Positions 1 through 64,000 of a stretch of 64,000 nucleotides of DNA are shown here, piece by piece. Positions within the stretch are counted from its first letter, which is position 1, and each line of letters begins with the position of its first letter. The stretch is from NCBI GenBank assembly GCA_964556565.1, contig CAZKWF010000001.1, positions 97,035 to 161,034 of the forward strand. The letters run 5' to 3'. Made by a program: the position numbers and the translations under genes. The stretch comes from an uncultured Candidatus Bathyarchaeia archaeon (GTDB taxonomy: Archaea > Thermoproteota > Bathyarchaeia > Bathyarchaeales > Bathyarchaeaceae). The notes beneath the pieces were generated by a model. It worked only from the letters and a program-made list of their open reading frames with translations. It had not been told where the DNA came from and did no database searches.

Positions 1-1148
1 ACAGCAGTTTCTATACCATCCAACCCTATAACCTCTTCCTGAATCTGCTTCATTCTATCCTTAAATCGCTTGTCTCTCAACAGTTTCTGAACAGCTTTAA
101 GAAGCGTCTGCTTGTCAAGATCATCCTGCTCAATCATTTCCACAATACCCAATTCAACAGCTCTCCTAGCATTGTTAAGCTGTTCAGTGTGACTAGGTGT
201 TGGTACAAGAATCATAGGCTTACCATAACAAATAGATTGTGCCAATGTTCCATGCCCAGCTCTAGCGACCACAAGATCACAAGCTTTTAGGTAGTCGAAA
301 CGGTTAGGCAACCATTCATAAACAATCACGTTTCCTCTGCAAATGGGCTCAGTTGAGGCGTTCGGATAGCCGAGTGACATGACAATTTGGTAATCGTCTG
401 GAAACTCTCTAAAAATCTGTCGGAGGATGCCTGTAAAATAGGCACGTTCTTTTACCGGTCCACTTATAGGAGCAAAAATAACTGGCTTGTCTTCACTTAA
501 ACCAAGCTTTTTCCGAATTCGTTTTTGACTAGGCAGCTTGCTAGGACGCACGGGTATTATAGGACCTATAAGTCTCACTCGCTTTTGATACGCGTTTGGA
601 ATTCGCAGATTTCCTGCTGAAAGGGTGTAGGGCTGAGGGTAGTCTGGAATTAGAACGCGTTTTCCAGATGTCCACATCTTCCCAATGATGGCTAACGTGC
701 CTGCATCTGCCAGTTTGGCAAGCCTTAAAAATCGTGTCCGCCGTGGAACGATTATCTGAAACTGATTGAGGATGCAGATGTCAGGTATCCCCAACAATCT
801 TGCGGCTATCAAAGGCGAAGCTCGCGAATCCGATACCACCACATCAGGCTTGAACGCCTTCATGACATTGATTTCAGCTTCGATTTGTTTCAGGAGTGTG
901 AATGATGATAAAAACGGTCCTATGTTGACTAGTGATTGCTTAAAATCCACGGTTCCATCCGGTTTGACAACGAATTCTATCGGCGGGATCTCTACTACCT
1001 GAAATCTTTCTTGCTGAGCGTACCGTGTGCCGTCTTTATAGGTGGAGAACAAAACTTGGGCTCCTCTCTCCTCCAGTTTCCTAGCTATGGGAAGGCAACG
1101 ACCCACATGGCCTAATCCTATTCCACACGGAGAGAACTGAACGCGCAT
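1..1148 (-). CDS. glycosyltransferase, GT-B fold (MurG/UGT/MJ1255-like); 3' end lies outside the window
   Basis: My own minus-strand translation from the ATG at 1148-1146 reads MRVQFSPCGIGLGHVGRCLPIARKLEERGAQVLFSTYKDG..., and later ...VVARAGHGTLAQSICYGKPMILVPTPSHTEQLNNA. It has an N-terminal Gly-rich loop and a C-terminal nucleotide-sugar binding motif. The frame stays open to the window edge, so it is absent from the ORF track. Confidence 0.7.
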   Translation of the reverse strand, partial: MRVQFSPCGIGLGHVGRCLPIARKLEERGAQVLFSTYKDGTRYAQQERFQVVEIPPIEFVVKPDGTVDFKQSLVNIGPFLSSFTLLKQIEAEINVMKAFKPDVVVSDSRASPLIAARLLGIPDICILNQFQIIVPRRTRFLRLAKLADAGTLAIIGKMWTSGKRVLIPDYPQPYTLSAGNLRIPNAYQKRVRLIGPIIPVRPSKLPSQKRIRKKLGLSEDKPVIFAPISGPVKERAYFTGILRQIFREFPDDYQIVMSLGYPNASTEPICRGNVIVYEWLPNRFDYLKACDLVVARAGHGTLAQSICYGKPMILVPTPSHTEQLNNARRAVELGIVEMIEQDDLDKQTLLKAVQKLLRDKRFKDRMKQIQEEVIGLDGIETA

Positions 1149-1264
1149 TGAAACTATTTCCTCTAGATTTCCTTCAGTTTTACGCTTCGGTATTTTCAAA
1201 TAAGTTTTATGATGCGTTCGCTATTAATACTATAGCATTTCAAGAATTCGAAGGTGAACATGCA

Positions 1265-2080
1265 ATGGATACAGAAGAGATTATGGGGTTAGCTCTGAAA
1301 CTTGCTGGATTAAAAGATGTTCCGGAAGACAGTGCCATATATGTGAGCGGTGACAACATTAGAAAGATCTTCTTCGGCATAGATGCTGGGGTTCCAGAAC
1401 TTTTGCTTGCGAAACAATTAGGCTATGATGCTGTGATTGCTCATCATCCGCAAGGCGGAACGGCAACCATAAATTTCCATCAGGTTTTCAAAAGGCACAT
1501 TCAGCAAATGGTTGTGGCTGGGGTTCCAATGGAAGAAGCGGTAGAAGCTGTTAAGAAGAGGCTTAAAGGATTGGAGGTTGAAGCGCATACACGAAACTAT
1601 GGGCACGCAGTTGATGCTGCAAGGCTGTTGAAAATACCCTACATGAACATACACACGCCTCTGGATGAAGTTGGAAGAAAGATAATGACTGAAAGAATTA
1701 ACAACAGAATCAGAAAAAATTCCACAGTGCAAGATGTGATTTCTGCTTTAGAAGAGCTTCCTGAATTCAAAAACGCAGTTACCGAAATCAAGATTCGATT
1801 GGGAAAAGCTGAAAACCCGGCTGGAAAAGTTGTGGTGTCGCACGGCGCCGGAACGAACGGCGGTTATGAAATTGCGAAAACATACTTCAAATACGGCGTC
1901 GGAACAGTCGTGTACATTCACATAAGACTTGGAGATTTGGAAAAACTGAAAGCTGAAGAAAGGGGGAACCTCATAGTCACTGGGCACATTGCAAGCGATT
2001 CTGTGGGAATAAATCCTTTGATTCATGAACTTGAAAAGAGAAATGTTTCCGTAATAAGAATTGGGATTGTTCCAAATTAA
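1265..2080 (+). CDS. NIF3/DUF34-like metal-binding protein
   Basis: The track ORF 1148..2080 starts at a TTG that overlaps the divergent gene start. The first ATG is at 1265 (MDTEEIMGLALK). GYDAVIAHHP and the C-terminal TGHIASD resemble the NIF3 HHP and GH..[ST][ED] metal-ligand motifs. Confidence 0.55.
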   Translation: MDTEEIMGLALKLAGLKDVPEDSAIYVSGDNIRKIFFGIDAGVPELLLAKQLGYDAVIAHHPQGGTATINFHQVFKRHIQQMVVAGVPMEEAVEAVKKRLKGLEVEAHTRNYGHAVDAARLLKIPYMNIHTPLDEVGRKIMTERINNRIRKNSTVQDVISALEELPEFKNAVTEIKIRLGKAENPAGKVVVSHGAGTNGGYEIAKTYFKYGVGTVVYIHIRLGDLEKLKAEERGNLIVTGHIASDSVGINPLIHELEKRNVSVIRIGIVPN

Positions 2081-2210
2081 AAGAGGAAATCGGCACATAT
2101 GTATGCATAATTCCTTGCTGCCAGAACCTGTCGGGTGCATGGTTATCCGCCACAATTAAGATTAAGCATATGGCATTTAATAACAGTGGAAAATTTGGAG
2201 AAGTTGCCTA

Positions 2211-3194
2211 TTGTCTGACGAGCGAAGAAGAACAAAGTATGACATTTACGCAGACATAATAGAAGTGATTGCAAGGAAGGGTGTATGCTCTTTAACTAGA
2301 GTTTCTTATGGGGCGAATATGCCTGTGGATAGATTGAAGAAAACGTTGAATTTTCTGGTTTCACATGGGGTCGTAAGAGAAATAACCGTAGGCGACCGCA
2401 AAAAATACAGAGCAACAAAATGGGGCCTAGAATATCTGGAAGCATTCAAGCGCATGCAGAAATTCTTCGCCGCGTTAGAAGAACCTGTAACAGTAAAGAT
2501 TCCAGAGGTCGTTCTTCCCGGTCGCGTTACTACAGGGTACAAAGACCTTGATAACATGTTGTTTGGCGGGATACCTGAAAACTACGCAGTCATATTGACC
2601 TCACCTTCATGCGATGAAAAAGACCTTCTAATTAAGAGATTTCTAAAAGCCGGAGCGAAAGAGGGGCAAATCACGTTTTACGTTACTACAGAGGCGGTGG
2701 GAGTGGGGGCTTTAGTAGAGGAGTTTCAATCAAACTTTTACGTTTTCATATGTAATCCTCAAGCGGACAAGATGATAAAAAGCCAACCTAATGTATTCAA
2801 ATTGAAGGGTGTGGAAAACCTTACTGACATTGGCATTGCTTTGGCCTCAGCGTTCCGCAGGTTAGACAACTCACTCAAAGTTCCAAGAAGGGCTTGCATA
2901 GAAATAATCTCTGATGTCTTGTTGCAACATCATGCGGTTCATACTAGAAGATGGTTGACTGGGCTCCTTCCTGATTTGAAATCAAGAGGTTTTACTTCTT
3001 TGGTAGTAATGAATCCGCACATGCACTCCCCACAAGAAGTTCAGGCGGTTTTAGGACTATTTGAAGGAGAGATCAATATCTTCGAGAAAGAGACAGAGAA
3101 AGGTTTAGAGAGATTCCTGAAAATCAGGAAAATGTATAATCAACGATATTTAGAGAGCAAAATGCCTCTGAGGAAGGAAAAATTGAAGACATGA
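2211..3194 (+). CDS. winged-helix (HTH_45-like) protein fused to a P-loop-less KaiC/RecA-like domain
   Basis: TTG start with GGAG about 12 nt upstream. The N-terminal ~90 aa look like an archaeal wHTH (DIYADIIEVIARKG..LTRVSYGANMPVDRLKKTLNFLVSHGVV). The C-terminal ~230 aa align to the KaiC-like ATPase at 7783..8541 (TTGYKDLDNMLFGGIPEN vs ATGISGLDELVGGGIPEG). At the Walker A position the sequence reads LTSPSCDEKD. Confidence 0.8.
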   Translation: MSDERRRTKYDIYADIIEVIARKGVCSLTRVSYGANMPVDRLKKTLNFLVSHGVVREITVGDRKKYRATKWGLEYLEAFKRMQKFFAALEEPVTVKIPEVVLPGRVTTGYKDLDNMLFGGIPENYAVILTSPSCDEKDLLIKRFLKAGAKEGQITFYVTTEAVGVGALVEEFQSNFYVFICNPQADKMIKSQPNVFKLKGVENLTDIGIALASAFRRLDNSLKVPRRACIEIISDVLLQHHAVHTRRWLTGLLPDLKSRGFTSLVVMNPHMHSPQEVQAVLGLFEGEINIFEKETEKGLERFLKIRKMYNQRYLESKMPLRKEKLKT

Positions 3195-3200
3195 AAGAAT
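2481..3200 (+). repeat. 720-bp direct repeat, copy A (3' part of 2211..3194)
   Basis: Aligns without indels to 6981..7700 at a constant 4500-nt offset. Identity is mosaic: 3005-3157 has a single mismatch, 2761-2820 has 3 mismatches, and 2641-2700 is strongly diverged. Confidence 0.9.
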
Positions 3201-3493
3201 AGAAGTGAGTGCTGAAAAGTCTAAACTACTGAGAATCTTGTTGTTGCATTAATGTATAGCATCTGTGAAGTCGTGTCAGAGTTCTTGTGAGTTATACATG
3301 AGGGTAGGCTTTCGGTTACGTCGGAATGAAGACAAAAAACCATGATTAGACAAGAGAGCAAATCAGTATTTTATGCACTCATGGATCAGTTTTTTAGGTC
3401 CTTATACATACAGACAGACAAAACTTATTAGATCACAAAATGTAATTCCTACGCAATGATTCTAGGTCCACGAAGAAGAAAGGAGGTGATAGA

Positions 3494-3622
3494 TTGGTAG
3501 CTCCTAATTGTCCAACGTGTGGGAAGCCAATGAAAAAGGAGAAACATGGTTATAAGTGTAAAACCGGGAATTGCGAAGACAAGTATATGTGCATTCCACA
3601 GAGCATTTTTGACATACGATAG
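3494..3622 (+). CDS. possible 42-aa zinc-ribbon protein (below the ORF-track cutoff)
   Basis: AGGAGGTGA at 3481-3489 lies 4 nt upstream of the TTG at 3494. Translation: LVAPNCPTCGKPMKKEKHGYKCKTGNCEDKYMCIPQSIFDIR, with a stop at 3620-3622. It contains CPxCG plus two or three further Cys. Confidence 0.3.
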   Translation: MVAPNCPTCGKPMKKEKHGYKCKTGNCEDKYMCIPQSIFDIR

Positions 3623-3770
3623 TGCACTAATACTTCGGAAGCTTCAAGTCCCCCATTGTCTTCGTCACTGTATAGATTCACCCAATGCATGCATGCAAGC
3701 GTCCTCATTGCATACATGCCTGCAAGATGAAGCGAGATAATAGACGTGCGCATGCCATGGAGAGAAAAAA

Positions 3771-6700
3771 ATGGAAGATGTTCTTAGCAAGGCTGGAGAA
3801 TTGGAGAAGGAGTACAATTGGGTAATGGCCACAGATCTCCATAAGCAGGCTTTGAGCAGACTTAGAAAAAGAGATTTTTGGAAAGCTGGTGAGGTCGGAG
3901 AGAGGATTGCCTACTGCCTCTGGCGGGCTGCGTTTCAAGCCGAGACTCAAAAAGATTTCTGGAGGCGCATGGAGGTGTCGGTGGAGGCCTATGAAGAGGC
4001 AGCCAAGTTATTTGAGAGGTCGAAAGATTCCGAGAGCCGTACTAGAACGAACTTTTGCAGAGCAATGGCCACATATAACAAATCTAGATTTGTTGGGGGT
4101 ACTGAAAGAAAAGCGTTGCTGGACGAAAGCTGGAAATTAGAGAAGGAAACTTTGAGGGCTTTCAAGGAGGCTGGAGACCGCCTAGGCCAAGGAAAACTAT
4201 GCAACGAACTCCTATACTGCCTATATGATAGGTCTCGAATCGAGTGGGATGGACAGCAGCTGAGCAAAATTGTGGAGGAAGCGGTGGGCTATGGTGAAAC
4301 CGCTATAGACGCTCTCTCTCAAGTCAGAGATGAAAAAGAACTTGCTAGAGCGTATTCCATGACAAGTCTCCACTGTTACTACGGTGCGAACATTAGTGAG
4401 TCGGAGGAGAAAAAGAAGGAGTTCAGTCAGAAATGCTTGGATTACGCGAAGAGTGCTTTAAAGCTCTCCAAGAAAGTCGGAGACAAATATCTCACTGGTT
4501 TGTCGAACTGGGCAGCGGCTCGAGCCCTCCTTTTCTCTGGTAACATGGCATCGTCACTAGAACATGCTCAGAAAATGTTGCAGCAAGGCATGACCATACA
4601 AGACAACTACGTGATCGGAGTGGCATACTATCGACTAGCTTCCACCACCAACTGGATGATGGCGGTAGAAGAAGATCCAGACAAGAAAAGGGAAGGATAC
4701 AACAAAGCCATTCAATATGCTAAAGACGCGATACGCCATCTGCGCATAGTCGCTGATGATTATCTTGTTGCTTCAACCCCTCTTGCTGCGAACTACTTCT
4801 TTCTGGCATTTGAAGTTGAGACGAACCAAGAAGAAAAGCGGATTTTCTTGGAGAGGGCCGTTGAAGCTGGGCGGAAAAGCCTAGAACACGCTGAGCGATC
4901 AGGTTCTCCAGAGGCCATTGGAGCCAACCTCCATGAATTGAGCAAAGCCTTGTACTCCCTTTCCAACGTGAAAACGAAAATCAGGGAGAAAAAAAAGCTG
5001 CTTGAGGAGGCGTCGAAGCACAGACAAGGTTACGCAAACATTGTAGAAAGGCTATATCCATCCAACTACTGGCTTCGCGGTGTAGGTCAAAACTATCAAG
5101 CTTTGATAAGAGCTGAGTTAGCTAAGACAGAGCCAAAGAAGAAAAAGAAAAGAGAGCTCTTAGAAGAAGCCGCCTCAAACATGGACAATTGCCTGAAATT
5201 AATCGAAAAATGGGCAGAACTATACCCGCAGACAAGAATTTTCGCCGTCCTTGGAGAGTACTATGACTGGTTTGGTAGCATCCTGAACCAGTTGTGCTCG
5301 CTGACTAAAGATGAAAAGGTCTTGAAAGAGGCTATTGAAGCTTATGAAAGGGCTGTCAGCATGTATAGTAAAGCTGAGCTACCAAGTCGCGTGGCTGAGG
5401 CTCACTGGAATACAGCTAAGCTGTATGATTACCTCGGTGAATATGCGAAGGCCTCAGAAAATTTCGAGTCAGCGGCTGACGCATACAAAATATCTGCACA
5501 GAAGATACAGCGGCTCAATGATTTCTATTCGGACTACGTCACTTACATGCAGGCTTGGAGTGAAATAGAGAAGGCAAAACTTGCTCACGAGAGAGAAAAA
5601 TACACTGGTTCAGAGGAACATTATGATAAAGCTGCCAGCTACCTCCAATCTTCGACACTATGGAATTATCTCGCTCCAAACTATTCAGCATGGGCTCTTT
5701 TAGAACATGGTGAATATCTGAGTAGACAAGAGAAAAATCAAGAGTCAACACAGGTTTTCCAACGAGCGGCTGAGATGTTTAGTGAAGCTAAGAAATCTTT
5801 TGAGACGGCTTGGAGCAAAATCGTGGATCCGTATGAGAAAGAGAAAGTAAACGAACTAAGTAGAGCTTGTAACGGGCGAAAAGAATACTGTATCGGTAGA
5901 GTTAGAGTTGAAGAAGCCAGAGTGTTTGACAGAGAAGGTGATTATGAATCAAGCGCTAAGAGATATGGATTAGCAGCCAAAGCATTTGAAAAAGTACTGG
6001 AAGGAATGGAAATTGAGTCTGACCAGAGAGAGTTGCAGTCTATATTCTACTTGTGCCAAGCATGGCAGAAAATGAAGCTAGCAGAAGAGAGACTTGACTC
6101 AACCCTTTATGCAGAAGCATCCCGGCTCTTCATGAAAGCCAAGGAAAGCAGCCTAAAGAAAAGAACTAGTCTCTTAGCAGCCGGTAACTCCTGCTTCTGT
6201 AAGGCTCTAGAATTGGGCGCTAGATTCAAGGACACTCGAAACATGAGGTTCTACTCCAAAACTAAACAGTACATGGAAAGTGCATTTGATTGTTACACAG
6301 AAGCAGGCTTTGAAAAAGAGTCATTTTGGATCAACGCTACTCAAGTCCTGTTTGATTCCTATGTTTACATGGACAAGGCGGAGACAGAGGTTAATCCAGA
6401 GAAGAAGATGAGGTTATATCTTCTGGCTGAAAGATTCTTGGACCGTTCAGCAAATTTCTTTGAGAAAGCGGGCTATCTAAGAAAGAGAAATGAAGTTCTG
6501 AGGAGCATAGAGAAGGTGAAACAAAAACGCGAATTCATGCTCTCTTTAAGAGAGGTTTTGTCGGCACCGTCTATCGCCTCCAGCACTAGTAGCATATCGG
6601 CGCCAGCCCCAACCCATGAAGAAGCAGTCGGTTTAGAGAGGTTTGAACAAGCTTACGTCCAGGCGAATCTCATCGTTTGTCCCAAAAAGGCCAATGTAGG

Positions 6701-7694
6701 CGAAGACTTTGGATTGGAGATAAAACTTGTTAACACAGGGAAAGAACCGGCCTTGCTAGCCAAAATTGAGGGAATCCTCCCTCCAGGCTTCGACCCAGTT
6801 GCAAAACCTGATTACTGTCGCTTCGAAGACGCATATGTTGATATGAAAGGAAAAAAACTTAACCCACTAAAAACCGAAGAAATCAAACTCGCCTTAAGAT
6901 CGTTTGACAAAGGCACATTTGCGATAAAGCCGAGAATTGTTTATGTAGATGAAACTGGGCGTGAGATGTTTTGCGAGCCTGAACCTGTAACAATTAATGT
7001 TTCAGAAATCATTCTTCCTAATCGCGTCACTACAGGACATGGAAATCTTGACAATTTGCTTTTTGGTGGGATACCTGAAAACTATGCAGTTATATTGACC
7101 TCTCCTTCATGTGATGAAAGAGACCTGATGATTAAGACATTTCTCGAGACAGGGGCAAAGCGCGGCGAAGTCACATTTCATGTCACCATTGACGCAAGCG
7201 GCGTAAGGTCCCTCGCAGAAGATTTCCAGTCAAACTTCTACCTCTTTATCTGTAATCCTCAAGCAGACAAGATGATAAAAAGCCAACCTAATGTATTCAA
7301 ATTGAAGGGGGTAGAAAACCTTACTGACATCAGTATCGCCTTGACCTCAGCTTTTCGTAAATTGAACGAGTCACTGAGTGGTCCAAGAAGAGCTTGCATT
7401 GAAATAATCTCAGACATCTTGTTGCAGCATCACGCTGTTACTGCCAGGAGATGGCTAACAGGACTTATCCCAGAATTGAGGTCAAAAGGGTTCACCACTC
7501 TGACAGTAATGAATCCGCACATGCACTCCCCACAAGAAGTTCAGGCGGTTTTAGGACTATTTGAAGGAGAGATCAATATCTTCGAGAAAGAGACAGAGAA
7601 AGGTTTAGAGAGATTCCTGAAGATCAGGAAAATGTATAATCAACGATATTTAGAGAGTGAATTGCCTCTGAGAAAAGAAAGATTGGAAACATGA
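3771..7694 (+). CDS. 1307-aa TPR-like solenoid + beta-sandwich + P-loop-less KaiC/RecA-like domain protein
   Basis: ATG with GGAGAG 9 nt upstream. About 950 aa are helical and TPR-like (for example AEAHWNTAKLYDYLGEYAKASENFESAADAYK). A Ser-rich linker is followed by a CARDB/NEW3-like beta-sandwich (ANVGEDFGLEIKLVNTGKEPALLAKIEGILPPGF). The C-terminal ~230 aa are about 80 percent identical to the C-terminus of 2211..3194, and the P-loop position reads LTSPSCDERD. Confidence 0.85.
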   Translation: MEDVLSKAGELEKEYNWVMATDLHKQALSRLRKRDFWKAGEVGERIAYCLWRAAFQAETQKDFWRRMEVSVEAYEEAAKLFERSKDSESRTRTNFCRAMATYNKSRFVGGTERKALLDESWKLEKETLRAFKEAGDRLGQGKLCNELLYCLYDRSRIEWDGQQLSKIVEEAVGYGETAIDALSQVRDEKELARAYSMTSLHCYYGANISESEEKKKEFSQKCLDYAKSALKLSKKVGDKYLTGLSNWAAARALLFSGNMASSLEHAQKMLQQGMTIQDNYVIGVAYYRLASTTNWMMAVEEDPDKKREGYNKAIQYAKDAIRHLRIVADDYLVASTPLAANYFFLAFEVETNQEEKRIFLERAVEAGRKSLEHAERSGSPEAIGANLHELSKALYSLSNVKTKIREKKKLLEEASKHRQGYANIVERLYPSNYWLRGVGQNYQALIRAELAKTEPKKKKKRELLEEAASNMDNCLKLIEKWAELYPQTRIFAVLGEYYDWFGSILNQLCSLTKDEKVLKEAIEAYERAVSMYSKAELPSRVAEAHWNTAKLYDYLGEYAKASENFESAADAYKISAQKIQRLNDFYSDYVTYMQAWSEIEKAKLAHEREKYTGSEEHYDKAASYLQSSTLWNYLAPNYSAWALLEHGEYLSRQEKNQESTQVFQRAAEMFSEAKKSFETAWSKIVDPYEKEKVNELSRACNGRKEYCIGRVRVEEARVFDREGDYESSAKRYGLAAKAFEKVLEGMEIESDQRELQSIFYLCQAWQKMKLAEERLDSTLYAEASRLFMKAKESSLKKRTSLLAAGNSCFCKALELGARFKDTRNMRFYSKTKQYMESAFDCYTEAGFEKESFWINATQVLFDSYVYMDKAETEVNPEKKMRLYLLAERFLDRSANFFEKAGYLRKRNEVLRSIEKVKQKREFMLSLREVLSAPSIASSTSSISAPAPTHEEAVGLERFEQAYVQANLIVCPKKANVGEDFGLEIKLVNTGKEPALLAKIEGILPPGFDPVAKPDYCRFEDAYVDMKGKKLNPLKTEEIKLALRSFDKGTFAIKPRIVYVDETGREMFCEPEPVTINVSEIILPNRVTTGHGNLDNLLFGGIPENYAVILTSPSCDERDLMIKTFLETGAKRGEVTFHVTIDASGVRSLAEDFQSNFYLFICNPQADKMIKSQPNVFKLKGVENLTDISIALTSAFRKLNESLSGPRRACIEIISDILLQHHAVTARRWLTGLIPELRSKGFTTLTVMNPHMHSPQEVQAVLGLFEGEINIFEKETEKGLERFLKIRKMYNQRYLESELPLRKERLET

Positions 7695-7700
7695 AAGAAG
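6981..7700 (+). repeat. 720-bp direct repeat, copy B (3' part of 3771..7694)
   Basis: See copy A. The offset is exactly 4500 nt, and 7505-7657 is near-identical to 3005-3157. Confidence 0.9.
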
Positions 7701-7782
7701 GAGGCAGTCAGAGCGCAAGCTTTAGGATTCGTTGTACCTTAACAGACAGTACGTGTAAGGATATGTTGGAGTTTTTGTGGTT

Positions 7783-8541
7783 CTACTTTTCCCCAAATAG
7801 CGGCATGTTAGGAAAGATTTCAATGCCATTCTGATCTATTGAATATGGCACAAGGCTTGGGTTGACTTTTGCTTCTCTCATTTTTTCGACCTGTATCGCT
7901 CTCGTTGTAGTTCCACCTGAAAACAGAGTTTGCATCATGATAACCCCGTGAACTAGGAATTCTTCTTCCACAGCGTTACGTTCAAGACCCAAGTACCCGA
8001 GTTCAGTGGTCACAAGACTGGTAACTCCCAAGTCCGCGAGCGATTCAATCAAATCCACAATTGCGGTTCTTCGTTCTATAGGATCTGGAAATCTGTAGGT
8101 AAGTGCCGCTAAAGTGTCAACTACAACCCTTTTCGCTTTGGTGCGTTGGATTTGCGCTTGCAAATCTTCAACTAATTTATCGATAGATAGTTGTTTACCT
8201 CGTAAGCTGCGAGTCTCTTCTTTGTAGAGTTTCTCTTTCAGCATGGATACTCTTGACATTCGCGTTGCGTTTACGAAAGCAAATTTTCCCCCCTCTTCCA
8301 GTTTGCGAAAATCCCACCCGAATTTCTGCATTTCCGAGTAGAAGTGATCTTTACTCTCGTCTAGACTGACGAAAACTCCATTTTCTTGTTTTTCATGGAT
8401 TCCCTTATACAGGAATTGGCTGCACAAAATGGTTTTTCCAGCGCCTGGGCCCCCGATGACCAAAATGACCCTTCCTTCAGGAATGCCACCGCCAACCAGT
8501 TCATCTAAGCCGCTAATCCCAGTAGCAATCTTTTTTGACAT
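7783..8541 (-). CDS. single-domain KaiC/RecA-superfamily ATPase (COG0467-like)
   Basis: MSKKIATGISGLDELVGGGIPEGRVILVIGGPGAGKT has an intact Walker A. RVVVDTL is Walker B-like. The 252-aa length is typical of archaeal one-domain KaiC-like proteins. GGAG lies upstream of the ATG. Confidence 0.85.
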   Translation of the reverse strand: MSKKIATGISGLDELVGGGIPEGRVILVIGGPGAGKTILCSQFLYKGIHEKQENGVFVSLDESKDHFYSEMQKFGWDFRKLEEGGKFAFVNATRMSRVSMLKEKLYKEETRSLRGKQLSIDKLVEDLQAQIQRTKAKRVVVDTLAALTYRFPDPIERRTAIVDLIESLADLGVTSLVTTELGYLGLERNAVEEEFLVHGVIMMQTLFSGGTTTRAIQVEKMREAKVNPSLVPYSIDQNGIEIFPNMPLFGEK

Positions 8542-8580
8542 TTCTATTTCTCCTAGTGACTTTAGATAATCTTTAGTGAA

Positions 8581-8588
8581 TATTTATA
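8581..8588 (-). promoter_or_regulatory. TATA-like box (TATAAATA on the minus strand) for the KaiC-like gene, preceded by ATGCAT
   Basis: The minus strand reads gaatATGCATaaggTATAAATAttcac about 44 nt upstream of the ATG at 8541. This spacing fits an archaeal TATA plus a short SD-containing leader. Confidence 0.3.
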
Positions 8589-8762
8589 CCTTATGCATAT
8601 TCAGCACTAACATCCGTAGGTTTTGAACAGACATTTCTAGAGCGGCAAAACAGTCCGCATATCTGGAGGAACACTCATAATATAGTAACAAATTGTGACT
8701 ACAAGACGTGAGTTCCCCTTTTATGTCTCGGAATTACAGCTTACTATGTCGGAGGACTAACA

Positions 8763-10100
8763 GTGAACAGCAAAGTATCGGTCCCTTCGAGAAGTAGAAC
8801 AACGCTGGATTTTGTTGAAGGAAACTTGGTGATAGGCAGCCGTGCAGTTATCGATGGAACAGGAACACCACCCACAGTGAAAGTTTCTGGCACAATTTAC
8901 TGTGAAGGAGACAACACTTTCGAGTGCAACGTCTCAGCAGAAAACCTAGAAGCCGAAGACAACGTAACAATTCATGGAAACTTGGAAATAGAAAATGATG
9001 TTAAGGTGGAAGATGGCCACTTAGAAGTTCACGGCAAAATGACTGCAAAACGTGTAGATGTAGACGCAGCCCTATACGTGAGCAAGGATTTGACAGTTGA
9101 AAGAGTTGATGTTGGCGGAAGCCTAAAGGTTGATGGAAATGTCAAAGCCGAAAACATAGACGCAGGTGGAAGCTTCAAAGCCGAAGGAGAAGTAGAGGCA
9201 GAGAAAATAGACGTGGGAGGAAGCGTCTCAATCGAATCCAAAGTGAACATCACAAAACTAGATGTAGGCGGCACAGCAAAAGTTGGAGGCGGCGAAGTCC
9301 GCGAAGTAGATATCGGCGGAAGCTTTGAGTCGAAAGCCCCACTAGAGTTTGAAAAAATCAATGTGGGTGGAGTAGTTCGACTAGCCAGCAAAAACAAGGG
9401 TGGCGACGTAGATGTTGGAGGCTCATTCAAAGTCGAAGGGGACTTGGAGTTCAAAGACATCGATGTGGGAGGCAAAGTAGAGATAACTGGTTCCGGCGAA
9501 GGCTGCGAAATGGACGTTGGCGGCAAAGTGGAAGTAGGCAAGTCACTGAATCTCTCAGGAAACCTTGACGTAGGAGGCAAAGTGGGAGTCAACGAGGAAA
9601 TTTCAGCAAAAAACATCGAGGTAGGCGGAGTATTACGCTCAAGAAAGGCTACGGCAGAAGACTGCATAGATGTTGGCGGTTCAATAGTTAGCGTGGAAGG
9701 CGTAACGGCACGTTGTGTTGAAATAGGAAGAAGAGGCAAAGTCCGCGGACCCATAAAGGCAGACCAAGTCATCATAGGTAGAGACGCACATGCAGAAGAC
9801 ATCTATGGAAAGCAGGTTCTACTCAGAAGGGGGGCACAAGCAGAAAACGTCTACGGCGAAAACATCACCATAGAATCCAACTGTCACATATGTGGCGAAG
9901 TGCAGTATACTAATGAATTGAGAATGAACGAACATGTTACATTGACTAAAGAACCGCAAAAAGTAGATGCATACAAGCCAGCACCTTCACAAGCACCTGC
10001 TACTCCTACAGGGAAGAAGTATTGCCCACACTGCGGAACAGAGAATAAAGGTGACGCCATCTTCTGCAAAAAATGTGGAAAGAAGATACCAGAAGAGTAG
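8763..10100 (+). CDS. bactofilin-like beta-helix repeat protein with C-terminal zinc ribbon
   Basis: GTG start with GGAGG 8 nt upstream. About 17 consecutive ~17-residue coils with a [IVL]DVGG[SK].K[VA]EG pattern. A Pro/Ala linker precedes the C-terminal YCPHCGTENKGDAIFCKKCGKKI. Confidence 0.75.
   Translation: MNSKVSVPSRSRTTLDFVEGNLVIGSRAVIDGTGTPPTVKVSGTIYCEGDNTFECNVSAENLEAEDNVTIHGNLEIENDVKVEDGHLEVHGKMTAKRVDVDAALYVSKDLTVERVDVGGSLKVDGNVKAENIDAGGSFKAEGEVEAEKIDVGGSVSIESKVNITKLDVGGTAKVGGGEVREVDIGGSFESKAPLEFEKINVGGVVRLASKNKGGDVDVGGSFKVEGDLEFKDIDVGGKVEITGSGEGCEMDVGGKVEVGKSLNLSGNLDVGGKVGVNEEISAKNIEVGGVLRSRKATAEDCIDVGGSIVSVEGVTARCVEIGRRGKVRGPIKADQVIIGRDAHAEDIYGKQVLLRRGAQAENVYGENITIESNCHICGEVQYTNELRMNEHVTLTKEPQKVDAYKPAPSQAPATPTGKKYCPHCGTENKGDAIFCKKCGKKIPEE
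9051..9914 (+). repeat. 51-nt (17-codon) periodic coding repeat of the beta-helix protein
   Basis: Example units: RVDVGGSLKVDGNVKAEN / IDAGGSFKAEGEVEAEK / IDVGGSVSIESKVNITK / LDVGGTAKVGGGEVRE / VDIGGSFESKAPLEFEK, and so on. The periodicity is at protein level and the DNA copies are diverged. Confidence 0.75.
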
Positions 10101-10183
10101 AAAATCAATACCTCCCATGCATGCATAGTTCCCTTCTGAATTCCTAGGCACCAAAACGCGTGCACACAAGTTATAACCAGTCT

Positions 10184-11077
10184 CTATGCAGCTGACTTCT
10201 TTCTTTTCCATCCGAATCCCGAGAGAAACATCCCCACAACTATCAAAGCTGCCCCAAGAGCTCCTTCCTGACTCAGAGTTTCACCTAGGGTGGCAAAGGA
10301 GAAAATCCAGGCAAAAATTGGCTCAGCCGTGAATATTATGGCAGCCTTAGTGGCTGTCGTGTGTTTTTGGGCGTAGTTTTGACCCAAGAAAGCCAGTGCT
10401 GTCGCAAAAACCGCCGTGAAGAATATGGCACCCCAAGCTATTGTTGAAGTGGGGAGAGAGAAGGGATCAATGATAGCCCATGAGAGCGTGCAGAAAATCC
10501 ATGTTGTAAGGACTTGTGTCGTGGCTAGGACTGATGAGCTATATTTTTTTGTGTATTTGCTTATTAGGACCACGCTGAAGGCATACGCGACGGCGCACAC
10601 CAGTGTCAGAAAATCTCCATAATTCATACTCAAATCTCTTGGATTAACTCCAGATAGGAGGAAGAGCCCCGTTGAGGCCAAGAGCACCGCTAGAACCAGT
10701 TTTCGTGAAAGAGTGGCCTTTAAGATTGGATACGCGAGGATGGGTGTGAAGACCACATAGAGCCCTGTGATGAATCCTGATTTTGATGGTGTCGTGTATT
10801 TCAGGCCAACGGTTTGCGTAATATAACCGATGAAAACGAATAATCCGATTAGGAAACCAACCTTTAAGGCGTCTCTGCTGGTTGATGCCACCTCCTTCCT
10901 GAAGACAATGGCTAAGATGAGGGTTGCTATGAGGAAGCGAAGAGAGAGAAAGGCGTAAGGAGAACTATCTTGGAGGGCAACTTTTATGAGGGGAAATGTT
11001 CCTCCCCAAATCATCGAAACTCCCAGCAGGGTGATATCTGCTAAACCCTCCTTGGATACCATGCTTCCCACCCGCAC
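10184..11077 (-). CDS. EamA/DMT-family transporter
   Basis: Ten predicted TM helices in a two-EamA-repeat layout (GVSMIWGGTFPLIKVAL..., ...FTAEPIFAWIFSFATLGE). The start could instead be the internal Met at 11062. Confidence 0.8.
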   Translation of the reverse strand: MRVGSMVSKEGLADITLLGVSMIWGGTFPLIKVALQDSSPYAFLSLRFLIATLILAIVFRKEVASTSRDALKVGFLIGLFVFIGYITQTVGLKYTTPSKSGFITGLYVVFTPILAYPILKATLSRKLVLAVLLASTGLFLLSGVNPRDLSMNYGDFLTLVCAVAYAFSVVLISKYTKKYSSSVLATTQVLTTWIFCTLSWAIIDPFSLPTSTIAWGAIFFTAVFATALAFLGQNYAQKHTTATKAAIIFTAEPIFAWIFSFATLGETLSQEGALGAALIVVGMFLSGFGWKRKKSAA

Positions 11078-11188
11078 ACCTTATTCGACTGGATTACGAA
11101 TTAAGGCTTCTTATCAAAAGTCCCTTCTCTATAGGCTTTTATCTAAATACTACTACTCCCATACAAAGTGAAGGCGGTTGATGAAGCC

Positions 11189-12079
11189 ATGAAGTTGGCT
11201 CGTTATCTACATTCAAACATGGAATCTTATGGGGTTCTAGTTGACCAGAGGATTATATGTCTCTTAGCACTGCCAAAGGCGCTGAAATGTCCTCCTCCAC
11301 TCACCTTCGACGAACTCATAGTCCTCGGCAACAAGGGCATAAAAATTGTGGAACGGTTAATGAAAATTTCGTCACAGAGCGAGAAGAGGAATGCGACCAT
11401 CAGCGTTGATGATGTAACACTCCGAGCACCCGTGCTCTTGCCTCCAAAAATCGTTTGCTTGGGCTTAAACTATAAAGATCATGCGGAGGAGCAAGGAAAG
11501 GATATACCAGATGAACCAATTTTGTTTATGAAACCCCGCACGGCTATAATCGGCCCTGACCAACCAATAATCCGCCCAAAACTTGCAAAACAGCTGGATT
11601 ATGAGGTAGAATTGGCAATAGTGATAGGTCAGAAGGGAAAAAACATCCCTGTCTCAGAGAGCAAAAAATACATCTTTGGATATACAGCCTTCAATGACAT
11701 AAGCGCCCGTGACATCCAGTTCAAAGACAAACAATGGACTAGAGGCAAGGGTTTTGACACGTTTGCACCCATGGGGCCTTGCATCACAACTGCCAATCAA
11801 ATCGAAGACCCCAACAACCTACGTGTCCGCACAAGGGTGAACGGCGAGCTTAGACAAAACTCTTCCACCAAAAACATGGTTTTCAACGTTTATGAAATAG
11901 TTCACCGTCTTAGCCAAGTTATGACTTTAGAACCCGGAGACATAATCGCAACTGGAACTCCCGCTGGAGTAGGAGTCTTCATGAAACCGAAACCAAAGTT
12001 CTTGTCCCCTGGCGACTGGGTGGAAATAGAAATCGAAAAAATTGGGACATTAAGAAACATTGTTTCGAAAGAGGCCTGA
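11189..12079 (+). CDS. fumarylacetoacetate hydrolase (FAH) family hydratase/isomerase
   Basis: KIVCLGLNYKDHAEE, DYEVELAIVIG, FNDISARD and GDIIATGTPAGVG match FAH-family motifs. The track ORF starts at the GTG at 11168, and the first ATG is at 11189. Confidence 0.85.
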   Translation: MKLARYLHSNMESYGVLVDQRIICLLALPKALKCPPPLTFDELIVLGNKGIKIVERLMKISSQSEKRNATISVDDVTLRAPVLLPPKIVCLGLNYKDHAEEQGKDIPDEPILFMKPRTAIIGPDQPIIRPKLAKQLDYEVELAIVIGQKGKNIPVSESKKYIFGYTAFNDISARDIQFKDKQWTRGKGFDTFAPMGPCITTANQIEDPNNLRVRTRVNGELRQNSSTKNMVFNVYEIVHRLSQVMTLEPGDIIATGTPAGVGVFMKPKPKFLSPGDWVEIEIEKIGTLRNIVSKEA

Positions 12080-12180
12080 GGGCCTTCAAAAGAATAATTT
12101 GTTGAATATGTTCTGTCCTTTCAGCGCACACAGAGACAAAGATATGAGCAGATGTCTCATCCTCAGCTACAATTCACTTC

Positions 12181-13359
12181 TCACATAATAATAGAAAGTA
12201 AAACGAAGCTAACCAGAAAGCCAATCAACGTAGGGGGTAAAATGGCTTTTAGAAAATCTTTGATTTGTACATGGAAGAATTGAGTGGAAAGAGAAACACA
12301 TGGGTGCACAGGGGTGAGAACATAGCCAAGGAAAATGCTAAAGTATGTAACTGCAAAGACGGCTGGGGATATAGGTGATGCCAGAACTGGAAAAATTATC
12401 ACAGCGGGAGTTATGATTCTCCCTGTGATGAATCCCAAGAGAGCTCCTACCAAAACGCAGAGAATTACAATAGGAATTTCAAGTTCTATTATTGACTCTT
12501 TGAAACCTGAATTTTCAAATACGTAACGAAAAGCTTGGATTCCAATAATCATAAGGGCGAAGTTCCAAGGGGCAGAATCTCTTGTAATTTTGCCTAGTTT
12601 CCTTACATTTACTCTTCCACTCGTAAGAATGAGCAGTAGGCTCGCTGACACTCCAACCACAGTGGCAACTTCTCGCGGGGAAACAACATCTTTAAAGGCA
12701 AAATCTAAAATTGGAGCCACAAATATTGCAGCTAAGGGTAAAAGGAGTTTCTTTGAAGAAAACTTCTCGCTGTACTCCATTTTTCCAGGTGTGTCTCTGA
12801 GGAAGAAAAAGTACCCTAAGCCGAGTGAGAGAAGTAGGAATGGAGCAAGAAAAGGGATAACCTGATAGACTTCCAGGTCAACTTGTTGCACAGACACAAT
12901 CAGAGATGGGGAGAGTGGATATACCAGGTATAAGATATGACGAAACCATATGTTCAAGCCAACCTTTTTCTCATTAGATACTCCTTTCCCAGCTTTCTCC
13001 ACCAACGGAGCGGAAAGGAGGGCGCCTCCAGGCATAGGAAGCATCCCCACCAATGCTGGGGAAACTGCAAGAAAAGCCTTTTTCCCTATTCTCATGTTTT
13101 TGACTAGATCGTCCAGCTGCCCAGTTTCTTTAAGTGAGCCTCCAATAACAGGAATTAGCCCAACCGCTAAGGCTAACAAAACTGTAGGTAGATCAGTGAA
13201 AGCTGAAATGAATAGCCCAGCAATTTCGTTGAACGGTATGGTGAAAATTGCTAGAATGAACGCTCCTGAAAACATGGCTGCGGCGAAATTTTTTCTGGAG
13301 ACGATTAGTAAAACGGCGAATGCAAGGAAGAATCCCGCCCAAACTAAAAGTGGAGACAT
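12181..13359 (-). CDS. polytopic membrane protein, putative transporter (DUF401/AF0261-like)
   Basis: The 392-aa product is almost entirely hydrophobic helices. The family assignment is from memory only. Confidence 0.55.
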   Translation of the reverse strand: MSPLLVWAGFFLAFAVLLIVSRKNFAAAMFSGAFILAIFTIPFNEIAGLFISAFTDLPTVLLALAVGLIPVIGGSLKETGQLDDLVKNMRIGKKAFLAVSPALVGMLPMPGGALLSAPLVEKAGKGVSNEKKVGLNIWFRHILYLVYPLSPSLIVSVQQVDLEVYQVIPFLAPFLLLSLGLGYFFFLRDTPGKMEYSEKFSSKKLLLPLAAIFVAPILDFAFKDVVSPREVATVVGVSASLLLILTSGRVNVRKLGKITRDSAPWNFALMIIGIQAFRYVFENSGFKESIIELEIPIVILCVLVGALLGFITGRIITPAVIIFPVLASPISPAVFAVTYFSIFLGYVLTPVHPCVSLSTQFFHVQIKDFLKAILPPTLIGFLVSFVLLSIIM

Positions 13360-13390
13360 TAGATCTCACTCAACAAAACATGCATGCTTC

Positions 13391-14017
13391 TTAAGATATG
13401 TGCATATCCTTGACAACGACTTGGCCGTCAGGAGAGACTTCTTGTGCAATAACGCAGCTGAACTTGTAAATTTTTGTTCCTTTAAGCAACCAGCAATCCG
13501 GTGACAAGCCTGCCTTTATGCAGCATTGACAGAGAAACTCTTCTTCGTTCCAGTTCCACTCGACAGGGACTTGAGGGAGAAGGAGCCCTTTAGAGTAGCC
13601 TCCCTCAACGATCAATCCGTCTTGCCCAACCTTAATTTTTGAGGGATAATCTATAGGCGTCTCCACTCTAACTAGTTGGGGCGGAGTAAGCACGCTTACC
13701 TCAAACACTATGTAGCTGAGTTCGTCGAGAGAGACAGGGTGAAAGCGGGGATCCTGTGTTGCGGAGTTGATGGCTGACTCAATTACTGCGCGTGCTAATG
13801 GTAAGGTTGGGTGGGGGAGCCCGATGCAGCCTCTGAGTTCCTTTTTTTCGTGTCTGATGCTGTTTAACGTGACAAAAACTCCGCATTGCTCTTCAAGCTT
13901 CGGGGAGATATCCGTAGGCGTTGGCATGATCTTTCCGGTTTTGAGGTATTCCTCCACGGCTTTCCGTGCGAGCCTTACGAGGAGTTTCCCTTCTTCCATG
14001 GTTAATCGAAACGACAC
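13391..14017 (-). CDS. AMMECR1 domain protein (AmmeMemoRadiSam system protein A-like)
   Basis: [32 protein letters not shown] carries the AMMECR1 hallmark R-G-C-I-G motif. Confidence 0.85.
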
Positions 14018-14136
14018 GTGATTCCCCTCGAACTGCGAAAGACATAGGTCAATGTTACTTAAGCTTCTAGACCGTGCTTATTATTCTTGTTAAAATTAAA
14101 TTTATGTATCGTAGAAAAAAAGAAAGGAACTGATGA

Positions 14137-16308
14137 TTATTGTGGCGAAGGTTTTTTCCTTCTAACAGCATAGACAAGGACAGCTACGATGATGATCACA
14201 ACAACGCCGATAACTGCCAAGAACCACGGCTCAGTCCATATCGCCACTGCTGGCTGTCCCATGAGAACCCATAGACTAAAGCGATCAATCGTTGCTGACA
14301 CGTAATGCTCAGTGGTGTTTACTTGGCTGTCCACGGCAACCCATGTATTCAGCGTAGCATCCCAATAGTGGATTTTCAGCGTGTTTTCGCTCAGTCCTGC
14401 TGCGCTCAGTTGTTCAGGTGTGTAATATATACGAATTGTAGCGCTGAATGTGAAGTCTGTCTCGCTGACGGTGACTTCTACATAGTTCCCTAAGACTTTA
14501 AACGTTCCCGGAGGTGTCTCCACGCCTTCATGGGCTGTTACGCTTTCAAGGACTATAGTGACTGGCTTGGAGATTTCAGTTATATCTAAAATGGTTGCCG
14601 CGTTTTCAGTGGCGTCGATAGTGAAGGGCCTCTGAGAACTGACGAGTTTAGGGTTTATTATGGTGGATACGGTTGTACCTGCTTCTGATTGAATGTTGAA
14701 TACCATGTCTTTGAGGTTGCTGAGGGGTTGGTCATACCAGATCATAACTTTATTGTCGGAAACTGTTTCGTCAGGTTCTGGTACAGTGCCGGGTCTAGTC
14801 AATGTAACCGTATGAGTAGCATTACCACCTCCTGCAAGTGTCACTTTAAGAGATTGAGGGCTGTCTTCAAAGAGGCTGAAGAAACCTTTAAGCGTGAAGC
14901 TTGTAGCAGTCGTATCATTTAATGGGGGTAGAACAGCTAGACCCTCTACAGTGAGTGCCAAGGAATCCTCCATCATATCAAAGCCACATCTGAGATCGCT
15001 TACTTCAAATTCCGTTTCGTTTACGAAAGACAATTGCCATGATGACGATGGCGGCGATATCGATTGCGATGCAGTATAAATCAACAATACATCTTTCAAG
15101 TATTCAATTTCGGCATCTAAATCGCCTTCGATGGTGTAGGTTCCTTCAAAATCTGCCTGTCCGCCAGCGTATGTTATAGATTCTTCATAGGATTCCATGG
15201 AACAATACGTCTTGTTCATAAGCGACTCTATCAGCTGCGTTATTTCTGGAGGGATTGTTTCATCCGGTAGCATTGAAGCCATTGAAGTCATTTGTGCTCT
15301 ACTCTCTTCCACATCTTGAACTGTGGTTAGTTTCATTTCAAACTCTCTTTGACTATACATGTACGCCAGCTGGAAGGATGCACTTTCAATTGAAGAGAAC
15401 GTTGCGTTTAACATCGAATACAACATTTCCTCATCCAGCATCTCACCTGGTGTTATGTCAGGTATTTCTCCATACATTAGAGACACTAACGATTGGATGA
15501 AATCTTCGCTTTGAATTGTCACCTCAAAATCCACTGTAGCGCCACCTGTTATGGTTTCTTTCGTCGTTTCCAATTCAGTGCACTCAAATGCGCCATCAGT
15601 CATTTCATATAGCGAACCTTCCCCTGTTCCGACAATGCTTTCAGCTTGCCCAAGCATCATATCAAGTTCCTCTTCATCTAACTCTATACCATAGAAACTG
15701 CCATAGGCGACTGTTACGTCTCCATTAAGGGAAAGATATGTTCTGTTTCCTTGAAAGTCCATATTCAAGTCACTTAACACAAAACCTGGCAACGCGTGGA
15801 CTGTTATTGCGCCACTCACCGTGTTGTCCGAGAATTCCCCCGTCACTTGAAAGTCTGTGGAGTTAAACGGAAATTCTGATGCGGTACTTGGGGGCAAGAT
15901 TACTGAACAGTTAACCCCCATGCTAACAAGGCTCTCCGAACCTTCTCCAATGTAGGAAAAGGTTGTTGCATTGAACGGAAACTGCGCCGCTTCCTCTGGT
16001 GGGACGACAAACATGAAATCAGCTGATGCAACCGTTAAGTCGTTGCTCTTCGTGAAACCTAAAAATCCATGTGTTTCAGGCATGGTATAAGGGAACGTGA
16101 CTCCTGTAGAATCCAACGCTACTGCTATAACAACGCGTCCATCTGGGTATACGATGAAACTCGCTTCCACATCTTCAGAAGAAGTCGGATATAATTCAGC
16201 ATTCACATGAGATGTTTGTGCCATGAAAATCGACAGAATTGAAAGTGTTAGAACTGACATCAGCGTTATCATCATGATTTTGCTATTTCTTTTCATTCTC
16301 ATTTTCAC
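14137..16308 (-). CDS. secreted, C-terminally anchored acidic surface protein (S-layer/adhesin-like)
   Basis: N-terminal signal peptide (KIMMITLMSVLTLSILSIFMAQTSHVNA). Many N-x-S/T sequons. Internal duplication (QFPFNATTF / EFPFNSTDF). A PGF-pre-PGF-like module (IRIYYTPEQL..LKIHYWD..RFSLWVLMG) is followed by one TM helix and RRKKPSPQ. Confidence 0.7.
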   Translation of the reverse strand: MKMRMKRNSKIMMITLMSVLTLSILSIFMAQTSHVNAELYPTSSEDVEASFIVYPDGRVVIAVALDSTGVTFPYTMPETHGFLGFTKSNDLTVASADFMFVVPPEEAAQFPFNATTFSYIGEGSESLVSMGVNCSVILPPSTASEFPFNSTDFQVTGEFSDNTVSGAITVHALPGFVLSDLNMDFQGNRTYLSLNGDVTVAYGSFYGIELDEEELDMMLGQAESIVGTGEGSLYEMTDGAFECTELETTKETITGGATVDFEVTIQSEDFIQSLVSLMYGEIPDITPGEMLDEEMLYSMLNATFSSIESASFQLAYMYSQREFEMKLTTVQDVEESRAQMTSMASMLPDETIPPEITQLIESLMNKTYCSMESYEESITYAGGQADFEGTYTIEGDLDAEIEYLKDVLLIYTASQSISPPSSSWQLSFVNETEFEVSDLRCGFDMMEDSLALTVEGLAVLPPLNDTTATSFTLKGFFSLFEDSPQSLKVTLAGGGNATHTVTLTRPGTVPEPDETVSDNKVMIWYDQPLSNLKDMVFNIQSEAGTTVSTIINPKLVSSQRPFTIDATENAATILDITEISKPVTIVLESVTAHEGVETPPGTFKVLGNYVEVTVSETDFTFSATIRIYYTPEQLSAAGLSENTLKIHYWDATLNTWVAVDSQVNTTEHYVSATIDRFSLWVLMGQPAVAIWTEPWFLAVIGVVVIIIVAVLVYAVRRKKPSPQ

Positions 16309-16445
16309 CGGTTATAACTGTAAATCACGTAAAGCATTTATAAGCTTGGTGAATTATGCAATCGAACTATAGAGACAGATTGTAGAATTAGATATAATTC
16401 AGATTCAGAACTAGAGGAGAGGATGAGACCACGCGAATCACAACA

Positions 16446-17615
16446 ATGTGCATACGAAACCTTCTTCGCAGACGACTCAGAACTTCACTTTGCATCCTCG
16501 GCATCACCTTAGCCGTCATGTTCATAGTAACCATTGGCGCGACAACTTCAAGATACACGACCATCATCAGAGAAATGAACATATTCTTCAGCGAGGACAT
16601 TGTGGTCGTCGCCCAAGGCTCTATAGTAGTCCAAGCGTTTCCGATAAGTGGAGGAAATCTCCCAGAAGACATAGTTGACGAAGTGAAGCAGATAGAAGGA
16701 GTGAAAACAGCGGTTCCGATGCTAGTCTTCTTCGGCTATGAACTTGAAGATGCTATTCAACTTGTACCAACAAACATCAGCATTGGAATACCTTCTGAAA
16801 GATGGGAAATTTTGGTTGGGTCTACGCCTCTGAAACCTGATGGAAGATGGCCATCCGCAAATTCAAGCGCGAAAGAAGTCACAATCGGTCCATCTCTTGT
16901 TGACCAATACAACCTCGCCCTCGGCTCAACAATAAGAATCAAGAATTATAACCTAACAATTGTAGGAATTCTCGACACTCCTTCAACGACTCTGGCTCGC
17001 GTGATTATCATGCCTCTCAGACTAGCTCAATGCGTATATTTTCCCACAAATTCCTCATGGATTAACATGATGGTTGTCGAGCCGGAAGAAGAAAGTATGG
17101 GAAAAGAAGTTGTGGAGAACATCGAAGCGAACATTACAGGTGTTAAGGCCTTAACGGCTGATGAGAGAAACGAGATTATTGCGCCTCTTCTCTCTGATAT
17201 CGAGACGTGGAATCTGGGAATGAGGGGCATGCTCTTCTTTTTGAGCATGATCCTTGTGACAACGGTTGCCATAATGAACGTTTCTGAGAGGAGAAGAGAT
17301 TTTGCCACATTGGGCGCTCTAGGTGCCTCCAGAAAATCCATCTTCCGCATGGTCATTACTGAAACCACTTTAATAGGCTTTTTTGGCGGGCTTCTCGGAA
17401 TATTAACAGGCACGGTTGCAACGCTTTTTCTGGCGAGCATTTACACACGCATTCCACTGGCACTGTTCTTCCAAGGCTTATTCGGCGTAGTTTCTCCCAT
17501 TTTCATGATTGAAATTCTAGCATCCACTCTTATTGTAAGCTGTGTTGCCGGCATCATTCCAGCCATAAGTGCTATGAACGCAAACATTTCGGAAGTTTTG
17601 AGGTCAGAATATTGA
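16446..17615 (+). CDS. ABC transporter permease, FtsX/MacB-like
   Basis: N-terminal NLLRRRLRTSLCILGITLAV, a large extracytoplasmic domain, and a C-terminal FtsX 3-TM bundle. Confidence 0.8.
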   Translation: MCIRNLLRRRLRTSLCILGITLAVMFIVTIGATTSRYTTIIREMNIFFSEDIVVVAQGSIVVQAFPISGGNLPEDIVDEVKQIEGVKTAVPMLVFFGYELEDAIQLVPTNISIGIPSERWEILVGSTPLKPDGRWPSANSSAKEVTIGPSLVDQYNLALGSTIRIKNYNLTIVGILDTPSTTLARVIIMPLRLAQCVYFPTNSSWINMMVVEPEEESMGKEVVENIEANITGVKALTADERNEIIAPLLSDIETWNLGMRGMLFFLSMILVTTVAIMNVSERRRDFATLGALGASRKSIFRMVITETTLIGFFGGLLGILTGTVATLFLASIYTRIPLALFFQGLFGVVSPIFMIEILASTLIVSCVAGIIPAISAMNANISEVLRSEY

Positions 17616-18283
17616 TTGTAAGGACAATAGAGTTAACGCGCATATATCGCCTTGGTTCCTCCCCCATAATCGCGGTGAACAAAGTCAATCTTGAGGTGGA
17701 TAAAGCGAACCTTGTGGCGATTATGGGGCCGTCTGGCTCCGGAAAGACCACGCTCCTAAATCTCATGGGACTAAATGACCAGCCAACATTTGGAAAGGTC
17801 TTTATCAATGAAAAAGATACCTCGCTTCTGGCTGAAAAGGAACGAAGAAAGACAAGACTTCAAAATGTTGGATTCGTTTTTCAGACATTCAATCTATTGC
17901 CTACACTTACGACCCTTGAAAACGTTGAGTTGCCAATGGCGCTGGCTAATATCTCTCAGGAGACGCAAAGGCGAAGAGCTGTTCAACTCCTCGAAACCGT
18001 TGGACTGGCAAGTAGGTTTCAACACAGGCCAAGGGAACTCAGCACTGGAGAAATGCAGCGGGTGGCAATTGCGAGAGCTCTTGCAAATAATCCGTCTTTG
18101 ATCCTTGCAGATGAACCCACGGGTGAACTTGACTCTGAAACAGGGTTTGAAATCATAGAACTGCTTTCCGACATGTGCAAAAAACAGAAGGCAGCTGCAG
18201 TGGTTGCCACACACGACGAAAAAATGGTCGAACTTGCAGATGTAACATATAAAATCCGTGATGGTTCAATTGTACAAGAGTAA
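17612..18283 (+). CDS. ABC transporter ATP-binding protein (MacB/LolD-like)
   Basis: Walker [10 protein letters not shown], signature [15 protein letters not shown], Walker [10 protein letters not shown]. The start overlaps the permease stop. Confidence 0.9.
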
Positions 18284-18318
18284 ACGTAGAAACATTGCTT
18301 CACACTGGTGGCTGAATA

Positions 18319-18936
18319 CTAAAACTTCATGTATTCTTCTCGAATTCCCTCTTTAGTGATGATGAAAAAATCCGCACCGTCGCCGCTCATGATATCTCGG
18401 CTTACTGCTGATTTTATGGCTCTAACCACAAGCGCTTTCGCTTCCTCGACAGGCATGTTCTCTTTGAATCCTTCCTCTAAGACTCCAACAGCGATAGCTG
18501 CTCCAGAGCCTACAACAGCGAATTTGTCAGGGATGAGCGATCCTAATATGTCTAGTGAGTAAAGGGTTGCTCCCTCTTCGTCGATTCCACCTATCAGAGT
18601 TTGGGTAATGAGTGGGGCTAGACGTCGATTGAAGAGCAAGTTAGACATCAGTTTAGCAGCAGACTTGACAGGCATCGGTCTTCCCGTGTCGAGACTGAAA
18701 AGGTTTGCGTAAGCCTCCATTTCACGAACCAAGATTTGCATATCGGAAACCAATCCTGCACATGCTGCACCAATTCTGTCAGTTATCTTGAAAACCTTCT
18801 TTCCAACCCGGCTAACCACCATGTAGCCATACGAAACCCTCTTTTCAGAGGCTAGTATCACCCCGTCGGAGCAGACGACACCTATAGTAGTTGCGCCTGG
18901 GATATAGAGATATCGTGACTGTGCTTGTTCATCCAA
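18319..18936 (-). CDS. psmB: proteasome subunit beta
   Basis: A propeptide ends at G, followed by TTIGVVCSDGVILASEKR. This is the archaeal 20S beta-subunit signature. Confidence 0.9.
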   Translation of the reverse strand: MDEQAQSRYLYIPGATTIGVVCSDGVILASEKRVSYGYMVVSRVGKKVFKITDRIGAACAGLVSDMQILVREMEAYANLFSLDTGRPMPVKSAAKLMSNLLFNRRLAPLITQTLIGGIDEEGATLYSLDILGSLIPDKFAVVGSGAAIAVGVLEEGFKENMPVEEAKALVVRAIKSAVSRDIMSGDGADFFIITKEGIREEYMKF

Positions 18937-19204
18937 GTTTGTTTCCCCCGTTCATGCACTAAAAGGTTAAGAGACTATTAAATTTAACCGCAAAATTTTA
19001 AACTTTCCTCTAGACTAAACACTATGAAGTTTATCTTCAAATCTTTGACATAGAGCTGAGGAATTAACGTGGTCTACGTTTGTTGCTGAGAATCAGTGGA
19101 ATCTGGTACGCAGTTATCGTGGAAAGCGAAAAGGTCTTTGGTTCCTTCGTTGGAAAGCTTTTTTAGGGCTTCTTTTTAATCATCATCATTCTTAGAGGGA
19201 TTGC

Positions 19205-19687
19205 ATGAAAGAAAAGTTGCTGGAAGAAGAGATTGGAGATTTGTTACGCAAGCATAAACTGAAGATTGGGGTCGCAGAATCAGCTACAGGAGGACTAATA
19301 TCACATAAAATAACAAATATTCCGGGCAGCTCTGAATATTTTGAAGGATCTATAATTTCTTACAGTAACAAAGTAAAAACGAATCTTTTAGCCGTCAAGG
19401 AAAGTACCCTCAGAAATTATGGGGCGGTGAGCTCTGAAACTAGTAAAGAAATGGCTCAGAGAGTCAGAAGAGAAATGGACACTGATATAGGCTTGGCGTC
19501 TACAGGCATTGCTGGACCTAGCGGTGGCACTTCAGAAAAACCTGTTGGTCTGGTCTATATCGGATTGGCAACCAAAGATGTTCTTATATCTAGAAAATAT
19601 ATTTTTCATGGAAATCGGGATGAAAATAAAAAGACTTTCTCACATGCAGCTTTAAACACACTGAAGAAATATCTATCGGAATTATGA
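19205..19687 (+). CDS. CinA C-terminal domain protein (nicotinamide-nucleotide amidase, PncC-like)
   Basis: GVAESATGGLISHKITNIPGSSEYFEGSIISYSN and GIAGPSGG match the CinA_C/PncC family. Confidence 0.8.
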   Translation: MKEKLLEEEIGDLLRKHKLKIGVAESATGGLISHKITNIPGSSEYFEGSIISYSNKVKTNLLAVKESTLRNYGAVSSETSKEMAQRVRREMDTDIGLASTGIAGPSGGTSEKPVGLVYIGLATKDVLISRKYIFHGNRDENKKTFSHAALNTLKKYLSEL

Positions 19688-19715
19688 TAAGTTATTTGAA
19701 AAGTGGCGAAGAATC

Positions 19716-20216
19716 GTGAAGGGCCTATTCGTGGGGAGGTTTCAACCTTTTCATCTGGGGCATTTAAAAGCCATAAAATGGATCTTAGAAAGATGCGAAA
19801 ACATAACTGTCGTAATAGGAAGTTCACAGGAATCCTTCACCAAGAAAAACCCATTTACATTTGAAGAAAGAAAAGAGATGATCAAAAGATCGTTAGAAAA
19901 AGAAAGTGTTAAAGAAGAACAATATGAAATAATCGGGATTCCTGACGTTTTTAATTGTGAACGTTGGGTTAAAAGCATTTTAAGCAAAGCAAAATTTGAC
20001 GTTGTTTTCACAAAAAGCCTCTGGGTAAAACAATGTTTTGACCTTTTTGAAATCACTGTGAAAGAACATCCCATGTTTGGACGTTATTCCGCTAGAAAAA
20101 TTAGGAGAATGATGAAAGAAGATGAAGATTGGGAAGAACTTGTTCCGAGGACAGTAAGTAAATCCGTCAAGGAAATTCGCGGCATAGAAAGGCTGCGGGA
20201 CGGTAAAAACAGATAA
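19716..20216 (+). CDS. nadM: nicotinamide-nucleotide adenylyltransferase (archaeal NMNAT)
   Basis: GLFVGRFQPFHLGHL carries the (H/T)xGH nucleotidyltransferase motif. The length is ~166 aa and the start is GTG. Confidence 0.8.
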   Translation: MKGLFVGRFQPFHLGHLKAIKWILERCENITVVIGSSQESFTKKNPFTFEERKEMIKRSLEKESVKEEQYEIIGIPDVFNCERWVKSILSKAKFDVVFTKSLWVKQCFDLFEITVKEHPMFGRYSARKIRRMMKEDEDWEELVPRTVSKSVKEIRGIERLRDGKNR

Positions 20217-20372
20217 ATTTTCATCGATAAACGCTTGAAGTTTCTATAACTTTTTAACGAGTTCAAATCTTGTGCTTTGATGAAGCTTTCAATATCTTTG
20301 TCAACTTGAGTTCCCTATTTTTGAAAGAAACATTTATATTACTCTATCTCTATTTGATGTTTCTCTAATAGA

Positions 20373-20390
20373 AATCGATAAAAATCGATT
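20373..20390. promoter_or_regulatory. inverted repeat AATCGAT-aaaa-ATCGATT, candidate operator of the ArsR-family gene
   Basis: Two ATCGAT palindromes sit 10 bp centre-to-centre. They lie between a TATA-like TTTATATT (20333-20340) and the ATG at 20405. Confidence 0.3.
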
Positions 20391-20404
20391 AGAAAGAGGC
20401 AAAA

Positions 20405-20965
20405 ATGAAAATGTCGGAAGAATTGAAAGATGAAATGAAAAAACTCAAGGAAGAACTAGCTAATATGAAGGAACAACTAAGTGAAATGTCGGATAGACTG
20501 CGAAGGAAGCCTCGAGGTTTCCACATAGACATGGGGGGAAAAATACACGACTACGTTGGGGACATTATGGAAGGAGTGGCAGAAGGAATCAGCGGCGAAC
20601 TTGAAAGATCAGTGTTCATCGGCCCACACGGCGTAAGAGTGTCTAGAGGAAGACGCGAAGAAGATATAGTCAAAACTGACCCGGCAAAAGCAGCTTCTGC
20701 AATGAGCGCCCTCGGAAACGAGCATAGGCTGAGAGTTCTCGGGGAACTTGTGTACGGTGGACGATACATTAGCGAACTGCAAGACAAGCTTTCTGAAATC
20801 ACCGCTAGCACGCTTTCCAGTCACCTCGACGTCCTTGAAAAGGCTGGTCTTGTAGCTCAAGAGAAGGTTAGGGGAAGATATCTAATCACCATACCCGGAA
20901 GAATGGCGTACAAGATGGCGAAAAAAATCGCCAGACTCATCGAGAAGGAACTGGAACCAGAATGA
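20405..20965 (+). CDS. ArsR-family wHTH regulator with ~100-aa N-terminal coiled-coil extension
   Basis: The C-terminal LGNEHRLRVLGELVYGGRYISELQDKLSEITASTLSSHLDVLEKAGLV is an ArsR/SmtB-type HTH. The N-terminus (EELKDEMKKLKEELANMKEQLSEMSDRL) is coiled-coil-like. Confidence 0.75.
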   Translation: MKMSEELKDEMKKLKEELANMKEQLSEMSDRLRRKPRGFHIDMGGKIHDYVGDIMEGVAEGISGELERSVFIGPHGVRVSRGRREEDIVKTDPAKAASAMSALGNEHRLRVLGELVYGGRYISELQDKLSEITASTLSSHLDVLEKAGLVAQEKVRGRYLITIPGRMAYKMAKKIARLIEKELEPE

Positions 20966-21582
20966 GATATCTAAATCATAAACTTAGTAATGAACCTCTG
21001 AAGATTGTCGAAGACACAACACTGTTGAAAAACGAAAGATGCGTTGTGGATGCCCTAGAAGGCTCCTTAGCTCTCCCTATACTAATTGACGAAAAGGTTC
21101 AAGGATACGTTTTCCACGGGACAGGTAAACTCGTGGTAGACTCGATTATTGAGACAACGAAAGGAGCCGTCGGAAAACCTACTGTCAAAGACTTGAAACA
21201 CCCATTTATGATGCTTGGAGGGGCTGAAGAAATCAAAGATAATTTAGGTGACGCTGAAACCTCTGATCTACAGAATGCAGGTTACGAAAGCGTAGACGCC
21301 TTTATAGAGCATGCAGAAGAACTCTGTGGACGTATGTTGAAAGGAAAACACTGCCACGTAGACTTCGATGGAAAAGGCTCTCGATTGTTCGCATTTCTGA
21401 ATGAAGAAGGCAAAATAGATATTTTGGTCTCAAAAAACGACAAGTTGGTGTACAAGTCGGAAAGGAAGGTCTATCTATCAAAAGGAAGCAAAAGCGTTTT
21501 GAAACGTCCCCAAGAGATCATAGTGTCGAGAAAAGGAAAAACAGTGGTTATCGCCAACAACGACATCTTGATTGAGAAATAG
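20962..21582 (+). CDS. hypothetical protein, translationally coupled to the ArsR-family gene
   Basis: ATGA start/stop overlap. The 206-aa soluble product has no motif I recognise. Confidence 0.55.
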   Translation: MRYLNHKLSNEPLKIVEDTTLLKNERCVVDALEGSLALPILIDEKVQGYVFHGTGKLVVDSIIETTKGAVGKPTVKDLKHPFMMLGGAEEIKDNLGDAETSDLQNAGYESVDAFIEHAEELCGRMLKGKHCHVDFDGKGSRLFAFLNEEGKIDILVSKNDKLVYKSERKVYLSKGSKSVLKRPQEIIVSRKGKTVVIANNDILIEK

Positions 21583-21636
21583 CTCTAATACAAAAAATTG
21601 AAAGTCAACCAAGCCTGAGAGTCTTGTCTTTTGAAA

Positions 21637-22455
21637 CTAGCGAGCAGACGAGAAAAGAGACACACAAATAGGATCCCCTATTTTCACCTTGAGCGCTTCA
21701 GAGGCGTTCCCCTGATTTACAGAGACTTCCAGAAAGCCGCTACTTCCAATGAGCACCAACGGCGTTTTGACTGGAACCTCTCCATAGGCTGAGCAAAACT
21801 TCAACTTCAACACTCTTTTTCTAAACTTCACGTAAAGCAGACAGCCCTCTTTCATACCAACCTTTGTAAGGTCCTTTGTTGAGATGTTACTGACGACATT
21901 GCCGAAATCATCTATGTAAAGAACCTCTCCGAGCAAACCGCCTTTTACCATTCGAGGTTTCGCAAATTCAGGAATCAAATAGTCATGGATTTCTGAACCA
22001 AACTCAGAGGGGGTGCATCCTTTAGCGAGGTGTGCAGCTGCTGAAGCGAAAATGTCTCTACCATGAAAAGTTCTTGAAATCGTTGGAAGCATGTAGTGCG
22101 GGTTGCTAATGTTATAAACATGGTGTATTCCTTCCCTTTGAGCAGAAAGCATGAGGAGACCGTTATCGGGACCCACGTAGAAATAACGTTTAGTTTCAAC
22201 GATGAGAGGACGCCGCTTGGTTCCAACTCCAGGATCTACAACAGCCACGTGAACAGTGCCCACTGGAAAATACGGCGCCGCAGAAGCGAGCACAAAGGCG
22301 CCCATGTGTATGTTGAACTTTTCAATCTGATGGCTTATGTCTATGATGCGTGCCTCGGGACAGATGGAAAGCATCACTGCCTTCATTTCTGCTACGTATG
22401 GGTCTTTTACACCAAAATCGGAGAGCAAAGTTATAAGCGGTATAGTTAACCTCAT
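21637..22455 (-). CDS. S-adenosyl-L-methionine hydroxide adenosyltransferase family (DUF62, fluorinase/chlorinase-like)
   Basis: ITLLSDFGVKDPYVAEMKAVM and VAVVDPGVGT are family hallmarks. The track ORF extends to 22488, but the Met at 22455 fits the family N-terminus better. Confidence 0.8.
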   Translation of the reverse strand: MRLTIPLITLLSDFGVKDPYVAEMKAVMLSICPEARIIDISHQIEKFNIHMGAFVLASAAPYFPVGTVHVAVVDPGVGTKRRPLIVETKRYFYVGPDNGLLMLSAQREGIHHVYNISNPHYMLPTISRTFHGRDIFASAAAHLAKGCTPSEFGSEIHDYLIPEFAKPRMVKGGLLGEVLYIDDFGNVVSNISTKDLTKVGMKEGCLLYVKFRKRVLKLKFCSAYGEVPVKTPLVLIGSSGFLEVSVNQGNASEALKVKIGDPICVSLFSSAR

Positions 22456-23000
22456 AGTCTTCGTATTTCTTTCCCTTTTTGAGTTCATAATACTTTCGAA
22501 CTATGCCTTTTACTTCTTTCATTAGGTTGTGACGTATCCCACATCTCACCTAATCACGCTTTCAGATGTAGCCCTAGAAGCAATCAGGTATAGAAGATTC
22601 CTCCATAAACTTGAAATTCTAGAAATGAGAAAAGAGACTCAGGGAATGCGTGTTAGGCTTTAAAAATAAGCCCTGAAAGAGAAAGGAGAGATTTTTCTAT
22701 ACACGCACCCCTTCATCGGGAACAGAGTGTGCATCATAATTTCTATATATATTTTTTGCAAATATCTTACAGTCATATATCTTAGGGTAATATATGGACA
22801 ATCTGGTAGAGAACAATTAGAGATTCATTTCAACTATACTCATGTAAGAACTTGACATTTTCATCCATGAGCGCTTAGAAGATGTGAAACTCGACAGATG
22901 GGTAGTTATTTTTTGTATCATTGCTCTGAATCGCAGAATTACTCCACAGCAATTTTCTAGTATCCTTTATCTCTCTGAAATCTCATCATTAAACTGAAGA

Positions 23001-23783
23001 GTGTTGTTGCATCAAGACGAACAAATTCCTCTAGAGCAACTCAATGAGGAGAAATACGCTCGAGTCTTGTGTTATCCAAAATATGATTCAAAGGAATTAA
23101 CAAAACGTCTTGAGGAGCTAAAGAGGCTCGGCATTAAGACACTAGAGTTCTCTGGAGGAAAAACAGCTTTCAACGTACCAGTTTTAGGTAAGGGCTGCGT
23201 AGGCATAGTAGTTGCTGCGCACACACACAGAGGAAAGGCTGCATTGAAAATCCGCAGGGTAGACGCAGATAGAGCTGGGATGCAACACGAAGCGGAGATG
23301 TTGAGAAAAGCAAACGCTGTCAGGGTAGGTCCGAATCTGCTCGATGTAACAGAAAACTTCCTTCTAATGGAGTTTATTGAAGGAACATTGTTTCCAAAGT
23401 GGGTTGAAACGTCTAGTGGAAAGGGAACGAGGGCCAGGACTCAGCTGGTCTTGCGAAACGTCTTAGAGCAGTCCTGGAGACTGGACGAAGAAGGCTTAGA
23501 CCATGGAGAGTTGAGCACAGCTCCAAAACATATTCTAGTACGAATGAATGACGAACCTTGCATAGTAGATTTCGAAACCGCCAGTGTCAACCGAAGAGTT
23601 TCCAACGTAACCTCAATCTGTCAATATCTCTTCTTGGGGAGCCATGTCGCAAAGATGATAAAGAGGAAACTCGGTAAAATCGATAAAGCACAACTAATAG
23701 AGACCTTGAGAAACTATAAGCAAGGGCGTACACTGGAAAACTTCGAAAATATCTTGAACGCATGCAAACTCCGTAAGGTTTAG
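23001..23783 (+). CDS. RIO/Bud32-like predicted Ser/Thr protein kinase (COG2112-like)
   Basis: LGKGCVGIVVAAH...AALKIRR (Gly-loop plus catalytic Lys), LLMEFIEG hinge, HGELS..KHILV and IVDFETAS. Confidence 0.65.
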   Translation: MLLHQDEQIPLEQLNEEKYARVLCYPKYDSKELTKRLEELKRLGIKTLEFSGGKTAFNVPVLGKGCVGIVVAAHTHRGKAALKIRRVDADRAGMQHEAEMLRKANAVRVGPNLLDVTENFLLMEFIEGTLFPKWVETSSGKGTRARTQLVLRNVLEQSWRLDEEGLDHGELSTAPKHILVRMNDEPCIVDFETASVNRRVSNVTSICQYLFLGSHVAKMIKRKLGKIDKAQLIETLRNYKQGRTLENFENILNACKLRKV

Positions 23784-23818
23784 AAAGGCAACTAACAAAA
23801 AGTTGATGTGCAGAATTT

Positions 23819-23897
23819 GGGGTCGTGGTCCAGTTTGGTCTAAGATTCGCGCTTGGGGTGTGCGAGATCCGGGGTTCAAATCCCCGCGACCCCACCA
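23819..23897 (+). tRNA. tRNA-Pro (anticodon GGG), CCA encoded
   Basis: Hand-folded cloverleaf. Acceptor GGGGTCG/CGACCCC, anticodon stem CGCGC/GTGCG with loop TTGGGGT, T-arm CGGGG-TTCAAAT-CCCCG, discriminator A, then CCA. Confidence 0.85.
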
Positions 23898-23924
23898 AAG
23901 AAAAAACATCAGAGGCTTTTACTT

Positions 23925-25343
23925 TCACATGAGCCATCTGGGTTTTCCTTTCAGATATTCTATTAGAAACTTCGCAAATTCGGGACTAGATGAATACAGC
24001 CTCACGACTCCTTCATTCACCAAAACTTCGAGACTGCTTGGAATAGTTTGAGAAATTAGGTATGCTACGCCAACATGTCTTCCGCCTTCCTTTAATTTCT
24101 CGGTGAACAGTTTCACCACATCTGTGTATTTTCGTTTTATTTCTACCATCCAGCGACCCGCTTCTACGTATGGCCCCGAGATCGTGTGCGACACTCCAAC
24201 GTGTTTTTGCAAAAAGCTCTTACACTCTGCTCTTTTCCTGATAGGAGGCCCTAAATGTTTCTTCATAAATGGGAGGAAACGCTGTTCTACCTCGAAGACA
24301 AATAAGTTAAGGTTTTCTTCATCGCTCCAAGCAACATCACGAACGACATTAAAATCGTATTGTTGAAGCATTTTACGCAGTGACCGTTGAGACTTGTAGA
24401 GTTGACCCCACAGAACGTCTGAGACTGCTTTCACCGCTCCGAATTTCACAAAAACGATGGTTGATCCCCGAGTTTTTATAGCGCTGATCAATCCTTTAGC
24501 ATCTAAGGTTTTAACATCTTTTGGATAAAAGAATTCCAGGCTGGGACTTTGAAGAAACGCCCTTGCCGCAACAACAAGCTCATCCAACCGTTTCTTTCTC
24601 ACCGCTGCCGCCACGTTTCTTCCCTTATCAGCAGGATCCACCAAAACAAGCGGTCCTTCAAAAATTCTTCCCGCCTCTTTTTCTCTTCCCTTATAATACC
24701 CTTCATAATCGATGATTCCTTTTTCCTTCCAGTCTGCTACCGCCTTCAAAACTTCTACAAACGATCCGTAGTTAAGAATGAGAAGTTCGCAAAGGTATCC
24801 GCTGAACCCACCGATCTTTATTTCAGCGCCGTAAACGCCAATGCCCTTCATGAATTTCTTTAAGAGCCTAACCTCTCCGCGTATAGTTTCATCTAAAAGG
24901 GGTTTCATATAATCGGTGTGAAACGGAGTTCTATCAGTGGCGCTGACCCACCTGCCCCGCTTGACTTGATAACACGGGACGATGTTCACTCGCACCTCGT
25001 CGACTATAGACTCAAGATAAGGATGCTCGGCGAATCTTTCAATCTGCTTGGAACCCTCGGTGGCTTTTCTAGCGATTTCTAGGCAAGTGGTTCCAAACGA
25101 TTCGCGTGGCAAGGTGGTTGACACACGCATGAAAATGTCTATGTCCGGCTCTTCGCTCAGCCAAGTGTCTTTTGCAACTGAGCCTTCCACCCTCACCTTA
25201 GCATCTATCCCAGCTTCCTTAGCCGCAGCTGTTACTTTGTTTACCAGTCTGTCGGCTAACTCGAGAATACGTTTTCTTTTTTCGCTGCTGGGGGTGACTT
25301 TTTTCAGAACATCTGCGCATACTTCTTTAAGAGTTGAGCTCAA
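23925..25343 (-). CDS. cca: CCA-adding tRNA nucleotidyltransferase (archaeal class I)
   Basis: The N-terminus VLKKVTPSSEKRKRILELADRLVNKV...GSVAKDTWLSEEPDIDIF is the class I archaeal CCA-adding enzyme signature. Length is 472 aa. Confidence 0.9.
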   Translation of the reverse strand: MSSTLKEVCADVLKKVTPSSEKRKRILELADRLVNKVTAAAKEAGIDAKVRVEGSVAKDTWLSEEPDIDIFMRVSTTLPRESFGTTCLEIARKATEGSKQIERFAEHPYLESIVDEVRVNIVPCYQVKRGRWVSATDRTPFHTDYMKPLLDETIRGEVRLLKKFMKGIGVYGAEIKIGGFSGYLCELLILNYGSFVEVLKAVADWKEKGIIDYEGYYKGREKEAGRIFEGPLVLVDPADKGRNVAAAVRKKRLDELVVAARAFLQSPSLEFFYPKDVKTLDAKGLISAIKTRGSTIVFVKFGAVKAVSDVLWGQLYKSQRSLRKMLQQYDFNVVRDVAWSDEENLNLFVFEVEQRFLPFMKKHLGPPIRKRAECKSFLQKHVGVSHTISGPYVEAGRWMVEIKRKYTDVVKLFTEKLKEGGRHVGVAYLISQTIPSSLEVLVNEGVVRLYSSSPEFAKFLIEYLKGKPRWLM

Positions 25344-25376
25344 ATGATGTCACCTGATGAAACCGTTTTCTATGCT

Positions 25377-25940
25377 TCAATGGCAAACTTCTCTTAAGGT
25401 CGAGTAGATCGGCCCTTTTGGCGTCAAAACGCTCTTTTTCAGCTTCAAGCAGTTAGCCTTAACAACGCCGAACTCGTAGTCTGCCAGCTCTTCGATGCAT
25501 TGGGCGAGTTCAGCTTTGTTTCGTCCTGTTTTTACGCGGGCAATTGTGAGATGTGGATTGAATCCTTTCGGGTCTGGTCTAAAGCCTAGTTTCTGGAGGC
25601 GTGGTTCCAGTTGACTGGAGATATTTGTAAGTTCGTCTGCGCCTTTTCGGATTCCAGCCCAAACAACCCGTGTGTATTTCAAACTGGGAAACGCTCCTAG
25701 GCCTCTGATTTCCACGTTAAACGGAGTAAACGAAACATTGTTCATTTCTTCATGAATCGAGTCAATCATGCTGAGGGATATGTTTCCGAGGAATCGCATG
25801 GTTATATGTATGTTTCGTGGTTGAACAAGCTTCAAACTTGCGCCCGTATTAACGAGGATGCCTTGGGCTTCTGAAAACTTTCTCAGCAACGACCCACTGT
25901 CAATGTCAAATGCGATGAAACTTCGAATTTTCTCTGACAT
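25377..25940 (-). CDS. thpR: RNA 2',3'-cyclic phosphodiesterase (2H family, ThpR/LigT)
   Basis: Two H-x-T-x motifs (HITMRF and HLTIAR). Length is ~187 aa. Confidence 0.85.
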   Translation of the reverse strand: MSEKIRSFIAFDIDSGSLLRKFSEAQGILVNTGASLKLVQPRNIHITMRFLGNISLSMIDSIHEEMNNVSFTPFNVEIRGLGAFPSLKYTRVVWAGIRKGADELTNISSQLEPRLQKLGFRPDPKGFNPHLTIARVKTGRNKAELAQCIEELADYEFGVVKANCLKLKKSVLTPKGPIYSTLREVCH

Positions 25941-26046
25941 GGCAACTCATTCCTGCCAATTCTCGTAAATCTATTAATTCTGTTGCGTTTAAAGGTTTTA
26001 AGTCGAGCATGTGGATACATTTACAACGTGCGAGTATGATGTGGTG

Positions 26047-26610
26047 ATGAAGGAAAAAGCCGTTGTAGGCGTAGCTGGCATGCCCGGCTCTGGGAAGGCA
26101 ACAGTCAAGGAGATTGCTCAAGAAATGGGCTATTCAATTGTTGTGATGGGAGGCGAGATACGTGAAGAGGCTAAGCGAAGGAAACTGAAGCCCACGCCGG
26201 AAAACCTCGGCCAACTCATGCTTAAGCTCAGGAAAGAGGAGGGTCAAGCTGTAGTAGCCAGACGATGTGCTCCAAAAATCGAAAGCGCAGAAGAAAAAGT
26301 TGTTATCGTTGATGGAATTCGAAGCTTACATGAGGTAAACGAGTTCAAGAAACGCTTTCCAAACTTCTTTCTCATTGCCATTCATGCATCGCCTGAAACA
26401 AGGTTCCAACGTCTCTTCCAAAGGAAGCGAAGCGACGATCCAAAGAGTTGGGAGACCTTTATAGAACGCGATTTAAGGGAGCTCAGTGTCGGTCTAGGAG
26501 ATGTCATAGCCACAGCGGATTACATGCTGATAAACGAGGGGACGAGGGTGCAATTTAAGGGAAGAGTACTCAAAGTTTTGGAGAGTGTGGTAGAGAAGTG
26601 GATGAGATAG
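26047..26610 (+). CDS. UPF0200 P-loop kinase-like protein (dephospho-CoA kinase/NMP kinase-like)
   Basis: VVGVAGMPGSGKATVKEIAQEMGY...MGGEIREEAKRRKLKPTPENLG is typical of archaeal UPF0200. The track ORF starts at the GTG at 26011, and the ATG is at 26047. Confidence 0.7.
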   Translation: MKEKAVVGVAGMPGSGKATVKEIAQEMGYSIVVMGGEIREEAKRRKLKPTPENLGQLMLKLRKEEGQAVVARRCAPKIESAEEKVVIVDGIRSLHEVNEFKKRFPNFFLIAIHASPETRFQRLFQRKRSDDPKSWETFIERDLRELSVGLGDVIATADYMLINEGTRVQFKGRVLKVLESVVEKWMR

Positions 26611-27014
26611 ACGTTCACGTTGAGGTTAAAGTCAATCCCACTGAGGATTTGGAAAAAGTGAAGAAGGCGGTGGAAAACATCTTCGGAAACATAGAGTTCG
26701 AGGTTACACCTGAAGAACGGGGCAACCTGCTCGTCGCAGAAGCCAAGGGTATCGATGGGCTTACAACGCTTCGTGATTTGCTTCGTCGGGAGAGGATTCG
26801 TGATGCTGCACGTCGTGTGTTTTTTGAAGGGTTAAGCAAGAAATCCGTAGTCTTCTATTTGAACAAGCAAGTTGCGTATGTGGGGCACATTTCATTCTCT
26901 GCGCCTGTGGGAGAATCACCGTTAGGACCAATCAAAGTTCAAATCCGCTGTGACAATCCACAAGAGCTCATTAAATGGTTAGCTCCAAAGACAACCAAAC
27001 GCAAACAGAAATAA
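26598..27014 (+). CDS. UPF0201/COG1931-like predicted RNA-binding protein
   Basis: VHVEVKVNPTEDLEKVKKAVENIFG matches the N-terminal signature of this archaeal family. It overlaps the upstream kinase-like gene by 13 nt. Confidence 0.65.
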   Translation: MDEIDVHVEVKVNPTEDLEKVKKAVENIFGNIEFEVTPEERGNLLVAEAKGIDGLTTLRDLLRRERIRDAARRVFFEGLSKKSVVFYLNKQVAYVGHISFSAPVGESPLGPIKVQIRCDNPQELIKWLAPKTTKRKQK

Positions 27015-27015
27015 T

Positions 27016-27813
27016 TTGCATGTGGTTGCATTGCCTAAAACAAGAATCGGTTTATCCATGCTCTTCTGCCTTGGAACCCCCTTCTCCTCTCTTATGAAAC
27101 GCCTCAACACCATTGACATATCTCACGTGGAACTTCTAGACGAGGGTTTACATACGCTTAACGGCAGACGAGTAAATGCTCTGAAGAAGATAGTTCAATC
27201 CCGTGACCTTGAGCTGTCGCTTCACTCACCATTTGCAGACATCAACATAGCTTCTCCCAGCCCGGTTTTGCGAAGGACGATTTTGAAGCGACAAGAAAAA
27301 TCCATTTCTTATGCATCTCAACTTGGTTGTCGACTATGGGTTTTTCACCCCGGCTTAAAGACGGCGGTCAGCCCCTTTTATCCCGGGTTAGAATGGCGGC
27401 TGAACTTGGATTCAGTACACACATTGTTAAGAATTGCCAAGAAACACGGTGTGGAAATAGCGATTGAGAATGTTCCTGAGCCATATCCGTTTCTAATGAA
27501 GAGCGTACAAGACTTTTCACGTTTCTTCAACGAGTTCGACGAAGACATAGGATTAGTGTTTGACATAGGGCATGCGAACATCAATCGTCAGATTCAGGAT
27601 TTCATCGCACGTTTTTCTGATAAGATCGTCCACGTACATGCAAGTGATAATGATGGAGCTGGTGATCGGCATCTTGGAATAGGATATGGAACCGTAGACT
27701 GGAGTAGTGTTGCGAAGGCGCTTGAGAAAGTCAAATACAATGGGCTTATCATCTTGGAATCGGTAGAACATGTGGGCGAAAGTCTTCAAAAACTGCAGAA
27801 ACTTTTCACCTAA
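27016..27813 (+). CDS. sugar phosphate isomerase/epimerase (xylose isomerase-like TIM barrel)
   Basis: LSLHSPF, WVFHPG, IAIEN, FDIGHAN and HVHASDN are AP-endonuclease-2/TIM-barrel metal-ligand motifs. The start is ambiguous (TTG at 27016 or ATG at 27058). Confidence 0.75.
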   Translation: MHVVALPKTRIGLSMLFCLGTPFSSLMKRLNTIDISHVELLDEGLHTLNGRRVNALKKIVQSRDLELSLHSPFADINIASPSPVLRRTILKRQEKSISYASQLGCRLWVFHPGLKTAVSPFYPGLEWRLNLDSVHTLLRIAKKHGVEIAIENVPEPYPFLMKSVQDFSRFFNEFDEDIGLVFDIGHANINRQIQDFIARFSDKIVHVHASDNDGAGDRHLGIGYGTVDWSSVAKALEKVKYNGLIILESVEHVGESLQKLQKLFT

Positions 27814-28733
27814 GCGTCTAGGAGAGGAAGGTCAATCTTCATGAAGTCTTCGGCCACATCTACGCGAGGGAACGTCTTCTTCGCTTGTTCAAGCAAGAGA
27901 TCAGCTGTCTTGTATCGTGCACTGATGTGAGTTAATACCAGCCGCTTAGCCTTCGCTTTTTTCGCAATTTCTGCTGCTTGGCTGGGGGTAGAGTGCCCGT
28001 CCTCTTCAGCTTTCTCCCATAATTCGTCATCAAACGTGGCGTCATGAATCAACAAGTCCGCGCCTTCAGCGAACTTTATGATGCTTTTTAAAATCTTGGT
28101 GTCCCCTGTATAGACGACTTTCCTTCCGGGGCGTGGAGAACCCAACACTTCTTCAGGCTTGACAATTCGTCCATTTGGAAGCTTGACTATTGAACTATGC
28201 TGTAGTTTTGACCATAAGGGCCCTTCCGGAATCCCTAAAGATTTTGCTTTCTTTGGATAGAATTTTCCCGGTCGAGATTTTTCCACAAGCGCATAGCCCA
28301 GACCTGGAATCACATGTTCCGTCCAAATCGTATCCACTTCGTATTCTTTCTCCTCACAGACCACGCCAGCGTCTTCAATTTCAGAAATTTCTATGGGAAA
28401 AGTGAGCACAAACTGAACAGTTTGCTTAATCGCTTCCACGAATGCTTTAATCCCTCGAGGTCCGTAAATCTCCAGTTTCCTTTCCCTGTCCAACAAAGAC
28501 ATGGTTTGAAGAAGCCCAGGCAAACCAAGCACGTGGTCTCCATGCATATGCGTAATGAAAACTTTCATTTTTCGATGAAAGCTCACCTTAGCCTTGATCA
28601 TCTGTCTTTGAACACCTTCGCCGCAGTCAAATAGGAGAATTCCACCTTTTCGTTGAACAACAATAGCTGGCAGGCTTCTCTTAGGCGTTGGGATGCTTCC
28701 CGCGGTTCCTAGAAAGACAACACGTAAGCTCAT
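27810..28733 (-). CDS. rnz: ribonuclease Z
   Basis: RVVFLGTAGSIPT, LLFDCGEGVQRQ and ITHMHGDHVLGLPGLL. The ATG at 28733 sits directly after the upstream gene stop. The track start at 28754 is an alternative. Confidence 0.9.
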   Translation of the reverse strand: MSLRVVFLGTAGSIPTPKRSLPAIVVQRKGGILLFDCGEGVQRQMIKAKVSFHRKMKVFITHMHGDHVLGLPGLLQTMSLLDRERKLEIYGPRGIKAFVEAIKQTVQFVLTFPIEISEIEDAGVVCEEKEYEVDTIWTEHVIPGLGYALVEKSRPGKFYPKKAKSLGIPEGPLWSKLQHSSIVKLPNGRIVKPEEVLGSPRPGRKVVYTGDTKILKSIIKFAEGADLLIHDATFDDELWEKAEEDGHSTPSQAAEIAKKAKAKRLVLTHISARYKTADLLLEQAKKTFPRVDVAEDFMKIDLPLLDA

Positions 28734-28734
28734 T

Positions 28735-29772
28735 TCAAGTCCTCTCAAAGACAACTATCTCTCTTGTCAAGCTTCTGTGTACGTACACAAAATGAGACTC
28801 TACTTGCTTAAAACCTAGCTGTTCGCCAATTTCACCTATCTTTATTGATTTTGGAGATGCCATACAGATTCGCTGTCCCTTCGGAAGTTTGTCATCTATC
28901 GTTGACAGCGTATCCTCAACAATCTGCCGAGTGTTCCATCCAAGCGTTGTTGCCAATTTGCCATAAGGCGGATCTGTGACGATGCAGTCAGTGTTGGCTA
29001 TTGGAAGGTGTCTAGCGTCTGCAACCGCCATCCCCTCCGGTCGCACGCCGTAGTAGAGAAGGTTTTGGAGACTCCCTTTCACCATGCGTGATTGTACATC
29101 AAAACCGATCACACGGCACCCTATCAATCCTGCTTCTACAAGCATTGTGGCAGTTCCGCAGAAAGGGTCAAGCACCAACTCTCCTGCCTTTGGCTGAGCT
29201 AAGTTCACCATACACCTTGCAAGCTTTGCGGGCATGGCTGAAGGATGGAAAAAAGGACGCTTTCGAGGCCCTCTCGCGACAAAAGGCTTCGGTAAGATAT
29301 CAGCTGTTTTTAATCCAAAAATAAATCGATCTTCTGTTAAAATTCCGAAAAAAGTCTTTTGAGCCTTCTTCAAGCTGACTTTAGCACCTTTAACCTTGCC
29401 TAGAATTAGCTCACCGAGTTTTCGTTCCAGTTCCACTCTGATAGCAGGTGAAGCGCTTCCTCTGACTCTTCTCACTCGAACAACAAAAGTTTCATCTCGT
29501 TCAATTATATCGTCTAAAGAGGTGGAGCCCATCTTATTTTTGATGTCGCTAATGGTAGCGTGACAATTCAATAGCTCCAGACCGCAAACCCGGGTCATAG
29601 CCGACCTCGATTTAACTGATTTTACACTGTCTAAACTCGCTTCTATGCGAAGAACTTGAGCCAATTTCTCCAAGATTCGGTACTCATGGTCTTCCGCCTC
29701 CAAAATGGATTGAAGTTCCGCTTGAGGCAGGGTTGGGTGTTCACCTGAGAGTAAAAAGAAAAGCCTAGCCAC
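28735..29772 (-). CDS. THUMP-domain tRNA (guanine-N2)-methyltransferase (Trm-G10/Trm11-like)
   Basis: An N-terminal THUMP-like region is followed by LDPFCGTATMLVEAG (SAM binding) and VTDPPYG (catalytic). Confidence 0.8.
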   Translation of the reverse strand: MARLFFLLSGEHPTLPQAELQSILEAEDHEYRILEKLAQVLRIEASLDSVKSVKSRSAMTRVCGLELLNCHATISDIKNKMGSTSLDDIIERDETFVVRVRRVRGSASPAIRVELERKLGELILGKVKGAKVSLKKAQKTFFGILTEDRFIFGLKTADILPKPFVARGPRKRPFFHPSAMPAKLARCMVNLAQPKAGELVLDPFCGTATMLVEAGLIGCRVIGFDVQSRMVKGSLQNLLYYGVRPEGMAVADARHLPIANTDCIVTDPPYGKLATTLGWNTRQIVEDTLSTIDDKLPKGQRICMASPKSIKIGEIGEQLGFKQVESHFVYVHRSLTREIVVFERT

Positions 29773-29774
29773 GC

Positions 29775-30689
29775 TTAGACTCCTCTTTCAGCCAGCGCCT
29801 CCGCGATTAATGGAGCAACCGAGACAACACTAACAGGGCTGGGAACGCAGTCTGTGCCCACGATTTCATCAGCACCGTTTTTCAGAATTCTGTCCTTCGA
29901 GTCTCCGATGAGAAGAGGATGCACACACGCTGCGAACACTCTGTCAGCGCCTTCAGCCTTAACCAGTTTGACGGCTTTAATCATCGTCCCGCCGCTGCTG
30001 ATGATGTCGTCGAATATGATTACGTTTCGATTTTTCACCGGTAAAGATTCTTTCTCAATTGTAACTTTTCCAGTTATTCGGTTTCTGTGAGTTGAGATAC
30101 ATCCGTATCCGCCTTCCAAGACCTTGTTTGCCTGCACCGCTGTGTCTAATGCTTTTTTGCCAAGCGACAGAGAAAACGCTCCATCAAAGCCTTTTTTCTT
30201 AAAATGCTCAGCTAGGAGACTGATGGCTGATAGATCATCAACAGGTATTTTGAAGGTTTTTAGGATTGTAGGGTTGTGAGAGTTTACGGTGATTATTCTG
30301 TTTACGCCGCACTTTTCCAAAAGTTTCATTAACGTTTTTACGCTGAAGGCTTCGCCGGATCTGAAGCGTTTATCCTGTCTAGCATATGCAAAATATGGAA
30401 CAACCGCGGTAATGCTCTTTGCCTTTTGGTCTTTTGCATTATCCGCCATAATGAAGAGTTGAATTGAACGTTCATTTTGGGGTGGACTTGTCGTCTGAAC
30501 AATAACGACGTGCTCATTCTCTATGTTTCCGTTAAATCGAATGTAGGATTCTCCGTCGGGAAAACGCTTGAACTCTACTGGAACAACCTTTGTCTTCAGC
30601 ATGTCTGCGATCTTTCGGCCTAGTTCTGTGGATGCTGGACCTGGGATTATTATCAATGTGTGTTCACGTGAGAAAATAGTATTGTACAC
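29775..30689 (-). CDS. prs: ribose-phosphate pyrophosphokinase
   Basis: RFPDGE, VVPYFAYARQDKRF and IIFDDIISSGGT (PRPP loop). Confidence 0.9.
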   Translation of the reverse strand: MYNTIFSREHTLIIIPGPASTELGRKIADMLKTKVVPVEFKRFPDGESYIRFNGNIENEHVVIVQTTSPPQNERSIQLFIMADNAKDQKAKSITAVVPYFAYARQDKRFRSGEAFSVKTLMKLLEKCGVNRIITVNSHNPTILKTFKIPVDDLSAISLLAEHFKKKGFDGAFSLSLGKKALDTAVQANKVLEGGYGCISTHRNRITGKVTIEKESLPVKNRNVIIFDDIISSGGTMIKAVKLVKAEGADRVFAACVHPLLIGDSKDRILKNGADEIVGTDCVPSPVSVVSVAPLIAEALAERGV

Positions 30690-30800
30690 AGAATTATAAT
30701 TATCGTTCCTTTAACAATGTGTTCCTGTTTACTTTTTGACTTTGCAGTTGATCGAAAAAGATATCTAATTCGGTTATAATCCTCTAAAAACTATCTGTCT

Positions 30801-31685
30801 ATGAGGCTGAACCCTTTGGGTGAAAAGCTGAGAGCTTTTTTGAAGGTCGTTGGAGTTTTTCTGGTATTAACGGGGATTTGGACTCTCTATCGACTATGGT
30901 CGGTAAACTTGATCATTTGTGATGGTGAGATGAATTGGGGAATGTTCTTTGTAACGCAGATTGTTTTTCAACCGTTACTAGCATTGTTACCGATACTTTT
31001 CATTGTTCGCTACGTTGAGAAAAGAAGAATTGGGTCAATAGGTTTATCTAGGCAAAAGTTCGTTAGAAACGCATTCTTCGGGATTTTTCTCTCACTATTT
31101 AACAGTATTGCGTTTGCTTGCCTTGCATACGTTCTGTTCGTTCCATTAGGAGCTGGTCCAATAACATTCACTGTAAACCCTGAAAACCTAGGCCTGACTT
31201 CAATTTTTCTAATGCCCTTAACTTTCTTTTTAGTCGTCGGTCCCTCTGAGGAAATAGAGACTAGAGGATACTTTCAAACGCGTTTACTGGAACACTTTGG
31301 TCCGAGATTTTCGATAATTTTTTCTTCGATGCTTTTCGCGTTGGCACATGTTCCTATAGATATGCTTATTTGGAGATATGATGTTTGGCTGATGTTTTTC
31401 CATCTGTTAGGAGTCTTCATAAGCGGTTCTATAATGGGTTATCTCTATTACCGGAGCGGTGTACTGACTGGCCCAATTTTTCTACACGCTTTCTTAGATA
31501 CACAATCCCTCGCTTACCTATTTAGTTTCGATTATGAACGATTAAGTCCTGAAGTTCGTTTCGGGATAGAAGGCTTAATCTGGGCAGTTGTTACGGTACT
31601 CACCTTTTTACTTATCCGCTTTTTAACATCTAAGTTAAGTTTAAAAATAGAGAATCTTCCATGGGAGACCACAAAAACCAAATAG
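30801..31685 (+). CDS. CPBP-family intramembrane glutamic endopeptidase (CAAX protease/Abi)
   Basis: Polytopic membrane protein with EEIETRGY, FALAH and HAFLD motifs. Confidence 0.75.
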   Translation: MRLNPLGEKLRAFLKVVGVFLVLTGIWTLYRLWSVNLIICDGEMNWGMFFVTQIVFQPLLALLPILFIVRYVEKRRIGSIGLSRQKFVRNAFFGIFLSLFNSIAFACLAYVLFVPLGAGPITFTVNPENLGLTSIFLMPLTFFLVVGPSEEIETRGYFQTRLLEHFGPRFSIIFSSMLFALAHVPIDMLIWRYDVWLMFFHLLGVFISGSIMGYLYYRSGVLTGPIFLHAFLDTQSLAYLFSFDYERLSPEVRFGIEGLIWAVVTVLTFLLIRFLTSKLSLKIENLPWETTKTK

Positions 31686-31721
31686 AACGGAAACTAGTGA
31701 GACGATTAATCTGAGTTAGTC

Positions 31722-32993
31722 TCACTTCGTTTTCCCATATTCTTCAACTAGTTCTTTGGCTCGGTCTAACCTTACTTTACGTTCTTCAACCATCTTTTCA
31801 ACTATTAGGTCGATCAATTTTCCAGATGCTCCTGCCATAATCGCCACGTTTCGAGCGTGTAGTGCCATGTGTCCCCTCTGGATACCCTCATGAGCCAGAG
31901 CTCTCAACGCACCAAGGTTCTGTGCCAGCCCAACGGCGGCTAAAACTTCAGCCAGCTCATTGGCGGTTTTTACACCCAAAATCTTCAATGCTATTTTAGC
32001 CACGGGGTGCACTCTTGTGGCGCCTCCAACTGTTCCCACAGCCATTGGAAGTTCAATTGAGCCTACGAGGTCTCCGTCCTTGTTCTTCTCCCAGACTGTT
32101 AGTGGACTGTACTGGCCTGATCTTGCTGCGTAGGCGTGGGCTCCTGCCTCTACGGCGCGGTGGTCGTTGCACGTAGCGATTACGACGCCGATTATGCCGT
32201 TGAGTATACCTTTATTATGAGTTGCAGCCCTATACGGGTCGGCGGCAGCAAAGTTGTAAGCTTCTATGATGCCGTCTACGATTTTTTCTCCGCCTAACTC
32301 CTCCTTTGTCACGACAGTCCAAGCTCTTGCCAGCCGTTTTGTAGCTAGGTTAGAAATGATTCTCAGATACACTCGGCCGTGCGTAATTCTTTCAATCAGC
32401 GGAGCAACAGCCTCTGCCATAGTGTTGACAGCGTTTGCGCCCATTGCGTCTCTACAATCTACGTGAAGCTCAGTGATGACCATGGGGCCACTATTAGTCT
32501 GTATCACCCTTACGTCTAGGTCTTTGGCGCCTCCTCCAACCGAAACCAGCATGGGATCCTGCTCGTTCGCCTTCTGGAGGATTTTCTCTTTTGCCGCCAG
32601 AACAGCCATCTTAGCCCCATACGGATCGTCTATATTTACCGCTTGGATTTGTCCAATCATGACTGGCTCGGTGCTGCTAGTGTGGAAGCCACCCTTTGCT
32701 CTTGTCATCTTTGCCGCGTAGCTGGCTGCAGCCACTACGGAAGGCTCATCAATCGCCATCGGAATCAAATAGCTTCGTTCATTGATTAGAAAGTTCACTG
32801 CGATTCCGAGAGGTATGGGGAATGCCCCCACGACGTTCTCGATCATTCGGTTGGCTAACTCCAGCTTCAGAGCCCCTGTTGATAATAGAGTTTCAACTTC
32901 TTCATCTGTTAAACCAGCAAAGTCTTTTACGATTTGCACTCTTTCTTTTGGGGTTAGTTTATAGAATCCCGAAATCTGAGACGTTCTACTCAA
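31722..32993 (-). CDS. hmgA: hydroxymethylglutaryl-CoA reductase, class II
   Basis: It aligns along its full length with the class II enzyme as I recall it from Pseudomonas mevalonii (ENVVGAFPIPLGIAVNF, DEPSVVAAASY, DAMGANAVNTMAEAVAP, ATHNKGI.NGI, GHMALHARN). Length is 423 aa. Confidence 0.9.
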   Translation of the reverse strand: MSRTSQISGFYKLTPKERVQIVKDFAGLTDEEVETLLSTGALKLELANRMIENVVGAFPIPLGIAVNFLINERSYLIPMAIDEPSVVAAASYAAKMTRAKGGFHTSSTEPVMIGQIQAVNIDDPYGAKMAVLAAKEKILQKANEQDPMLVSVGGGAKDLDVRVIQTNSGPMVITELHVDCRDAMGANAVNTMAEAVAPLIERITHGRVYLRIISNLATKRLARAWTVVTKEELGGEKIVDGIIEAYNFAAADPYRAATHNKGILNGIIGVVIATCNDHRAVEAGAHAYAARSGQYSPLTVWEKNKDGDLVGSIELPMAVGTVGGATRVHPVAKIALKILGVKTANELAEVLAAVGLAQNLGALRALAHEGIQRGHMALHARNVAIMAGASGKLIDLIVEKMVEERKVRLDRAKELVEEYGKTK

Positions 32994-33066
32994 TTTGAGC
33001 CACCTTAATTTCTAATTTTACTAGATGAATATGCACAGCATAAGAATTTAACTCATTTTTCGAAAA

Positions 33067-33240
33067 TCATTTTTTCTTCTGTAATCTTTCTGTGCAGATT
33101 AGATGGTAGATGCTGTTCCCTTTGAAGGCACCTCCGTTTTCAGCTAACTTTCGAGCGTCATCTCCCGAGAGGTTTCTTACAGAGCTATCCACAATTATGT
33201 TGCCATTAGCGCTAATAAGGCGGATGCCGTGGAAAAACAA
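33067..33240 (-). CDS. possible unannotated 57-aa ORF (TTG start)
   Basis: My own translation: (L)FFHGIRLISANGNIIVDSSVRNLSGDDARKLAENGGAFKGNSIYHLICTERLQKKK*. It has protein-like composition and lies in an otherwise empty 326-bp gap. There is no ATG, and I recognise no family. Confidence 0.2.
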   Translation of the reverse strand: MFFHGIRLISANGNIIVDSSVRNLSGDDARKLAENGGAFKGNSIYHLICTERLQKKK

Positions 33241-33319
33241 TTTTGACCGACCATTTGGAAAGGCGTAAACTTTTCAAGAAGATGGGGGAAGATTTATACC
33301 CTTATACTAGTACAGTAGT

Positions 33320-33625
33320 ATGAGAGTTCATGAGATGCATTCTGAAAAAGAGTTAGGCCATAAGGTATGTGAAGCTCTGAGTCTTCCCAGCCGAATGCGC
33401 ATACTGCAAGAACTCATAAAAGCATACCCAAATAGGCTAACGATTTCTAAACTGCAACAGATAACATCAGAACCACGTATGACCGTCTGGTTCCACATGA
33501 ACAAGCTTAGAGAAGCAAACCTCGTCGAGCTAAACGGGTCCAGGCGAGGTTTCAAAGCCGTAACAAGGGCGTTGACCATACGGTTCAACGGAAATGGGAT
33601 TCAGTTGGAGGAGGAGAAGGAGTAA
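33320..33625 (+). CDS. small ArsR-like wHTH regulator
   Basis: LSLPSRMRILQELIKAYPNRLTISKLQQITSEPRMTVWFHMNKLREANLVEL. A TATA-like TTTATAC lies ~27 nt upstream, so the transcript may be leaderless. Confidence 0.6.
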   Translation: MRVHEMHSEKELGHKVCEALSLPSRMRILQELIKAYPNRLTISKLQQITSEPRMTVWFHMNKLREANLVELNGSRRGFKAVTRALTIRFNGNGIQLEEEKE

Positions 33626-33637
33626 GAGAGGGGTCAG

Positions 33638-34690
33638 ATGGTAAAAGAAGCCATGCTTTACGAAGAGTTGCCGGAAAACAAGGTGCGATGCAACCTTTGC
33701 GGAAGGCGTTGCATAATAACTGAAGGCGCCGTAGGGTTCTGTTTGGTTAGAAAAAATGAGAAAGGGAAGCTCTACTCGCTCGTGTACGCCAAAGCCTGCT
33801 CTGTATGTGTTGATCCGATAACAAAAAAACCTCTCTCCCACTTTAACCCCGGTTCGCAGGTCATGTCCATCGCCACAGTGGGATGCAATTTCCGCTGTCG
33901 TTTCTGTGACAACTGGTTGATCAGTCAGGAAAAGGAAATTCAGGGATACGGTTTCCCTCCAGAAAAAGTTGTGAAGGCCGCGAAGGATGATGGGTGCCAA
34001 GGGATAAGCTACACTTACACTGAACCAACAATTTTCTTTGAGTATGCTTTCGACACGGCGATGTTGGCCCATAAGGAAGGAGTTTTCAATACTTTTGTGA
34101 CCAATGGATACATGACCCCCGAAGCCGTCCAGCTGATAGCTCCAGTCCTAGATGCTGTAACAGTGGATTTTAAGGGTGCAGGAGACCCGGAATTCTACAA
34201 GAAATTTGCAGCCGTTCCATCCGTGGAGCCAATTTATGAATCTTTGAAAGAAATGAAGAAATGTGATATACATGTTGAAGTCACTAATCTAGTCGTGCCG
34301 AAGATAGGAGATTCGATGGAAGCAATTCGTGAGCTAGCTATGTGGATAAGAGATAACCTTGGGAAAGACACTGTGTTTCATCTGCTCAGGTTTCATCCCA
34401 ACTATCAGGTAACTGAGATTCCTTCAACTCCATTGGAGACGCTTGAATACGCCTGCGATGTGTCGCGTGAGATTGGCCTTAATTACGTGTATATGGGAAA
34501 TGTTCCGGGACACCGTTACGAGAATACTTACTGTCCGAGCTGTGGAGAGCTGGTGATTAAACGGTTCAGTTTCGACATCGTGAAGTGGCATCTAACCAAG
34601 GACATGTGTTGCCCAGCCTGTGGACAAAAAATAGCCATACGCGGTCAGTTTTATCCGGGTGGCGTATCTTACCCATATTACGTTATTTAG
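33638..34690 (+). CDS. amrS: AmmeMemoRadiSam system radical SAM enzyme
   Basis: MVKEAMLYEELPENKVRCNLCGRRCII..G.CLVRKNEKGKLYSLVY, followed by the CNFRCRFCDNW radical SAM CX3CX2C cluster, and a C-terminal CPSCG..CPACG. Confidence 0.85.
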   Translation: MVKEAMLYEELPENKVRCNLCGRRCIITEGAVGFCLVRKNEKGKLYSLVYAKACSVCVDPITKKPLSHFNPGSQVMSIATVGCNFRCRFCDNWLISQEKEIQGYGFPPEKVVKAAKDDGCQGISYTYTEPTIFFEYAFDTAMLAHKEGVFNTFVTNGYMTPEAVQLIAPVLDAVTVDFKGAGDPEFYKKFAAVPSVEPIYESLKEMKKCDIHVEVTNLVVPKIGDSMEAIRELAMWIRDNLGKDTVFHLLRFHPNYQVTEIPSTPLETLEYACDVSREIGLNYVYMGNVPGHRYENTYCPSCGELVIKRFSFDIVKWHLTKDMCCPACGQKIAIRGQFYPGGVSYPYYVI

Positions 34691-34795
34691 CAACCGCCAA
34701 GGATGACTCACCTATACGATTTGATAGAATGTTGGATGCCATCATCACTTTTTATACACCCGTTTTTCAACTAATTACTCTAGGAAACAAACATA

Positions 34796-35887
34796 ATGTG
34801 GACTGCTTGGAGACCTGACGCTACAGCTGTTCTAAAGGACAAGAAAGCTCGAGCAAGCCTAGCCAGATACTTCGACGTTATGCAAGACGACAAACCCGCC
34901 AAGTTCATAATCGCTAAAAAACTGTCTGCAGACTTCGATGAACGCGATTCGCTTGCAAAACTGTGGAAACTGCACGACAAACTCACCGAAGAATTTTACC
35001 GCCTACAAGAAAAGATTGATTCACATCAAAAACAACTGAAACGACTAGAAAACCCAGAAAAGTCATATCTCGACTTAAAGATCGAAATAGCAAATCGCAT
35101 TCTAGAAAGCTGTCACTTCTGTACTCGTAGATGCGGCTTCAACCGACTTAACGGAGAACTTGGATGCTGCAAGTGCGGAACCCAAATAACAGTTTCCACC
35201 ATGTTCCAACACACAGGCGAAGAACCCGAACTCGTCCCGTCTGGAACAATATTCACGCTCGGCTGCACTATGCAGTGTCGCCACTGCCAAAACTGGTCCA
35301 TATCTCAATGGTATGAAAAAGGCGAAATCTTCTCACCCGAACGGCTGGCAAAACCTGTGGAACACCTACGCAAAAGTGGATGCAGAAACGTTAATCTGGT
35401 TGGCGGTGACCCGACGCCTTGGCTTCAACAGTGGCTGGAAACGTTCCGACACGTCGACGTGAACATTCCCGTGGTTTGGAACTCCAACTCCTACTACAGC
35501 GAAGAAACCGCTAAGCTTCTCGCCGGGTTTATAGATGTCTATCTTCTCGATTTCAAGTATGGATTAAACGAGTGTGCCAAAAGAATTTCCGATGCGTTAG
35601 GCTATTGGGAGGCGTGCACGCGGAATCATCTATATGGTAAGAAGTATGGAGAACTCCTCATCCGTGTCCTAGTCTTGCCAGAGCATCTTGATTGTTGCAC
35701 AAAGCCTATTTTGAACTGGATAGCCCAAAACCTTGGAACATGGGTTAGAACCAATGTGATGTTTCAATACCGTCCAGAATGGAGGGCCCACGAAATCCCA
35801 GAGCTTCGGAGAAGGCTAACTAAAGACGAGAGAGAACAAGCCATCAAACTTGCCGAAGAAGCTGGACTAACCAATTTTATAACCTAG
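34796..35887 (+). CDS. radical SAM protein, PflX/COG1313-like (PFL-activase homolog)
   Basis: CTMQCRHCQNW cluster motif. An upstream Cys-rich region reads CHFCTRRCGFNRLNGELGCC. Confidence 0.8.
   Translation: MWTAWRPDATAVLKDKKARASLARYFDVMQDDKPAKFIIAKKLSADFDERDSLAKLWKLHDKLTEEFYRLQEKIDSHQKQLKRLENPEKSYLDLKIEIANRILESCHFCTRRCGFNRLNGELGCCKCGTQITVSTMFQHTGEEPELVPSGTIFTLGCTMQCRHCQNWSISQWYEKGEIFSPERLAKPVEHLRKSGCRNVNLVGGDPTPWLQQWLETFRHVDVNIPVVWNSNSYYSEETAKLLAGFIDVYLLDFKYGLNECAKRISDALGYWEACTRNHLYGKKYGELLIRVLVLPEHLDCCTKPILNWIAQNLGTWVRTNVMFQYRPEWRAHEIPELRRRLTKDEREQAIKLAEEAGLTNFIT
35864..35887 (+). repeat. 24-nt direct repeat, copy 1 (last 7 codons plus stop of the radical SAM gene)
   Basis: GGACTAACCAATTTTATAACCTAG encodes GLTNFIT*. 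It matches 36407-36430 at 21 of 24 positions. Confidence 0.8.
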
Positions 35888-36079
35888 TTTTTCGAGGTTA
35901 TAACATGCTTTTTCATTTTCTTTTCCTGAACTGTTTGAGCTACTGCATACATGCATAAAACAACGCAAATATCCCAAATGGATGCATAAGAGAGATTTTC
36001 GGTGATATGATAGAGGAAGAATTTTGAGATTAGAGGCATCCACAGACTAACCTATAAATACATCGAGTGCTTTTTTCAA

Positions 36080-36352
36080 ATGCTGATGAAAATGAAGATC
36101 AAAATCAAGAAGCCAACAGAAGAAGAACGAAGAAGAGCAAAAAGCTGGCCAACTTGGGAAAAGGAACCTTCCACGTTTCCATGGGAGTATGATCAAAAAG
36201 AAGCTTGTCTGATTCTTGAAGGAAGGTCTATCGTGAAGACAGATGAAGGAAATGTGGAATTCGGTGCTGGTGATTTTGTGACCTTTCCAAAGGGTCTCAA
36301 ATGCACTTGGGAAATCAAGGAGAAGATTAGAAAACATTACAAACTAGGTTGA
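36080..36352 (+). CDS. small cupin (cupin_3/DUF861-like)
   Basis: WPTWEKEPSTFPWEYDQKEACLILEGRSIVKTDEGNVEFGAGDFVTFPKGLKCTWEI is the typical single-cupin beta-barrel pattern. Confidence 0.65.
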   Translation: MLMKMKIKIKKPTEEERRRAKSWPTWEKEPSTFPWEYDQKEACLILEGRSIVKTDEGNVEFGAGDFVTFPKGLKCTWEIKEKIRKHYKLG

Positions 36353-36406
36353 CGCGCCCAAAGACAAAAGAAAAAGGGGAAATGCAGGGGATATATCCAG
36401 CAATAT

Positions 36407-36430
36407 GGGCTAACCAATTTTATAACATAA
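36407..36430 (+). repeat. 24-nt direct repeat, copy 2 (orphan copy of GLTNFIT* codons)
   Basis: GGGCTAACCAATTTTATAACATAA. All three differences from copy 1 are synonymous (GGA/GGG, ACC/ACA, TAG/TAA). Confidence 0.8.
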
Positions 36431-36582
36431 ATTTTCTTACAGATACCTAAAAAACGAAATGGCGTTTTCACACTAGTCCTGCAAGAATTGTTTTCTTCTC
36501 ACACGTTGAAATGAAACCAAAAGTATTTCTCATGCTTCTTCGTTCTATGTGGTGGAGTGAAACGTGAAAAGGTAGATACTAT

Positions 36583-36789
36583 ATGCGTTACTGTCCCGAA
36601 TGTGGCGGTGAACTGAAGTATATTTCGGCTACAAAACGCTATGCATGCAAGAGCTGTGGACTCTCTCTTACGCCTCAAGAACTCACGGAGTTGCGTGAAA
36701 AGTTGAGACCGAGCTTTGAGTCTGCGGAGGAGCGACGGCGGAAAGAGCGGAAAGATTACTTGAAGTGGTGGCTCGGCAAGAAAAAGTAG
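36583..36789 (+). CDS. small zinc-ribbon protein with basic C-terminal tail
   Basis: MRYCPECGGELKYISATKRYACKSCG (CPxCG...CxxCG) followed by a Lys/Arg/Glu-rich helix. The competing antisense ORF 36499..36963 has implausible composition. Confidence 0.5.
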   Translation: MRYCPECGGELKYISATKRYACKSCGLSLTPQELTELREKLRPSFESAEERRRKERKDYLKWWLGKKK

Positions 36790-36940
36790 ACAGTGCATAA
36801 TGCAGAGCGTTTGAAGCATTTGCGTAGGTAACGGACTGTTTTTTATATGAAAATACTGCATTATTCTGCGCCAAATAGTCACTGCATAATCTTCATTTAT
36901 CTGTTTGAATTGATGTTTCAGCTGGTAGGAGAATAGTGGT

Positions 36941-37765
36941 ATGGCTTGTTCAATAGAGATCATCTGCGTTGGAACAGAGCTTCTAATTGGTAAGACCTTG
37001 AATACAAATGCTCATTGGTTGTCAAAACGAATAACGAGTTTAGGAGGCAAAGTCGCAAGAATCACCGTGGTTAGAGACAACGTGAACGAAATAGCATCCT
37101 CTGTAAACGAAGCTACGCGAAGGAAACCTCGTTTCTTAATCACCGTAGGTGGGCTTGGCCCAACGTTTGATGACAAGACGTTGGAAGGTGTTGCTAAGGC
37201 GTTAAGGTGTAAGTTAGAAATTGACGATGAAGCTTTGAAAATGGTGGAGGGAAAATATCACATGTATGTGGAGGAGGGCCGGATGGAGAAGGCGGAGTTG
37301 ACTCCTCCTCGCGTTAAGATGGCGAAGCTTCCTAAAGGTGGTAAACCTCTACCTAATTCAGTTGGAACTGCGCCAGGTGTGATCATAGAATGCGAGGGCA
37401 CAACTTTAGTGGCACTTCCTGGGGTTCCGTCCGAAATGATGGCTATATTTGAGGGATCTATTGCGCCTATTCTTAGACAAGCTGCAGGTGATGTAACGTT
37501 TTTTGAAACAAGTATAGACGTAACTGGCGTTGTGGAGTCGGAAATGGCTCCGATTATCGATCGGGTGATGCATGATAATCCGTATGTTTATATAAAATCT
37601 CATCCCAAAGGTGGCGAAGGAATCTCCAAAATAGAATTTCACCTCTCAACAACTGTCGAGAACTCCGTTGTAGCCAGAAAATATATCAGCAAAGCTCTTG
37701 TTCAACTGTCGGACATGGCTCTGAAGAAAGGTGGCAAAATCAAGCCTGTTAAGGCAGAAACTTGA
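36941..37765 (+). CDS. CinA N-terminal-type molybdopterin-binding (MoCF_BD) domain protein
   Basis: IEIICVGTELLIGKTLNTNAHWLSKRI and ITVGGLGPTFDDKT match the CinA N-terminal/MoaB-MogA-like fold. Confidence 0.8.
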   Translation: MACSIEIICVGTELLIGKTLNTNAHWLSKRITSLGGKVARITVVRDNVNEIASSVNEATRRKPRFLITVGGLGPTFDDKTLEGVAKALRCKLEIDDEALKMVEGKYHMYVEEGRMEKAELTPPRVKMAKLPKGGKPLPNSVGTAPGVIIECEGTTLVALPGVPSEMMAIFEGSIAPILRQAAGDVTFFETSIDVTGVVESEMAPIIDRVMHDNPYVYIKSHPKGGEGISKIEFHLSTTVENSVVARKYISKALVQLSDMALKKGGKIKPVKAET

Positions 37766-37916
37766 TATTGTCGGAAAACTTTTTCGCCTGTAATGTAATC
37801 GTTTCTTAAGATCACATTCTATTCTTTTGCACACGATTCGACTTTCTTTTCTATGTATCATTGGTAAGTATTGTCTGTTCTGAACCCTTAAGAATTGCTC
37901 ATTAACATTAGAGAAA

Positions 37917-38867
37917 ATGATGGAAGATAGGAAAGAGGGAATCATGGAAGACACCAGTCATGGTATGTCGTTGGAGATGGTAATCCTAGTAATCTGTATG
38001 ATACCTGCCATAGTGTTGGGGACATTCTTAGCCTTATATATGATACTTGAAATAGCCCCTGATTATCCGCCTAGACCTGATATGCAATTAGAGAGATTGT
38101 TACAACCAACTATATGGAATCCCAACGCCACACATGAGTTGCCTTATCAGGATTATGTTACTCCTTTTGATTCTGCAGTTAAGCATTTGTCAGATGGGGT
38201 AGATGGAAAGGTAGCAGCTTACAGAGCAGCGGTAGGTTGGGTGTGGGTTTCTGATGCTACGCTGAATGGTGTGGATGAAAAGTGGCTGATGCCCCACGTC
38301 TTTCTTGTGGACACTCCTAGCTATGATACGAATCCGGCAAAACCAAGGGAGGCGAGTGATTGTGAAGAACAAGCGAACACGTTGGTGTCTCTTTTAAGGG
38401 CTGAGGGTGTTGAAGCGGAGGATGTGAGAGTTGTCTTGGGATTAGTGAATTTTGGGGGAGATGAAGGGGGGCACGCGTGGGTGGAAGTGTATGAGGATGA
38501 TAGATGGCTGGCGTTGGAAGCTACGTCTGGCCCATATTATGATGATGATTCTCAGAGGTTGGTGGAAAGGAGAGGTATGTCTTACAACTACTACGAGACT
38601 CGTTCATATCCCAGCGTGGATATATGGTTCTGCTACAACGACGTTTACTACATAGATTTTGTTCATAGCAAAGAGAAGGCTCCTGATCATTGGTCTTCCT
38701 TACAGGTTGTAGGCAATGATGGTTCTGAGATGAAGGGAGTAGACGTTATGTGTTTCTGTCTAGCACTGTTGATTACCATTTATCTTTCGGAAGCACAAAT
38801 AAGCATAATTGGAGAATTCGCTCCACGGAGAATGAGGGGTAGACTAATAACTCTGACTTACCAGTAA
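37917..38867 (+). CDS. membrane-anchored transglutaminase-like cysteine peptidase domain protein
   Basis: N-terminal TM helix. The core EASDCEEQANTLVSLLRAEGV...GGHAWVEVYEDDRWLALEATSG gives a Cys-His-Asp/Glu triad pattern. There is a C-terminal hydrophobic segment. Confidence 0.7.
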   Translation: MMEDRKEGIMEDTSHGMSLEMVILVICMIPAIVLGTFLALYMILEIAPDYPPRPDMQLERLLQPTIWNPNATHELPYQDYVTPFDSAVKHLSDGVDGKVAAYRAAVGWVWVSDATLNGVDEKWLMPHVFLVDTPSYDTNPAKPREASDCEEQANTLVSLLRAEGVEAEDVRVVLGLVNFGGDEGGHAWVEVYEDDRWLALEATSGPYYDDDSQRLVERRGMSYNYYETRSYPSVDIWFCYNDVYYIDFVHSKEKAPDHWSSLQVVGNDGSEMKGVDVMCFCLALLITIYLSEAQISIIGEFAPRRMRGRLITLTYQ

Positions 38868-39038
38868 GAACCCTTACGCACATTGAGACAAATACTTGGC
38901 AAATGATGGCAACTGATCTTTCACTGCTTTGAAGGCATTTTTCGTTGAAGTTTCTTCTACGAAAAAAGGGGTTTATTAAGAAAGAGAACCCATTTATCCT
39001 AGGAACTACACTTCGTTACAGAAGGCGGGAATATAAAG

Positions 39039-39248
39039 ATGACCAAGACAGGCGATCATGTTAGGTGTCCGCAATGCGGTGGAGACGCACGTGTTGTTTG
39101 GATTTCGCAAGACGAAAAAACTGTGGCAATAAAATGCGCTAGATACCATAGTCAGATAAGTCCTCCTCCCACAAGGTTCAGTTCACATGGCCAAACTAAA
39201 ACTAAGAAAGGAATGGTATTTCTCATAAATGCCACTCAGAAAAAGTGA
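39039..39248 (+). CDS. hypothetical small Cys-containing protein
   Basis: MTKTGDHVRCPQCGGDARVVW...IKCARYH is a possible Zn knuckle. GGCGGGA lies upstream of the ATG. Confidence 0.35.
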   Translation: MTKTGDHVRCPQCGGDARVVWISQDEKTVAIKCARYHSQISPPPTRFSSHGQTKTKKGMVFLINATQKK

Positions 39249-39475
39249 AAACTCGTATAGTTTTACGTGATAGCGTGACAAACAGCTGTTGCTTGTGGCA
39301 GTTCGTGAATCAAGAAACAGATGTTGTCTTACAGCTATTATGTGAGTCGAAGCGAAGGTGCAAATTGAATATTGAAAAAGATGATTGAAATCTGAGTGCC
39401 GAGCAAACCCTAAAACAAATAAACAAACGCAACGAATTTATTTAGGCTGTTTCGTTCACACGACAGGTGTTCTAA

Positions 39476-40237
39476 ATGTTTATAATCTTTATAGTTGGCA
39501 CAGCGGGTTCAGGGAAATCGCTCCTTACTGCTTGCTTCGCTGATTGGCTAAAAATTCAGAAACAAAATGTGGCAACCGTGAATTTAGACCCTGGAGTCCT
39601 TACCTTACCATATACACCGGACATCGACGCCCGCGAATATGTGAGTGTTCAAAGGCTAATGGAAGAATACAAGCTTGGGCCCAACGGCGCACTTGTAATG
39701 GCGGCGGACCTACTCGCAGAAGAAGCGGAAGAGCTTGGACGAGAAATTAGAAATCTTAATTCCGACATGGTTATTGTAGACACTCCGGGTCAAATGGAAC
39801 TTTTTGCCTTCAGGGCTAGTGGACCTTACATTGTAAATGAAATAACTAAGGAGCCTAAAGCGATTATATACCTATTCGACTCCGTATTCTCTGCTAGTCC
39901 CCTTAACTACGTTTCAAACATGTTTTTATCCGCTGCTGTGTACAACCGTTTTTTTGTTCCTCAAACGTATGTGCTGTCGAAATGTGATCTTCTTCCATCT
40001 GAAGACGTAGATCGCATTGTAGACTGGTCGGCTTCTCCTAAGACGTTAGAATTAGCGATCGAGGAAAAGTTGACTGGAACGAGACGTTTACTCAGCCGTG
40101 ACATGATGCACGCTATTTACAGGTTGGGGTTGAGGTTCTTTCTGATACCCGTTTCCGCGAAAACAAACGATGGGCTCATCAACCTTAACACAGCGTTGGA
40201 ACGTATTGCTACAGAAGGAGAAAAATTCACCACATAG
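39476..40237 (+). CDS. GPN-loop GTPase
   Basis: GTAGSGKS P-loop, NLDPG, the KLGPNGALV GPN motif, and DTPGQMELF. Confidence 0.85.
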   Translation: MFIIFIVGTAGSGKSLLTACFADWLKIQKQNVATVNLDPGVLTLPYTPDIDAREYVSVQRLMEEYKLGPNGALVMAADLLAEEAEELGREIRNLNSDMVIVDTPGQMELFAFRASGPYIVNEITKEPKAIIYLFDSVFSASPLNYVSNMFLSAAVYNRFFVPQTYVLSKCDLLPSEDVDRIVDWSASPKTLELAIEEKLTGTRRLLSRDMMHAIYRLGLRFFLIPVSAKTNDGLINLNTALERIATEGEKFTT

Positions 40238-40336
40238 GTGAGAAGAAACGACAAAAACTAAAACCCCAGTAGCTGTACACTATTCTGTATCCTTGGCATA
40301 GATTGTTGGCTTGAAAATCGTTGCAGGAGAGGATGT

Positions 40337-40726
40337 CTACTTAGCCATTTCTTTAAACTTGAGGTATATTGCGGAGAAAATTGCTCCGATGCATGTTATT
40401 ATTGCGCCTATTAGAGCGACGTATATTCCGTAGGATACCAGACCTGATGTGTTGAAGAACGAGTGAATCACGCTGAATATTATAAGTAGGCTTCCAGCTG
40501 CCATAAGCACTGGGCTTGCGTTGAGGGATCGGGGCATTATTAGGACGAAGAGACTGGCCAATATCATTACGCAACCATAAACAGCCCATGTAGCACCACC
40601 TGTCATAATTCCAGCAGTGTGGCCTTCCCACGGGAGAAGCAGTCCTCCAAATGACAAGATGAAACCCATTACACCCAAAATCGTGGTACACATCCAGAAA
40701 GCTAAGGCAGCATACTCATTTGTCAT
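40337..40726 (-). CDS. small membrane protein (4 TM)
   Basis: The 129-aa product has four hydrophobic helices. I recognise no family. Confidence 0.5.
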   Translation of the reverse strand: MTNEYAALAFWMCTTILGVMGFILSFGGLLLPWEGHTAGIMTGGATWAVYGCVMILASLFVLIMPRSLNASPVLMAAGSLLIIFSVIHSFFNTSGLVSYGIYVALIGAIITCIGAIFSAIYLKFKEMAK

Positions 40727-40922
40727 GTTTATTCACAAGTTGTTAAACATTAGTTGCACTTTTAAGTCTTTATAAGGTTATTTTCTAGAAGCAAACTACA
40801 CAACGGCGACTTCGAATAACTTGTGATTCAGATATTTCCTGCATCCTTTTTATTTGACTTCTGAAACCCTAGTACATTGAAGTTTGGTTCAGGCGTTTCG
40901 AGATTACAAGTAACAGAAACCC

Positions 40923-40931
40923 TTAATTTAA
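40923..40931 (+). promoter_or_regulatory. TATA-like element upstream of tRNA-Lys
   Basis: TTAATTTAA is centred about 28 nt upstream of the first tRNA nucleotide (40955). Confidence 0.3.
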
Positions 40932-40954
40932 TCTTTAATGGTGAAGGTAAAAGA

Positions 40955-41049
40955 GGGCCCGTAGCTCAGCAAGGATAGAGTTCAAAAGCGTCTACAGCAC
41001 CGGGCTTTTAACCCGGGGGTCTCGGGTTCAATTCCCGACGGGCCCGCCA
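40955..41049 (+). tRNA. tRNA-Lys (anticodon UUU) with a 17-nt intron in the D-arm; CCA encoded
   Basis: Acceptor GGGCCCG/CGGGCCC. Anticodon arm CCGGG-CTTTTAA-CCCGG. T-arm TCGGG-TTCAATT-CCCGA. The D-stem 3' strand GAGC is interrupted: ..ATAGAG[ttcaaaagcgtctacag]CA.. (about 40981-40997). The boundary is ambiguous by up to 2 nt because AG is repeated. Confidence 0.8.
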
Positions 41050-41051
41050 CT

Positions 41052-41495
41052 ATGTCTATGGAGTTCTCAGCTTTGAGGAGCAACGTAAAAAAGTCAACAG
41101 TTTCTCTAATGAGATGCGTGATTGTTATGGGAGGATGGACATGTCCGAATCCCAAGTGCCTGTATGACGGGGAGATACATGCTGATGAGTGTTGTCCTCT
41201 CTGTGGAGCTGAGGCTAGAGAGTTTGATTTTGTGGCGCTTGGTAAATTGTTGAAAGAAAAACGGAACGTTGCGAAACTGAAAAGAGAAGAGAAGAATATA
41301 GAGCATGCGATGAAGCGTGTCAAGTTTTGCCCTAAGTGTGGTTCAACCGATGTGTTTTGGGCGTCTGGTCTACCACAACTATGGTCTACTTGGGACTGTA
41401 GAAGATGCGGTTATCGAGGACCACTAATTCTGGAGGACAGTGAGATGGCGGCTAAGCTTAGAGATTTTTATTCCAAGAAAAAAGTTTCTCAGTAG
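41052..41495 (+). CDS. double zinc-ribbon protein
   Basis: WTCPNPKCLYDGEIHADECCPLCG and KFCPKCGSTDVFW..WDCRRCGYRG. The true start is probably an internal Met (41109 or 41127), because 41052 lies 3 nt after the tRNA. Confidence 0.5.
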   Translation: MSMEFSALRSNVKKSTVSLMRCVIVMGGWTCPNPKCLYDGEIHADECCPLCGAEAREFDFVALGKLLKEKRNVAKLKREEKNIEHAMKRVKFCPKCGSTDVFWASGLPQLWSTWDCRRCGYRGPLILEDSEMAAKLRDFYSKKKVSQ

Positions 41496-41555
41496 AAGCG
41501 GGATATTTGCTTGACAAAATTTAAGTAGAACTCTTCTTTCTTTATGGAATTTGAT

Positions 41556-41633
41556 GCCCTGGTAGTATAGTCCGGTCTAGTATAGGCGGCTGTCGCCCGC
41601 CCGACCCGGGTTCAAATCCCGGCCAGGGCGCCA
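41556..41633 (+). tRNA. tRNA-Asp (anticodon GUC), CCA encoded
   Basis: Acceptor GCCCTGG/CCAGGGC. Anticodon arm GGCGG-CTGTCGC-CCGCC. T-arm CCGGG-TTCAAAT-CCCGG. Discriminator G, then CCA. Confidence 0.85.
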
Positions 41634-41666
41634 CTAACCTACGCAGTCCACGTTGGAATTTTCATG

Positions 41667-42113
41667 TTAGGGGTTTATTTGAACTTCCATTTGGTGACTA
41701 GTTACGTCTGGACGACCTTTGACAGCTAACACTCCTTTCATCTTCCAAGTGTTAGTTGCATTTTTGCCCTGATAACTTGGTGGAACACCCTGTGGCAGAT
41801 TTATGCTGAAGGGGAAGTCTTTTCTAAATCCATCTGTAACATGCATTCTTCCTGCTATCGCTGTTTTTCCTTCATGTATTCTATTGGTTTGCCGAGCTGT
41901 CACAGTTCTTTGGGTTCCTTCTATGTCTATGCTCTGTGTTGCACATGTCCACTCGGTTGCTTCAAATTCAATTCTTATCTCATCTACGTCAAAATCCTCA
42001 GATGACGACACGTTAACAGTGCCTGTCAATGGGGCTCTTAGACTAAATTCACCTTTTTCGAGTGTTATAGAAATGGTAGCTTTAGGTGTCTTTAACCGTT
42101 TAAACAAGCCCAT
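41667..42113 (-). CDS. SpoOM/arrestin-like beta-sandwich protein
   Basis: MGLFKRLKTPKATISITLEKGEFSLRAPLTGTVNVSSSEDFDVDEIRIEF resembles the Spo0M-family N-terminus. It is shorter than the bacterial homologs. Confidence 0.55.
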   Translation of the reverse strand: MGLFKRLKTPKATISITLEKGEFSLRAPLTGTVNVSSSEDFDVDEIRIEFEATEWTCATQSIDIEGTQRTVTARQTNRIHEGKTAIAGRMHVTDGFRKDFPFSINLPQGVPPSYQGKNATNTWKMKGVLAVKGRPDVTSHQMEVQINP

Positions 42114-42447
42114 GAACCATCCCCACTATTCCTCTTCCAAATGGACAATTTATAACCTTTACTTAACTCCAATCCTTCCAGAATGCTTATCCAAAATCAC
42201 AATACACTCCAATCCTGCTGCATTCTCTCAAATAGCTCCCCTCCATCTACTATCTCCAAACTCATTTCTACATAAAACTTGGTCAGACCACTGCTAAACT
42301 ATACAATTCAACTTATCGCACCCAAATTCTCCGATTTCTGTCATAACGCGACAAGTTACGAATATGGGAATGTGTAAGGACGGGAAATAACACCATTAAA
42401 ACAGCCTACAATAATTATCTTTGAAGCCTAAGTGGAGAAATGAAACA

Positions 42448-42681
42448 ATGGTTAAGCTAAACACGAAAGGCAGACCATTGATCATCATGATAAACGGAGA
42501 ATTATACGGCATCGAAGAAATCTCAGAAATCGACCCTACATATAACCAGAGAAAGAAAACAAAGTTTTTCACAATAAAAGCAACAAACATAACTGGTCAA
42601 AGGAAACTAACAATAAGCTTAGACCTCCGCCTACTTGATGTCGTAAAACAAGAAAACGGAGACATATCCTACATACGCTAA
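42448..42681 (+). CDS. hypothetical small protein
   Basis: The track ORF begins at the TTG at 42421. The ATG at 42448 has GTGGAG upstream. No family recognised. Confidence 0.3.
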   Translation: MVKLNTKGRPLIIMINGELYGIEEISEIDPTYNQRKKTKFFTIKATNITGQRKLTISLDLRLLDVVKQENGDISYIR

Positions 42682-42763
42682 CTAAAGCATATAAACCACT
42701 TCGCAAATCTCCAAATTCTAGAATAGAAGCATCAAATTTTTATTAGTGCAAACTGAAATCTAA

Positions 42764-43360
42764 TTGCGAAGTGATAAATTGTGGCGTGAATTGTTAGTGA
42801 ATTATACGCCATTCCTTCTGATTGTAGGAGGTATCGCTGCAACTTCTTGGGTACTGGAAAAACTGGTGAGACGCACACCCATCTTTGGAAAGCCGTTGCG
42901 CTGGCTCGTAAAAATCGTATCCGGTCTTGGATTCATCATAGGAATCCTCTCAATGGCCACGGGGATACTTGTCTGGGCTGTGCAAGGTTGGGATTCAGTC
43001 ACACAAACCCTCTTGATCGTCACTGGAATAGCACTGTTTCTAAAGCCTATCAAAGATATTCGTTGGGCATCACTCATCGGACTAGCAGCGGGTTGCTTGT
43101 GCCTCGGATATGTTATGTTACTCAACCCTTTGCCGCCAAGTATTTTTGGCATTGAATCAAAATGGATATACGCAGTGATTTTCCTTGTTCCAACACTGTT
43201 CACATACCTTCTCTTCAGGTTCGTTGAGGACTTGCTAACATTCATCGGAACAATTCTATCATTTAGACTTGTAGCAATCACTATTGGAACGTTGTGCATT
43301 ATACAAGGTGTTCTTCTACTTTTAGATCGAAGCCTGTTTGAAATCTTTCAAACATTATAA
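42764..43360 (+). CDS. membrane protein (5-6 TM)
   Basis: TTG start and a hydrophobic helix pattern. The antisense ORF 42802..43299 is judged a shadow. Confidence 0.5.
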   Translation: MRSDKLWRELLVNYTPFLLIVGGIAATSWVLEKLVRRTPIFGKPLRWLVKIVSGLGFIIGILSMATGILVWAVQGWDSVTQTLLIVTGIALFLKPIKDIRWASLIGLAAGCLCLGYVMLLNPLPPSIFGIESKWIYAVIFLVPTLFTYLLFRFVEDLLTFIGTILSFRLVAITIGTLCIIQGVLLLLDRSLFEIFQTL

Positions 43361-43419
43361 TGTGATTTCGGAAAAAACAAAAAAGAAAAAAGAGGGTTTT
43401 AGAGTCGATGGCAGTTAAC

Positions 43420-44736
43420 TCATCCTTTCTTGGTGATCTCTTTAATCACCCCAGCGGCGACAGTAGTTCCCATATCACGTACCGCAAATCGTCCAAGCTC
43501 AGGAAAATCAGAGTAAGCTTCAACGGCTATTGGATGAAGCGGTTCAAGTCGAACGATTGCACCGTCTCCAGTCTTCAAGAAAGCTGGCTTTTCCTCGACA
43601 GTCTGTCCTGTACGCGGGTCCAGTTTCTTAATCAACTCTACAAAGCGGCATGCAACCTGACTGGTGTGAGAGTGTAACACTGGAGAATATCCGGCAGCAA
43701 TGGCTGTTGGATGGTAAATGACGATTATTTGTCCGATGAATTCTTTGGCAACAGTTGGTGGCTTGTCGGGATGTCCGCCTACGTCTCCTCTTCGGATGTC
43801 TTTTTGAGCTATACCTCGGATGTTAAATCCTATGTTGTCGCCAGGTTCAGCTTTGGGCATCCTAACGTGGTGTGTTTCGATGGATTTGACTTCTCCTTTG
43901 ACATTCGATGGCATGAATACAAGTGTGTCGCCTTCTTTCAACACGCCAGTTTCTACTCTTCCAACAGGGACTGTTCCAACTCCAGTAATTGTGTAAACGT
44001 CTTGCACTGGAAGGCGGAGTGGTTTCTTAATAGGCTTAGGAGACACTTCGAGCTTGTCAAGAGCCTCGAAGAGTGTTGGGCCTTTGTACCAAGGCATTTT
44101 TTCGCTATGTTTAACAAGATTGTCGCCGGTCCATCCAGATGTGGGTACAAACGGAATCTTCTCAACGTTGTATCCGACTATCTTGAGCATTCTGGAAATT
44201 TCATTTTTAATCTCCTCGTATCTCTCTTGGTTCCAGTTTACTGTTGCATCATCCATCTTATTGATGGCCACAACAAGCTGGCTTATTCCCAGCGTGAAGG
44301 CGAGGAAAGCGTGTTCTCTGGTTTGCCCGCCTGTACCGATTCCTGCCTCAAATTCTCCTCGCTTTGCGGAGACAAAGAGGAAGGCTGCGTCGGCTTGGCT
44401 AGCTCCTGTGATCATGTTTTTTACGAAGTCACGGTGTCCAGGCGCGTCGATGACGGTGAAGAAGTATTTTGGGGTTTCGAATTTTAGGAAGGCGAGGTCA
44501 ATGGTTAGTCCTCGTTCTCGTTCTTCTTTCAGTTTGTCGAGAACCCAAGCGAATTTGAAGGTTTCTTTGCCTAGTTTTTTTGCTTCTTCTTCATATGATT
44601 TTGTGGTTCGTTCGTCAATGGTTCCGGTGAGGTAGAAGAGGTGTCCTACACTTGTGGATTTTCCGTGGTCTACGTGTCCGATGACTATGAGGTTTAGGTG
44701 GGGTTTTTCGGTTTTGCTCATTTCCGTTTTCTCCAA
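43420..44736 (-). CDS. tuf: translation elongation factor EF-1 alpha
   Basis: [21 protein letters not shown] and the full-length archaeal aEF1A pattern. Confidence 0.95.
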
Positions 44737-44925
44737 ATTTATTTTTGCTTATTTTCCTTTTTAGTTGTAGTGAAATTCGTTAGTAGAGACTGTCTGTTCC
44801 ATTAGATAAAGTTTTTGAATAGAAATATTTTTCGTAAGGGCATGCATGCATTTTTGGCTTGGGCAATACGCTTAAAAGATAATAACATCATTGCGCTGAT
44901 TTATAGATGTGGATGCGGTTGTGTT

Positions 44926-46101
44926 ATGCCGGCGAATCTTCCCGCAGAGGCGAAGCATAAATGGAGTGAAGTTTCATCAGCAAGGACGCCTCAAGAAAAG
45001 ATTCAAACGCTGAAAGAGTTTTTGAGTTTAGTTCCGAAACACAAAGGCACAGCCCGCCTCCGTGCTCAAGCAAAACGCCAAATCGCCACTCTGCGAAGAG
45101 AAATCGAGGAAAGAAAGCAGAGAAGAATTGGGAAGGGTGGATCAAAATTCTTTATCGAGAAAGAAGGCGCAGCGCAAATTGTAGTTTTAGGTCCAACGAA
45201 CGTGGGTCGAAGCAGCTTGTTGGCTTCGATCACGAACGCAAAAGTTGCGGTTTCAGGTTATCCATTTACGACACTACAACCCGTGCCAGGAATGTTCCAA
45301 TATGAAAATCTACAATTTCAGATAGTTGAAGCCCCGCCATTAATAGAAGGTTCAGCTGACGGCGAAGCATGGGGCCTACAGACGTTAGCACTAGCTCGCA
45401 ACGCCGACGGACTAATTCTAATGGTTGACCTGTCACAAAACCCCAGTAAACAACTGTCTCTGATTTTAAGCGAACTAGAAAAAGCAAAAATTCTCACTCA
45501 AAAGCCTCGTGCACGAGTAGACATTGAACGAAAACACGTGGGCATGGGTCTCAAAATCCACGTGCTAGGTCGACTAACCGACTGCACCGTAAAAGATGTG
45601 GAACAACTACTGAAAAGCTACCGAATCTCAGACGGAACAGTGAAAATCTATGGTGAAACAACCCTAAATGATGTAGAAGACGCTGTTTTCGAAAGCACGG
45701 TGTATCGACCTGCAATAATCGTTGCCAATAAAGCGGATGCTCCTAATGTGATGAGAAAAATGAAGAAACTGAGCAGTCTCGCAGGTGCTCAGACAAGAAG
45801 CATCCTGATTTCCTGCAAAAACCAGAATGGCTTAAAAAAATTGGGAGTAGAACTATTCAGGGCGCTGAACATAATCCGCGTCTACACGAAGGAGCCAAAC
45901 AAGAGAGAGCCTTCTTCAAGGCCGTTCATCCTCAAAAAGGGAGCCATGATTCGAGATTTGGCAAAACAAATACACAGCGACTTCTACGAACAATTCAATT
46001 ATGCAAAAGTGTGGGCTAAACGTCTACCCTTCAGCCCTCAAAAAGTTGGATCATCCTTCGTTCTAGAAGATGAAGACATCGTAGAGATACACATAAAATA
46101 A
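44926..46101 (+). CDS. DRG-type Obg-family GTPase with C-terminal TGS domain
   Basis: VLGPTNVGRSSLL (G1), YPFTT (G2), ANKAD (G4), and a C-terminal TGS-like RVYTKEP...GDIVEI-type segment. The Met at 44926 fits the family N-terminus (MPANLPAEAKHKW). The track TTG start at 44815 is unlikely. Confidence 0.85.
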   Translation: MPANLPAEAKHKWSEVSSARTPQEKIQTLKEFLSLVPKHKGTARLRAQAKRQIATLRREIEERKQRRIGKGGSKFFIEKEGAAQIVVLGPTNVGRSSLLASITNAKVAVSGYPFTTLQPVPGMFQYENLQFQIVEAPPLIEGSADGEAWGLQTLALARNADGLILMVDLSQNPSKQLSLILSELEKAKILTQKPRARVDIERKHVGMGLKIHVLGRLTDCTVKDVEQLLKSYRISDGTVKIYGETTLNDVEDAVFESTVYRPAIIVANKADAPNVMRKMKKLSSLAGAQTRSILISCKNQNGLKKLGVELFRALNIIRVYTKEPNKREPSSRPFILKKGAMIRDLAKQIHSDFYEQFNYAKVWAKRLPFSPQKVGSSFVLEDEDIVEIHIK

Positions 46102-46118
46102 AGTTTCGAAATCTTGTT

Positions 46119-46694
46119 TTAACGAGACGACATCGCTACTCTTTCCACTTCATGACGTTTTGCTACTGCTTTACTCTTCGAATCATTATTTGCCGCCAAG
46201 ACTAGCTCTTCTGCAAGCCACTCTTCGAGGGGGCGGGGATTGCCAAACGTTGCTTTTCTGGCTCCTTCCGAAAGAAAACGTAGAGCCAAGTCCACTCGTC
46301 TCTGAGGGGAGATGTCCACTGCCATGTGATAAGTCACACCACCGTAACCGATCCTTGTAGTGTCCTCGCAAGGTGCTGAATTTTCAACAGCTCTGACAAG
46401 AATTTGTATAGGATTTTGTCCAGTGCGAAGATGAATAATCTCGAAAGCATTTCTCAGCACATTAATAGCTCTCGCTTTTTTCCCAGCAGTCATTCCTGGC
46501 CGCATGAGATTGTTCAAAAATCTCTCCACAATGTTGACTTCAGCCTTGCGAAATCTTCCGTGTTCGTGTCGTCCCATGCTGTGGGGGACATAAATGGGTT
46601 TGAGAGAGATGTAGTCTTTGATGCCTGGGTTTTCTACTTTGATTTCGTCAAAACTCCATTTTTCGAATAGTTTGATTTCTTGTTTCTGGCTCAA
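46119..46694 (-). CDS. rps7: 30S ribosomal protein S7 (uS7)
   Basis: KLFEKWSFDEIKVENPGIKDYISL...NIVERFLNNLMRPG matches archaeal S7. TTG start with GGTGG 8 nt upstream. Confidence 0.9.
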   Translation of the reverse strand: MSQKQEIKLFEKWSFDEIKVENPGIKDYISLKPIYVPHSMGRHEHGRFRKAEVNIVERFLNNLMRPGMTAGKKARAINVLRNAFEIIHLRTGQNPIQILVRAVENSAPCEDTTRIGYGGVTYHMAVDISPQRRVDLALRFLSEGARKATFGNPRPLEEWLAEELVLAANNDSKSKAVAKRHEVERVAMSSR

Positions 46695-46734
46695 CTACGT
46701 GCCACCTTGACAAACGTCTTGGGTTGGGAGGGCG

Positions 46735-46742
46735 TATTTAAA
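46735..46742 (-). promoter_or_regulatory. TATA box (TTTAAATA on the minus strand) upstream of rps7
   Basis: Located ~45 nt upstream of the TTG start, leaving room for a short SD-containing leader. Confidence 0.3.
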
Positions 46743-46960
46743 CATTATTGAGATGAGCTGGTTACTCTGGAGATTCATAGCGGCTATGATTTTCCGTATT
46801 CAAGCTTCAGCTTATGTTTCACTTATCAAATGGATTCGTAGATATAGAACGAGAATGGCTGCTGAAACTGGGATACCCAATCTCAAAATAGCTGCAGTCA
46901 AAATAACATATTAAACAAACACAGCAGATAATAAGCCACATATCAGCAAAGGTGAAAAAC

Positions 46961-47665
46961 ATGTCTGGAACAGAAACCCTTGTACCCTTCATCAAACCGC
47001 AAGACAAACAAACACAGCCCACAATTATTGTAGACACGCGGGAAGCATCCACAGCCGCGAAAATCATCAAAGGCCTGAAAGAACACGGCGCGAACATCCG
47101 AACAGAAACCCTACAGAAAGGCGACTACATAATATCCGACCAATGCGCCATCGAAAGAAAAACCGTACACGACTTCGTCTACACACTCACACGAAGATAC
47201 CTATTCGAACAATTGTTCAGACTAAAAGAAGCCTACCCAAAACCCTTCATCCTCATAGAAGGATACCTCCCCATAATCTACAAATTCAGCAAAATCCAAC
47301 CAGCCTCAGTATGGGGAGCCATGTTCGCCCTTGCAAAACAAGGAATCTACATGATACAGACGACCACCCACAAAGAAACCATAGATTTTCTATACACAGC
47401 TGCCAAACAAGAACAAATAGTCGAAAAGAGAATACCCATTGTACATCCGTTCAAGAAACACGAAACGTTAGCTGAAGCTCAAATGTTCTTCATAGCCAGC
47501 CTCCCAAAAATCGGACGCGAAAAAACAATAGCTCTTCTCCGCTCATACCAAACCCCCATGAACGCTCTGATAAACGTAGATCAATGGGCTAAAGATGTCC
47601 ACGGTCTCGGACCTAAAATCACCGAGAAAGTCAAACAGGTTTTACATATACGATACAAGGAGTGA
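46961..47665 (+). CDS. xpf: short-form XPF/ERCC4 nuclease with C-terminal HhH2
   Basis: IIVDTRE, GDYIISDQCAIERKTVHDF (ERCC4 GDx..ERK motif), and a C-terminal LPKIGREKTIALL...VHGLGPKITEKV helix-hairpin-helix pair. Confidence 0.8.
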   Translation: MSGTETLVPFIKPQDKQTQPTIIVDTREASTAAKIIKGLKEHGANIRTETLQKGDYIISDQCAIERKTVHDFVYTLTRRYLFEQLFRLKEAYPKPFILIEGYLPIIYKFSKIQPASVWGAMFALAKQGIYMIQTTTHKETIDFLYTAAKQEQIVEKRIPIVHPFKKHETLAEAQMFFIASLPKIGREKTIALLRSYQTPMNALINVDQWAKDVHGLGPKITEKVKQVLHIRYKE

Positions 47666-47672
47666 GTTCAGC

Positions 47673-48005
47673 ATGGAAGTCAAAATTACTCCAACAAAAA
47701 AGCTCACTGTTTTAGGCGTAGACAAACGATCACTCGAAAATCTTGCTTGGTGTGCTACAACTTACGGAATCAACCGTCTCTTCTGGGTTGATGGTTACCT
47801 CCTCTGCGTAGAGGTGTATGAAAAATCCTTTGAACACGAGATAAAAAGAAAGGTATTCCCAATAAGCCAAGTCTGCTACACAGCCTTTCCAAAATACGTC
47901 AGAGTCTTTGAAGTAGAGAAAGGAGTACAAATCCCCATCGTAAACGCCTCCGAGATGCAAATATACCGCAGCCTGCTAAGGGCCATATTGAAAAGTCAAC
48001 AATAG
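47673..48005 (+). CDS. hypothetical 110-aa protein downstream of xpf
   Basis: The ATG lies 8 nt after the xpf stop, with GGAG just upstream. No family recognised. The track ORF begins earlier (47595), inside xpf. Confidence 0.4.
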   Translation: MEVKITPTKKLTVLGVDKRSLENLAWCATTYGINRLFWVDGYLLCVEVYEKSFEHEIKRKVFPISQVCYTAFPKYVRVFEVEKGVQIPIVNASEMQIYRSLLRAILKSQQ

Positions 48006-48146
48006 CTCAGCAAGTCTAAGTGGGGCTTGCCAAGTTGGGCAGTTCGCTTCTTTCAACGCTCGGTATTTTATAAATTGTCCATCGCACACGTTTTGGCGAA
48101 AATCTAAAATTGATAGTGTTGTCACCTAATCATTCGTGGTGTTAGT

Positions 48147-49673
48147 ATGGAGTCTTTCCCATGGTGGAATGAAAAGCAGAAAAATCTAATGGAAGAGGTA
48201 AAGTCCTTCGCTGACGAAAACCTGTCGAGAGGTGAAGAAATATCTTGGACAAGGGAGTTCCCCAATGATCTTCTGGAGGAGGTTGTTAAAAGGGGATGGT
48301 TTGGCGCCTTAATTCCAAAAGAGTATGGTGGCATCGGCGCAGGGGTCACGGGCTGTTGCATTGTAGCTGAACAACTCAGTCGTGTCTGCATGGCTTTGGC
48401 CGGAGCTTGTTCGGTAACAATGTATGGAGGAACCGAGCAGCTCCTAAAGTTCGGAACAAAGGAACAGAAAAAAAAGTGGCTTCCACGTGTCACCAAGGGA
48501 ATGATCGGAGCCATATGTATAACAGAGCCAAGTGTAGGTTCAGATGCAGCGAGCATTGAGACAACCGCAAGGCGGGAGGACAACGAATACATCATCGATG
48601 GAAAGAAACGTTTCATAACAAATGCTGGATTAGCTGACATTTACTTGGTCTATGCAAAAACTAATGATCAGCCAGAGGATAAAGCCAAATACCGACATCT
48701 GAGCGCTCTCATTGTCGAGAAGGGCACGCCAGGCTTCACTGTTGAAAGGATAAATGAGCTTGGAGGATGGGCCGGGCTTCCAAATGGCTACCTAGACTTT
48801 GATGAGGTCCGAGTGCCCGTTGAAAACAGGATTGGGCAAGAGGGTGACGGCTGGAAAATTCTCGTTGAGGGCTTAAACTTTGAGAGAACTCTTTTTTCCG
48901 CAGAAAAATTGGGACCCATGAAGGAGGCAATACGATATGCAATTTGCCATGCCCAGCGGCGAATCCAATTTAGAAGACCAACAATCGACCTAGAGGTTAA
49001 CCAGTTTAAGATTGCAGACATGATTGCCAAATTCAAGATTTCACGGTTAACCGTGTATCATGCAGCCCATCTGCTGGATTTGAATGCCGAAGCAGTCTTA
49101 GGGGCAACTCTAGCGAAACTCTATATTCCTGAAGCTTATGAACAGGTTTTGACAGAATCCTCGCAAGTCATGGGAGGAGACGGTTGGACAAAATTCTATC
49201 CTGTTGAAAACTTCCTAAGAGACGCAAAAGTCAACCACATAGGTGCCGGCACAAGCGAGGTGATGAGGTTAGTCATTTTCAAACATGGAATAAGGGCATT
49301 GGCTAAAGACTTGAAAATGCCAGCTAGAAGGATGCATGAAAAACTGAATGTTCCAATTTCAACATCTAAACCCACTGTTATAACCGAAATTAACGAGGAA
49401 AACATGCTTTCGATTCTCGCCGAGGATTACCAGGTGAATCCTGGACTTCACATGAGTCGCGAAGACATTAAAACACGATTCGCGAACATTAACGACAAAC
49501 AACTAGACAAGATCTTGATCGCGCTTGAGAAGAAGGGACTTGCCAAGCTGTATAGAGACAGAAAGAGAATGATTCAGTTGACAAAAGCAACTTATGCTGG
49601 TTTGAGGAAAGCTAATCCACGAGAATATTATCAGTGGTTTCCAGAATGGATAGATAAAGAGTTCATCTTTTAA
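48147..49673 (+). CDS. acyl-CoA dehydrogenase with ~120-aa C-terminal winged-helix-like extension
   Basis: ACAD core (GAICITEPSVGSDAASI, GGDGW..YPVE...RDAKV..IGAGTSEV). An extra tail contains DKQLDKILIALEKKGLAKLYRDRKRMIQLTKATYAGL. Confidence 0.85.
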   Translation: MESFPWWNEKQKNLMEEVKSFADENLSRGEEISWTREFPNDLLEEVVKRGWFGALIPKEYGGIGAGVTGCCIVAEQLSRVCMALAGACSVTMYGGTEQLLKFGTKEQKKKWLPRVTKGMIGAICITEPSVGSDAASIETTARREDNEYIIDGKKRFITNAGLADIYLVYAKTNDQPEDKAKYRHLSALIVEKGTPGFTVERINELGGWAGLPNGYLDFDEVRVPVENRIGQEGDGWKILVEGLNFERTLFSAEKLGPMKEAIRYAICHAQRRIQFRRPTIDLEVNQFKIADMIAKFKISRLTVYHAAHLLDLNAEAVLGATLAKLYIPEAYEQVLTESSQVMGGDGWTKFYPVENFLRDAKVNHIGAGTSEVMRLVIFKHGIRALAKDLKMPARRMHEKLNVPISTSKPTVITEINEENMLSILAEDYQVNPGLHMSREDIKTRFANINDKQLDKILIALEKKGLAKLYRDRKRMIQLTKATYAGLRKANPREYYQWFPEWIDKEFIF

Positions 49674-49813
49674 GGCAGCTTCAAAAGGCAGAATTGATCG
49701 TCTAAATTTATCTCGCGTGCGAAATTTGGATTACCCTCCCTTAGTGTAGAGTTTCTTTTCACGGTAATCTTATATGGACTCAACGGATTTTATCAGCACA
49801 GGAGGACCATACA

Positions 49814-50962
49814 ATGAGCGTTGCCATAGTGGGAGTGGGTCAAACCCCTTTTCGTAGAAGTTGTGGCATAAGCATCCGAGAGTTATGCTTCGAGGCTTTC
49901 AGGAACGCTCTAGAAGACATCAATCTCGCACCTAAGGAAATAGACGCCTCTATAATTTGCTCCGCTCCAGAGTATGATAAACAGAGAAGCCCGGCAGGAC
50001 TAATATCTGAATATCTCGGTCTAACCCCTAAGCCAACATTTTACGCCGAGTCCATTTGCTCTTCAAGCAGCACTGGAGTAAAAGTTGGGTACAGCTTCAT
50101 AAAATCCAAACTCCACGACATAGTTGCAATAATCGGCTTCCAAAAGATGTCAGAAATATCATCAGCAGAGGTGCAAGAAAGGATGGGCAGAGGCGCAGAC
50201 ATCCAGTGGGAGTCACCTTTCGGCACCATGATGCCGGCTGGTTATGCAATGTTTGCCCGTGCCCACATGAAAAAGTATGGAACCACTGAAGAGCAGTTGG
50301 CGAAGGTTAAGGTTAAAAGCGGGAAATACTCGCTGCTAAACCCCTTGGCTATGTTTCGGAGGGCAGTGACACTGGAAGATTGTTTGAAAGCTAGAGTTAT
50401 AGCAAGCCCGTTGAAAATGTTTGACTGCTGTGCAAACGCCGATGGTGCTTCATGTGTGATTATGGCAAGTGAGGAAAAGGCAAAGAAGATAACGGACACT
50501 CCAGTTTGGGTGACGGGAATGGGTGCTGCAAGCGATACCCTCTCGACCACAGGTAGAGCCAATTTGACTGGTCTTGACTGCTCGGTTGAGGCTGGAAAAC
50601 AGGCTTACAAGATGGCTCGCATAGAGGCGAAGGACGTGGATGTGGCGGAGGTGCATGACTGCTTTACGATAGCCGAGATAATGGCGTATGAGAACCTAGG
50701 GTTTTGCAAATCAGGCGAGGGTGGCAAGCTTATAGAAGAGTCACAGACGTACATAGGGGGCAAGATCCCTGTGAATGTGGACGGAGGATTGCTATCCAAA
50801 GGACATCCAATAGGTGCGACCGGGGGTTCACAGTTCAGAACAATTGTGCTCCAGCTCCAAGGGAGAGCTGGCAAAATTCAGGTAAACGGCGCTGAGGTTG
50901 GCCTAGTTCATAACATTGGAGGGATTGGATTGTACGGAAACGTGACGATACTGCGAAGGTGA
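49814..50962 (+). CDS. thiolase-like acetyl-CoA C-acyltransferase (archaeal/SCP-x type)
   Basis: VAIVGVGQTPF, active-site region AESICSSSSTG, and C-terminal NVDGGLLSKGHPIGATG. Confidence 0.85.
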   Translation: MSVAIVGVGQTPFRRSCGISIRELCFEAFRNALEDINLAPKEIDASIICSAPEYDKQRSPAGLISEYLGLTPKPTFYAESICSSSSTGVKVGYSFIKSKLHDIVAIIGFQKMSEISSAEVQERMGRGADIQWESPFGTMMPAGYAMFARAHMKKYGTTEEQLAKVKVKSGKYSLLNPLAMFRRAVTLEDCLKARVIASPLKMFDCCANADGASCVIMASEEKAKKITDTPVWVTGMGAASDTLSTTGRANLTGLDCSVEAGKQAYKMARIEAKDVDVAEVHDCFTIAEIMAYENLGFCKSGEGGKLIEESQTYIGGKIPVNVDGGLLSKGHPIGATGGSQFRTIVLQLQGRAGKIQVNGAEVGLVHNIGGIGLYGNVTILRR

Positions 50963-51396
50963 TCTTTGTGAGTTTTAACAAATTTGGGAAGATAAGTTTC
51001 GTTTCAGAGACTAAAGTAGCGGATTTCGTGAAGTACTTAGAGAAAGGAAAAATCATGGCAACCAGATGCAATAGATGCGAGAAGCTCTACTTTCCTCCTA
51101 GGGCTGACTGCCCTGATGATTTGTCAACAGACATGACATGGCAAGAATTAAGCGGAAAATGCAAACTACTCACATACACCACAGCTCATTTCGCACCAAC
51201 TGGCTTCCAAGATGATTTACCTTACACCATCGCCTTAGCCCAATGTGAAGAAGACGTGAAAGTATATGCATTTTTAGGCAAAGACATAGATGAAAACGAA
51301 ATCCACATCGGCATGGATCTTAGAATCACACCACTGCGTTTACCCAATGGCAGAATCACATACGAACTAAAAAAGGCTAAAGCTTCAATGCATTAA
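50959..51396 (+). CDS. DUF35 OB-fold/Zn-ribbon acyl-CoA-associated protein
   Basis: FVKYLEKGKIMATRCNRCEKLYFPPRADCP, then an OB-fold. The GTG start overlaps the thiolase stop. Confidence 0.75.
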   Translation: MIFVSFNKFGKISFVSETKVADFVKYLEKGKIMATRCNRCEKLYFPPRADCPDDLSTDMTWQELSGKCKLLTYTTAHFAPTGFQDDLPYTIALAQCEEDVKVYAFLGKDIDENEIHIGMDLRITPLRLPNGRITYELKKAKASMH

Positions 51397-51416
51397 AACA
51401 ATAACTAGGTGATTAC

Positions 51417-52496
51417 ATGAACGCACACGAATCAATAAAGTTCGGTGTTGAAGGCCCTAACTATCCTTGGGAAGCCATACGTGAAACCACCCTGTTGGCA
51501 GAGAAAATCGGATTCGACTCCTATTGGATACCTGATCACCTAGTGGCTACCGGAGTAAAGCGTTGGGATGCTCTACATGCTTGGAGCACCCTTTGTGCCC
51601 TTGCAGTGCAAACAAAAAGAATCAAGCTGGCTACTGGTGTGAGCGACACCTACAGACATCACCCTGCTGCTTTAGCTCAAATGGCAGCAACTTGCGATGT
51701 CTTGTCAGAAGGCCGGGCAATACTCGGGATAGGCATAGGTGAAGCAATGAACTTAACACCTTTTGGCATCCCCTACGACAAGCCTGTGGGAAGAACGATT
51801 GAGGCTATCCAGATTATCCGAAGATTGTTTAGCGAGGATTTTGTTGATTTCAAAGGAAAGTACTACGAGCTAAAGAAAGGCCTCCTACGACCTAAGCCCG
51901 CGGTGCCAATTTCGGAAACTAAGTATCGTTCCACTGTTCCAATTTTCATTGCTGCAAGTTCACCAAGGACCATGAAAGTAACAGCTCGATACGGCGATGG
52001 ATGGCTGCCTGCAAACTTAGTGCCTGAAGAGTACAAAAACAACCTTAAAAAGATACGAGAAACAGCGAAGAAATTTCAGAGAGATCCTTCGAGTATAGAG
52101 CCTGCTCATTTCATGTACGTGGTGGTTGCTAAGGACGCAGAGACCGCTAGAAAGGCTATGATGTTAACTGGTAAGATGATGTTACTGTCAAGACCGAGGA
52201 TACTCGAAAAAATAGGATTCCAACCGCCTACCCATGACTTTGAGATGACGTTTAAACTTGTTTTTCCACGGGATGGAGAATCTTGGCTGGCGAAGTCTAG
52301 GGAGCTACCAGATGAGGTTGTTGAAAAGTCGCCCTTCCTCTTTGGGACGCCTGATGACATCATAGACAAACTTGACAAATTTGTTGAAGCTGGTTGTCGT
52401 CACTTTGTGATGAATTTTCAGGTCTCACCAAGGATTCTGAAGGAGACCTGCCAGCTTTTCGCGGAAAAAGTCATACCCTACTTCAAGAAGAAGTGA
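51417..52496 (+). CDS. LLM-class (luciferase-like) flavin/F420-dependent oxidoreductase
   Basis: GFDSYWIPDHL, LGIGIGEA and GTPDDIIDKLDKFVEAG are typical of Mer-like LLM proteins. Confidence 0.8.
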   Translation: MNAHESIKFGVEGPNYPWEAIRETTLLAEKIGFDSYWIPDHLVATGVKRWDALHAWSTLCALAVQTKRIKLATGVSDTYRHHPAALAQMAATCDVLSEGRAILGIGIGEAMNLTPFGIPYDKPVGRTIEAIQIIRRLFSEDFVDFKGKYYELKKGLLRPKPAVPISETKYRSTVPIFIAASSPRTMKVTARYGDGWLPANLVPEEYKNNLKKIRETAKKFQRDPSSIEPAHFMYVVVAKDAETARKAMMLTGKMMLLSRPRILEKIGFQPPTHDFEMTFKLVFPRDGESWLAKSRELPDEVVEKSPFLFGTPDDIIDKLDKFVEAGCRHFVMNFQVSPRILKETCQLFAEKVIPYFKKK

Positions 52497-52679
52497 GCAT
52501 TCCTAACGAGGAACACTCCAAGGCTAACACGATCCTCATTTAGGCCAAAGGCAACCGATAAAATCGACAAAGAAAAGATTTAAACAAAAGCAAACATGAC
52601 GAATTAGCCTTGCGCGCACAGATTTTCTTTATCCTCTATCTTTCAATCTGAGAAAAACCTTGAAGATCTTCAGTCACGA

Positions 52680-53660
52680 TTACTCGAGTTTGGCACCACA
52701 TCGTAAACAGTATTTGGATTTTTCTGGGAGGTATTCTACACCACACTTGTTGCACTTACGCATGTAGGGTCCGTAGGGAATCCTTGGGTCCCCTCCTTTG
52801 GCGATGAAGGAGCGAATTTTTTCCATTTCGACCTTTCTCTTTTGTTTGAAAGCCCATAAGCCTTCGGTGGGCTCCATTGACCCTATGTTGAGGGCAAACC
52901 ATGCCTTCCCATGTTCCCATGTGAGACGCCAGATCAGTTCTTTCCACCAGTTATGCTGAACCTTAAAATACCAGAGGCTGGATGGAGACAGATTTTTCAT
53001 CCTATCGATGTACCCTTTTACCTTGCTGTCTAGTTTATCTTTAGGTACTACATCGTTCACTACACCGTACTTGAGGGCATCTTCCGCGTTTATCTGTGAA
53101 CTTAGGAGAACCATTTCCGCTGACTTTTTTATGCTCATATGCAGGGGAAGCCATTGAGAAAGTCCCCCGATAGAGGTCATGCCCACCCTGGGTCCGGGCG
53201 AGATGAATCTTGCATGGTCTGCTGCAATCGCAAGGTCGCAACAGGCCACAAACTCCCAGCCACCCCCTGCCACCGCACCATTCACTCGAGCGATAACAGG
53301 TTTGCCACAGTGCATTATCAAGTCAAAAACTCTACCGTAATATTCTCCCCACTCCCAAAACTTCCAAGGCTTTCTATTGTACGTCTCGGCGTACTCGTGT
53401 ACGTTTCCACCAGTGCAAAAAGCCTTGTCACCTACACCTGTCATTACTATAAACTGGACAGAATCGTCTCCCATAGCCCTCTCGTATCCAGCACACATTT
53501 CTTTGAGTGTCCCTAGAACGTACGAATTCATCTCCCCAAGGTTATTAATAGCAATACACGCAGTGTAATCGTACCAATTAGGATCGTATTTGACAGTTCG
53601 CCAGTTTTTTGGGTCCTCAGCTGGATACCAGTCGTATTCTCTTTCTGCCACGTTTATCAC
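52680..53660 (-). CDS. enoyl-CoA hydratase/isomerase (crotonase) family protein with C-terminal zinc ribbon
   Basis: GDKAFCTGGNV, VNGAVAGGGWEFVACCDLAIA (oxyanion-hole segments), and a C-terminal KCNKCGVEYLPEKSKYCLRCGAKLE. Confidence 0.8.
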   Translation of the reverse strand: MINVAEREYDWYPAEDPKNWRTVKYDPNWYDYTACIAINNLGEMNSYVLGTLKEMCAGYERAMGDDSVQFIVMTGVGDKAFCTGGNVHEYAETYNRKPWKFWEWGEYYGRVFDLIMHCGKPVIARVNGAVAGGGWEFVACCDLAIAADHARFISPGPRVGMTSIGGLSQWLPLHMSIKKSAEMVLLSSQINAEDALKYGVVNDVVPKDKLDSKVKGYIDRMKNLSPSSLWYFKVQHNWWKELIWRLTWEHGKAWFALNIGSMEPTEGLWAFKQKRKVEMEKIRSFIAKGGDPRIPYGPYMRKCNKCGVEYLPEKSKYCLRCGAKLE

Positions 53661-53741
53661 ATCAGTCGGAATTACTTTCCAAATGTATTTAAGACTTGTT
53701 GGAGATGAGAATTACATCACGACATTGCCCAAAGTGGAAAC

Positions 53742-55256
53742 ATGGACACGCAGAAAATAGTCAAACACCTAAAACAGATAGTGAAACCAGAACAGATCCT
53801 CACAGACCCTGAAGACCTCTACGTATATTCTTTTGAAAAAATCGTTGAGAAACAAAACCCAGTACCAGATATAGTTGTTAAGACCCCTTCGTCTGGAGAA
53901 GCTCAAAAAATTCTTGAACTCGCTGGAAAGGAATGCTTCACGGTTGTCAAAAGAGGTGAAATGATTGGTGGTCAAAGCGTAGAGAAGCCATTGCTGTTGC
54001 TAGATGATGTTCCCACTCCCGAGCTGAAAATGGTCTCGTCAAAAAAAGGCGAGACAATCGAAATTTTAGAGGAAATTCGTGAGAGAGGATACGGAAACCC
54101 TAGAAATTTAGCTTTCGCCCTAAAAACCTTGTTTTTGGAGAAAAACCTTGCAAAATGCGAAGAATGTAAAACATGTAGTGGTTATTGCACAGTCGCATCA
54201 TCTTTTGAAGGAGTTGAAACATGGTCTTCGAAGGGAAGAGCCATTGTAATCAGAGGTCTTCAAAATAAAGAACTCTCCGTCTCCAGAAAGGTGGTTGACA
54301 TACTGTACACATGCACTGAATGTGGTTTGTGCTTTGCCCAATGCTTTGAAGATCTTGAGATTAATGAAGCCATACTAGCCACTCGACATCAAATCGCTGA
54401 AAAAGGATGGGTTCCAGAGGTTTTCCGTGAAGCGGCGAAAAACATCATAAAAGTTGGGGACCCTGGAGCGGTTCCTGTTAAGCGTCGCCTTTCATGGATG
54501 CAAGACTTCGCCTATCAACCTCTGCCTAGAAAAACTGAAGTTCTATATTGGGTTGGATGTATGGTGGCAGACAGAACCCCAGAAACCGCTAGGGCCTTTT
54601 TGAAAATTCTAAACCAAGCAAATGTGAGCTTCACAATGCTTAGGGAAAGGGAGGGTTGCTGTGGATATGTCCTATTGTCAACAGGGCTTTGGAATGAAGC
54701 GAAGAAAATTGCAGAAGAGGTATTCTCAAAAATAGAAAAAACTGGAGTTAATACCCTTGTTACGCCTTGTGCAGGTTGCTACTACACTTTCACGAAGCTT
54801 TATCCAGAAATCTTGGGAGTCTCACTTCCATGTGAAGTTCTCCATTCATCACACTTCATTGAAAAATTAGTCAATGACGCAAGGCTGGAGCTGAAAGGTT
54901 TAGATCTTAGAGTTAGCTATCACGATCCTTGCTCTTTAGGTAGGCACAGTAGAGTTTTTGATGCTCCGCGTAATGCATTGAAGGCAATACCGGGTCTGAC
55001 ACTTACCGAAATGCCACTGAATAGGCAATCTGCAAGGTGCTGTGGTGGTGGCGGAGGTTTGTGGTCTTTCAACCATCAGGTTAGCATGAACTCAGCCTAT
55101 TCGAGGCTGAAGGATTTGCAGCCGTTAAAAATTGATGTGTTAACAACGGCGTGTCCTCTTTGTCAAATCAATTTTCGTTACACTTCTGTTAGAAGGTCTA
55201 TTCCCATAAAAGTATGTGACGTAACTGAAATAGTAGCATTGTCGTGTGACCTTTAA
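53742..55256 (+). CDS. Fe-S oxidoreductase with two 4Fe-4S motifs and two CCG domains (GlcF/HdrD-like)
   Basis: CEECKTCSGYC and CTECGLCFAQC. CCG motifs GCCGY and RCCGGGGG. The N-terminal ~90 aa (IVKPEQILTDPEDLYVYSFE) resemble the first segment of GlcD-type FAD oxidases. Confidence 0.75.
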   Translation: MDTQKIVKHLKQIVKPEQILTDPEDLYVYSFEKIVEKQNPVPDIVVKTPSSGEAQKILELAGKECFTVVKRGEMIGGQSVEKPLLLLDDVPTPELKMVSSKKGETIEILEEIRERGYGNPRNLAFALKTLFLEKNLAKCEECKTCSGYCTVASSFEGVETWSSKGRAIVIRGLQNKELSVSRKVVDILYTCTECGLCFAQCFEDLEINEAILATRHQIAEKGWVPEVFREAAKNIIKVGDPGAVPVKRRLSWMQDFAYQPLPRKTEVLYWVGCMVADRTPETARAFLKILNQANVSFTMLREREGCCGYVLLSTGLWNEAKKIAEEVFSKIEKTGVNTLVTPCAGCYYTFTKLYPEILGVSLPCEVLHSSHFIEKLVNDARLELKGLDLRVSYHDPCSLGRHSRVFDAPRNALKAIPGLTLTEMPLNRQSARCCGGGGGLWSFNHQVSMNSAYSRLKDLQPLKIDVLTTACPLCQINFRYTSVRRSIPIKVCDVTEIVALSCDL

Positions 55257-55482
55257 TGATAAGCGTCTAAAAACATGAGATAGCATACATGCAAGCACCT
55301 GACACACTATTTTAGTGTTAGCAAACCGCTAAAAGTTTTACTTGCTCATATTGTATATTCAAGTAAATATGGAGAAAAGCTTCTTTCCTCGTGACAAAAA
55401 CACCACCTATTTTCACCCAAACCAGCCAGCATGCATATCTCGCAATCTGTTTTCACACCCAGATTGTTTTTCAGCGAGTGTC

Positions 55483-55509
55483 TTTGCTTATCCTGCGTTA
55501 AATAAAAAA
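55483..55509 (+). repeat. 27-nt relic matching an internal fbp segment (23 of 27 nt)
   Basis: TTTGCTTATCCTGCGTTAAATAAAAAA encodes FAYPALNKK. Compare 56231-56257, TTTGCTTATCCCGCGTTAAAAGAAAAG, which encodes FAYPALKEK. Confidence 0.5.
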
Positions 55510-55540
55510 TAAACTTATTTATGATTCAGATGTTATTGGA

Positions 55541-56455
55541 ATGACGGTTATAATGGTAGGTGTTATTCTAAAAGAACATCTTAAAGCGATTGACACTGAA
55601 TTGGCTTCTTTAATTCTTACGATAAGTAAGACTGCAGTCGGAATAAAAGAGAGATTACCATACATGAGGGGTATCGCGGAGACTCAAAATATATATGGCG
55701 AATTGCAATCGGCTTTGGATTTATGGACCGATCAACTATTTATCGAGGAATTTAGGAAACTAGGTTTAGTAAACAAAGTTGCATCAGAAGAACAAAAAAA
55801 TCTTGCAAGACTTAATGACAATGGGAGATTCTTCGTAACATCAGACCCATTCGACGGTTCTTCAAATCTTCCTAGCAATAATTTAGTTGCAACAATAGTT
55901 GGTGTATATGAAAAGGATTTTTACACAGAAGGAAAAAATCAAGTTGCTGCATTGTATGTCTTGTACGGTCCTGTACTAAGTTTAGTTTATACAGTCGGCG
56001 AAGGTGTTCATGAATTTTTGTACAAACCTTCAAAAAAAGAATTTATTCTAGAAAATGAAAACAAAAGACTTCCAGAAAAAGGAAAATTATGTGGTTTTGG
56101 TGGTTCAAGAAAAGCTTGGCTTCCACCATTCAGAAAATTTGCTGAAGAGTTAGAAGAAGAAGGTTTGAAAGTAAGATACAGCGGAGCATTTGCAGCAGAC
56201 ATTAATCAAATACTTCATTATGGTGGGATTTTTGCTTATCCCGCGTTAAAAGAAAAGCTATATGGAAAAGGAAAGTTGAGATTGTTGTTCGAGGCCAACC
56301 CGATATCATTTGTGATGGAACAAGCTGGGGGCGCTTCAAGCAATGGTAAACGTTCAATACTTGAAGTTAAGCCAACAAGTCTAGATCAAAGAATTCCAAT
56401 CTATGTTGGTAATGAAAACTTGATCAAAAGATTGGAACGGGCACTTAAAGGATAG
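55541..56455 (+). CDS. fbp: fructose-1,6-bisphosphatase, class 1
   Basis: SEEQ, DPFDGSSN, GIFAYP and LRLLFEANPISFVMEQAGG are class I FBPase signatures. The gene is markedly AT-rich. Confidence 0.85.
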   Translation: MTVIMVGVILKEHLKAIDTELASLILTISKTAVGIKERLPYMRGIAETQNIYGELQSALDLWTDQLFIEEFRKLGLVNKVASEEQKNLARLNDNGRFFVTSDPFDGSSNLPSNNLVATIVGVYEKDFYTEGKNQVAALYVLYGPVLSLVYTVGEGVHEFLYKPSKKEFILENENKRLPEKGKLCGFGGSRKAWLPPFRKFAEELEEEGLKVRYSGAFAADINQILHYGGIFAYPALKEKLYGKGKLRLLFEANPISFVMEQAGGASSNGKRSILEVKPTSLDQRIPIYVGNENLIKRLERALKG

Positions 56456-56533
56456 ATTTTCACAATTCAACATAAATGCGTGCGCAACTGAGTTAAAATT
56501 TTAGTTAGGGTAGAAAACGGAAATTTTTGACTT

Positions 56534-57676
56534 TTAAATGAATTTCGGTTTGTAATGTTGAGCCATTCCTTTGGACCAGAATGCTTTTTCCATCAATTCA
56601 CAAACATGCTCATACATTTCTCTTTGTGCATTTCTGAAAATTTGGGAATTCACTTCATCACGAAGTTTATCATTGAACCTAACCCACATATACCTGCCAC
56701 TTTGTTTCCCTATTTTCTTTGCTTCTACAGCCATTTCTTTAAGTATAGCAGCACCTGCGTCATCTTCCCTAAGGTTATTAAAGAGAATTGTCCAGAACCT
56801 TGATGCATAGTTGAACTTTCTGGCACCTTGTTTCACAGCTTCATTAAAACCCTCATTGGTTTGTCCTGTGCCTCCATGCAAAGCTATTGGAACATCTTTT
56901 ATACCTTCACATCTAAGACCTTCTCTGATTTCACCTATTCTACCATAGAATATAGATGGTTCTCCCACGATTTCCCCATGTGCTGACCCTATGAATGGTG
57001 CAAAAGCTTCTGGATTCGTACCATCAACCAATAACACCGCATCTTCCACCTTTGTGATCTCAGCCATTATTTGTACTCGTGTCTGCGCCGCTCGTGCCTT
57101 TGCGCTACCGATTTCTCCTTCTTCAACTTCAAAACTGATACCCAAGGGATGTAAATCTTCTATTATTGGCATGCATTTCTCAATGTTCATACGAACTGCT
57201 CCAGTCCTGTCTGAAGTAGGTTGTTTAGAGAAATCAAGTTCTACCGAAGTATATCCGGCTTCCACCGCTGCGTATGCGAGCTTAGGATCTTTTTGTAGAT
57301 GGTCTATGTGCATACATATAGGTGGAATTCTTTTGTATTGTTTTACTCTTTTTTCCACTTCATCCACTACTAAGTCCATGAACCTTGTTAGTTTGTCTTT
57401 ATAATCACTTCCTGAAAAGGCATATTCTACCTGAGATTCTGCAGACTCGATTATCAATGGTGAATTGCACTCAAATGCAGCATCTAGAACTGCGTAAAGC
57501 ATCTCTTGGACAACAGCATTTGCTGCAAGAACACCAAAATTGTACTTATCTGCTGGTTCCAGCATTTCCTTCAAGTTTAGAAATCGGGTACTGCCTAGGC
57601 ATGTGTCTAATTTTCTGATATATGGGTTTGCTTCAAAGGACAATGGAGCAATATCCTTTGGTTTAACAGGCATCAC
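56534..57676 (-). CDS. class II (metal-dependent) ketose/fructose-bisphosphate aldolase family protein
   Basis: MHIDHLQ, SVELDFS, GSAHGE and ALHGGTGQ correspond to class II aldolase metal and phosphate-binding motifs. Confidence 0.7.
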   Translation of the reverse strand: MMPVKPKDIAPLSFEANPYIRKLDTCLGSTRFLNLKEMLEPADKYNFGVLAANAVVQEMLYAVLDAAFECNSPLIIESAESQVEYAFSGSDYKDKLTRFMDLVVDEVEKRVKQYKRIPPICMHIDHLQKDPKLAYAAVEAGYTSVELDFSKQPTSDRTGAVRMNIEKCMPIIEDLHPLGISFEVEEGEIGSAKARAAQTRVQIMAEITKVEDAVLLVDGTNPEAFAPFIGSAHGEIVGEPSIFYGRIGEIREGLRCEGIKDVPIALHGGTGQTNEGFNEAVKQGARKFNYASRFWTILFNNLREDDAGAAILKEMAVEAKKIGKQSGRYMWVRFNDKLRDEVNSQIFRNAQREMYEHVCELMEKAFWSKGMAQHYKPKFI

Positions 57677-57791
57677 TTGCCCTCCAATTCTTATTATTTA
57701 TCTTACATAATTCATCAAGGCACGCGCATAGATATACATGTATACATGCATAAAACTCCAATAGATCAGTTCTGTGTAGGAGATGTAAGAG

Positions 57792-58157
57792 ATGAAGAGA
57801 AAATTATCTGTTAATGTAAGATTCGCTGAACCAAAGGATTTGGATTTTTGTGTAGAGTCAGACTATGACCATGTTGGCAAAGTTGTGCTTAAGAGGAAAG
57901 TGGAAGAAGAAGCGGTAATTCTTGCTGAAGTTGATCGCAAACTTGTTGGATACCTACGTATAGAATACCTATGGCTGAACATACCTTATTTGAGTGTCAT
58001 TGGTGTCAACGAAGAGTATCAGAGAAAAGGTATAGGAACTGCTATGATTGAATTCTTAGGACGGCATCTACTCAAACAAGGACACAAGGTCTTGTATAGT
58101 TCTTCGCAAGCAAATGAGAATGGTGTTTCTGAAATAGTAGAATTCGCCATTCGTTAA
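57792..58157 (+). CDS. GNAT-family N-acetyltransferase, apparently C-terminally short
   Basis: VIGVNEEYQRKGIGTAMIEFL is motif A. The ORF ends ~25-30 aa earlier than typical GNATs and abuts the convergent gene. Confidence 0.55.
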   Translation: MKRKLSVNVRFAEPKDLDFCVESDYDHVGKVVLKRKVEEEAVILAEVDRKLVGYLRIEYLWLNIPYLSVIGVNEEYQRKGIGTAMIEFLGRHLLKQGHKVLYSSSQANENGVSEIVEFAIR

Positions 58158-58161
58158 TTTT

Positions 58162-58647
58162 TCAGACTGCAAACATTTTCTTCATTAGATCGGAAAACTT
58201 TTCGGCTGCAACTCTCCTCTTCCTGAGGTTTATTGCGGTGGCATCTAAATACTGTAAAGCTTGAGGTTCGCAAAACTTTACGCAGAGAGGCTCCCCACCG
58301 CATAGATCGCATTTAAGAACTTTTCCTGTTTTTGTGTCTAGGCTTATCCCGCCAAAAGGGCAGAACATTACGCAGAGTCTACATCCGACACACAAATCAT
58401 AATCTATTAACACGGCGCCAGTTTTTTCATCCCTTTTTAAGGCGTGCATTGGACAGACAAGTTCACAAAGGGGAGTCTCACATTGCTGACAAACCATCGG
58501 GACATAAAGGCCAACTGTCTCCCATTTTACGGTGTGGATTCTAGCCCGTGTTGGGTTGCAAACCTTCTCATGAAACAGTGAGCAAACAGACTCGCAGATT
58601 CGACATCCAGAGCATTTCTCCGGGTCTATAAAAAGGATTTTCTGCAT
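58162..58647 (-). CDS. 4Fe-4S multi-cluster ferredoxin-like protein (DmsB/NrfC-type), AOR partner
   Basis: CSGCRICESVC, CQQCETPLCELVCP, CVGCRLCVMFCP and CDLCGGEPLCVKFC. The ATG at 58647 is preceded by GGAGGAG. The track start at 58686 would overlap aor. Confidence 0.8.
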   Translation of the reverse strand: MQKILFIDPEKCSGCRICESVCSLFHEKVCNPTRARIHTVKWETVGLYVPMVCQQCETPLCELVCPMHALKRDEKTGAVLIDYDLCVGCRLCVMFCPFGGISLDTKTGKVLKCDLCGGEPLCVKFCEPQALQYLDATAINLRKRRVAAEKFSDLMKKMFAV

Positions 58648-58657
58648 CTTTCTCCTC

Positions 58658-60547
58658 CTAAACCCTGTGGGAGGGCTCCTTGTCAAGGCCTATCCTCTCA
58701 AGTGTTTCTTTTTTGGGGACTCCGTTCTCGTCCCAGCCATGCAATGCGTAATACTCATCTAGCATTTTCTCGAATTTGTCTCTGTCAATCTTCTTTCCCC
58801 TAGCTATTGGAAGCCCTATCGGTGTTGGCTCTTTGAAATAGCGTTCTGGCAATTTGTCATCCTTCCTTGAAAAGCCCTCTCTGAGATTAAACATTCTTTC
58901 AATTGTGTAGATTTTTTCACCCACCTCCATTAGTTGAGCCTTTGTGAACCCCATGCCAGTGGCAAGCTGAATCAGTTTTGAGAACTCTTGCCATTTTGGT
59001 GCGTTCACAGCGCAGAAAACTGTTTGGAACTTGCATATCCCTATCGAGTCTGTAACAGCGTAAAGGCGCTCCTGCCACCAAACCATCTGGCTTTTTCCTT
59101 CATAAGACGTATAATCAGAAGAAACAGGGGCTCCATAGATTTCCTCAAGCAGGTCTTCAGGCAGACCATACAGATCTATTGCTGGTCTACTCCTTAGGTG
59201 ATCTGCTCCCCGAGTTGATGTGGCAATACCTAAAGCAAGACTTGGTGTTGGACGCTCGTCTGAATGGAGGTTGCTCATACCTTTAATCTGTATGGCATAG
59301 TGCTCTGAACCTTTGCCGATTTCAGCTATAGCGGTTTTGAACCCGTCGGCAAGTAGGTTTCCGAATCCTTTTCTATGGGCTATCTGTCCTATCAGTTTGA
59401 AAAGAACCTCTTCATTTCCCCACTTGAGTTTCAATCCTGCCGTATCTTTCTCGTCAATTATTCCTTTTTCATACAGTTCCATGGCCCAGGCAATGAGACC
59501 TCCTGTTTCTAGCGTATCTAATCCATACTTGTTTACCAAGTGATTGGCAACAAGAACCGTTTCCATTTTTTTGCAGTCAACCATTGTTCCGAAAGCACCT
59601 ATAGAAGTGTATTCGGGGCCTTCAGCGAAGATCGGTGCGTAAGGGCCTTCTCTTAAAACGTATCGGTGTCTGCAATGCACCGTGCACCCATAGCATCCTG
59701 ACATTCCGATGGTGTATCGATCCATGTTTTCAGGTTCTAGATCTTCACCTTCCTCAAGTCGATTTAACTGAAAATTTCTAGTTCGGATAAGCCCTGTTGT
59801 GTTTGTGTTACTATAAATGATTAGGGTTCCCCATCTCGATTGAGCCCTTGCCCATCGAGTCTTCATAATCATGTTGTTCATTTCCCCACAATAATCGAGT
59901 AATTCGTCGGGATGGCTGAACTCAATGTCCATTGTTCCACGGGCTGCGATGGCTTTCAAATTCTTGGCCCCCATCACACAGCCCATACCAGTTCGGCCAG
60001 CAGAATTCTTCATTCCAGTTCTTACATTTGCAAAACGAACCAGATTTTCACCAGCAACTCCGATAACCAAGCATTTAACTTCCGCATCTTCATTATCATC
60101 CCTAATCATGTCTTGAGTTTCAAAAGTGTCTTTTCTCCAGAGATGACCTGCATCTCGGATTTCGATATTTCCGTCATTTATCCATAGATAAACTGGCTTT
60201 TCAGCCTTGCCAGAAACCACCAAATGATCGAAACCAGCCAATCTAAGTTCTGGTGCAAAGAACCCTCCGATGTTGGAGTCGCCAACACCTCCGGTTAGCG
60301 GGGATTTGGCAGCGATGTCACATCTTCCAGAACCGAGGGCTGGAATTCCACAAAGAAGCCCTGCTCCAACGAACAAGACATTTTCAGGGCTTAGAGGGTC
60401 GATTTTAGGCTTAACTTGGTTATATAGTAGGTACATGTTTATGCCCCTTCCGCCCAGATACAGTTGTCTGACCAGTTTCGGAACGGGCTTTACAGCAATC
60501 TTGCCTGTTGTTAGGTTTATGTAGGAGATTTTTCTTTTCCAAACCAC
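58658..60547 (-). CDS. aor: aldehyde:ferredoxin oxidoreductase (tungstopterin AOR family)
   Basis: ISYINLTTGKI...YLGGRGINMYLL, GRCDIAAKSPLTG and CYGCTVHCRH (4Fe-4S ligand region). Length is 629 aa. Confidence 0.9.
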   Translation of the reverse strand: MVWKRKISYINLTTGKIAVKPVPKLVRQLYLGGRGINMYLLYNQVKPKIDPLSPENVLFVGAGLLCGIPALGSGRCDIAAKSPLTGGVGDSNIGGFFAPELRLAGFDHLVVSGKAEKPVYLWINDGNIEIRDAGHLWRKDTFETQDMIRDDNEDAEVKCLVIGVAGENLVRFANVRTGMKNSAGRTGMGCVMGAKNLKAIAARGTMDIEFSHPDELLDYCGEMNNMIMKTRWARAQSRWGTLIIYSNTNTTGLIRTRNFQLNRLEEGEDLEPENMDRYTIGMSGCYGCTVHCRHRYVLREGPYAPIFAEGPEYTSIGAFGTMVDCKKMETVLVANHLVNKYGLDTLETGGLIAWAMELYEKGIIDEKDTAGLKLKWGNEEVLFKLIGQIAHRKGFGNLLADGFKTAIAEIGKGSEHYAIQIKGMSNLHSDERPTPSLALGIATSTRGADHLRSRPAIDLYGLPEDLLEEIYGAPVSSDYTSYEGKSQMVWWQERLYAVTDSIGICKFQTVFCAVNAPKWQEFSKLIQLATGMGFTKAQLMEVGEKIYTIERMFNLREGFSRKDDKLPERYFKEPTPIGLPIARGKKIDRDKFEKMLDEYYALHGWDENGVPKKETLERIGLDKEPSHRV

Positions 60548-60557
60548 AGCTCATCAG

Positions 60558-60707
60558 CTACTCCTTTGTCAGACCACGGATTTTGGGTTGGTCTTCACGG
60601 GGCCACGAAATGCGATATTTGGTTTTACAGTAGGGACATGTGGCTTCCTTAGCGCCAACACTTACTGGGAACCTTTTAAGGCAGTTTAAACACCTGACCT
60701 TACTCAT
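60558..60707 (-). CDS. 49-aa zinc-ribbon protein (below the ORF-track cutoff)
   Basis: My own translation: MSKVRCLNCLKRFPVSVGAKEATCPYCKTKYRISWPREDQPKIRGLTKE*, with CxxC...CxxC. GGAG lies ~10 nt upstream. It is wedged between the MoaD-like gene and aor. Confidence 0.45.
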   Translation of the reverse strand: MSKVRCLNCLKRFPVSVGAKEATCPYCKTKYRISWPREDQPKIRGLTKE

Positions 60708-60724
60708 TCTCAAGTTCTCCTGAC

Positions 60725-61006
60725 TTATCCTCCGCCAACCGGAATTGAAAGGATTAGGATATCATCGTTATTCAACTTAACGTTCGCATCCCTCATGATT
60801 CGCCCATTTATTGAGACAAGAAATTCTAAAGAAATAGCTCCTGTTCCCGGGTTAACTATTTGTTTGAAATCTCTTCCATACCTCTGGGCTAACTTGTCCA
60901 GAATATCCCTTAACGTTGAGTTTGACTTTATTTCTTCAATAATTTCCCTTTTTCCAACTATTTCCCTAAAATTTGCATGTAACAGCACCCTTACACGGAC
61001 ACTCAT
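60725..61006 (-). CDS. MoaD/ThiS/SAMP-like ubiquitin-fold protein ending in GGG
   Basis: The 93-aa product has a beta-grasp-like pattern and the C-terminus ...LILSIPVGGG. Confidence 0.7.
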   Translation of the reverse strand: MSVRVRVLLHANFREIVGKREIIEEIKSNSTLRDILDKLAQRYGRDFKQIVNPGTGAISLEFLVSINGRIMRDANVKLNNDDILILSIPVGGG

Positions 61007-61104
61007 AAATTTCCACCGTGAGAGTTCCGAATAGAATCTAGATATTTTTCATATATAAGCAATATTATTAAATTTCTAATTGTATAAGTTATATAGGGTT
61101 CATT

Positions 61105-62154
61105 ATGGAAGCCAGAAGGCTGCAACACATAAAGGGCGGAAGCTTCACGTTATCCTTGCCCAAAGAATGGGTTGAAAGACGAAAGCTCAAGCGAGGCGAG
61201 GAAATAGCTGTTTTCGAGGAAGAAGACGGATCGTTGAGGCTTTATCCCATAAAAATGGAGCATAAGGAAACTGCAGAAGTTGTTTTAGCTTTAGAGAATT
61301 TTCCAGAAGTTAGGGCCCTCGAATACTGCATTGGAACATACTATATACAGGGTAGCAACAAAATCAGCATAACGTCGAAGAAGACAATTTCAGCAGACGT
61401 GAAAAAAAGACTAAAACTACTACGTATGGACTTGCCAGGAGTGGAAGTCGCTGAAGAAAGGGCTGATGCAATAAGCTTTCACGTAATAATTGACCCAGCA
61501 GCTTTTTTACTGGAATCACTTATAGAAAAAACTTCCTCCTTCTCACGTCACTTACAAGAGGACGCTATTAAATCCATTCTTGAGAACGATTTTCAGCTCG
61601 CCAGCGAAGTAATTGAAAGAAGCAAAGAAGCCTTGAGGCATTATAGAATGACGATAAGACAAGTTGCCTTAGCAAGCTTTAGCAAGGCCATCGCGAGGAA
61701 GGTTGGGATTAAGAACTGCCGTGAATGTGTTACTTTCGCCTTGATTGCCCGAGACTTGAACAGGCTTGTCTATCATTCCTCATCAATCGCAACGCAATTT
61801 CTCACCCTAAAGGATAGAGCGAAAATAAGTCGTGAGATACTACATACAATAGAAGACTTGTCAAGCCTCGCCCACGAGATGCAGAGAGATGCAGTCCAAG
61901 CCTTCCTTAAAGAGGATATTATGCTTGCAATAGCAACCATGGGAAAAATGAGGGATGTTAGACAGAAGGAAAAAATGCTTCTAACAACAATTTTGAAGAG
62001 CGTTAAAGACGCTGACCTTGCAGTTGCTCTCAGTCATATTACTCGGGATTTGAGGAGAATTGCTGGATACTCAGTGGCAATAGCTGACGACGCCATGAAC
62101 CGAACTTTGGCTCCAATACCCGATTCTGTTAGGTCTTTTGACCTAAGGGTGTAA
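61105..62154 (+). CDS. AbrB/SpoVT-domain plus PhoU-repeat regulator (archaeal phosphate uptake regulator-like)
   Basis: The N-terminal GGSFTLSLPKEWVERRKLKRGEEIAVFEEEDGSLRLYP is a swapped-hairpin AbrB-like domain, followed by helical PhoU-like repeats. Confidence 0.75.
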   Translation: MEARRLQHIKGGSFTLSLPKEWVERRKLKRGEEIAVFEEEDGSLRLYPIKMEHKETAEVVLALENFPEVRALEYCIGTYYIQGSNKISITSKKTISADVKKRLKLLRMDLPGVEVAEERADAISFHVIIDPAAFLLESLIEKTSSFSRHLQEDAIKSILENDFQLASEVIERSKEALRHYRMTIRQVALASFSKAIARKVGIKNCRECVTFALIARDLNRLVYHSSSIATQFLTLKDRAKISREILHTIEDLSSLAHEMQRDAVQAFLKEDIMLAIATMGKMRDVRQKEKMLLTTILKSVKDADLAVALSHITRDLRRIAGYSVAIADDAMNRTLAPIPDSVRSFDLRV

Positions 62155-62155
62155 A

Positions 62156-62536
62156 CTACTTGGGCTTGTAGGCCACCATGTCAATTTGAATGAGGCAAGC
62201 AGAATCCAGAAAGTCGGTAAAGACGCCCGTCCGGGCAGGAAATCCCTCGTTGAAGTAACGCCTATAGACCTCTTTCATCTTCTTGAAGTCCTCTGTGTTC
62301 TTCAGGAGAACCGTTGTCTTTACCACGTCGTCGAAGGAGGCACCAGCGGCTTCAAGAGTCTTTCCCAAGTTCTTGAAACATTGTTCGGTCTGTGCCTCGA
62401 TGCCCTCTATTGTGTTGCCATCCTCGTCAAGGAATCCGGCGTGGTGAGAGGTGTAAATGAAGTTTCCAGCTTTTACACAGGAAGAGAACGTAAAACCATA
62501 TTTTTTCGGGTTTAGATCTATGATTTCTCTAGTCAT
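62156..62536 (-). CDS. RidA/YjgF/L-PSP family protein
   Basis: The 126-aa product contains GIEAQTEQCFKNLGKTLEAAGASFDDVVKTTVLL and PARTGVF..LD..CLIQIDMVA. Confidence 0.85.
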   Translation of the reverse strand: MTREIIDLNPKKYGFTFSSCVKAGNFIYTSHHAGFLDEDGNTIEGIEAQTEQCFKNLGKTLEAAGASFDDVVKTTVLLKNTEDFKKMKEVYRRYFNEGFPARTGVFTDFLDSACLIQIDMVAYKPK

Positions 62537-62681
62537 TTGCGTATCTCCAGGTTTTGACGGTACCTATGATTTCAAAAAGATAAAGGTATCCTCCGCTCAT
62601 CACAACAGACTTACAGAATCCTAATACCCTAAGTTTTATATTTTCTGCCAAGAATCATCTGCAATCAAGAGGAGAAATCAC

Positions 62682-63695
62682 ATGAAAGCCGCAGTTTTTT
62701 ATGGAGCAGACCAACCGTTAAAAATAGAGGAAGTACCCACACCTGAAATCAGCGCAGAGGAAGCCCTCATCAAGATAGCTGCCTGTGGAGTCTGCCACAC
62801 AGATCTTCATTATTTGGAAGGAGTTCCAACATTCAAAAAGCCGCCGCTGATTCTTGGTCACGAAGCCTCTGGAATAGTGACAAAGGTGGGTGAAAAGGTA
62901 ACTAAGGTTAAAGAAAACGACAGAGTACTTATTCCGCCAGTTTTAACATGTGGCACTTGCTACAATTGTCGAATCGGTCGTGAAAACCTATGCAGAAACA
63001 TCGTTATGATTGGTAATAGCATAGATGGAGCCTACGCCGAATACACCAAAATCCCAGCCAAAGACCTGATTAAGTTGCCGACAGAAATCCCGTTGGAAGA
63101 AGCTTCAATAATTTCTGACGCGATGTCCACACCTTTCCACGCGTTGAAGAACCGAGCTAATGTTCGACCAGGCGACTCTGTGGTGATCTATGGTGTTGGC
63201 GGAGTTGGCTTAAATGCTGTTCAAATAGCAGTTGCATTAGGAGCTTTTGTGATTGCGGTTGATAAGGTTGAAGAGAAACTGCAACATGCAAGGGATTTGG
63301 GGGCTTCTGAAACGATTAATGTTGATGTTGAAAATCCGGTAAAGGCTGTTAGAAGGATTACTGGTGGCGGGGCTGATGTGGCTGTTGAGGCTATCGGCAT
63401 CCCCGAGGTTATGCGAATGGCCTATAACAGTGTTAGATGGGGCGGTCGTGCGGTTATTGTCGGCTACAGCCACAAAGACCTTACTATTAGTGCTGCACGC
63501 TTGATGTTTAGGGAAATAGAAATCTATGGTTCTCTAGGTTGCAGAATCGTTGATTTTCCGCCACTTGTTGACATGGTTCGCAGAGGAAAACTGAAACTTC
63601 TTGTTTCAAATAAAATGCCGCTTGACCAGATAAATGAAGCCTTAGAAATGCTTAAAAAGGGAAAAATCAGGACGAGGGCAATTGTTATTCCTTAG
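62682..63695 (+). CDS. zinc-dependent alcohol dehydrogenase (MDR family)
   Basis: CGVCHTDLH, GHEASG, the structural-Zn region CGTCYNCRIGRENLC, and a GVGGVG Rossmann motif. Confidence 0.85.
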   Translation: MKAAVFYGADQPLKIEEVPTPEISAEEALIKIAACGVCHTDLHYLEGVPTFKKPPLILGHEASGIVTKVGEKVTKVKENDRVLIPPVLTCGTCYNCRIGRENLCRNIVMIGNSIDGAYAEYTKIPAKDLIKLPTEIPLEEASIISDAMSTPFHALKNRANVRPGDSVVIYGVGGVGLNAVQIAVALGAFVIAVDKVEEKLQHARDLGASETINVDVENPVKAVRRITGGGADVAVEAIGIPEVMRMAYNSVRWGGRAVIVGYSHKDLTISAARLMFREIEIYGSLGCRIVDFPPLVDMVRRGKLKLLVSNKMPLDQINEALEMLKKGKIRTRAIVIP

Positions 63696-63696
63696 G

Positions 63697-64000
63697 TTAT
63701 TTTCCCTTCCACACGGGTTTCCTTTTTTCTAGAAAGGCCTTTAGACCTTCAACAGCATCCTCAGTTTTAATTAATCTGTTTAGATAGATGTCAGTTACAC
63801 CGTCTAAAGCTTCTTTGAAATCTTTGTTTAAGCCGTGATAAACGGCCATTCTGATTAACTCAAGCACAACAGAGCTTTTCTTTTTAAATTTCTCAACTAG
63901 TTTGTTAACGGCTTCCTCAAGTTCTTCTACGGCGAAAACCTCGTTCACTAGGCCTATTTCTTTTGCTTCTGCTGCTGTTATGGTGTCTCCAGTGAAGATT
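63697..64000 (-). CDS. enoyl-CoA hydratase/isomerase family protein (C-terminal part; 5' end outside the window)
   Basis: The C-terminus ...EDAVEGLKAFLEKRKPVWKGK* is the typical crotonase tail. The frame stays open upstream of the track ORF (..ITAAEAKEIGLVNEVF..) to the window edge. Confidence 0.75.
   Translation of the reverse strand, partial: IFTGDTITAAEAKEIGLVNEVFAVEELEEAVNKLVEKFKKKSSVVLELIRMAVYHGLNKDFKEALDGVTDIYLNRLIKTEDAVEGLKAFLEKRKPVWKGK

Follow-up and report, generated by a model that had tools for sequence, protein, structure and literature searches.

The cyanobacterial KaiABC clock is built around a central RecA-superfamily ATPase, KaiC, whose nucleotide or phosphorylation state is sensed by its partners. 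Modulation of a transcription factor by a KaiC-like ATPase has also been proposed for gas-vesicle regulation (GvpD-GvpE). Among RecA/Rad51 proteins, catalytically impaired paralogues (Rad55-Rad57, RadB and the Rad51 paralogues) likewise regulate an active RecA-fold ATPase. In Haloferax, cell shape and motility are influenced by the KaiC homologue CirA acting with a transcription factor; in the H. volcanii CirA-CsmR pair the ATPase is proposed to modulate a factor controlling cell shape, motility or structural genes (PMC13286277). Halofilins, the bactofilins of archaea, have a part in shaping cells (PMC11459167). Also relevant here is the prediction that inactivated KaiC (iKaiC) domains work with KaiC hubs (Makarova, Galperin and Koonin, mBio 2017, via PMC5847659); as summarized there, the hypothesis covers iKaiC-REC and HalOD1-iKaiC proteins and counts DUF835 and MEDS as iKaiC domains.

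Here we describe a Bathyarchaeia locus, contained in a 64-kb window (the whole stretch of DNA analyzed), that provides a clean, testable case of this already proposed kind of archaeal signalling. The original prediction did not recognize its trio of KaiC-type genes as a described system and had missed the iKaiC/KaiC prediction of 2017, with which, as far as the summary in PMC5847659 conveys it, the locus shares a KaiC fold that has broken ATPase motifs and is joined to a sensor or output domain, as well as a predicted active KaiC partner. Compared with the iKaiC domains in that summary, the family at this locus matches PF06745 itself, and DUF7504 weakly, and not MEDS or DUF835; a conserved SPSCDE[RK] loop is peculiar to it, and its named homologues are all from Bathyarchaeia; its fusion partners are an Sso10a-like winged helix (wHTH), TPR and CBS domains and a DUF11-like beta-sandwich; and it is linked with a bactofilin-like gene. 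Our reading, which we hold at a probability of roughly 0.55, is a KaiC-centred Bathyarchaeia regulatory module whose core consists of a dimeric Sso10a-like wHTH-iKaiC protein, a convergent intact KaiC and a bactofilin-like gene, with the iKaiC domain docking KaiC.

Downstream of a NIF3-like gene homologue (window ORF 1148-2080), the wHTH-iKaiC regulator g1 (2211..3194, 327 aa, TTG start) and the TPR protein g2 (3771..7694, 1307 aa) lie on the plus strand, convergent with the single-domain KaiC ATPase g3 (7783..8541, minus strand, 252 aa). These three ORFs have exactly the coordinates originally given, and all of the peptide blocks quoted for them occur in their translations. The intact one-domain KaiC predicted at g3 was upheld, with 211 bits to Pfam KaiC (PF06745), Walker A GGPGAGKT, Walker B VVVD, a catalytic LDES and a KMR finger motif; its homologues, 63-98% identical in 29 genome loci, adjoin wHTH-iKaiC in most. 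Unlike the clock protein, g3 has a single domain and partners that are KaiC paralogues; it scores 120 bits against TIGR02655 (cut-off 546) and 168 against PRK09302 (cut-off 408), and in a reading of the ORF list neither KaiA nor KaiB was noticed around the module.

The N-terminal wHTH predicted for g1 is likewise borne out, since aa 6-85 match HTH_45 at 49.8 bits (Pfam cut-off 25.5). In the AF2 model (pLDDT 80), a long helix comes after the winged helix, an arrangement known from dimeric Sso10a, and together these Sso10a-like elements, including the putative dimerization helix, span aa 6-89 (nt 2226-2477). Residues 90-99 (pLDDT <50) form a disordered linker to the P-loop-less KaiC domain (aa 106-312, nt 2526-3146; PF06745 at 48.3 bits, gathering cut-off 26.6). 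The RecA/KaiC fold claimed for the C-terminal domains of both g1 and g2 was recovered above Pfam thresholds and, in a check run, by AF2 and Foldseek: the best PDB match was the archaeal KaiC-like PH0284 for each (TM 0.72 for g1 and 0.75 for g2; E=1e-11 to 1e-12), followed by SSO2452 and KaiC. A profile of g1 homologues similarly retrieved KaiC, SSO2452 and PH0284 from the PDB, and BLASTP of g1 against g3 aligned the N-terminal 73 aa only (29% identity, E=1e-6). The TTG start of g1 and its upstream promoter block are kept in 45 loci.

In g1 and g2, SPSCDE[KR]D stands at the position of the Walker A loop, and the reported replacement of the P-loop by LTSPSCDE[KR]D extends to the whole family: across 138 diverse members, the three P-loop glycines and the Thr are lost, with a consensus of [TA]-S-P-S-C-D-E-[RK]-[DE]. 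The Walker lysine position stays basic (R 102, K 23) and the Walker B position acidic (E 62, D 55). The same members lack the catalytic Glu, and most have lost the Arg finger (Y 49, S 22, R 16). By its sequence, the iKaiC domain is incapable of canonical ATP binding and hydrolysis. The pseudo-KaiC domain is a large modular family, present in 632 clusters (50% identity), nearly always at the C terminus, behind TPR, CBS, DUF11, AAA_16/ATPase_2 or FIST_C domains, and several genomes carry at least 3-4 paralogues each. This modular breadth, like the gene at 8763-10100, had been overlooked in the original prediction.

The conserved unit at the locus is a wHTH gene, with or without the dead KaiC domain, a KaiC gene convergent with it, and, divergent from KaiC, the bactofilin-like gene g4 (8763-10100). 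Among GTDB genomes, KaiC lies within 5 kb of 16 of 17 fused wHTH-iKaiC genes and of none of 16 stand-alone wHTH genes (p=1.5e-8), in a Fisher test that ignores phylogeny and with fractions slightly inflated by scoring short-contig loci as informative if KaiC was seen. Metagenome contigs found independently via g4 gave the same picture, with KaiC near 22/25 fused and 0/29 stand-alone genes (p=3e-12, again ignoring phylogeny), in a survey that shares at least one contig with the first (L002 and L097 derive from a single JGI contig). The stand-alone-wHTH loci, 355 kb in all, contain no KaiC. Fused and stand-alone genes fill one syntenic slot (PNP - wHTH - (KaiC) - bactofilin-like - PhoU - PolD small subunit - Cdc6), and on a tree of g4 homologues (an unsupported, and thus rough, NJ tree) the state changes at least 11 times, with KaiC never seen beside a stand-alone wHTH among its loci. 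Because the iKaiC domain and the KaiC gene are repeatedly gained and lost together, the domain may serve as a homotypic docking or receiver surface for the neighbouring KaiC, through which the ATP or phosphorylation state of KaiC would alter the oligomerization of the wHTH or its occupancy of DNA. In CirA-CsmR and GvpD-GvpE the transcription factor lacks a KaiC-like domain, whereas here a dead KaiC is fused to the DNA-binding domain itself. The Rad51 paralogues also pair a degenerate paralogue with an active ATPase, but in recombination and on DNA filaments; at this locus there is no sign of repair, RadA and RadB models scoring far under their cut-offs.

The dead KaiC could instead be an autonomous sensor or oligomerization domain of the MEDS/DUF835 kind, its remodelled pocket binding a ligand or metal. 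KaiC would then belong to the same pathway, perhaps as a kinase or chaperone-like ATPase, with no docking involved. In the pocket motifs (SPSCDE[RK], CNPQAD, SDxLLQH, NPxMH), the loop that replaces the P-loop and a number of Cys, His and Asp positions are conserved to the degree usual for catalytic motifs, which speaks for such a role, as do the retained charges at the Walker lysine and Walker B positions, the listing of MEDS and DUF835 as iKaiC-type sensor domains in PMC5847659, and fused loci that have no KaiC nearby (L030, on a complete chromosome, L134, L135 and L158, together with L003, which lacks the bactofilin-like gene as well), loci that also tell against the docking reading. We regard an autonomous sensor as unlikely, however, since it leaves unexplained both the joint coming and going of domain and KaiC gene and the recurrence of an X-iKaiC gene convergent with KaiC with different X, and Pfam finds no MEDS or DUF835 match in the window trio at E<=0.1.

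The bactofilin-like gene g4 (445 aa, plus strand, GTG start) encodes a beta-helix protein likened to bactofilins and halofilins by a score above the Pfam Bactofilin threshold (43.5 bits, cut-off 27.9); it weakly matches BacA 2n3d. It differs from bactofilins and halofilins in its length, its several beta-helix stretches and its C-terminal zinc ribbon (Zn_Ribbon_1), and is a putative bactofilin relative. No other gene accompanies the wHTH as constantly: in a g4-seeded survey the wHTH gene lies nearby in 54/57 metagenome loci with context, and g4 is likely the regulated output. In the divergent intergenic region between KaiC and g4 (8542..8762), a palindrome, TAGTAACAAATTGTGACTA (8683-8701), sits directly upstream of the TATA box of g4; it is followed by a GTGAGT box (8708-8713), a TATA-like TTTTATG (8719-8725) and GGAGG (8751-8755) ahead of the start codon at 8763. 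The palindrome occurs once in the 64-kb window, where 0.02 occurrences are expected, and the GTGAGT-N-TATA block with a TAGTCAC/GTGACTA element precedes the bactofilin-like gene in 30 genome loci and in 71/74 metagenome loci with enough upstream sequence. An operator-like palindrome and promoter block are conserved at one copy per locus. A palindromic site fits the winged helix and long helix seen in dimeric Sso10a. Since neither the region upstream of g1 nor the rest of the window has a copy of the palindrome, its assignment to the wHTH is by adjacency alone, and we infer a candidate operator. The wHTH fused to a dead KaiC probably controls the neighbouring gene, a bactofilin-like cytoskeleton gene, and would do so by binding the palindrome next to the TATA box and setting transcription.

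General chromatin proteins occur within the Sso10a family, which counts against a wHTH-operator pairing. The arrangement might accordingly be synteny without regulation, the wHTH being a general Sso10a-type chromatin protein and the upstream block simply the core promoter of g4; the broadly syntenic neighbourhood and the Sso10a family being the best NCBIfam match of g1 agree with this. That match is nevertheless below threshold (48.6 bits, cut-off 60), the wHTH and bactofilin-like genes stay together in changed surroundings (the window, L013, L016 and L017), the inverted repeat outside the BRE/TATA region is conserved as well, and repeated gain and loss of a KaiC-coupled domain is unexpected for a chromatin protein. 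We therefore consider synteny without regulation highly improbable.

The original prediction had joined g1, g2 and g3 as one unit. The linkage of wHTH-pseudoKaiC to KaiC is indeed tight and repeated, but conserved linkage of the trio was not found in the co-occurrence survey, where the unit comprises the wHTH(-iKaiC), KaiC and bactofilin-like genes: only the window and its 94%-identical relative L006 have the TPR gene placed between g1 and KaiC. In the close relative L088, which shares the upstream NIF3-like gene, wHTH-pseudoKaiC, KaiC and the downstream gene are present and the TPR gene is not. The position of g2 beside the core is a recent, lineage-specific insertion. The protein itself has the predicted architecture, a TPR-like solenoid (aa 1 to ~960; TPR_12 at 45.7 bits, cut-off 30.1), a DUF11-like beta-sandwich (aa ~963-1078, nt 6657-7004) and a P-loop-less KaiC domain (aa 1086-1292, nt 7026-7646; PF06745 at 43.4 bits, cut-off 26.6), and this architecture recurs, at other positions, in ~20 further Bathyarchaeia loci with 37-47% identity. 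An AF2 model of aa 941-1307 (pLDDT 85, pTM 0.73) shows an all-beta part (pLDDT mostly 80-93) and then a RecA fold; the beta region scores a sub-threshold 13 bits against DUF11, and PF01345/TIGR01451 are present in several close homologues, which together with the all-beta model supports the beta-sandwich.

TPR-beta-sandwich-pseudoKaiC genes mostly stand away from the module; they have KaiC within 5 kb in 10/16 informative loci, a fraction slightly inflated by the same scoring of short contigs, and are convergent with and adjacent to it in just 3/19. Because of their modular architecture and enrichment near KaiC, g2 and the other iKaiC fusions (beta-sandwich, CBS, FIST_C and AAA_16/ATPase_2 NTPase) may be alternative KaiC clients, which would feed inputs into KaiC, or compete for it, through the iKaiC domain. 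The same proximity could be taken for an obligate mixed KaiC-type hexamer of g1, g2 and g3, an ATP-driven switch linking a TPR-bound input to transcription, given that the three share a fold and stand side by side in the window and L006, that L017 groups the same components in another order, and that L109 has TPR-iKaiC convergent with KaiC and then the bactofilin-like gene. This hexamer is very unlikely: almost all relatives, L088 included, have the module without the TPR gene, convergent adjacency is rare, and elsewhere housekeeping genes part TPR-iKaiC from KaiC, such as methenyl-H4MPT cyclohydrolase (recognized by eye from the ORF translation). Furthermore, with the Arg finger mostly lost, an iKaiC subunit would not complete its neighbour's ATP site in a mixed ring, which argues against a catalytically cooperative hetero-hexamer and does not contradict docking.

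Within the 576-bp spacer upstream of g2, a 42-aa ORF (3494..3622, plus strand) carries the motif CPxCG...CxxxxC...IPQSIFDIR, with AGGAGGTGA ahead of its start. It has weak zinc-ribbon matches only in Pfam; L006, L033, L034 and L044 have recognizable homologues 150-330 bp ahead of their TPR genes, and a strict pattern recovers the ORF in 5/21 loci. This zinc-ribbon ORF may be accessory to the TPR protein. Additionally, the dead domains of g1 and g2 are 80% identical over 237 aa, and 117 nt of g1 (3005..3121, plus strand) are identical to 7505-7621 in g2, at ~77% DNA identity in the rest of the shared domain; in L006, the counterpart of this stretch is just 75-77% identical between the two paralogues. 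Judged from these alignments, the tract is a recent gene conversion between the dead-KaiC copies.

The three open reading frames of the original prediction were recovered at 2211-3194 (plus strand), 3771-7694 (plus strand) and 7783-8541 (minus strand), and the claim that the first two, g1 and g2, end in KaiC-like domains without a P-loop held in profile and structure searches. By Pfam, g1 carries an HTH_45/Sso10a-like winged helix (wHTH, aa 6-85) and g2 carries TPR_12 repeats, each followed by a C-terminal inactivated KaiC domain (iKaiC) that the KaiC profile PF06745 detects at 48.3 bits in g1 and 43.4 bits in g2 (gathering threshold 26.6). AF2 models of the two domains (pLDDT 80 and 85) adopt the RecA/KaiC fold in Foldseek, with PH0284 as the best match (TM 0.72 and 0.75), then SSO2452, then KaiC (E as low as 1e-12), and a profile of g1 homologues likewise retrieved KaiC, SSO2452 and PH0284 from the PDB. 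The domains are 80% identical to each other, and their BLASTP alignment to g3, the third gene, is confined to the N-terminal ~70 residues. In both, SPSCDE[KR]D stands in the place of Walker A, the catalytic Glu is absent and a Y occupies the Arg-finger position, and g1 and g2 are thus KaiC-fold proteins rather than KaiC ATPases. Across a 138-member alignment, a conserved [TA]-S-P-S-C-D-E-[RK]-[DE] takes the place of the Walker A loop, there is no catalytic Glu and the Arg-finger position is mostly Y or S; the Walker lysine position stays basic and Walker B keeps an acidic residue. Judged by these motifs, the domain is a genuine pseudo-ATPase across the whole family and, because the replacement motifs are conserved as strongly as the usual catalytic ones, its pocket has probably been re-purposed and has not merely decayed. 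A 117-nt run is identical between g1 (3005-3121) and g2 (7505-7621), in a domain with otherwise ~77% DNA identity; in L006, a related locus, the two paralogues share only 75-77% identity over the corresponding stretch, and the run suggests a recent gene-conversion tract.

The convergent g3 (7783-8541, minus strand) is a KaiC ATPase by Pfam (PF06745, 211 bits, cut-off 26.6) with intact Walker A (GGPGAGKT), catalytic-Glu (LDES) and Arg-finger (KMR) motifs, and the 64-kb window holds no extra KaiC or iKaiC copies beyond g1-g3. We rejected a circadian identity, for which a tandem pair of KaiC domains and an equivalog score over the cut-off were required, since g3 has a single domain and scores 120 vs 546 (TIGR02655) and 168 vs 408 (PRK09302). 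A paired KaiC and iKaiC alignment was made for 9 of the 14 loci carrying both genes. Near-invariant in nine KaiCs paired with wHTH-iKaiC are the g3 tail NGIEIFPNMPLFGEK (7783-7830, aa ~238-252) and a TTT motif at aa 211-213; a role of the tail as a docking peptide, for example for TPR domains, or of TTT as a phospho-site, is pure speculation. In locus L008 (9915-10670), the KaiC beside wHTH-iKaiC is broken into two ORFs of 158 and 95 aa, either a frameshift pseudogene or an assembly error.

The linkage of wHTH-iKaiC with an intact KaiC, part of the original prediction, recurs in relatives. Domain mapping on 80 loci from GTDB genomes distinguished fused from stand-alone loci. In the fused ones, a convergent KaiC nearly always comes next after wHTH-(beta-sandwich)-iKaiC, and behind it a gene of 400-445 aa above the Bactofilin threshold. 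In the stand-alone ones, a wHTH of ~95-105 aa that shares 77-88% identity with the N-terminus of g1 precedes the same bactofilin-like gene by ~400 bp, and there is no KaiC within 10 kb. KaiC occurs within 5 kb at 16/17 fused vs 0/16 stand-alone loci of the genome set (p=1.5e-8). A reciprocal survey scanned metagenome contigs starting from g4, the bactofilin-like gene of the window, and yielded 57 loci with context; a wHTH gene was near the g4 homologue in 54 of them, and KaiC was present at 22/25 fused vs 0/29 stand-alone loci (p=3e-12). The fused and the stand-alone form sit in a common syntenic slot (PNP - wHTH - (KaiC) - bactofilin-like - PhoU - PolD small subunit - Cdc6), and the state changes at least 11 times on a neighbour-joining tree of the bactofilin-like proteins. 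Our conclusion is that iKaiC and the KaiC gene have been gained or lost jointly and repeatedly. Set against this coupling, an iKaiC that works as an autonomous ligand or metal sensor domain, a role open to a re-purposed pocket, seems unlikely, and least probable of the readings that we weighed is synteny without regulation, to which the shared slot taken by itself would also conform. The ~400-bp spacer of stand-alone loci, searched for iKaiC or KaiC remnants bearing on gain vs loss, contained none. In the L003/L004/L005 lineage, wHTH-iKaiC is retained, and deletion has taken KaiC and the greater part of the bactofilin-like gene, whose C-terminus survives as a 37-residue remnant adjoining the PhoU-like gene.

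The winged helix of g1 passes the HTH_45 cut-off (PF14947, 49.8 vs 25.5 bits), scores 48.6 bits for the Sso10a chromatin protein family (NF053610), below that cut-off of 60, and has PDB profile matches to Sso10a and Sso10a-2 (E~2e-4). The g1 model continues from the winged helix into a long helix (aa 70-89) like that of dimeric Sso10a and reaches the iKaiC domain by way of a disordered linker (aa 90-99), a predicted arrangement that fits a dimer on a palindrome. One palindrome stands in the strikingly conserved region upstream of g4 (8763-10100; Bactofilin PF04519, 43.5 vs 27.9 bits, in two stretches; weak match to BacA 2n3d, E=0.05), where TAGTAACAAATTGTGACTA (8683-8701) is followed in order by ACGTGAGT, a TATA-like TTTTATG, GGAGG and the GTG start. 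It is present in a single copy in the window, with 0.02 chance matches expected. The promoter block is present a single time in each of 30 genome loci, as in 71 of the 74 metagenome loci with enough upstream sequence, and invariably stands before the bactofilin-like gene. Its adjacency to the wHTH gene makes this conserved palindrome a candidate operator to which the wHTH may bind. The candidate operators of fused loci at first seemed to differ in symmetry from those of stand-alone loci, an idea that was dropped because four loci (L010, L014, L016 and L017) break the pattern. L006 has two copies of the promoter block (7406 and 9346), one on each side of a ~2-kb stretch inserted between its KaiC and bactofilin-like genes; after the first copy comes an ORF for a small protein that looks hydrophobic and starts with residues similar to the N-terminus of the bactofilin-like protein. 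Upstream of the wHTH gene, which has a conserved TTG start codon, the window (2140-2210) and 45 related loci share a different, highly conserved block, CACCACAATTAAGATTAAGC-N6-CATTTAATAATAGTGGAA...GGAG, that bears no relation to the palindrome before the bactofilin-like gene. Autoregulation of g1 via that palindrome was discarded, the palindrome being absent upstream of g1. An Rfam scan of 2211-10100 found no family.

The original prediction had also brought g1, g2 and g3 together as a possible three-protein switch, and as a conserved unit this trio did not survive the comparison: only the window and its 94%-identical relative L006 have a TPR gene between g1 and KaiC. Another close relative, L088, has the core module without the TPR gene and also the upstream NIF3-like gene, a homologue of window ORF 1148-2080. 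TPR_12 (PF13424) matches g2 (3771-7694, plus strand) at 45.7 vs 30.1 bits, covering only parts of aa 504-960, and aa ~963-1078 are all-beta in the AF2 model with a sub-threshold DUF11 score (13 bits); close g2 homologues are annotated with the beta-sandwich family PF01345 (DUF11)/TIGR01451. TPR-beta-sandwich-iKaiC genes of ~1310 aa keep their architecture in the GTDB loci and lie elsewhere; 10/16 informative loci have a KaiC no more than 5 kb away, and only 3/19 have it adjacent and convergent. The TPR gene, we conclude, was inserted beside the iKaiC/KaiC core recently and in a lineage-specific manner. An obligate g1-g2-g3 hexamer, suggested by the order of the three genes here, is very unlikely given this distribution, and the loss of the Arg finger in most iKaiC domains speaks against a mixed ring with cooperative catalysis. 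The genes that separate TPR-iKaiC from KaiC at other loci were considered as module parts and set aside, since by translation they look like unrelated housekeeping genes (methenyl-H4MPT cyclohydrolase, M29 peptidase, dockerin-like secreted protein). Ahead of the TPR gene, a strong Shine-Dalgarno-like AGGAGGTGA precedes a 42-aa zinc-ribbon ORF (3494-3622, plus strand) that had not been called and that has recognisable homologues 150-330 bp upstream of TPR-iKaiC genes in L006, L033, L034 and L044. L057 (10040-11401) encodes a ~1548-aa TPR-beta-sandwich protein with two tandem iKaiC domains, followed by a convergent KaiC.

The reading that we favour, to which we give a probability of about 0.55 as a whole, joins a wHTH output, KaiC docking on iKaiC and further iKaiC clients. 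The wHTH would set transcription of the bactofilin-like gene; in the fused form, we infer, the adjacent KaiC docks on iKaiC via homotypic KaiC-fold contacts, and KaiC, depending on its own ATP or phosphorylation state, would change the oligomeric state or DNA occupancy of the regulator. Other iKaiC fusions, g2 included, may be alternative clients that deliver inputs or compete for KaiC. Loss of the Arg finger is compatible with capping, stacking or peripheral docking.

Beyond the window, a full-library domain search gave 632 iKaiC clusters at 50% identity (239 with E<=1e-30), in host proteins of 140 to 1443 aa with the domain almost always C-terminal. All named homologues are from Bathyarchaeia, several genomes have at least 3-4 paralogues, and g1-type proteins carry the automated label 'predicted transcriptional regulator / KaiC/GvpD/RAD55 family RecA-like ATPase'. 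N-terminal partners among 78 representatives include TPR (24), CBS, DUF11, AAA_16/ATPase_2 NTPase domains and FIST_C, and CBS-beta-sandwich and wHTH-beta-sandwich architectures were also seen. The family combines KaiC homology, disrupted nucleotide-binding motifs and fusion to signalling domains with genomic association to an active KaiC-like ATPase, weaker for the TPR form, as in the iKaiC class. Neither MEDS (PF14417) nor DUF835 (PF05763) gave a Pfam match at E<=0.1 in g1 or g2; DUF7504 (PF24336) reaches 21.5 bits in g1, under the cut-off of 27, and is matched at E<1e-3 by 41 of the 78 representatives, so that by profile similarity the family is related to DUF7504 with g1 itself sub-threshold. 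A search of the available literature for DUF7504 found nothing. An anti-phage defence role was rejected: PADLOC has no matches for g1, g2 or g4 and only a weak generic ATPase hit for g3 (mad8, 23.7 bits).

More tentatively, and with odds that we put below even, Bathyarchaeia may operate a many-to-one network in which several sensor-iKaiC proteins (TPR, CBS, FIST_C, AAA_16/ATPase_2 NTPase domains, beta-sandwich) act on one KaiC, and this on a wHTH-iKaiC readout that switches a bactofilin-type cytoskeletal gene, all via homotypic KaiC-fold contacts; lineages that lost iKaiC and KaiC would retain a constitutive stand-alone wHTH. If this were true, iKaiC would be an archaeal counterpart of the receiver domain and KaiC that of the kinase.

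The 'iKaiC, inactivated KaiC-like ATPase domain' is already listed in PMC5847659 (iKaiC-REC, HalOD1-iKaiC, DUF835, MEDS), which credits Makarova, Galperin and Koonin 2017 with describing it and with the KaiC hub hypothesis, and the concept is therefore not new. Relative to that listing, what appears new is a Bathyarchaeia iKaiC family with its own loop motif, outside MEDS/DUF835 and sub-threshold for DUF7504, its fusion partners and tie to a bactofilin-like gene, and a natural presence/absence series that couples the iKaiC domain to KaiC. In Haloferax, cell shape and motility are affected by CirA, a KaiC homologue, together with the regulator CsmR (PMC13286277), and halofilins, archaeal bactofilin relatives, are cell-shaping (PMC11459167). 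The proposal that KaiC-like ATPases serve as archaeal signalling hubs with inactivated KaiC domains has so far been largely computational, and the locus offers an unusually clean handle on it: one transcription factor gene in one slot, with one candidate target, occurs with or without iKaiC, and KaiC is present or absent along with it. The minimal four-part system (wHTH-iKaiC, KaiC, the 19-bp palindrome and the bactofilin-like gene) could be reconstituted in vitro to learn how a KaiC ATPase talks to its client, and its main value is as a compact, testable system for the KaiC-hub hypothesis. Were the output confirmed, a cytoskeletal gene would be tied to KaiC signalling in a class of sediment archaea that is abundant and uncultivated.

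Elsewhere in the window, a weak partial tRNA match at 40979-41038 (Rfam 30.2 bits vs gathering score 29, model positions 9-63), where ARAGORN makes no tRNA call, could be a tRNA fragment or an intron-containing tRNA.
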